Shown here in pieces: positions 1 through 20,000 of a stretch of 20,000 nt of DNA. The stretch's first letter is position 1. Every line of letters begins with the position of its first letter. The notes below the pieces were generated by a model that saw only the letters and a list, made by a program, of their open reading frames with translations, had not been told where the DNA came from and did no database searches. The DNA is from an uncultured virus (IMG/VR IMGVR_UViG_3300008266_011815) (taxonomy: Duplodnaviria; Heunggongvirae; Uroviricota; Caudoviricetes). A program made the position numbers and the translations under genes. The stretch lies in IMG/VR virus record IMGVR_UViG_3300008266_011815, one strand, 5' to 3'.

Positions 1-93
1 TTTGAAGATGCCGCTTTTGGTCTTGATGTTGGTGGCCTCAGCGAGCCAGTCCAGACACAGTTTGGTTTTCACGTAATCAAACGTACTGCGTAA
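1..93 (+). CDS. 3' end of parvulin-type peptidyl-prolyl cis-trans isomerase (PpiC/rotamase)
   Basis: Frame 1 reads FEDAAFGLDVGGLSEPVQTQFGFHVIKRTA*, matching the parvulin C-terminal motif FE.AAF.L..G..S.PV.T.FG.H.I; gene starts before the window. Confidence 0.9.
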   Translation, partial: FEDAAFGLDVGGLSEPVQTQFGFHVIKRTA

Positions 94-99
94 GAAATT

Positions 100-173
100 G
101 CCCTTTTAGTTAAATGGTATAACAGTTGATTTGTAATCATCAATTGGTGGTTCGATTCCATCAAGGGGCACCA
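100..173 (+). tRNA. tRNA-Thr(TGT)
   Basis: Acceptor GCCCTTT/AGGGGC, anticodon loop TTTGTAA (130-136), GGTTCGATTCC T-arm, 3' ACCA. Confidence 0.93.
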
Positions 174-180
174 AGAACCT

Positions 181-372
181 CGTAGGCCCATCTACGTTAT
201 AAATGGGGGTCTGTTGGCTTAACCAGAACGCCAAGGCTCATGCGATGTGCCTCAGAACCCGCTATATGGGTGCAAGAAAAATCGTAGGTGGGTTCTACAC
301 CTTACCAGAAGTAAATGTAGCGGACAGAGTAACAGCTCAGTCTAGGGCTAGTGAGGACTAGTGGCTAGGCAC
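181..372 (+). ncRNA. unassigned structured RNA with several pseudoknots, between tRNA-Thr and tRNA-Gly
   Basis: H-type pseudoknot CGTAG181-185/CTACG192-196 with CCCAT187-191/ATGGG203-207; crossing helices TGCGAT241-246/ATCGTA281-286 and AGAACCCGCT254-263/GGTGGGTTCT287-296; further hairpins 322-343 and 347-362; GC richer than the flanking CDSs; no credible ORF. Confidence 0.55.
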
Positions 373-376
373 TTTT

Positions 377-437
377 ATAGAACACATTCGGTTGGCTCAT
401 AGCCAACAGAGACATAAGAAACGTGAGTGTGTTTTAT
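377..437 (+). other. long stem-loop spacer element directly upstream of tRNA-Gly
   Basis: 13-bp stem ATAGAACACATTC377-389/GAGTGTGTTTTAT425-437 (2 G-U pairs) enclosing perfect hairpin GTTGGCT391-397/AGCCAAC401-407. Confidence 0.6.
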
Positions 438-445
438 CAAAGTAT

Positions 446-519
446 GCGGGGTTAGTTTAATGGTAAAACTACAGATTTCCAATCTGTTGTTGAGAGTTCG
501 ATTCTCTCACTCCGCTCCA
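446..519 (+). tRNA. tRNA-Gly(TCC)
   Basis: GCGGGGT/ACTCCGC acceptor, anticodon arm ACAGA-TTTCCAA-TCTGT, GTTCGATTC, U73 + CCA. Confidence 0.95.
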
Positions 520-526
520 GACATTT

Positions 527-604
527 CGGAGTGTGGCGCAGTCTGGCTAGCGCACCTGGTTTGGGACCAGGGGGTCCAAGGTTCGAATCCTTGTACTCCG
601 ACCA
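527..604 (+). tRNA. tRNA-Pro(TGG)
   Basis: CGGAGTG/TACTCCG acceptor, anticodon arm CCTGG-TTTGGGA-CCAGG, GGTTCGAATCC, ACCA. Confidence 0.95.
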
Positions 605-608
605 AGAC

Positions 609-787
609 GTTCTGTCTAATCAGCAGATACTGTGACCCGCAGGATGAGAAGTGGTGTGATAGCCAAGGGTGGTACCACTCCTACCGAAGTGGCGCTGGCA
701 ATGCGAGAACGGAACCCGTCGGGGAGTGGGTGGAGGCCATGGGTACGCAAGTAACTATGGTATAATTACCACCGGGGTTCGCAGAGC
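609..787 (+). ncRNA. structured ~180-nt RNA, probably manA-motif-like
   Basis: Closing stem GTTCTG609-614/CAGAGC782-787; GGTGGTA668-674/TACCACC767-773; CCACTCC675-681/GGAGTGG723-729; GCCATGG736-742/CTATGGT755-761 capped by TAC-GCAA-GTA GNRA loop; two possible pseudoknots ACCC635-638/GGGT728-731 and GAACCC712-717/GGGTTC775-780. Size, two-pseudoknot layout and phage tRNA-adjacent context fit the manA motif as I recall it; not verified by a covariance-model search. Confidence 0.6.
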
Positions 788-798
788 ACTTAATTCAT

Positions 799-876
799 GC
801 ACAGGTGGCAGAGAGGCCCAATGCAAGAGTCTGCAAAACTCTAAAGCCGTCGGTTCGAATCCGACCCTGTGCTCCA
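799..876 (+). tRNA. tRNA-Cys(GCA)
   Basis: GCACAGG/CCTGTGC acceptor, anticodon arm AGAGT-CTGCAAA-ACTCT, GGTTCGAATCC, U73 + CCA. Confidence 0.95.
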
Positions 877-890
877 TACTTTTAAACAGT

Positions 891-967
891 GGCGGAAGGG
901 TGAAACGGTTTACACGCTGGTCTCATAAGCCAGAAACATCAGGTTCGATTCCTGTTTTCCGCAACCA
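891..967 (+). tRNA. tRNA-Met(CAT), initiator-like, atypical
   Basis: Anticodon arm CTGGT-CTCATAA-GCCAG, GGTTCGATTCC, 3' end CCGCAACCA as in tRNA-fMet with a 1:72 mismatch (G:A); G at position 8 and one extra T at the T-stem/acceptor junction. Confidence 0.8.
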
Positions 968-995
968 AAGATAAATTATTATATGGAGTATTACT

Positions 996-1133
996 ATGAA
1001 GACTGGTGAAACTTTAAATAAAGCGTATGGTAATATTCCAAAAGAAGTTCCTAGAATAAATCTCTATGAGTTTGGTCCAGTGAGAGGTATTAAATACTAT
1101 TGGATTAAATTTATTAGAAGATTCACAAGATGA
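996..1133 (+). CDS. small hypothetical protein (45 aa, basic/aromatic C-terminus)
   Basis: GGAG Shine-Dalgarno at 985-988; MKTGETLNKAYGNIPKEVPRINLYEFGPVRGIKYYWIKFIRRFTR*; fills the gap between two tRNAs; absent from the ORF track, which lists nothing this short. Confidence 0.65.
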   Translation: MKTGETLNKAYGNIPKEVPRINLYEFGPVRGIKYYWIKFIRRFTR

Positions 1134-1134
1134 T

Positions 1135-1210
1135 GCGGGCGTAGCTCAGTTGGTAGAGCGTTACCTTGCCAAGGTAAATGTCGTCAGTTCGAACCTGATC
1201 GCCCGCTCCA
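1135..1210 (+). tRNA. tRNA-Gly(GCC)
   Basis: GCGGGCG/CGCCCGC acceptor, AGCTCAGTTGGTAGAGC D-arm, anticodon arm TTACC-TTGCCAA-GGTAA, U73 + CCA. Confidence 0.97.
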
Positions 1211-1211
1211 A

Positions 1212-1625
1212 TTACTTAAAGTAATTAGTTTCTCTCAGAGCAATGTTAATAAACTTGCTAGCAAATTCAAAATTTTTACTCAATGCTGTAAACAATTCCG
1301 GATTTAAAGATCTACTGGCTATACTATAGCTTGTTGACCCAATATTGATATAATAACCAATATCCATTCCTCGTTGTTTACCAAAGGTTGGGAATACTCC
1401 GCAGAGAAACAAACATTCGTCACCAAGATGCTTGGCATCACTAGCCGTTTGTATTGTTAAATAATTTTCAGCAATACTAGGTTTTGGATACCAATCGCTC
1501 TTTTCCATATGATCTGCCAATAGCAGCAGTATATAACTTTCAACATATTTGGGGAGCTCGTAGCCATAAAACTCGCTAGCCTCTTGCAAAAGTTGATAAA
1601 AGGCTGTAATATAGTGGTTGTTCAT
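1212..1625 (-). CDS. hypothetical helical protein (137 aa), antisense within the tRNA array
   Basis: Start moved to MNNHYITAF (1625) because the longer ORF overlaps tRNA-Trp; TAAATA box 5 nt upstream on the minus strand; motif LGDECLFLCGVFP...YYINIGSTSY resembles a proteobacterial conserved hypothetical family (from memory). Confidence 0.75.
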   Translation of the reverse strand: MNNHYITAFYQLLQEASEFYGYELPKYVESYILLLLADHMEKSDWYPKPSIAENYLTIQTASDAKHLGDECLFLCGVFPTFGKQRGMDIGYYINIGSTSYSIASRSLNPELFTALSKNFEFASKFINIALRETNYFK

Positions 1626-1640
1626 AAAAATATTTATTAC

Positions 1641-1714
1641 TACTCCATAGTGTAACGGCAGCATACCGGTCTCCAAAACCGTTGGTCGCGGTTCGAATCC
1701 GTGTGGGGTAGCCA
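1641..1714 (+). tRNA. tRNA-Trp(CCA)
   Basis: TACTCCA/TGGGGTA acceptor, anticodon loop CTCCAAA, GGTTCGAATCC, G73 + CCA. Confidence 0.93.
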
Positions 1715-1730
1715 TTAAAGAGAGATACAA

Positions 1731-2297
1731 ATGAGAAACTTAATTTTAACTTTAGACAGCAGCGGATTACCTCATGATTGGACTACTTGGCAAGATGCCG
1801 TTACATTGAAGTGTAAGGGATCTATCGCCTGGGAATTTGGTGATGAAGAATTCGTTTTCAGAGGCGGTACTAACCGTATGACTGGGCTACCTTCTGAAGT
1901 TAGTATCAGTTCGATTATAGCTCTCAAATCTAAATTTTCTAACCGAAATCGAACACCGGCATTTAACAATCGAAACCTTTTTAGAAGAGATCTAGGCGTA
2001 TGTGCTTACTGTGGCGTAACACACAAAGAAATTGATCTTACCAAAGATCATATTCAACCACAAAGCAGAGGCGGAGTTACTAACTGGATGAACTGCGTTA
2101 CTGCATGTAAACGCTGTAACAACAAAAAGGACGATAGAACTCCTGAAGAAGCAAATATGTTACTAAAGTATGTGCCGTATATTCCAGATCGAGCAGAAGG
2201 ATTAATACTGCGTAATAGAAACATACTTGTAGATCAAATGGAGTTTTTGAAAAACTTTTTACCCAAGCACAGTAGAATGTTATCAATGTTTAACTAA
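1731..2297 (+). CDS. HNH endonuclease (McrA/COG1403-like)
   Basis: NLFRRD..CAYCG...LTKDHIQPQSRGG...WMNCVTACKRCNNKK: zinc-finger HNH signature. Confidence 0.92.
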   Translation: MRNLILTLDSSGLPHDWTTWQDAVTLKCKGSIAWEFGDEEFVFRGGTNRMTGLPSEVSISSIIALKSKFSNRNRTPAFNNRNLFRRDLGVCAYCGVTHKEIDLTKDHIQPQSRGGVTNWMNCVTACKRCNNKKDDRTPEEANMLLKYVPYIPDRAEGLILRNRNILVDQMEFLKNFLPKHSRMLSMFN

Positions 2298-2310
2298 CCT
2301 TAAGGCAAAT

Positions 2311-3153
2311 ATGAAAAAACTTATCAGCATCTTTATTTTAGGCATAACTCTTTTTTCCAACAATGTACAAGCAGAACGACCAAGAGATGTCATTATGCGT
2401 GACTTTAATCAAGGAGTTAATAGACTAGATCTTAACGACGATCAAAAGAAGAAATGGGACGCTGTTATCAGCACCATCTTTCGTCTACATGAAAAGTTAG
2501 GTGGATGGGGTAAGTACGCTCAAGCTGGCGCACCTTGGGTACAGTATCCAGGGCATTGGTACGTGGTTAGGCACACTAGTGACCCTGCTAGTGATCTAGT
2601 AAACAAATATTCTACTATCACAGTAGAAGATTATAATCGAGTTATTAGAGCTCACATTGACATCCATATTCGAATGGAGGAATTTGATAATAGTCTAGAT
2701 ATAAAAACACGTCGACAATTTCGTTCTCATTTTAGAGATGTTTGGGCATGGGTATATGACCAAATGACAGATCAGTTGAGTAGATCTCTAGACAAAGAAA
2801 TCAAAGACACTAGATCATTTACATCGAATATAAAACTTTCTAAAGAACAAAGAAAGCAAGTTGACGATTATCTGTCCGAACTTGAGCAAGCAAGAAAGGA
2901 TACTTCCGAAGCTAAAAGCGAAGGACGTAAGACCATGTGGAAGATTATGACTAATGCTGAAATTCCATGGGGGCAAAATCCTCTAATGTGTTCGACCTTT
3001 TTTAATGCTTATGGTCGAACAATGGACACTTATATAGCCACAGTAAAAAATATTGAAGCTGTGTTAGACGAAGATCAAAAAATTATTTTTCAAAAAAATG
3101 TAGTAGCCAAATATCAAAAAGAATTTGACAGTCTTACCAGCACACTTAAATAG
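2311..3153 (+). CDS. secreted helical protein, possibly tandem Spy/CpxP (LTXXQ)-like
   Basis: Signal peptide MKKLISIFILGITLFSNNVQA; repeated LxLxxxQ-like motifs (LDLNDDQKKK, IKLSKEQRKQ, VLDEDQKII). Confidence 0.5.
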   Translation: MKKLISIFILGITLFSNNVQAERPRDVIMRDFNQGVNRLDLNDDQKKKWDAVISTIFRLHEKLGGWGKYAQAGAPWVQYPGHWYVVRHTSDPASDLVNKYSTITVEDYNRVIRAHIDIHIRMEEFDNSLDIKTRRQFRSHFRDVWAWVYDQMTDQLSRSLDKEIKDTRSFTSNIKLSKEQRKQVDDYLSELEQARKDTSEAKSEGRKTMWKIMTNAEIPWGQNPLMCSTFFNAYGRTMDTYIATVKNIEAVLDEDQKIIFQKNVVAKYQKEFDSLTSTLK

Positions 3154-3156
3154 TGT

Positions 3157-4470
3157 ATGAACGTAGATATTAGAGACTGTACACATTTTGGTATATTACA
3201 CAGACCTGATAAGTATCTTTCCGAAAGTGTTGCTAATCAAAGTTTTGAAATAACACAATACTGGACAGAAACTTATATAAAAACTTATCAGGTCTCTGCA
3301 GACATTGATGAACTTTTAAAAATTGCATTAGCGCAAGGCAAAAAGTATTGCCTTATTCAAGAATCAGGAAATATGATCTTTGATCATAGTTTCTACAAAA
3401 CTCTAGCACCCTATCTTAATAATGACAATTGGTTTGCAATTGCTCACATCATTGCCAAAGAATCAACAGGCATACACCCCCAAACCATTTTTGTAAATGT
3501 AGAAAATTGGAATCGTATTGGACAACCTAGTTATCAAGAACACGCTCCTAATAGTCCAATAGATTTAATTGTACCAAAAAAAAGTTTAAGCAATATACAC
3601 GATGATTATACGCCTTTATGGATATTGCCTTCTAAGAATACAACCGCTGTCAGTGATTATCAGCCTGGGTGGGGTTGGATTAACTCTGCGTTAGAAGCAG
3701 GACTGATCGTACGGAACTTTACACATGATATGAGACAATATAAAGTTTTCTTGTACCCAGATAAAGACCACCTATGGTATGATATGCAGAGTATGATTCT
3801 TCATTCTCTAGCAGTAGAGCGTACTAAAGTATTTTTTGATAATACTGAAGGTATAAGTGGATTTGAATCTGTGTCTAATATTGATAATTTTTATCTAGTA
3901 GCTAGCGGTTTCAAACCAAACGTTATTGCCGAAGCTTGCGGATTTAATAATAATACAAACATTTGTTATATAGACTATAGCGGCAATGCACTTGAATTTA
4001 AAAGATGGTTGCATAAGAATTGGGATGGTCGAAACTATGTAGAAACTGTTCGACAATATGTTACCATGATACCTGCACTATTTGAAAGTGTTAAATTTGC
4101 AGATGTAGAAGATCACTGGCGTCAAGTAATTAATTATTTTGGTAGTGAAGAAAAGTTTGCTCTACACTGGAAAAAATTTAACAGTTGTAAAATAAGTTAT
4201 TTGCTAGTAGACATTGTAGGATTTCAAAGAAACTATCTGATTAACGTAATTGATCCAACAAAGAACAATGCTATTTGGTGGAGCCATGCTTTTAATACAT
4301 TTAACAGTCTTATGTTAAAAGGACGAGAAGGATCAGCAGTGTGCTATAAACATTGGATAGAAGATCTCTACAAACGAGATCCAAATATCATAACACTCAG
4401 TTGCTACGATAATCGACAAGAGTTATTACCATCTACTTCACTCAAGGAATACTTTAATGGATCTATATAA
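3157..4470 (+). CDS. hypothetical two-domain enzyme-like protein (437 aa)
   Basis: Long ORF overlapping the start of the downstream oxygenase; N-half has IHPQTIFVN and IHDDYTPLW motifs; C-half has a Rossmann/MTase-like strand ICYIDYSGNAL; function not assignable. Confidence 0.75.
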   Translation: MNVDIRDCTHFGILHRPDKYLSESVANQSFEITQYWTETYIKTYQVSADIDELLKIALAQGKKYCLIQESGNMIFDHSFYKTLAPYLNNDNWFAIAHIIAKESTGIHPQTIFVNVENWNRIGQPSYQEHAPNSPIDLIVPKKSLSNIHDDYTPLWILPSKNTTAVSDYQPGWGWINSALEAGLIVRNFTHDMRQYKVFLYPDKDHLWYDMQSMILHSLAVERTKVFFDNTEGISGFESVSNIDNFYLVASGFKPNVIAEACGFNNNTNICYIDYSGNALEFKRWLHKNWDGRNYVETVRQYVTMIPALFESVKFADVEDHWRQVINYFGSEEKFALHWKKFNSCKISYLLVDIVGFQRNYLINVIDPTKNNAIWWSHAFNTFNSLMLKGREGSAVCYKHWIEDLYKRDPNIITLSCYDNRQELLPSTSLKEYFNGSI

Positions 4471-5074
4471 TTGGATTATATTTCAAAGTAGATTACCTTG
4501 GTTAAAGATTATGCAAGACTGTCCTCACGACGAGATGCTAGCCGAGGCACGGGCAGTTAGGTCAAGATTTGTAGCTCATAGATATACTACCGGTGAGACT
4601 CATCAAGGTTGGAGTAGTTTAGTCGTGCATGGCCTTGGTCCTGAATGTACTTTGGCCCACGAATCATATGGCTACGACGATATAATGCAAGCACCACATG
4701 CATGGACAGAAATAGCAGACTTATGTCCTGTAACTAAGAGTTGGATAGAAAGTTTAGAATTTGAACACCTTTTTAGAGTAAGATTTATGTTGTTAGAAGC
4801 TGGCGGATTTATTGCTGAACATACTGACACTGATCAGTCTAGATTATTTGCGTATAATGTAGCTCTTAATCAACCCGAAGAATGTGTGTTTACAATGACA
4901 GAACACGGTCCAATACCATTTAATAAAGGCGATACATTTTTGTTAGATGTTAGCAACAGTCATCATGTGTATAATAATTCGAATGAAGATCGTTATCATA
5001 TAATCATACACGGTGTTCCGGGAGCAAAGGCTAGAGATCGAGTAGTAAAAAGTTTCTTAAAGAATAAAAAATGA
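4457..5074 (+). CDS. aspartyl/asparaginyl beta-hydroxylase-like 2OG-Fe(II) oxygenase
   Basis: RVRFMLLEAGGFIAEHTD (HxD)...SHHVYNNSNEDRYHIIIHG (distal His and 2OG-binding Arg). Confidence 0.85.
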   Translation: MDLYNWIIFQSRLPWLKIMQDCPHDEMLAEARAVRSRFVAHRYTTGETHQGWSSLVVHGLGPECTLAHESYGYDDIMQAPHAWTEIADLCPVTKSWIESLEFEHLFRVRFMLLEAGGFIAEHTDTDQSRLFAYNVALNQPEECVFTMTEHGPIPFNKGDTFLLDVSNSHHVYNNSNEDRYHIIIHGVPGAKARDRVVKSFLKNKK

Positions 5075-5784
5075 GCACACATCCTTATTATCCAAGATTC
5101 ACATACTTTAATCAGCAGTTAGAAAACTTCGATTGGACTAACAGTAAAATTTTAGACTACGGAGGTAACTGGGGTAATCTGTTAAGAGATCCTAGCAGTA
5201 CTATACCCCAAGAAAATTACTGGTGCATCGATGTAAGTGAAGATGCTATCAATCAAGGTAAACAAGATTATCCTAATGCACATTGGTACTATTACAATAA
5301 ATGGAATCATTGCTACAACAGTAACGGAGATAAGAGTTTAAAAATACCTAGCCTTGAAACTAAATTTGATCTGATTACTGCATTCAGTGTAGTAACACAT
5401 GTCACAGAAGAAGACATGATAGACATAATATATCATGATTTATTTCCATTGCTTAATACAAACGGTATTCTAGCTTTTACATTACTAGAACCTTCTGCTT
5501 TAGTTTATTTTGCTAAAAAACGAGGACTTAGTCTAATTGAGATAACAAAACTATTAAGCAAGGCCGCAGCACACAAAGATAGTCTTTATTACATTAACTC
5601 AGATATCATTATAGGTGTAGATCAGCCAGTACCGTTGCCTAGCTCTGATTTCTTTGTAAGCTTTTATTCGATAGAACGTGCCAAAAAAATATTCTCTAAT
5701 AACCTTCTAGATATTAAAAAACCTGCAAACAGCGAGATACAATATTGTGTATTTCTTAAGAATCATCCTGCTCAAGAAGAATAA
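5071..5784 (+). CDS. class I SAM-dependent methyltransferase
   Basis: ILDYGGNWG motif I, CIDVS motif II, FDLITAFSVVTH motif IV, LLNTNGIL. Confidence 0.85.
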   Translation: MSTHPYYPRFTYFNQQLENFDWTNSKILDYGGNWGNLLRDPSSTIPQENYWCIDVSEDAINQGKQDYPNAHWYYYNKWNHCYNSNGDKSLKIPSLETKFDLITAFSVVTHVTEEDMIDIIYHDLFPLLNTNGILAFTLLEPSALVYFAKKRGLSLIEITKLLSKAAAHKDSLYYINSDIIIGVDQPVPLPSSDFFVSFYSIERAKKIFSNNLLDIKKPANSEIQYCVFLKNHPAQEE

Positions 5785-6319
5785 TTGGATCAGGATCTAA
5801 TCCTACAGACAGAGTTACCCGAGGAACTTTTGCTTCATCATTAAGTTTGATTCCGTGCGGCTTACTAATTCTTAAAACAGTTGGTTCGTCAACTGTTACT
5901 TCATCTACAAGATTATAATCAGTGTTTACAACGCTGTAGAATACTGCCCCGTTAGGGAAAATCTCTTGGCTAAATTTAACATTAGCATAAAAACTTGTAA
6001 CTGTTTCTTCACAGTTTACAATAGGAATGTTTACTCTTGCTCTATCTGCACCAGAGTCAACATGAATCGCGCCTTCATAATTACTCAACATTATGTAAGC
6101 AATAACAAATTTTACCTTAAACCCTAATTCTTCAAATGCTTGATCAAACTCAGGACATTCTTTTCTAAACTCTTTATGATCAAATAAAAACACTGGAACT
6201 ATATTTCTTAGATCTTGAGGATTAGTTAAAAACTTTTCTTTTTCCTTATCTAAAAACTCTTCTGCTTTTTTTTGAATAACATCCAGATTTTTTAATTTAA
6301 TTTTTTTCCAGTATTTCAT
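5756..6319 (-). CDS. 2OG-Fe(II) oxygenase/cupin-like protein
   Basis: AIHVD...ARVNIPI.N...PTVLRISKPHGI...PRVTLS: HxD...H...R double-stranded beta-helix pattern. Confidence 0.7.
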   Translation of the reverse strand: MKYWKKIKLKNLDVIQKKAEEFLDKEKEKFLTNPQDLRNIVPVFLFDHKEFRKECPEFDQAFEELGFKVKFVIAYIMLSNYEGAIHVDSGADRARVNIPIVNCEETVTSFYANVKFSQEIFPNGAVFYSVVNTDYNLVDEVTVDEPTVLRISKPHGIKLNDEAKVPRVTLSVGLDPDPIILLEQDDS

Positions 6320-6328
6320 TTCTAATCC

Positions 6329-6787
6329 TTAAAAAATACATCCACTTATACTTAATCTTTTTTTACCTGGAGTTAAGTTCCAAGCTCTATGCATGGTGTC
6401 AACTTTTAACATGTGCCACCTATGCGGCATTATTACTTCTGAATGCAAAATAGTTTCTTTATCATCTTCATAAAATGTTGTTTCGACATCTTCATTTCCT
6501 TGATTAAAGATGTAATTAAATTTTATAGTTGCTCCAATGTCCTTGTGCATTGGTAAATCAGTTCGTATGACTTGCACAAACCATTTTATTGATTTACATA
6601 TATTTTCTTTGCACCATTGATTCAAATTATCAGTTGGTGGAATCGAACTGTATATATGTTTCATAATTTTATACTTTGGATCGTTCTCTGGGAACGCATT
6701 ATTTTTTTGAGACAAGATATATTCGTCGGTTATCTCATCTAAAAGCTCTTGAGGTATTCTGGGTAAATTTATATAGGTCACGTACAT
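6329..6787 (-). CDS. 2OG-Fe(II) oxygenase/cupin-like protein
   Basis: PMHKD...FNYI...WHMLKVDTMHRAWN...RLSIS: HxD...H...RxS pattern. Confidence 0.7.
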   Translation of the reverse strand: MYVTYINLPRIPQELLDEITDEYILSQKNNAFPENDPKYKIMKHIYSSIPPTDNLNQWCKENICKSIKWFVQVIRTDLPMHKDIGATIKFNYIFNQGNEDVETTFYEDDKETILHSEVIMPHRWHMLKVDTMHRAWNLTPGKKRLSISGCIF

Positions 6788-6793
6788 GGAAAA

Positions 6794-6822
6794 TATTTAT
6801 CTGCTACTATTATCAATAAATA
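6794..6822. promoter_or_regulatory. divergent pair of TAAATA late-promoter boxes
   Basis: TAAATA on the minus strand at 6794-6799 (6 nt before ATG 6787) and on the plus strand at 6817-6822 (before GAGG SD and ATG 6842). Confidence 0.6.
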
Positions 6823-6841
6823 TAGAAAAGTAGAGGAACTT

Positions 6842-7714
6842 ATGCAAATCAAACCATTAGACTATTGCGGAGTAGAAATAACTGACATCGATCTTGCCAA
6901 TCTGACAGACGATGACTACGCTCAGATAAAAGAAATATACCTCCAACATTTGATAATTGTTATCAGAAATCAAAAAGTTGCTACAGTTCCTTATGCTAAA
7001 TTGATTCAAAGACTTGGAACTATTGCCAATTGGAAACAGGCAGTATGGGATATTTTTGGAAAACCTTCTAAATTTTTTACAGGAAGTCCTGTTGATGCAT
7101 TCAGCTTTACAGGACCAGATTATATGTTTCCTGTACAACGAGTTACTGGTAAAAAAATAAACGGTCAGCGCACTGGAATTTTTGGACAAGGTAAACTAGA
7201 TTGGCATTCGAATATGAATGGACCTTTTAATCGAGCTCGAGGTGTCGCGCTCCAGGGAGTTTCAAAAGGCATTATTGGAACTAGTACCAGCTGGATGGAC
7301 ACTACATTAGCCTATGCTGCTATGAGTGACGAGCTTAAAAAGAGATGTGAAGGTGTAGTTGGAAGATTTGAATATAGTCCAGAAATTTGGGCTGAAGGTC
7401 TTCCACCTGACCAATATTCTGATATGTTAAAGAATAAAGAAGAATATTATGAAATGCCGTTAGTTAACATAAGTCATTCAGGAAACCCCGGACTTTATTT
7501 TCATTTTATGAATAAATGTTCGTTCCCTAGCGATCCAGAACTTCTCGAAATACTAAAAACACATTGCTTCCAACCACAGTTTATCTACACACACTTTTGG
7601 CAACCAGGAGATATTGTTGTCAGCGATCAAGTTCTTACTCTACATAAAAGAGATACTGACGATCCTAAAATTTTAGAAGAAAGAGTTCTCAGTAGATACA
7701 CCTTTAATCACTAA
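6842..7714 (+). CDS. TauD/TfdA-family 2OG-Fe(II) dioxygenase
   Basis: CGVEITDIDL, HLIIVIRNQ, LDWHSN, TSWMDTTLAY..MSDELK, HFWQPGDIVVSDQVLTLHKR, R at the C-terminus. Confidence 0.9.
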   Translation: MQIKPLDYCGVEITDIDLANLTDDDYAQIKEIYLQHLIIVIRNQKVATVPYAKLIQRLGTIANWKQAVWDIFGKPSKFFTGSPVDAFSFTGPDYMFPVQRVTGKKINGQRTGIFGQGKLDWHSNMNGPFNRARGVALQGVSKGIIGTSTSWMDTTLAYAAMSDELKKRCEGVVGRFEYSPEIWAEGLPPDQYSDMLKNKEEYYEMPLVNISHSGNPGLYFHFMNKCSFPSDPELLEILKTHCFQPQFIYTHFWQPGDIVVSDQVLTLHKRDTDDPKILEERVLSRYTFNH

Positions 7715-8328
7715 TGATTATTCATCGTATCGACAGCAACTATCCTATAGAAAAGATAATAGAATTCTGTAGTCATTCTAAAGTTGATCCGCTACCTGGT
7801 GCAATCAATATGTCTATTGATGATTGGGAAAATAAAAATTATACCTTATTGTATACACTATACAAACAAAAAAGATATGATGACCCTAGCAAGTCGGCAT
7901 ACCTTGGTATAGAGTTCGCCGGTAAGATCATAGCAGCCGGTGGATATTATCCATTAGATTCGGATCCTAATATTGCTATATTAATGTCTAGGATGTATAC
8001 TATACCTAAAGCCAGGAATCAAGCAGTACATGGTAAGTTTTTATTTCCGAGAATAATGTCGGAAGTTGCGGAATTGAACTACCAAGCAGGCCTGGTCTCA
8101 TATAATCAATATAATTTATGGATGAAGACCGCTCTTATGAGGGCTAGTAGTGGCCGAGGAATCTTTTTAGGTATTAAAACACCTGATGAATATCGAGGAT
8201 GGACTGATATAGAACAACCCCTCATGATAAAAAATACTCCACAATGGTGTTTATATAAACTGTTTAATCCTACTTATCTACCCATATTTCTAAAAAGTAT
8301 AGATAAAATCAAAATTTTATCTCAATAA
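7714..8328 (+). CDS. GNAT-like (acyltransferase-fold) protein
   Basis: GKIIAAGGYY...ILMSRMYTIPKARNQ: motif-A-like R.Y..P..R pattern. Confidence 0.6.
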   Translation: MIIHRIDSNYPIEKIIEFCSHSKVDPLPGAINMSIDDWENKNYTLLYTLYKQKRYDDPSKSAYLGIEFAGKIIAAGGYYPLDSDPNIAILMSRMYTIPKARNQAVHGKFLFPRIMSEVAELNYQAGLVSYNQYNLWMKTALMRASSGRGIFLGIKTPDEYRGWTDIEQPLMIKNTPQWCLYKLFNPTYLPIFLKSIDKIKILSQ

Positions 8329-8335
8329 ATAAACT

Positions 8336-9055
8336 ATGTTTCCTTTAAATTTATATTCAGCCATTGCGCTGTCATTGTTATTCACCCATGTAACTATTAT
8401 AGCAGTTACATTATACCTACATAGGTGTGCTACGCATCGTGGATTAGAAATGCATCCAATACTATCTCACTTCTTTCGTGCATGGCTTTGGTTAACTACT
8501 GGTATGACTACTAAAGCATGGGTAGCAGTGCATCGCAAACATCATCAGAATACAGATGCCGAAGGCGATCCACATAGTCCACATATATTCGGAATCTGGA
8601 GATTGATCGGAGGTGGATGGAGTTTGTATCACGAAGCGACCAAAGACCCGGCCATGGTTATAAAATATGGATCAGGTACTCCTAAAGATTGGGTCGAGCG
8701 TAAAATCTACACCCAATTCCATCAGTATGGTATTCTTGTAATGTTAGTTATAGACTTATTATTATTTGGATGGTGGGGCGCACTAATATGGGTAATACAA
8801 ATGACTTGGATACCTTTCTGGGCTGCTGGAATTATAAATGGGCTAGCACACTGGTGGGGTTATCGCAACGGTGAGACTAAAGACCAAAGCAGAAATATTA
8901 GTCCATGGGGTATCTTAATTGGCGGTGAAGAGCTGCATAATAATCATCACATGGATCCTGCAAGTCCCAAGTTTAGTCGCAAGTGGTTTGAAATCGACAT
9001 AGGTTGGGTATACCTTAATATTTTCAAGTTAATTGGATTGGTAAAATTAAAATGA
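8336..9055 (+). CDS. membrane fatty-acid (delta-9-type, proteobacterial DesA-like) desaturase
   Basis: His boxes HRCATH, HRKHH, HNNHH; GDPHSP, GEELHNNHH, EIDIGW; TAAATA at 8326-8331. Confidence 0.93.
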   Translation: MFPLNLYSAIALSLLFTHVTIIAVTLYLHRCATHRGLEMHPILSHFFRAWLWLTTGMTTKAWVAVHRKHHQNTDAEGDPHSPHIFGIWRLIGGGWSLYHEATKDPAMVIKYGSGTPKDWVERKIYTQFHQYGILVMLVIDLLLFGWWGALIWVIQMTWIPFWAAGIINGLAHWWGYRNGETKDQSRNISPWGILIGGEELHNNHHMDPASPKFSRKWFEIDIGWVYLNIFKLIGLVKLK

Positions 9056-9927
9056 AAAAAACCCTTTTACTATTACTAATATCTTTTTTTATGAGTTCTC
9101 TGGCTTATGCCGAGCCACCTAAAAAATTTAAATCTAAAAAATATAAACAGTATCAAACAAAAGTTTATAAGAAAAAACTAAAGGTTTCTAAAAAATTCTA
9201 TTCGCCTAATAGCTCATATGCAATATACGATTACTCTAGTTCTCAATTTGACAATGAGCATAATGTAACCGACATTAAAAGCATTGCCAGTATAACAAAG
9301 TTGTTTACAGCTATAACTGTAGTTAACAGCAAAGCCGACTTAAACGAAAAACTATACGTGACTGGTAACAACGGCGGCAAAGTTATCAAAGGCTCGTGGA
9401 TCAGTCGAATAGATCTTTTAAAAGCAATGGTTACTAATTCTGATAACCTAGCAGCTGAAGTATTGGCCAACAATCATCCTAGAGGGTTTAAACAATTTAT
9501 AATTGATGCAAATGACTATAATAAACGAATTGGGTTAAAGCATACAGAAATAGTTGACAGTAGTGGTCTACTTCCGGGCAATGTTAGCACAGCAGCCGAC
9601 TTAGTACTATTCTTAAATTCAATTAAAGATAATGACGTTATTAAAGAAATCGCTAATCTTAGAGGACACGAAATCGCAGTTCCTCGTCCTAAAGGTAAAA
9701 GAATTATAACAATTAAATTTCATAATACTAATCCTGACATTTACAAAATGGACAATGTTATTATAAGCAAAACAGGCTTTACTAATCCAGCAGGACGTTG
9801 TGTAGTCATGTTAGTTGAACGTGGTCAAAAGCTATATGCGTTAGTTGTGTTAGGTGCAAGAACTCCTAGCGACCGCAGTAGAATACTGCACAATTTATTA
9901 GACAAGGCTAATACAGTTCACATTTAA
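9052..9927 (+). CDS. D-alanyl-D-alanine endo/carboxypeptidase (peptidase S11, PBP7-like)
   Basis: Signal peptide, Lys-rich linker, SxxK (ASITKL), SxN (SDN), KTG (SKTGFTNPAGRC), DSSGL..GNVSTAADL. Confidence 0.92.
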   Translation: MKKTLLLLLISFFMSSLAYAEPPKKFKSKKYKQYQTKVYKKKLKVSKKFYSPNSSYAIYDYSSSQFDNEHNVTDIKSIASITKLFTAITVVNSKADLNEKLYVTGNNGGKVIKGSWISRIDLLKAMVTNSDNLAAEVLANNHPRGFKQFIIDANDYNKRIGLKHTEIVDSSGLLPGNVSTAADLVLFLNSIKDNDVIKEIANLRGHEIAVPRPKGKRIITIKFHNTNPDIYKMDNVIISKTGFTNPAGRCVVMLVERGQKLYALVVLGARTPSDRSRILHNLLDKANTVHI

Positions 9928-9937
9928 TTTTACAAAT

Positions 9938-9965
9938 CATAGTGCTCTATAAATAAAGCACTATG
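9938..9965 (+). promoter_or_regulatory. T4-type late promoter TATAAATA inside a start-codon-sequestering hairpin
   Basis: Perfect 9-bp inverted repeat CATAGTGCT9938-9946/AGCACTATG9957-9965; TATAAATA at 9948-9955 in the loop; ATG 9963 in the 3' arm. Confidence 0.75.
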
Positions 9966-10541
9966 ATTATAAGAGAACTGACATTTGACGATCATGCACA
10001 GTTATTAGAACTGATGCAGAAAAATCCAACTCTCATGAAAATTGAAGACGATGAGTATCAGGAAACACTAGCTCAACGTGCAGGATTTTTTTTAAAAGAC
10101 CCACACTTTTTTAATATTGGCTGCTTCGATAACAATAAGTTAGTGTCTACCATTAATTTTTACGAATCAGATCAAGCACCAAGTTGGACTATCATTCAGT
10201 GTACTAGAGATCTTCCAGGAGCATTTTGCTCATTCCCCGAAGAAAGAACCATGTTAAGTATGATGTTTCAGGAAGCTGAAGCTAGAGATCTTACAAGATT
10301 TTATATCTGTTTTAACTCAAAAATGCCTATGATGATGAATAGAAGCAGAGTGGGCGCAAGATTGCTTGCAAAATGGATCCCAGAAATTACTAAATATGAG
10401 ATAGCAGACGATGCTATTGTCCCGGCAGGAACTATGCCTAAGTACAGTTATCAAAAAATGTTATTAGGTAAACCCTGGCCCGTAGATTTAATTATAAGAT
10501 GTGGATTCTTAAAAAATGAGTACAGAAAAATTACAACTTAA
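9963..10541 (+). CDS. GNAT-like fold hypothetical protein
   Basis: MIIRELTFDD start and IGCFDNNKLVSTI strand typical of GNAT N-termini; weak otherwise. Confidence 0.55.
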   Translation: MIIRELTFDDHAQLLELMQKNPTLMKIEDDEYQETLAQRAGFFLKDPHFFNIGCFDNNKLVSTINFYESDQAPSWTIIQCTRDLPGAFCSFPEERTMLSMMFQEAEARDLTRFYICFNSKMPMMMNRSRVGARLLAKWIPEITKYEIADDAIVPAGTMPKYSYQKMLLGKPWPVDLIIRCGFLKNEYRKITT

Positions 10542-11331
10542 AGACTTTCATACACATACATGGTTTAGTGTATTACCTTTATATCTCCTCTTTCTAGGAT
10601 CCCTCAGTCAAATCGGAAGCACCTCGCTGTTGAGTCTGTGTTTATTTTTTGTTTTTTGGACATTAATTGGCGGCTGCGGAATAGAATTGACCTTCCACAG
10701 ATTGTTAAGTCATAAATCTTTTGAAATATCAAACTGGGCTAAAAAGTTGTTTTCTTATTTGGGGTGTTTAGCTATGAACGGTAGTCCTATTTTTTGGGTA
10801 GCTATTCACAAGCAACATCATCCCTACGCTGACACAGATTCTGATCCTCATCATCCTGGACAAGGATTCTTTATGAGTTATATTGGTTGGGCGTTACACA
10901 AGCCTAGTTTAGACAAAATTAGATTCGCTCGAGCAGGTAAGGACCTATTGACTTCTAAGTTTCAATTATTTTTACAACAGCACTATTATTTGTTAGTCTG
11001 GGGCTTTTATCTAGCCGTATTTTTAATTAGTCCTACAATTTTTTGGTTAAGTTTTGTGCCAGCATGTTTGTTAGCGCACAATCAAGGTAATATAGTTAAC
11101 TTTTTCTGTCATCAGAAAAAATACGGCTATAGAAATCACGAAGTCAAAGATAACAGTGTAAACATAAAAGCTTTAAGTTTTTTAACTTGGGGATTAAGTC
11201 TACACAATAATCATCATAATCAAAGTCAAAGTGCTAACTTAGCTTCTAAGAATGATGAGACTGATTTTGGTTACGTACTTTTAAAATTTTTATCTAAAAT
11301 TAAAATAGTTAAAAATTTACATACTGCGTGA
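10516..11331 (+). CDS. membrane acyl-CoA/acyl-lipid delta-9-type desaturase
   Basis: His boxes HRLLSH, HKQHH, HNNHH; DPHHP; hydrophobic segments. Confidence 0.92.
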   Translation: MSTEKLQLKDFHTHTWFSVLPLYLLFLGSLSQIGSTSLLSLCLFFVFWTLIGGCGIELTFHRLLSHKSFEISNWAKKLFSYLGCLAMNGSPIFWVAIHKQHHPYADTDSDPHHPGQGFFMSYIGWALHKPSLDKIRFARAGKDLLTSKFQLFLQQHYYLLVWGFYLAVFLISPTIFWLSFVPACLLAHNQGNIVNFFCHQKKYGYRNHEVKDNSVNIKALSFLTWGLSLHNNHHNQSQSANLASKNDETDFGYVLLKFLSKIKIVKNLHTA

Positions 11332-11337
11332 TAAAAA

Positions 11338-12396
11338 TTATTTTCCATCACTCCAGTTACTAGACACATATTTGTCGTAATAATCATAGAAATGTTGATA
11401 TCCTTTTTCTAAAGGATCTTGAACAGGACCAAAATCATCCATACCTGTTTTATAATTAAATTTTCGACCCTTATCTATTCTTAAAGCTATTTCATCATCT
11501 TCTACTGTAGTTTCCATATAAGCAGCCTGATGCGCAGCTACTAGTTCTGGTTCAAAGTGAAGAACATCTTCGGGATAATAAAATTCAACAATGTTTTTTG
11601 TTTTTTGCGGTGAGTCAGGCCACACCGTGGATACTACTAATACGTGCGGATACCATTCTACCATAATATTTGGATATATGGTTAACCATATTGCTCCATA
11701 CTCAGGAACCTTTCCACCTGAATAATTTAGTACAGCTTTCTGATACCTTTCCCAAACTGGAGTGCCTGGTGTACGTAGTTCGTTATTAACGCCAACAGAT
11801 TGGCAACTGTAGTTTTTACTGAACTGCCAAACGAGCTCTTCACAGTTGACAAAGCTTCCTAAACCAGGATGAGAAGGCGTTACATGGTAATCATCTAAGT
11901 AAACTTCAATAAATGTTTTCCAGTTATAATTACATTCTTGAACTATTCGAGAATGAAATGCATAATTTTCAAAACTAAAATGCTTACTTAAATTCATGTC
12001 GGCAAGATTTTCTTTGATATTAGTAAAGCCTGAATCAAATATAAGCCCGTTCCATGTTTGTGTACTAAATTTTCTAAGGCTAAGATTCGGGCAAGGATCA
12101 AATTGAGGTGCACCTAATAGTTTACCTTCACGATCGTATGTCCAACCGTGCAATGAACAAACAACATTGTTTGTTTTTCCTGATCCAGTTAATATAGTTC
12201 CTTGGCGGTGCCTGCAAACGTTGCTTAGACATTCAACACCGTTTTTATTTTTAATTAAGACTCTTGCTTCGTCATCTTGATCTATGACTAGATAGTTATC
12301 AACTGAAAGCTCGTGACCTAAGTATCTAGTCTGTTTGAACAATACTTGTTCTTTTTCTAAAATAAGATCATCAAAATAGAAGTGTGACGGTTTCAT
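11338..12396 (-). CDS. Rieske non-heme iron oxygenase alpha subunit (betaproteobacterial, putrescine-2-hydroxylase-like)
   Basis: Rieske CRH...CSLH; NWKTFIEVYLDDYHVTPSHPG mononuclear Fe site; EDDEIA distal Asp. Confidence 0.88.
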   Translation of the reverse strand: MKPSHFYFDDLILEKEQVLFKQTRYLGHELSVDNYLVIDQDDEARVLIKNKNGVECLSNVCRHRQGTILTGSGKTNNVVCSLHGWTYDREGKLLGAPQFDPCPNLSLRKFSTQTWNGLIFDSGFTNIKENLADMNLSKHFSFENYAFHSRIVQECNYNWKTFIEVYLDDYHVTPSHPGLGSFVNCEELVWQFSKNYSCQSVGVNNELRTPGTPVWERYQKAVLNYSGGKVPEYGAIWLTIYPNIMVEWYPHVLVVSTVWPDSPQKTKNIVEFYYPEDVLHFEPELVAAHQAAYMETTVEDDEIALRIDKGRKFNYKTGMDDFGPVQDPLEKGYQHFYDYYDKYVSSNWSDGK

Positions 12397-12406
12397 AAAT
12401 TAATTT

Positions 12407-13390
12407 TTAATTTGTAGTTTTGGCTATTTTTAATAATTCTTCAGTGGTCCAGTAATTACAATTTTGTTTAAACTCATTTATGATTAAAGGATATCCATCT
12501 GATGTTTTAAACTTATGACGGCCGCCGCCATAAGATTCTTTACCGTGTAAATTATACAGTCTTTCAGACACATCAATCATCCATGTTTCAATATCTTCCA
12601 TACCGTGTTTCTTGATTCTAGGGATCATTTCCGGCCAAGCTTCTCTGTATCCTTGAAGTTTAGTTGAACTCATTCCTAACTTACCAGGGAAGCCATCATT
12701 AACAATCTTATCAAACCAATTAGTCTGAGTTAGTGCTAAAAATTGATTAGGGCTCCATCGGCACCAATCTGCAACAGCCGATCGTCCTTGCTGCGTAAAG
12801 AACTTACACCAGCCCCAATTATATTCCCACTCAGTAACCAGCCATGTTCCTTTTTTAGAATAATCTTTATCAGTTCTTTCTATAAACAATTCTCCACCGG
12901 CCATTACTGGTAATCCGTCAACTAAGTCGCATAGAGCCAATTGTGGAAGTAGAGGAGGAATGACTATTTGAGATTTGAGACTGTAATCTGCTGCATCATT
13001 CTCAAAAAATTTAACAACATCGAAGTCAATAAACTTATATGGAACACCGAGTGATTCACATATAATAACTGCATAGCTCACATCATAGATGTTAAGATCA
13101 TTTTTATAACGTCCAATATAAACATCAAAATCAATTCCCGCAGCCTTAAACGATCTTAACATCATTTCGCTTTCGCTGCCGCCAGAAAACATTAAGCTAA
13201 ATTTTTCATTTGGATACCAATCGCGAATAGATTGAGTAGCTTTAATACATTCTGTTCTAAAGTCTTGTATAGGATCATCGGTTGGTTTTATCAAAGCTTG
13301 AAATTTTTGCTCCGGACTAGTTCTTCTAAGTTTGGTTGGATCATTGTCATAACAATAATACAGCCAGTTGTTTTCGGTATGGGTAAACAT
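12407..13390 (-). CDS. PP-loop (adenine nucleotide alpha-hydrolase-like) ATP pyrophosphatase-fold protein
   Basis: FSLMFSGGSESEMML (SGGxD/ES loop), LGVPYKFID, PVMAGGE; GAGG SD. Confidence 0.7.
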   Translation of the reverse strand: MFTHTENNWLYYCYDNDPTKLRRTSPEQKFQALIKPTDDPIQDFRTECIKATQSIRDWYPNEKFSLMFSGGSESEMMLRSFKAAGIDFDVYIGRYKNDLNIYDVSYAVIICESLGVPYKFIDFDVVKFFENDAADYSLKSQIVIPPLLPQLALCDLVDGLPVMAGGELFIERTDKDYSKKGTWLVTEWEYNWGWCKFFTQQGRSAVADWCRWSPNQFLALTQTNWFDKIVNDGFPGKLGMSSTKLQGYREAWPEMIPRIKKHGMEDIETWMIDVSERLYNLHGKESYGGGRHKFKTSDGYPLIINEFKQNCNYWTTEELLKIAKTTN

Positions 13391-13412
13391 GTTGCCTCTA
13401 AAAATAAAGCAA

Positions 13413-13420
13413 TATTTATA
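13413..13420 (-). promoter_or_regulatory. T4-type late promoter TATAAATA
   Basis: Exact TATAAATA on the minus strand upstream of the PP-loop/Rieske unit. Confidence 0.65.
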
Positions 13421-13460
13421 GACCTAATTATACCTTCATAAATTTTAAAAACCAAACTGT

Positions 13461-13489
13461 TTGACTTTGTTAGAATAAGTAGTTATAAT
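13461..13489 (+). promoter_or_regulatory. sigma70-type (early) promoter
   Basis: TTGACT(13461-13466)-17 bp-TATAAT(13484-13489). Confidence 0.85.
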
Positions 13490-13495
13490 ACCCAC

Positions 13496-14044
13496 ATGAG
13501 TAAAGTTTCTAAAAGTCCAGACCGTCATACCTTTCAAAAGGAAGGCTATGAACAACGCCTAGCCGAAAAAGGCGAAACTCCTAGCGAAGCTTATCTTGAT
13601 TATTTTGAAAAGATACTTTACGAACACGATCACAAATTTGATGATCCAGAAACTCACAAAAACAATATGGAGTACGAATTAGTAACTACTGATTGGATAT
13701 TGGAAAAAGTGCGCAGCAGTGAATCCTATGCTCAGAACTTGTATGCAGCCATGTGTAATAACCAGTTTCAAAAACGTGAGTTGTGGCCCATACTAGCCGA
13801 ACAAACTTGGAGTTGTACTTGGCGTTACTCCGGTGGCATCGTCGCAGACATGCGACAAGAAGGTGATTATATTGATTGGTATTGTAGCGGCATGGGCGGG
13901 CTTGCAGGCGAGTGGGATAAAGATGTAGAGACCTTTGAACAGTGGACTGCACGTACCAAGTTTGTTTCTGAAGGTGTTGTCACTGAAGAAATTCAAAAAG
14001 ATCTTTTTGAATTAGGTTGGTTAGTAATGGACGAGGACAAATGA
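13496..14044 (+). CDS. hypothetical phage protein (182 aa)
   Basis: Open frame directly after the sigma70 promoter; YAQNLYAAMCNN, WSCTWRYSGG, YIDWYCSG motifs; no family assigned. Confidence 0.8.
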   Translation: MSKVSKSPDRHTFQKEGYEQRLAEKGETPSEAYLDYFEKILYEHDHKFDDPETHKNNMEYELVTTDWILEKVRSSESYAQNLYAAMCNNQFQKRELWPILAEQTWSCTWRYSGGIVADMRQEGDYIDWYCSGMGGLAGEWDKDVETFEQWTARTKFVSEGVVTEEIQKDLFELGWLVMDEDK

Positions 14045-14217
14045 TGAAATATACATTTAATGCAGAAGATATATTTGAAGACATTCCTGGAGATCCAGAC
14101 AATGTCATTTTGAAATTTCCTCCTGAAATATTAGAACAAACAGGGTGGAAAGAAGGAGACACATTGAATATTGAATTAGAGGACGGTGCTATTACCGTAA
14201 CAAAAGTTAATGGCTAA
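14041..14217 (+). CDS. AbrB/MazE/SpoVT-like small DNA-binding protein
   Basis: ILKFPPEILEQTGWKEGDTLNIELEDGAITV swapped-hairpin pattern; ATG overlaps the previous stop. Confidence 0.7.
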   Translation: MMKYTFNAEDIFEDIPGDPDNVILKFPPEILEQTGWKEGDTLNIELEDGAITVTKVNG

Positions 14218-14431
14218 GTCTGATGATTTATTAGAACTACGGGGAACTGTAACAGAAGTATTACCTAATAGTACGTTTCGTGTCAAAGTTGAAAACATTG
14301 ACCACGAAATTCTCTGCTATATAGGCGGCAGATTGAAACAACATAAAATTAAAGTAATTCTGGGAGATCCAGTTACGATTGAAGTTAGTGTTTATGATTT
14401 GAAAAAAGGTAGAATTACTTACAGACATTGA
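14210..14431 (+). CDS. infA: translation initiation factor IF-1
   Basis: MAKSDDLLELRGTVTEVLPNSTFRVKVEN.HEILCYIGGRL....IKVILGDPVTIEVSVYDLKKGRITYRH closely follows the IF-1 consensus. Confidence 0.96.
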   Translation: MAKSDDLLELRGTVTEVLPNSTFRVKVENIDHEILCYIGGRLKQHKIKVILGDPVTIEVSVYDLKKGRITYRH

Positions 14432-14437
14432 GGAACT

Positions 14438-14599
14438 ATGACAACTTTAAATGAAGCAGCAAAAAAAACCGGCGAAAATCTTTGTATCTTGTTAGAAGCA
14501 TTGGTATCAAAAATTAACGAATTAACAGAAGAAAATTTAAAACTTAAAACTGAATTAGCTAAATTGAAATTAGAAAAAGTTCAAAATGATATCCAATGA
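14438..14599 (+). CDS. small coiled-coil protein (53 aa)
   Basis: GAGG SD before ATG 14438; MTTLNEAAKKTGENLCILLEALVSKINELTEENLKLKTELAKLKLEKVQNDIQ*; leucine heptads; fills the gap after infA. Confidence 0.7.
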   Translation: MTTLNEAAKKTGENLCILLEALVSKINELTEENLKLKTELAKLKLEKVQNDIQ

Positions 14600-14867
14600 A
14601 AAAGATCTTAAGATATTTAAGAAATGGCTCAAAAGCCATTTAGCCTACGGTCCAACTACTATAACATTTATAAAAAAAGATGGTACTGAAAGATCTATGA
14701 ACTGTACTATCAACGAAGGATATATTCCTGAAGAGCTACATCAAAAAAATGATAAGAAAGAAAAAAAGATCAACGACGAGGTTATGCCAGTTTATGATCT
14801 TGATGTAAAAGGGTGGCGAAGTTTTCGCTGGGATTCAGTAAAAACAATAACATTTACACTATCATGA
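14586..14867 (+). CDS. SH3/Sm-like beta-barrel (WYL_2-like) phage protein
   Basis: TITFIKKDGTERSMNCT...VYDLDVKGWRSFRWDSV. Confidence 0.75.
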   Translation: MISNEKDLKIFKKWLKSHLAYGPTTITFIKKDGTERSMNCTINEGYIPEELHQKNDKKEKKINDEVMPVYDLDVKGWRSFRWDSVKTITFTLS

Positions 14868-15244
14868 TCGAAATTTTATTATTACTCTGTTTTATCGTTA
14901 AACATTTCTTAGTAGACTTTGTTTGGCAAACAGAAACACAATTAGAAGAAAAAGGCCAATACTTAAAATCGGGAGGATTGGAGCATTCTGGTTTACATGC
15001 ACTGTTCACATATCTTATTCTAATTCATATGTTAGATATGCCTTTTGCGTTAATGCTATCAATACTTGACTTTAGTTTGCACTATCATATTGATTGGGCT
15101 AGAATGTATATCAATAAAAGATATAATTATACTCCCTCAGACAAGGGATTTTGGTTTTGGCTAGGCCTTGACCAATTACTACATCAACTAACTTATATTG
15201 TTATTACTATTGTGACCATACTTATAATCGGAGACTTTATCTAA
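14864..15244 (+). CDS. DUF3307-like membrane protein
   Basis: KHFLVDFVWQ, HSGLH, HYHIDW, LGLDQLLHQLTY; start reassigned to ATG 14864. Confidence 0.8.
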   Translation: MIEILLLLCFIVKHFLVDFVWQTETQLEEKGQYLKSGGLEHSGLHALFTYLILIHMLDMPFALMLSILDFSLHYHIDWARMYINKRYNYTPSDKGFWFWLGLDQLLHQLTYIVITIVTILIIGDFI

Positions 15245-15481
15245 ATGGAAATACGCTACAGTGACAAATGCAAAGTAATCCATGTAAATGGAAATAATAA
15301 AAGTGCAGAAGCAGACGTTCTAGAATTTAAGGACAAGAAAAAACTAGTAGTTGCACTAGGAAATGCTGTAAAATTGCACATGACATGGAACGGTAAAGAA
15401 TACGAAGGAAAACAAGCCGGCTTAGATTTTGTAAGTAAAGGCCCAGAAGTATTTAAAACCAGTGTTGCTAAAAGAGGTTAA
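15245..15481 (+). CDS. hypothetical protein (78 aa)
   Basis: GGAG SD at 15230-15233, abuts both neighbours. Confidence 0.75.
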   Translation: MEIRYSDKCKVIHVNGNNKSAEADVLEFKDKKKLVVALGNAVKLHMTWNGKEYEGKQAGLDFVSKGPEVFKTSVAKRG

Positions 15482-15484
15482 CAA

Positions 15485-15721
15485 ATGAAAACATTTGACA
15501 CATTCGAGAAAGTTGAAGATATGGGTGCGTGTGTTAAGCGTCCCATTGTAGTACACGCTAAAAAGATTGATGAAGAATTCCGTGTCAATACGCTAGAAGG
15601 CAACTACAAACAAGGCAAGCCCGGAGACTACTTAATGCGTGGTATCGATGGTGAACTTTATATCTGCGACGGTCCTATTTTTGAAAAGACTTACGATTTT
15701 GTAAAGGAAGAAAATGCCTAA
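15485..15721 (+). CDS. PGDYG-like small phage protein
   Basis: TLEG...[27 protein letters not shown]. Confidence 0.75.
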
Positions 15722-16304
15722 TCTAGTACCAATGGTAGTTGAGCAAGAAGCTCGCGGTGAACGTGCCTATGACATTTATAGTCGCTTATTAAAAGATCGC
15801 ATTGTTATGCTGGACACTGATGTTAACGAACATACAGCTAGTCTTATCGTTGCACAGTTGTTATTTTTAGAAAGTGAAAATAGTGAAAAGGATATCAGCT
15901 TTTTTATCAACAGTCCCGGCGGAGTGGTTACTGCTGGCATGGCTATTTACGATACAATGCAGTTCATTCGGCCTGACGTTTCCACAATCGTTATGGGCCA
16001 AGCTTGTAGTATGGGCAGTCTCCTTGCTTGTGCTGGTGCTCCTGGTAAACGTAAAATGCTACCGAACGCAAGACACATGATTCATCAACCTAGTGGCGGT
16101 GCTCGTGGCCAAGCCACAGACATGCAGATTCAAGTTGAAGAAATCTTAAAGATGAAAAAATCTTTAACTGAAATCTATGTCAAGCATAACAGCAAGGGCA
16201 AGACCTACGAACAGCTACTAGCCGACATGGAACGTGATAAGTTCATGAGTGCCCAAGAAGCACTGGAATACGGACTAATTGACGAAATTATCACTAAAAG
16301 ATAA
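15714..16304 (+). CDS. clpP: ATP-dependent Clp protease proteolytic subunit
   Basis: [36 protein letters not shown] (catalytic Ser), MIHQP (His), MERD (Asp). Confidence 0.97.
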
Positions 16305-16325
16305 TATGCGTATATAATTGGGTTA

Positions 16326-16362
16326 CATAGTCTGCACTAAATACGTTTAGGAGCAGACTATG
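16326..16362 (+). promoter_or_regulatory. late-promoter box within an SD- and ATG-sequestering hairpin
   Basis: Perfect 10-bp CATAGTCTGC16326-16335/GCAGACTATG16353-16362 plus inner CTAAA/TTTAG stem; TAAATA 16338-16343; AGGAG SD and ATG 16360 in the 3' arm. Confidence 0.75.
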
Positions 16363-17088
16363 AAGCGTCAAGCATTTGATTGGTCTAAGCTAGATCGATA
16401 CACATTAATAAGTGTTCTTAACGGTGCCCGAAAAGAAATTGTCGGGCAAAAACTACTTATTGAAGATCTTCACAAAATCCTAAGTCATCAAGTCAAAAAA
16501 CATCTCCCAATTAAAACTAAAATGATTAGAAATCCCGGGCAAGAAGAAAGGGAAATCTACATAGGTGGCTGCTATTACGGACATTATGACGAAAATCAAA
16601 CCAATCGATTTATAGAAATAATTTTTAGTTACTGCTTGTTTGATAAATTTTTAAAGATATCTCAAAGTAAATGGAACAGAATGTGTTCGGTATTTGCAGA
16701 TACAATCTTGCACGAAATAATACACATGCGTCAATATCGAACTAGGCGTTGGAAAATACTTCCAGGTTATGAAAGTATGGCCCATTTAGCCAAACAGCGC
16801 AAAGATCAAAATTATTACGGACATCCGGATGAAATTGGTGCTTATGCATTTAACATTGCTTGCGAAATGTACGATCGATTTGGTACAAATTATCAAATGA
16901 TCAAACGATATCTAAACTCAAATCAATGTGTTAGACATAAAAGAACTAACTATTTTAGATATTTGAAAACTTTTGACATGAATCATTCTCACAGAGTAAT
17001 TAAAAAACTTAAGAAAAAAGTAACTTACTATCTTCCATACGCCGAGTTTGGTAAACCATTTAAAACTTCGGATCATATCAACTACTAA
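16360..17088 (+). CDS. hypothetical protein with an HExxH zinc-metallopeptidase-like motif
   Basis: TILHEIIHMRQY...YYGHPDEIGAYA. Confidence 0.65.
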   Translation: MKRQAFDWSKLDRYTLISVLNGARKEIVGQKLLIEDLHKILSHQVKKHLPIKTKMIRNPGQEEREIYIGGCYYGHYDENQTNRFIEIIFSYCLFDKFLKISQSKWNRMCSVFADTILHEIIHMRQYRTRRWKILPGYESMAHLAKQRKDQNYYGHPDEIGAYAFNIACEMYDRFGTNYQMIKRYLNSNQCVRHKRTNYFRYLKTFDMNHSHRVIKKLKKKVTYYLPYAEFGKPFKTSDHINY

Positions 17089-17092
17089 GTAC

Positions 17093-17121
17093 TTGACTTT
17101 TTTTTAAAGCGATGTTACAAT
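17093..17121 (+). promoter_or_regulatory. sigma70-type promoter with extended -10
   Basis: TTGACT(17093-17098)-17 bp-TACAAT(17116-17121), preceded by TG-n. Confidence 0.8.
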
Positions 17122-17154
17122 TGCTTTAAATTACTTTTTACCTTATCTAAAACT

Positions 17155-18471
17155 ATGAGAAACGCCTGGGATATTATCAAGGAACTAGAAGCAACTAATA
17201 GCCGTTTGGAAAAAGAAGCCATCATTTTGAGAGAAGCTGAAGATCAAAATGATTTATTTTTTGAAGGACTTCGATTTGCTCTTGATCCTATGATCACGTT
17301 TGGTGTAAAGCAAGTTGATGAAAAACAACCAAATGATGGATTAGGAGTAGCTTGGGGTCATTTTAGAGAAACTCTAGTTGATCTTCAAAATCGCGAGGTT
17401 ACTGGTAATCTGGCCAGAGATATACTAGATCATTTAAAAGACAAATCATTTACCGATCAGTGGAACTATTGGTATCGCCGAATTCTTATTAAAGATTTAC
17501 GCTGTGGATTAAGCGACAAAACTGTTAACAAAGTGGTGGAGAAAAAATATGCAGATTACATTGTACCTACTTTCACTTGCCAGCTTGCTCACGATAGTGC
17601 TAATCATGAAGGAAAACTCGCAGGTAAAAAATTGGTGGAAGTCAAGCTGGATGGTGTGCGTGTTATTACTGTTGTGTGGCCAGACGGTCGTGTTCTTCAA
17701 TTTAGCCGTAATGGCAAAGAGCTTGTAAACTTTGAACACATTAAACAAGAACTTGCACTAAATGCCAATACATTTACAGAACCAATGGTACTTGATGGCG
17801 AAGTTATGAGTTCAAGTTTCCAAGATTTGATGAAACAGGTTCACCGTAAAGACAATGTTGCAGCCAGTGATGCAGTTCTATGGTTATTTGATATTTTACC
17901 GTTGCGGGCGTTTGAATCAGGTATTTTTAATATGATCCAAAAAGATCGTAGCAGCTGGTTACACGATTGGTATAACAATAAGCTTAATAAATCGATGGCA
18001 TATGTACGATGCTTAGATCAAGCTATTGTAGATTTAGATACAGCTGAAGGACAAAATTTATTTCGTATGTATAACAAATCTGCTATTGAAAATAATTACG
18101 AAGGTATTATGATTAAGGATCCCCAGGCTCCTTATGAATGTAAACGTACTGCAAGTTGGTTAAAATTAAAACCATTTATTGAAGTGTCATTGGAGGTTAC
18201 AGATGTTGAAGAAGGGACTGGAAGGAATGTTGGACGCCTTGGAGCATTGGTCTGCGAGGGCAATGATGATTCTAGGCACATCAGGGTTAACGTGGGTTCC
18301 GGTTTTAGTGACGATGATCGGAATACTTTTTGGAATTCACGGAGTGATGTTCTTGGCAGAATTGTTGAAGTAAGGGCAGATGCTATAACTCAAAATCAAG
18401 ACGGTAGCTACAGTTTACGTTTTCCAAGATTTCTTTCGTTTAGAGGTTTTGAAAACGGAGAAAAAATTTAA
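17155..18471 (+). CDS. ATP-dependent DNA ligase
   Basis: EVKLDGVR (motif I), VLDGE (III), LFD (IIIa), EGIMIK (IV), WLKLKP (V), SLRFPRF (VI). Confidence 0.96.
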   Translation: MRNAWDIIKELEATNSRLEKEAIILREAEDQNDLFFEGLRFALDPMITFGVKQVDEKQPNDGLGVAWGHFRETLVDLQNREVTGNLARDILDHLKDKSFTDQWNYWYRRILIKDLRCGLSDKTVNKVVEKKYADYIVPTFTCQLAHDSANHEGKLAGKKLVEVKLDGVRVITVVWPDGRVLQFSRNGKELVNFEHIKQELALNANTFTEPMVLDGEVMSSSFQDLMKQVHRKDNVAASDAVLWLFDILPLRAFESGIFNMIQKDRSSWLHDWYNNKLNKSMAYVRCLDQAIVDLDTAEGQNLFRMYNKSAIENNYEGIMIKDPQAPYECKRTASWLKLKPFIEVSLEVTDVEEGTGRNVGRLGALVCEGNDDSRHIRVNVGSGFSDDDRNTFWNSRSDVLGRIVEVRADAITQNQDGSYSLRFPRFLSFRGFENGEKI

Positions 18472-18480
18472 ATTAAAAAT

Positions 18481-18855
18481 ATGACAAATCCATTTCGCGA
18501 TCAAGAAAAATTTATGAAAGCTTGCGACCAAAGTGTTGACAAGTATGACGGTTCTCAATATGCTATGTATCTTAAATTAATCGACGAGGAAGTCGGAGAA
18601 TTACATCAAGCAGTTGTAGCCAACGACGATGTAGAACAATTAGATGCATTAATTGATATTCTAGTTGTTACTATTGGTGCTATCCATTCTATAGGTGCAG
18701 ATGCCGAAGGTGCTTGGAAAGAAGTTATGAAAACTAACTTTGCCAAGATTGATAGCGAGACTGGTAAAGTACGTAAGCGTGAGGACGGTAAGGTACTTAA
18801 ACCTATCGGCTGGACTCCTCCTGATCTAGCAGCATTTGTAGGAGACTTTAAATGA
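18481..18855 (+). CDS. MazG-like / PRA-PH all-alpha nucleoside triphosphate pyrophosphohydrolase
   Basis: LIDEEVGEL, LDALIDILVV, EVMKTNFAK, REDGKVLKP. Confidence 0.85.
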   Translation: MTNPFRDQEKFMKACDQSVDKYDGSQYAMYLKLIDEEVGELHQAVVANDDVEQLDALIDILVVTIGAIHSIGADAEGAWKEVMKTNFAKIDSETGKVRKREDGKVLKPIGWTPPDLAAFVGDFK

Positions 18856-19214
18856 GCTATTGGGGGTATCATTTAATCTTAGATGTAGGAGGCTGCGACT
18901 CTTCTTTGATGGCTGATAGGCTAAACGTCTACAACTGGATTACATCTTTAGTTAAAGATATCGATATGATTCCAGTTGGTGAGCCGAGTATCGAATACAC
19001 GGCTGCAGATGATATAGATAAAGCAGGATTTACAGCAATTCAAGTAATTGTTACTAGTAGTATTGTAGCACACTTTATTGACTCTACAGGACAGATATAT
19101 ATAGATGTCTTTAGTTGTAAAAAGTTTGATCTTGATGTTGTAAAAAATAGTGTTAAAAATTATTTTGGTGCAGGAAAGATGAGAGAGTTCTTCCTGACTA
19201 GACAAGCTGATTAA
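18852..19214 (+). CDS. S-adenosylmethionine decarboxylase-like (SpeD/SpeH-fold) pyruvoyl proenzyme
   Basis: GYHLILDV..C, GFTAIQVIVTSSIVAH (cleavage site region), YIDVFSC. Confidence 0.82.
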   Translation: MSYWGYHLILDVGGCDSSLMADRLNVYNWITSLVKDIDMIPVGEPSIEYTAADDIDKAGFTAIQVIVTSSIVAHFIDSTGQIYIDVFSCKKFDLDVVKNSVKNYFGAGKMREFFLTRQAD

Positions 19215-19225
19215 AGGAGATAAAA

Positions 19226-19897
19226 ATGTTTGTTACAAGTTATAGAACTGCTGGTGAAATTAATTCAGCAATGATTCGAGTATATCAAAATATGATGATA
19301 GCCGTTTTGATTAGTATGGTTACTAGTTTCATAGTAGGCAATACACCCATGATGATGGCATTGTTTTTCGGAACGCCATTAAAATGGTTGATTATGTTGG
19401 CGCCCATTGGATTCATTTTATTTTTTAGTTTTAAAATGGAAGACCTTAGTAAAGATACAGCCACAATGTTATTGTGGGTATTTTCTGTATTAATGGGACT
19501 AAGTTTCAGTGCTATTTTTGTCGTCTACACCGGTGCTAGTATTGTTATGTCATTTATGAGCGCAGCTATACTTTTCGGTTGTATGACCTTTTATGGTTAT
19601 TTTACAAAACGTAGTTTAGAAAGTTTCGGACAATTTTTGATTGTAGGACTAATTGCTATCTGTATCGCTAGTATTGTTAATATTTTTGTAGGTAGTAGTG
19701 TAATGACCACTGTGATCAGTGCGTTGGCTATCATAATCTTTTTGGGACTAACTGCATATGATACACAACGTATCCGTGAAATGGTTAGCTATGATAATAA
19801 TGGTAATGCTGAGGTAGCAGGAGCATTGACTTTGTACTTAAATTTCATTAACATATTCCTTAACTTGTTACAACTATTTGGAAGTAAAAACGAATGA
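19226..19897 (+). CDS. Bax inhibitor-1/YccA family membrane protein
   Basis: About 7 hydrophobic segments; LTAYDTQRI, GALTLYLNFINIFLNLL; GGAG SD. Confidence 0.92.
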   Translation: MFVTSYRTAGEINSAMIRVYQNMMIAVLISMVTSFIVGNTPMMMALFFGTPLKWLIMLAPIGFILFFSFKMEDLSKDTATMLLWVFSVLMGLSFSAIFVVYTGASIVMSFMSAAILFGCMTFYGYFTKRSLESFGQFLIVGLIAICIASIVNIFVGSSVMTTVISALAIIIFLGLTAYDTQRIREMVSYDNNGNAEVAGALTLYLNFINIFLNLLQLFGSKNE

Positions 19898-20000
19898 GAA
19901 ATTATTGGACTTGTAGTAAATTTGCAGATTGGATTCGCGGCACCACTAAACTAAAGTGCGGCACTGGCAAAGAGTGGCATGAATGGGAAAAGGCTGCTAA
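19894..20000 (+). CDS. 5' part of a hypothetical protein (runs out of the window)
   Basis: ATGA overlap with the YccA-family gene's stop; MRNYWTCSKFADWIRGTTKLKCGTGKEWHEWEKAA... Confidence 0.7.
   Translation, partial: MRNYWTCSKFADWIRGTTKLKCGTGKEWHEWEKAA

What the first reader, a model, noticed from the sequence alone, without database searches (positions are those of the whole stretch)
181..372. Unassigned multi-pseudoknot ncRNA co-located with phage tRNAs
Seen: a compact textbook H-type pseudoknot (181-207; 5-bp S1, 5-bp S2, 1-nt L1, 6-nt AT-rich L3), a possible second small knot (TCTG210-213/CAGA224-227 with TTGGC214-218/GCCAA230-234), a large crossing pair of helices (241-246/281-286 and 254-263/287-296), an alternative long-range pair GTGCCT247-252/AGGCAC367-372, and further hairpins. 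It begins 7 nt after the tRNA-Thr CCA. Established: large structured RNAs of unknown function (e.g. GOLLD, ROOL, manA) occur in phage tRNA arrays. Inference: a stable ncRNA released by tRNA processing; I cannot match it to a family I know.
Basis: partly seen in the sequence, partly recalled or inferred. Interest (0 to 1): 0.7.

Follow-up and report, generated by a model that had tools for sequence, protein, structure and literature searches.

The report
Five-knot RNA among phage tRNA genes
The gap after a tRNA gene of this large lake phage encodes a real, expressed, roughly 195-base non-coding RNA folded into four pseudoknots in a row and tied end to end, from an uncatalogued family whose most conserved hairpin resembles a working part of the bacterial ribosome; its job is untested.

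Summary
Real. Window 178-372 is a conserved ncRNA gene: 173 distinct relatives in large freshwater phages, no Rfam hit, core motif in 0 of 185,579 prokaryote genomes. Covariation in 44 close relatives supports four abutting H-type pseudoknots (182-320), a near-invariant core hairpin (322-339) and a terminal hairpin (340-370) whose loop pairs with the 5' end, closing a ring. Lake metatranscriptome contigs cover it at 99-100% identity. New here: the core pairs in the register of 23S rRNA helix 44 (GTPase-associated centre) and is the best helix-44 match in the contig (1 of 82,438 positions). The reciprocal test is weaker (helix 44 ranks 9th of 99,962; helix 40 ranks 1st). Best guess: a stable RNA cut from the tRNA precursor that works in trans as bait for a host translation-linked or defence protein (0.35); strict helix-44 decoy 0.2. 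The scan noted what appears to be this family before on other DNA (e1-5809918, e1-5809929, e1-6174448).

The parts
100..173 (+). tRNA-Thr(UGU) with encoded CCA; upstream neighbour
   Evidence: tRNA-Thr(UGU) is the commonest upstream neighbour of the family, 27 of 78 adjacent cases
178..372 (+). The ncRNA gene (about 195 nt): four tandem pseudoknots, core hairpin, terminal hairpin, ends tied together
   Evidence: RNA-library contigs
178..181 (+). 5' strand of the ring-closing helix; pairs with 353-356 in the terminal loop
   Evidence: 178:356 covaries (UA 26/CG 18, 6 of 6 co-changes, E<0.005), 180:354 100% canonical (E 0.19); wider family, true vs swapped partners: 0 of 1000 permutations reach the observed mean
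182..207 (+). Pseudoknot 1: S1 182-185/192-195 (181:196 possible), S2 187-191/203-207
   Evidence: 183:194 and 190:204 covary, E<0.005
208..234 (+). Pseudoknot 2: 208-210/222-224 crossed by 214-218/230-234
   Evidence: 98.1% and 97.7% of cells paired; 216:232 has 5 of 5 co-changes but E 1.2; GGT/ACC swapped to CGT/ACG in other subfamilies, seen by eye. Weakest of the knots statistically
235..286 (+). Pseudoknot 3: 235-237/249-251 plus 238:247, crossed by 241-246/281-286; inserted hairpin 252-253/276-277 and 257-261/267-271
   Evidence: 238:247 covaries (UG 23/GC 20, E<0.005); helices 90-100% paired; likely tertiary contact 213:255 (E<0.005)
287..320 (+). Pseudoknot 4: 287-292/301-306 crossed by 295-299/316-320
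   Evidence: 296:319 covaries (E<0.005, 82% canonical in the sequence-only alignment); recovered by the blind chain search
322..339 (+). Near-invariant core hairpin: G323-C338, A326-U337, G327-C336, purine pair 328:335, six-base loop 329-334 beginning with GNRA; same register as 23S rRNA helix 44 (1087-1103)
   Evidence: kept with at most 2 changes in 33 of 39 and 24 of 31 hits found without the core pattern; 328:335 AG 86/GA 84/UA 2/AA 1, 326:337 AU 171/GC 2; rRNA comparison
340..371 (+). Terminal hairpin 340-345/365-370 and 347-352/357-362 with a conserved 1x2 internal loop (G346 / R363 G364)
   Evidence: six covarying pairs at E<0.005; 100% of cells paired
372..445 (+). Separate stem module (AACACA...TGTGTT flanks, variable inside); not part of the RNA
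   Evidence: similar stems at contig 5792-5867 and in many related loci; only 1 close homologue (L303)
446..519 (+). tRNA-Gly(UCC); downstream neighbour

Best explanation
SHOWN: 178-372 is a non-coding RNA gene of a family confined, so far, to tRNA arrays of large (about 160-365 kb) uncultured freshwater phages. It folds into four abutting H-type pseudoknots, a near-invariant core hairpin and a terminal hairpin whose loop pairs with the 5' end. It is present in RNA libraries from lakes. INFERRED (likely, about 0.8): it is co-transcribed with the tRNAs and freed by the nucleases that mature their ends; with both ends buried it accumulates as a stable particle. INFERRED (the committed guess): the knots are a nuclease-proof scaffold whose sequence is free to drift, and the working surface is the 50-nt core, which binds a host protein in trans. 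Because the core pairs like 23S rRNA helix 44 and sits on a helix placed like helix 42, the likeliest partner is a factor that recognises ribosomal RNA (a translation-arresting defence enzyme, or a factor that docks at the GTPase-associated centre), so that the RNA acts as bait and keeps ribosomes working for the phage, the same end that the neighbouring tRNAs are thought to serve.
For: Family and fold: 145 distinct members by strict core, 173 with up to 2 changes; 14 of 19,347 column pairs at E<0.05 in a sequence-only alignment of 44, 10 of them 100% canonical, covering the ring helix, knots 1, 3, 4 and the terminal hairpin; 63-pair model 97.6% paired against 33-46% when slid; blind four-knot chain search recovers the same knots, window score 94 above all 147 shuffles (max 86), 74 of 145 members above that maximum. 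Non-coding: the 52-codon ORF 203-361 is open in 3 of 44. Context: 134 of 144 loci hold a tRNA, 398 tRNAs on the same strand and 0 opposite, many different neighbours, so it moves like a gene, not like a leader. Expression: in run X8 the only contig on 3 kb is 189-356 with no differences; X1 70-345, X2 1-317, X3 99-287, four studies. Core: conservation is not an artefact of the search pattern. 14 of 19 identities to E. coli 23S 1086-1104, the best site in the 23S for the window's core; a profile of 77 distinct helix-44 sequences ranks the core 1st of 82,438 contig positions (18.0 vs 6.0 bits) and 1st inside 172 of 173 members; the covarying register 326:337, 327:336, 328:335 equals 1090:1101, 1091:1100, 1092:1099 and fits 40 of 40 unbiased members. 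Precedents (passages read): helix 44 bases 1095-1098 are the target of the antibacterial ADP-ribosyltransferase Tre23 (PMC8661411); phage PhiTE uses an RNA mimic to suppress a host toxin (PMC5449768).
Against: No function was tested and no partner is known. The reciprocal test is weak: a profile of 40 unbiased cores ranks E. coli helix 44 only 9th of 99,962 positions (1.9 bits), behind 23S helix 40 (14.2), a coding site (9.5) and 23S position 320 (9.3); among sites with the family's pairing it is first by only 0.3 bits. Expected identities over 17 columns are 12.8 (helix 44), 11.8 (helix 40), 11.7 (site 320), so this may be a recurrent loop module. The family never has the rRNA's C1092-G1099 pair (0 of 173 vs 77 of 77), always has C at the 1089 position (0 of 77 rRNAs), and has A at the 1098 position in only 68%. 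No kink-turn, so not the L10 site as defined in PMC4538822; a helix-43-like stretch (10 of 11 identities at 212-222) is seen in this subfamily only, and L11 binds mainly 1058-1083 (PMC1802607). No third partner covaries with 328:335. Register evidence rests partly on 2+2 rare variants. Knot 2 has no pair at E<0.05. 37 of 145 members gave no full chain under the rigid descriptor and 48 of 147 shuffles did. RNA contigs may come from DNA, show no ends or strand, and runs were picked with this stretch.
Confidence: 0.35

Rival explanations
1. Stable trans-acting RNA whose core hairpin is an ordinary GNRA-like docking module that locks the fold (convergent with rRNA loops); it serves a phage protein, multimerises like GOLLD/ROOL, or soaks up host ribonucleases through its pseudoknots as type III antitoxin RNAs do, with no link to the ribosome.
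For: Three unrelated 23S loops score among the top sites for the core profile; loop variants GUAA, GCAA, GAAA, GCGA all fit GNRA; the ring helix could equally form between molecules; GOLLD and ROOL from phage tRNA islands form RNA-only cages (PMC12286853, passages); ToxI antitoxins are pseudoknots (PMC5449768).
Against: A mere docking loop would be expected to drift with its receptor, yet the 19-nt core is near-invariant while the knots are 44-59% identical between subfamilies; the four knots are not repeats and no type III antitoxin family was hit.
Confidence: 0.33
2. A self-cleaving or processing ribozyme of a new class that frees tRNA ends or punctuates the array, as theta ribozymes do in gut phages.
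For: Compact, heavily knotted fold with a small invariant core; start 0-8 nt behind a CCA in the close subfamily; theta ribozymes sit at tRNA 3' ends (PMC10879173, passages).
Against: No HDV-like nested core found (0 candidates); no ribozyme family hit; only 1-2 copies in genomes with dozens of tRNAs; 66 of 144 members do not follow a tRNA directly; the invariant core lies 145 nt from the tRNA end.
Confidence: 0.1
3. It binds the ribosome itself, as the pseudoknot ring of tmRNA or a tandem-pseudoknot IRES does, to store, rescue or redirect ribosomes.
For: Four pseudoknots closed into a ring recall tmRNA (recalled); size about 190 nt; the phage carries IF-1 and many tRNAs.
Against: No acceptor stem, T arm, conserved CCA end or conserved ORF; ARAGORN finds 0 tmRNA; usually followed by a tRNA or a stem module, not a reading frame.
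Confidence: 0.1
4. A tRNA mimic: the core is a circularly permuted D arm (G18 G19 A20...G22-U25 joined to A9-G15), as in Y-like RNAs.
For: The first 14 nt of the core occur exactly in phage tRNA-Arg(UCU) genes, and the alternative register 327-330/335-338 can pair.
Against: Those tRNA genes were brought in by the search pattern itself; unbiased variants break that register (330:335 CA 8, AA 3; 328:337 AC 2, UU 2) while all fit the other; no T arm; no TROVE/Ro60 gene in 0 of 20 records; YrlA not hit on the RNA.
Confidence: 0.04
5. A cis element or inert spacer: the fold only spaces or protects tRNAs in the precursor.
For: Always embedded in tRNA arrays; 4 truncated or fused copies seen (L043, L048, L051, L054).
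Against: Near-invariant core, tertiary covariation (213:255, 328:335), 18 different upstream tRNA types, two diverged paralogues in one genome.
Confidence: 0.08

Closest known systems
Phage T4 small stable RNAs rnaC (species 1, 139 nt) and rnaD (species 2, 119 nt)
   Same: Non-tRNA RNA genes inside a phage tRNA array, same strand, function unknown (annotation; PMC9697503 passages).
   Different: Model R1 finds no match in the T4 tRNA region; longer; five knots; no conserved CCA end.
GOLLD (RF02032) and ROOL (RF03087) RNAs (accessions recalled and from earlier notes)
   Same: Ornate RNAs of phages and prophages near tRNA islands, multiple pseudoknots, unknown function (PMC12286853 passages).
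   Different: About 195 nt against 600-800+; no Rfam hit; absent from prokaryote genomes by core pattern; multimers untested.
23S rRNA helix 44 / helix 42 of the GTPase-associated centre (E. coli 1051-1108)
   Same: 14 of 19 identities, same pairing register and loop length, one unpaired A before the next helix.
   Different: Purine pair in place of C1092-G1099, C at 1089, variable 1098, no kink-turn, no conserved helix 43, strand order permuted; helix 40 scores higher by sequence alone.
Theta (HDV-like) ribozymes of phage tRNA genes
   Same: Pseudoknotted RNA directly 3' of a phage tRNA (PMC10879173 passages).
   Different: Tandem rather than nested knots, three times longer, no HDV-like core, freshwater rather than gut phages.
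tmRNA
   Same: Four pseudoknots in a molecule whose ends are joined (tmRNA architecture recalled).
   Different: No tRNA-like domain, tag ORF or CCA.
manA motif (RF01745)
   Same: About 190 nt, found in T4-like phages (PMC2864571 passages; model length).
   Different: No hit on the window or on 22 members at E<=1; described as a 5' UTR element with one doubtful pseudoknot.

Membership tests
Any Rfam 15 family | Score at or above the gathering threshold | tested here: not met
   Only tRNAs in the window; nothing on 174-445 at E<=10; nothing but tRNAs and tRNA-derived noise in 20 loci at E<=1 and in 7 and 10 further loci at gathering
T4 rnaC/rnaD | Sequence or structure homology | tested here: not met
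   R1 gives no match at E<=1 in L249; family core profile scores at most 6.5 bits there
T4 rnaC/rnaD | Non-tRNA RNA gene inside a same-strand phage tRNA array | tested here: met
T4 rnaC/rnaD | Accumulates as a discrete stable RNA | tested here: inconclusive
   RNA-library contigs cover it, one lying wholly inside it; contigs cannot show ends, strand or level
GOLLD / ROOL | Length over 500 nt and match to the family model | tested here: not met
   about 195 nt
GOLLD / ROOL | Homo-oligomeric RNA cage | not testable with these tools
   needs mass photometry or cryo-EM
manA | Match to RF01745 | tested here: not met
   the genome-wide search (0 of 21) rang in no control and shows nothing by itself
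Theta / HDV-like ribozyme | Nested double pseudoknot (P1 starting at G1, 3-bp P3 with 7-nt loop) | tested here: not met
   0 candidates in 166-380 with a loose descriptor
Theta / HDV-like ribozyme | Start within 5 nt of a tRNA 3' end | tested here: inconclusive
   true here (4 nt) and in much of the close subfamily, not in 66 of 144 members
Theta / HDV-like ribozyme | Self-cleavage | not testable with these tools
   bench assay
tmRNA | tRNA-like domain with CCA and internal tag ORF | tested here: not met
Bacterial Y RNA (YrlA) | T-arm/D-arm tRNA-like domain and a linked Ro60 (TROVE) gene | tested here: not met
   no YrlA hit on the RNA; TROVE in 0 of 20 records, controls rang in 2 of 14
L10(L12)4-binding rRNA mimic (rplJ leader type) | Kink-turn plus unpaired UAA (PMC4538822) | tested here: not met
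   internal loop is 1x2 (G / RG) without tandem G-A pairs
23S helix-44 mimic | Same base-pair register and loop length as 1087-1103 | tested here: met
   40 of 40 unbiased members; 328:335 covariation E<0.005
23S helix-44 mimic | Sequence match specific to helix 44 | tested here: inconclusive
   rank 1 of 82,438 one way; rank 9 of 99,962 the other way, helix 40 first
23S helix-44 mimic | Bound or modified by factors that act on helix 44 | not testable with these tools
   bench assay
Candidate structured RNAs of Fremin et al. 2023 (PMC10690425) | Overlap with one of 8,495 IMG/VR models (29-151 nt) | tested here: inconclusive
   no motif or contig-name hit in the readable files, but the alignment and position files were too large to read; a fragment may be listed there

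The most novel reading that the evidence does not exclude
Jumbo and large lake phages make a ring-closed, five-pseudoknot RNA that displays a copy of 23S rRNA helix 44 as a decoy for host enzymes or factors that act on the ribosome's GTPase-associated centre. It would be a phage-encoded ribosomal-RNA mimic working in trans, and would point to a bacterial anti-phage or stress pathway that attacks this helix.
Probability: 0.2. Interest if true: 0.88.

Novelty: new variant of a known kind. Interest (0 to 1): 0.66.

Why it matters
Stable RNAs of unknown function have been known in phage tRNA arrays since T4, and none has a mechanism. This family is widespread in large freshwater phages, small enough to make and solve, and has a covariation-backed topology (four abutting H-type knots closed by an end-to-end knot) that no Rfam family matched. 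It separates a drifting scaffold from a 50-nt invariant core, which says where to mutate. If the core is a helix-44 decoy, phages protect host ribosomes with an rRNA mimic, a counter-defence not found in the nine paper searches made here. If not, it is still a new compact fold and a target for RNA structure work.

Tried and rejected
Pistol-ribozyme likeness of the 5' knot (recalled): no Rfam hit at E<=10 and the S1 loop pairs with 203-207 by covariation; dropped. Minimum-free-energy fold pairing 182-195 with 283-298 and the 10-bp match 210-219/401-410: window-specific, in conflict with covarying helices; dropped. Permuted D arm: proposed, rejected. 5' knot patterns: 2 and 117 hits, nearly all chance (1 known relative, L146). 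blastn against 50,697 GenBank phages: one 48-nt hit at E 0.9, none for the core; no cultured carrier found, so the host is unknown. Model-fitted alignment A2 misplaces knots in distant members and was not used for pair statistics. Phage-encoded partners: TROVE 0 of 20, L11 0 of 5, L10 0 of 5, L12 1 marginal 28-residue hit in 5. manA genome search rang nowhere, uninformative. No RNA contig among those listed covers 357-444 (41 pieces not shown): no conclusion drawn. 29 of 117 pattern matches in the rRNA set were dropped as non-rRNA before the profile. My covariation test is an own G-test/APC script with a tree-based null, not R-scape; E-values are approximate. Papers: passages only of PMC2864571, PMC10690425, PMC12286853, PMC8661411, PMC1919483, PMC2952862, PMC1802607, PMC4538822, PMC10879173, PMC9697503, PMC5449768; all others as search listings.

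Full report
Setting. The window is bases 7320-27319 of a 41,235-base virus record, estimated 12% complete. The record has 18 ARAGORN tRNAs; the window encodes ClpP, IF-1, a DNA ligase and an HNH nuclease, and a parvulin gene ends at window 93. The finding lies between tRNA-Thr (100-173) and tRNA-Gly (446-519). Rfam reports only tRNAs.

Observation. But a lone 5+5 bp knot occurs about once per strand in shuffled 20-kb windows, so homologues had to decide.

Family. A relative at 77% identity turned up near a related HNH gene (E 4e-31). With two more scans there are 145 distinct members, 173 if two changes in the core are allowed. The motif is in 0 of 185,579 prokaryote genomes and not in 50,697 GenBank phages. 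A covariance model hits 17 of 19 virus records tested, 6 of 7 near-complete ones, 162-365 kb long; four carry two diverged copies (17 of these records were chosen because they hold the RNA). 134 of 144 loci contain a tRNA; 398 tRNAs are on the RNA's strand and none opposite; 78 members start right behind a tRNA of 18 different types, 50 of 113 end 5-17 nt before one, the rest follow a stop codon or a sigma-70-like site. No member tested matches an Rfam family and T4 rnaC/rnaD do not match the model. The 52-codon ORF 203-361 is open in 3 of 44. Earlier notes of this scan describe what seems the same family on other DNA.

Structure. Thirty-five close relatives (mean identity 78%), then 44, were aligned by sequence alone and all column pairs scored against a tree-based null. 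In one search, 14 of 19,347 pairs reach E<0.05: ten are 100% canonical (183:194, 190:204, 238:247, 178:356, 342:368, 343:367, 344:366, 350:359, 351:358, 352:357), 296:319 is 82% canonical, 328:335 and 213:255 are non-canonical contacts, and 178:354 follows from 178:356 and 180:354. The model is: ring helix 178-181/353-356; knot 1 (182-185/192-195 x 187-191/203-207); knot 2 (208-210/222-224 x 214-218/230-234); knot 3 (235-238/247-251 x 241-246/281-286, with a hairpin in its last loop); knot 4 (287-292/301-306 x 295-299/316-320); core hairpin; terminal hairpin. Its 63 pairs are 97.6% paired, 31 with changes on both sides, against 33-46% when slid (counted with the first core register). A blind search for four abutting knots recovers the same chain in the window with a score above all 147 shuffles; 108 of 145 members and 48 of 147 shuffles give a chain, 74 members exceed the best shuffle, 37 give none under the rigid rules. 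The ring helix also holds in the wider family (0 of 1000 permutations, modest effect 9.2 vs 8.5). Knot 2 lacks a significant pair (best E 1.2) and rests on conservation and on swaps seen by eye.

Expression. Nineteen RNA runs share words with 90-620. In four studies laid, contigs cover 70-345 (X1), 1-317 (X2), 99-287 (X3) and 189-356 (X8, the only piece on 3 kb), with 0-1 differences. This shows presence in RNA libraries, not ends, strand or level, and the runs were chosen with this stretch.

The core. Because my first pattern fixed the core, I searched again with two upstream motifs: 33 of 39 and 24 of 31 hits carry the core with at most two changes, the rest look like coding chance hits. The variants set the register: 326:337 is AU 171/GC 2, 328:335 is AG 86/GA 84/UA 2/AA 1, and 329-332 is always GNRA; this fits 40 of 40 unbiased members, the alternative 37. 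That rejected my first idea, a permuted tRNA D arm. The register and sequence recalled 23S rRNA helix 44; I fetched E. coli rrlH and 77 distinct prokaryotic versions. The window's core has 14 of 19 identities at 1086-1104, its best site in the 23S; the helix-44 profile ranks the core first of 82,438 contig positions (18.0 vs 6.0 bits) and first within 172 of 173 members. As in rRNA (A1103, then C1104-G1055; PMC1919483), one A separates the hairpin from the next helix. Against: run the other way, the core profile puts helix 44 ninth of 99,962 E. coli positions, behind helix 40, a coding site and position 320; helix 40 and position 320 pair in the register that the family's variants disfavour, but they show that such loops recur. 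The family differs from rRNA at the 1089, 1092:1099 and partly 1098 positions, lacks the kink-turn needed by L10(L12)4 (PMC4538822), and shows a helix-43-like stretch only in this subfamily, whereas L11 contacts mostly 1058-1083 (PMC1802607). No phage-encoded Ro60, L10 or L11 was found.

Mechanism. Shown: gene, family, fold, presence in RNA. Inferred: release by tRNA-maturing nucleases and stability from buried ends (about 0.8). Committed guess (0.35): drifting knots are a scaffold; the invariant core binds a host protein in trans, most likely one that recognises rRNA, keeping translation open for the phage. Helix 44 is a real target of a bacterial enzyme (Tre23, PMC8661411) and a phage RNA decoy against a host toxin is known (PMC5449768), but neither paper concerns this RNA. 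A non-ribosomal scaffold or sponge is almost as likely (0.33); ribozyme 0.1, ribosome-binding ring 0.1, spacer 0.08, tRNA mimic 0.04.

Novelty. The kind (orphan stable RNAs in phage tRNA arrays: T4 rnaC/rnaD, GOLLD, ROOL) is known; this fold and family are in no Rfam model and were not found in nine paper searches. The alignment and position files of PMC10690425 could not be read and may list a fragment; most subscription papers are outside the library. Verdict: new variant of a known kind, interest 0.66; strict helix-44 decoy 0.2, interest 0.88 if true.

Noticed in passing
window 605-798: A second conserved non-coding RNA between tRNA-Pro and tRNA-Cys: fold z -2.11, no Rfam hit, not hit by model R1, homologues in 15 fetched loci at E<0.02, some redundant, and covered by RNA contigs 622-784 (X1) and 645-806 (X3), which lie outside the stretch used to pick the runs.
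   Followed up: partly
window 372-445; contig 5792-5867; many loci: Recurring stem with conserved AACACA...TGTGTT flanks and freely varying interior between tRNA genes; 36 distinct pattern matches, some chance. Looks like a processing signal or an insertion cassette.
   Followed up: partly
L003:2710-2990: Two further structured-looking modules between tRNA-Glu and the family member in a related phage.
   Followed up: no
L019, L024, L084, L091 and others; G001, G007, G012, G013: A second subtype with the same core and, by eye, the same four-knot order but different knot sequences; some genomes carry both subtypes.
   Followed up: partly
L017, L021, L042, L047, L056, L063, L071, L082, L092, L095, L096, L098, L131, L269, L336: One subfamily sits directly behind the stop codon of one conserved protein gene (coiled-coil-like C terminus ending in ...EGL[IL]); the protein was not identified.
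   Followed up: no
L043, L048, L051, L054: Truncated or fused copies that keep the core and terminal hairpin but have lost all or part of the knots; recombination products or assembly chimeras.
   Followed up: no
window 892-963: A tRNA (CAU anticodon) found by Rfam (45.3 bits) but missed by ARAGORN; another such at L010:829-899.
   Followed up: no
window 1212-1730 (- strand): A 172-aa ORF on the opposite strand inside the tRNA array, overlapping tRNA-Trp at its start, with no Pfam hit.
   Followed up: partly
window 3157-13390: A long block of metabolic-looking genes (oxygenase-, desaturase-, Rieske- and methyltransferase-like by eye; not scanned).
   Followed up: no
window 213, 255, 274: Position 213 covaries with 255 (AA 28/GG 15, E<0.005) and 274: a likely base triple tying knot 2 to the hairpin inside knot 3.
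   Followed up: partly
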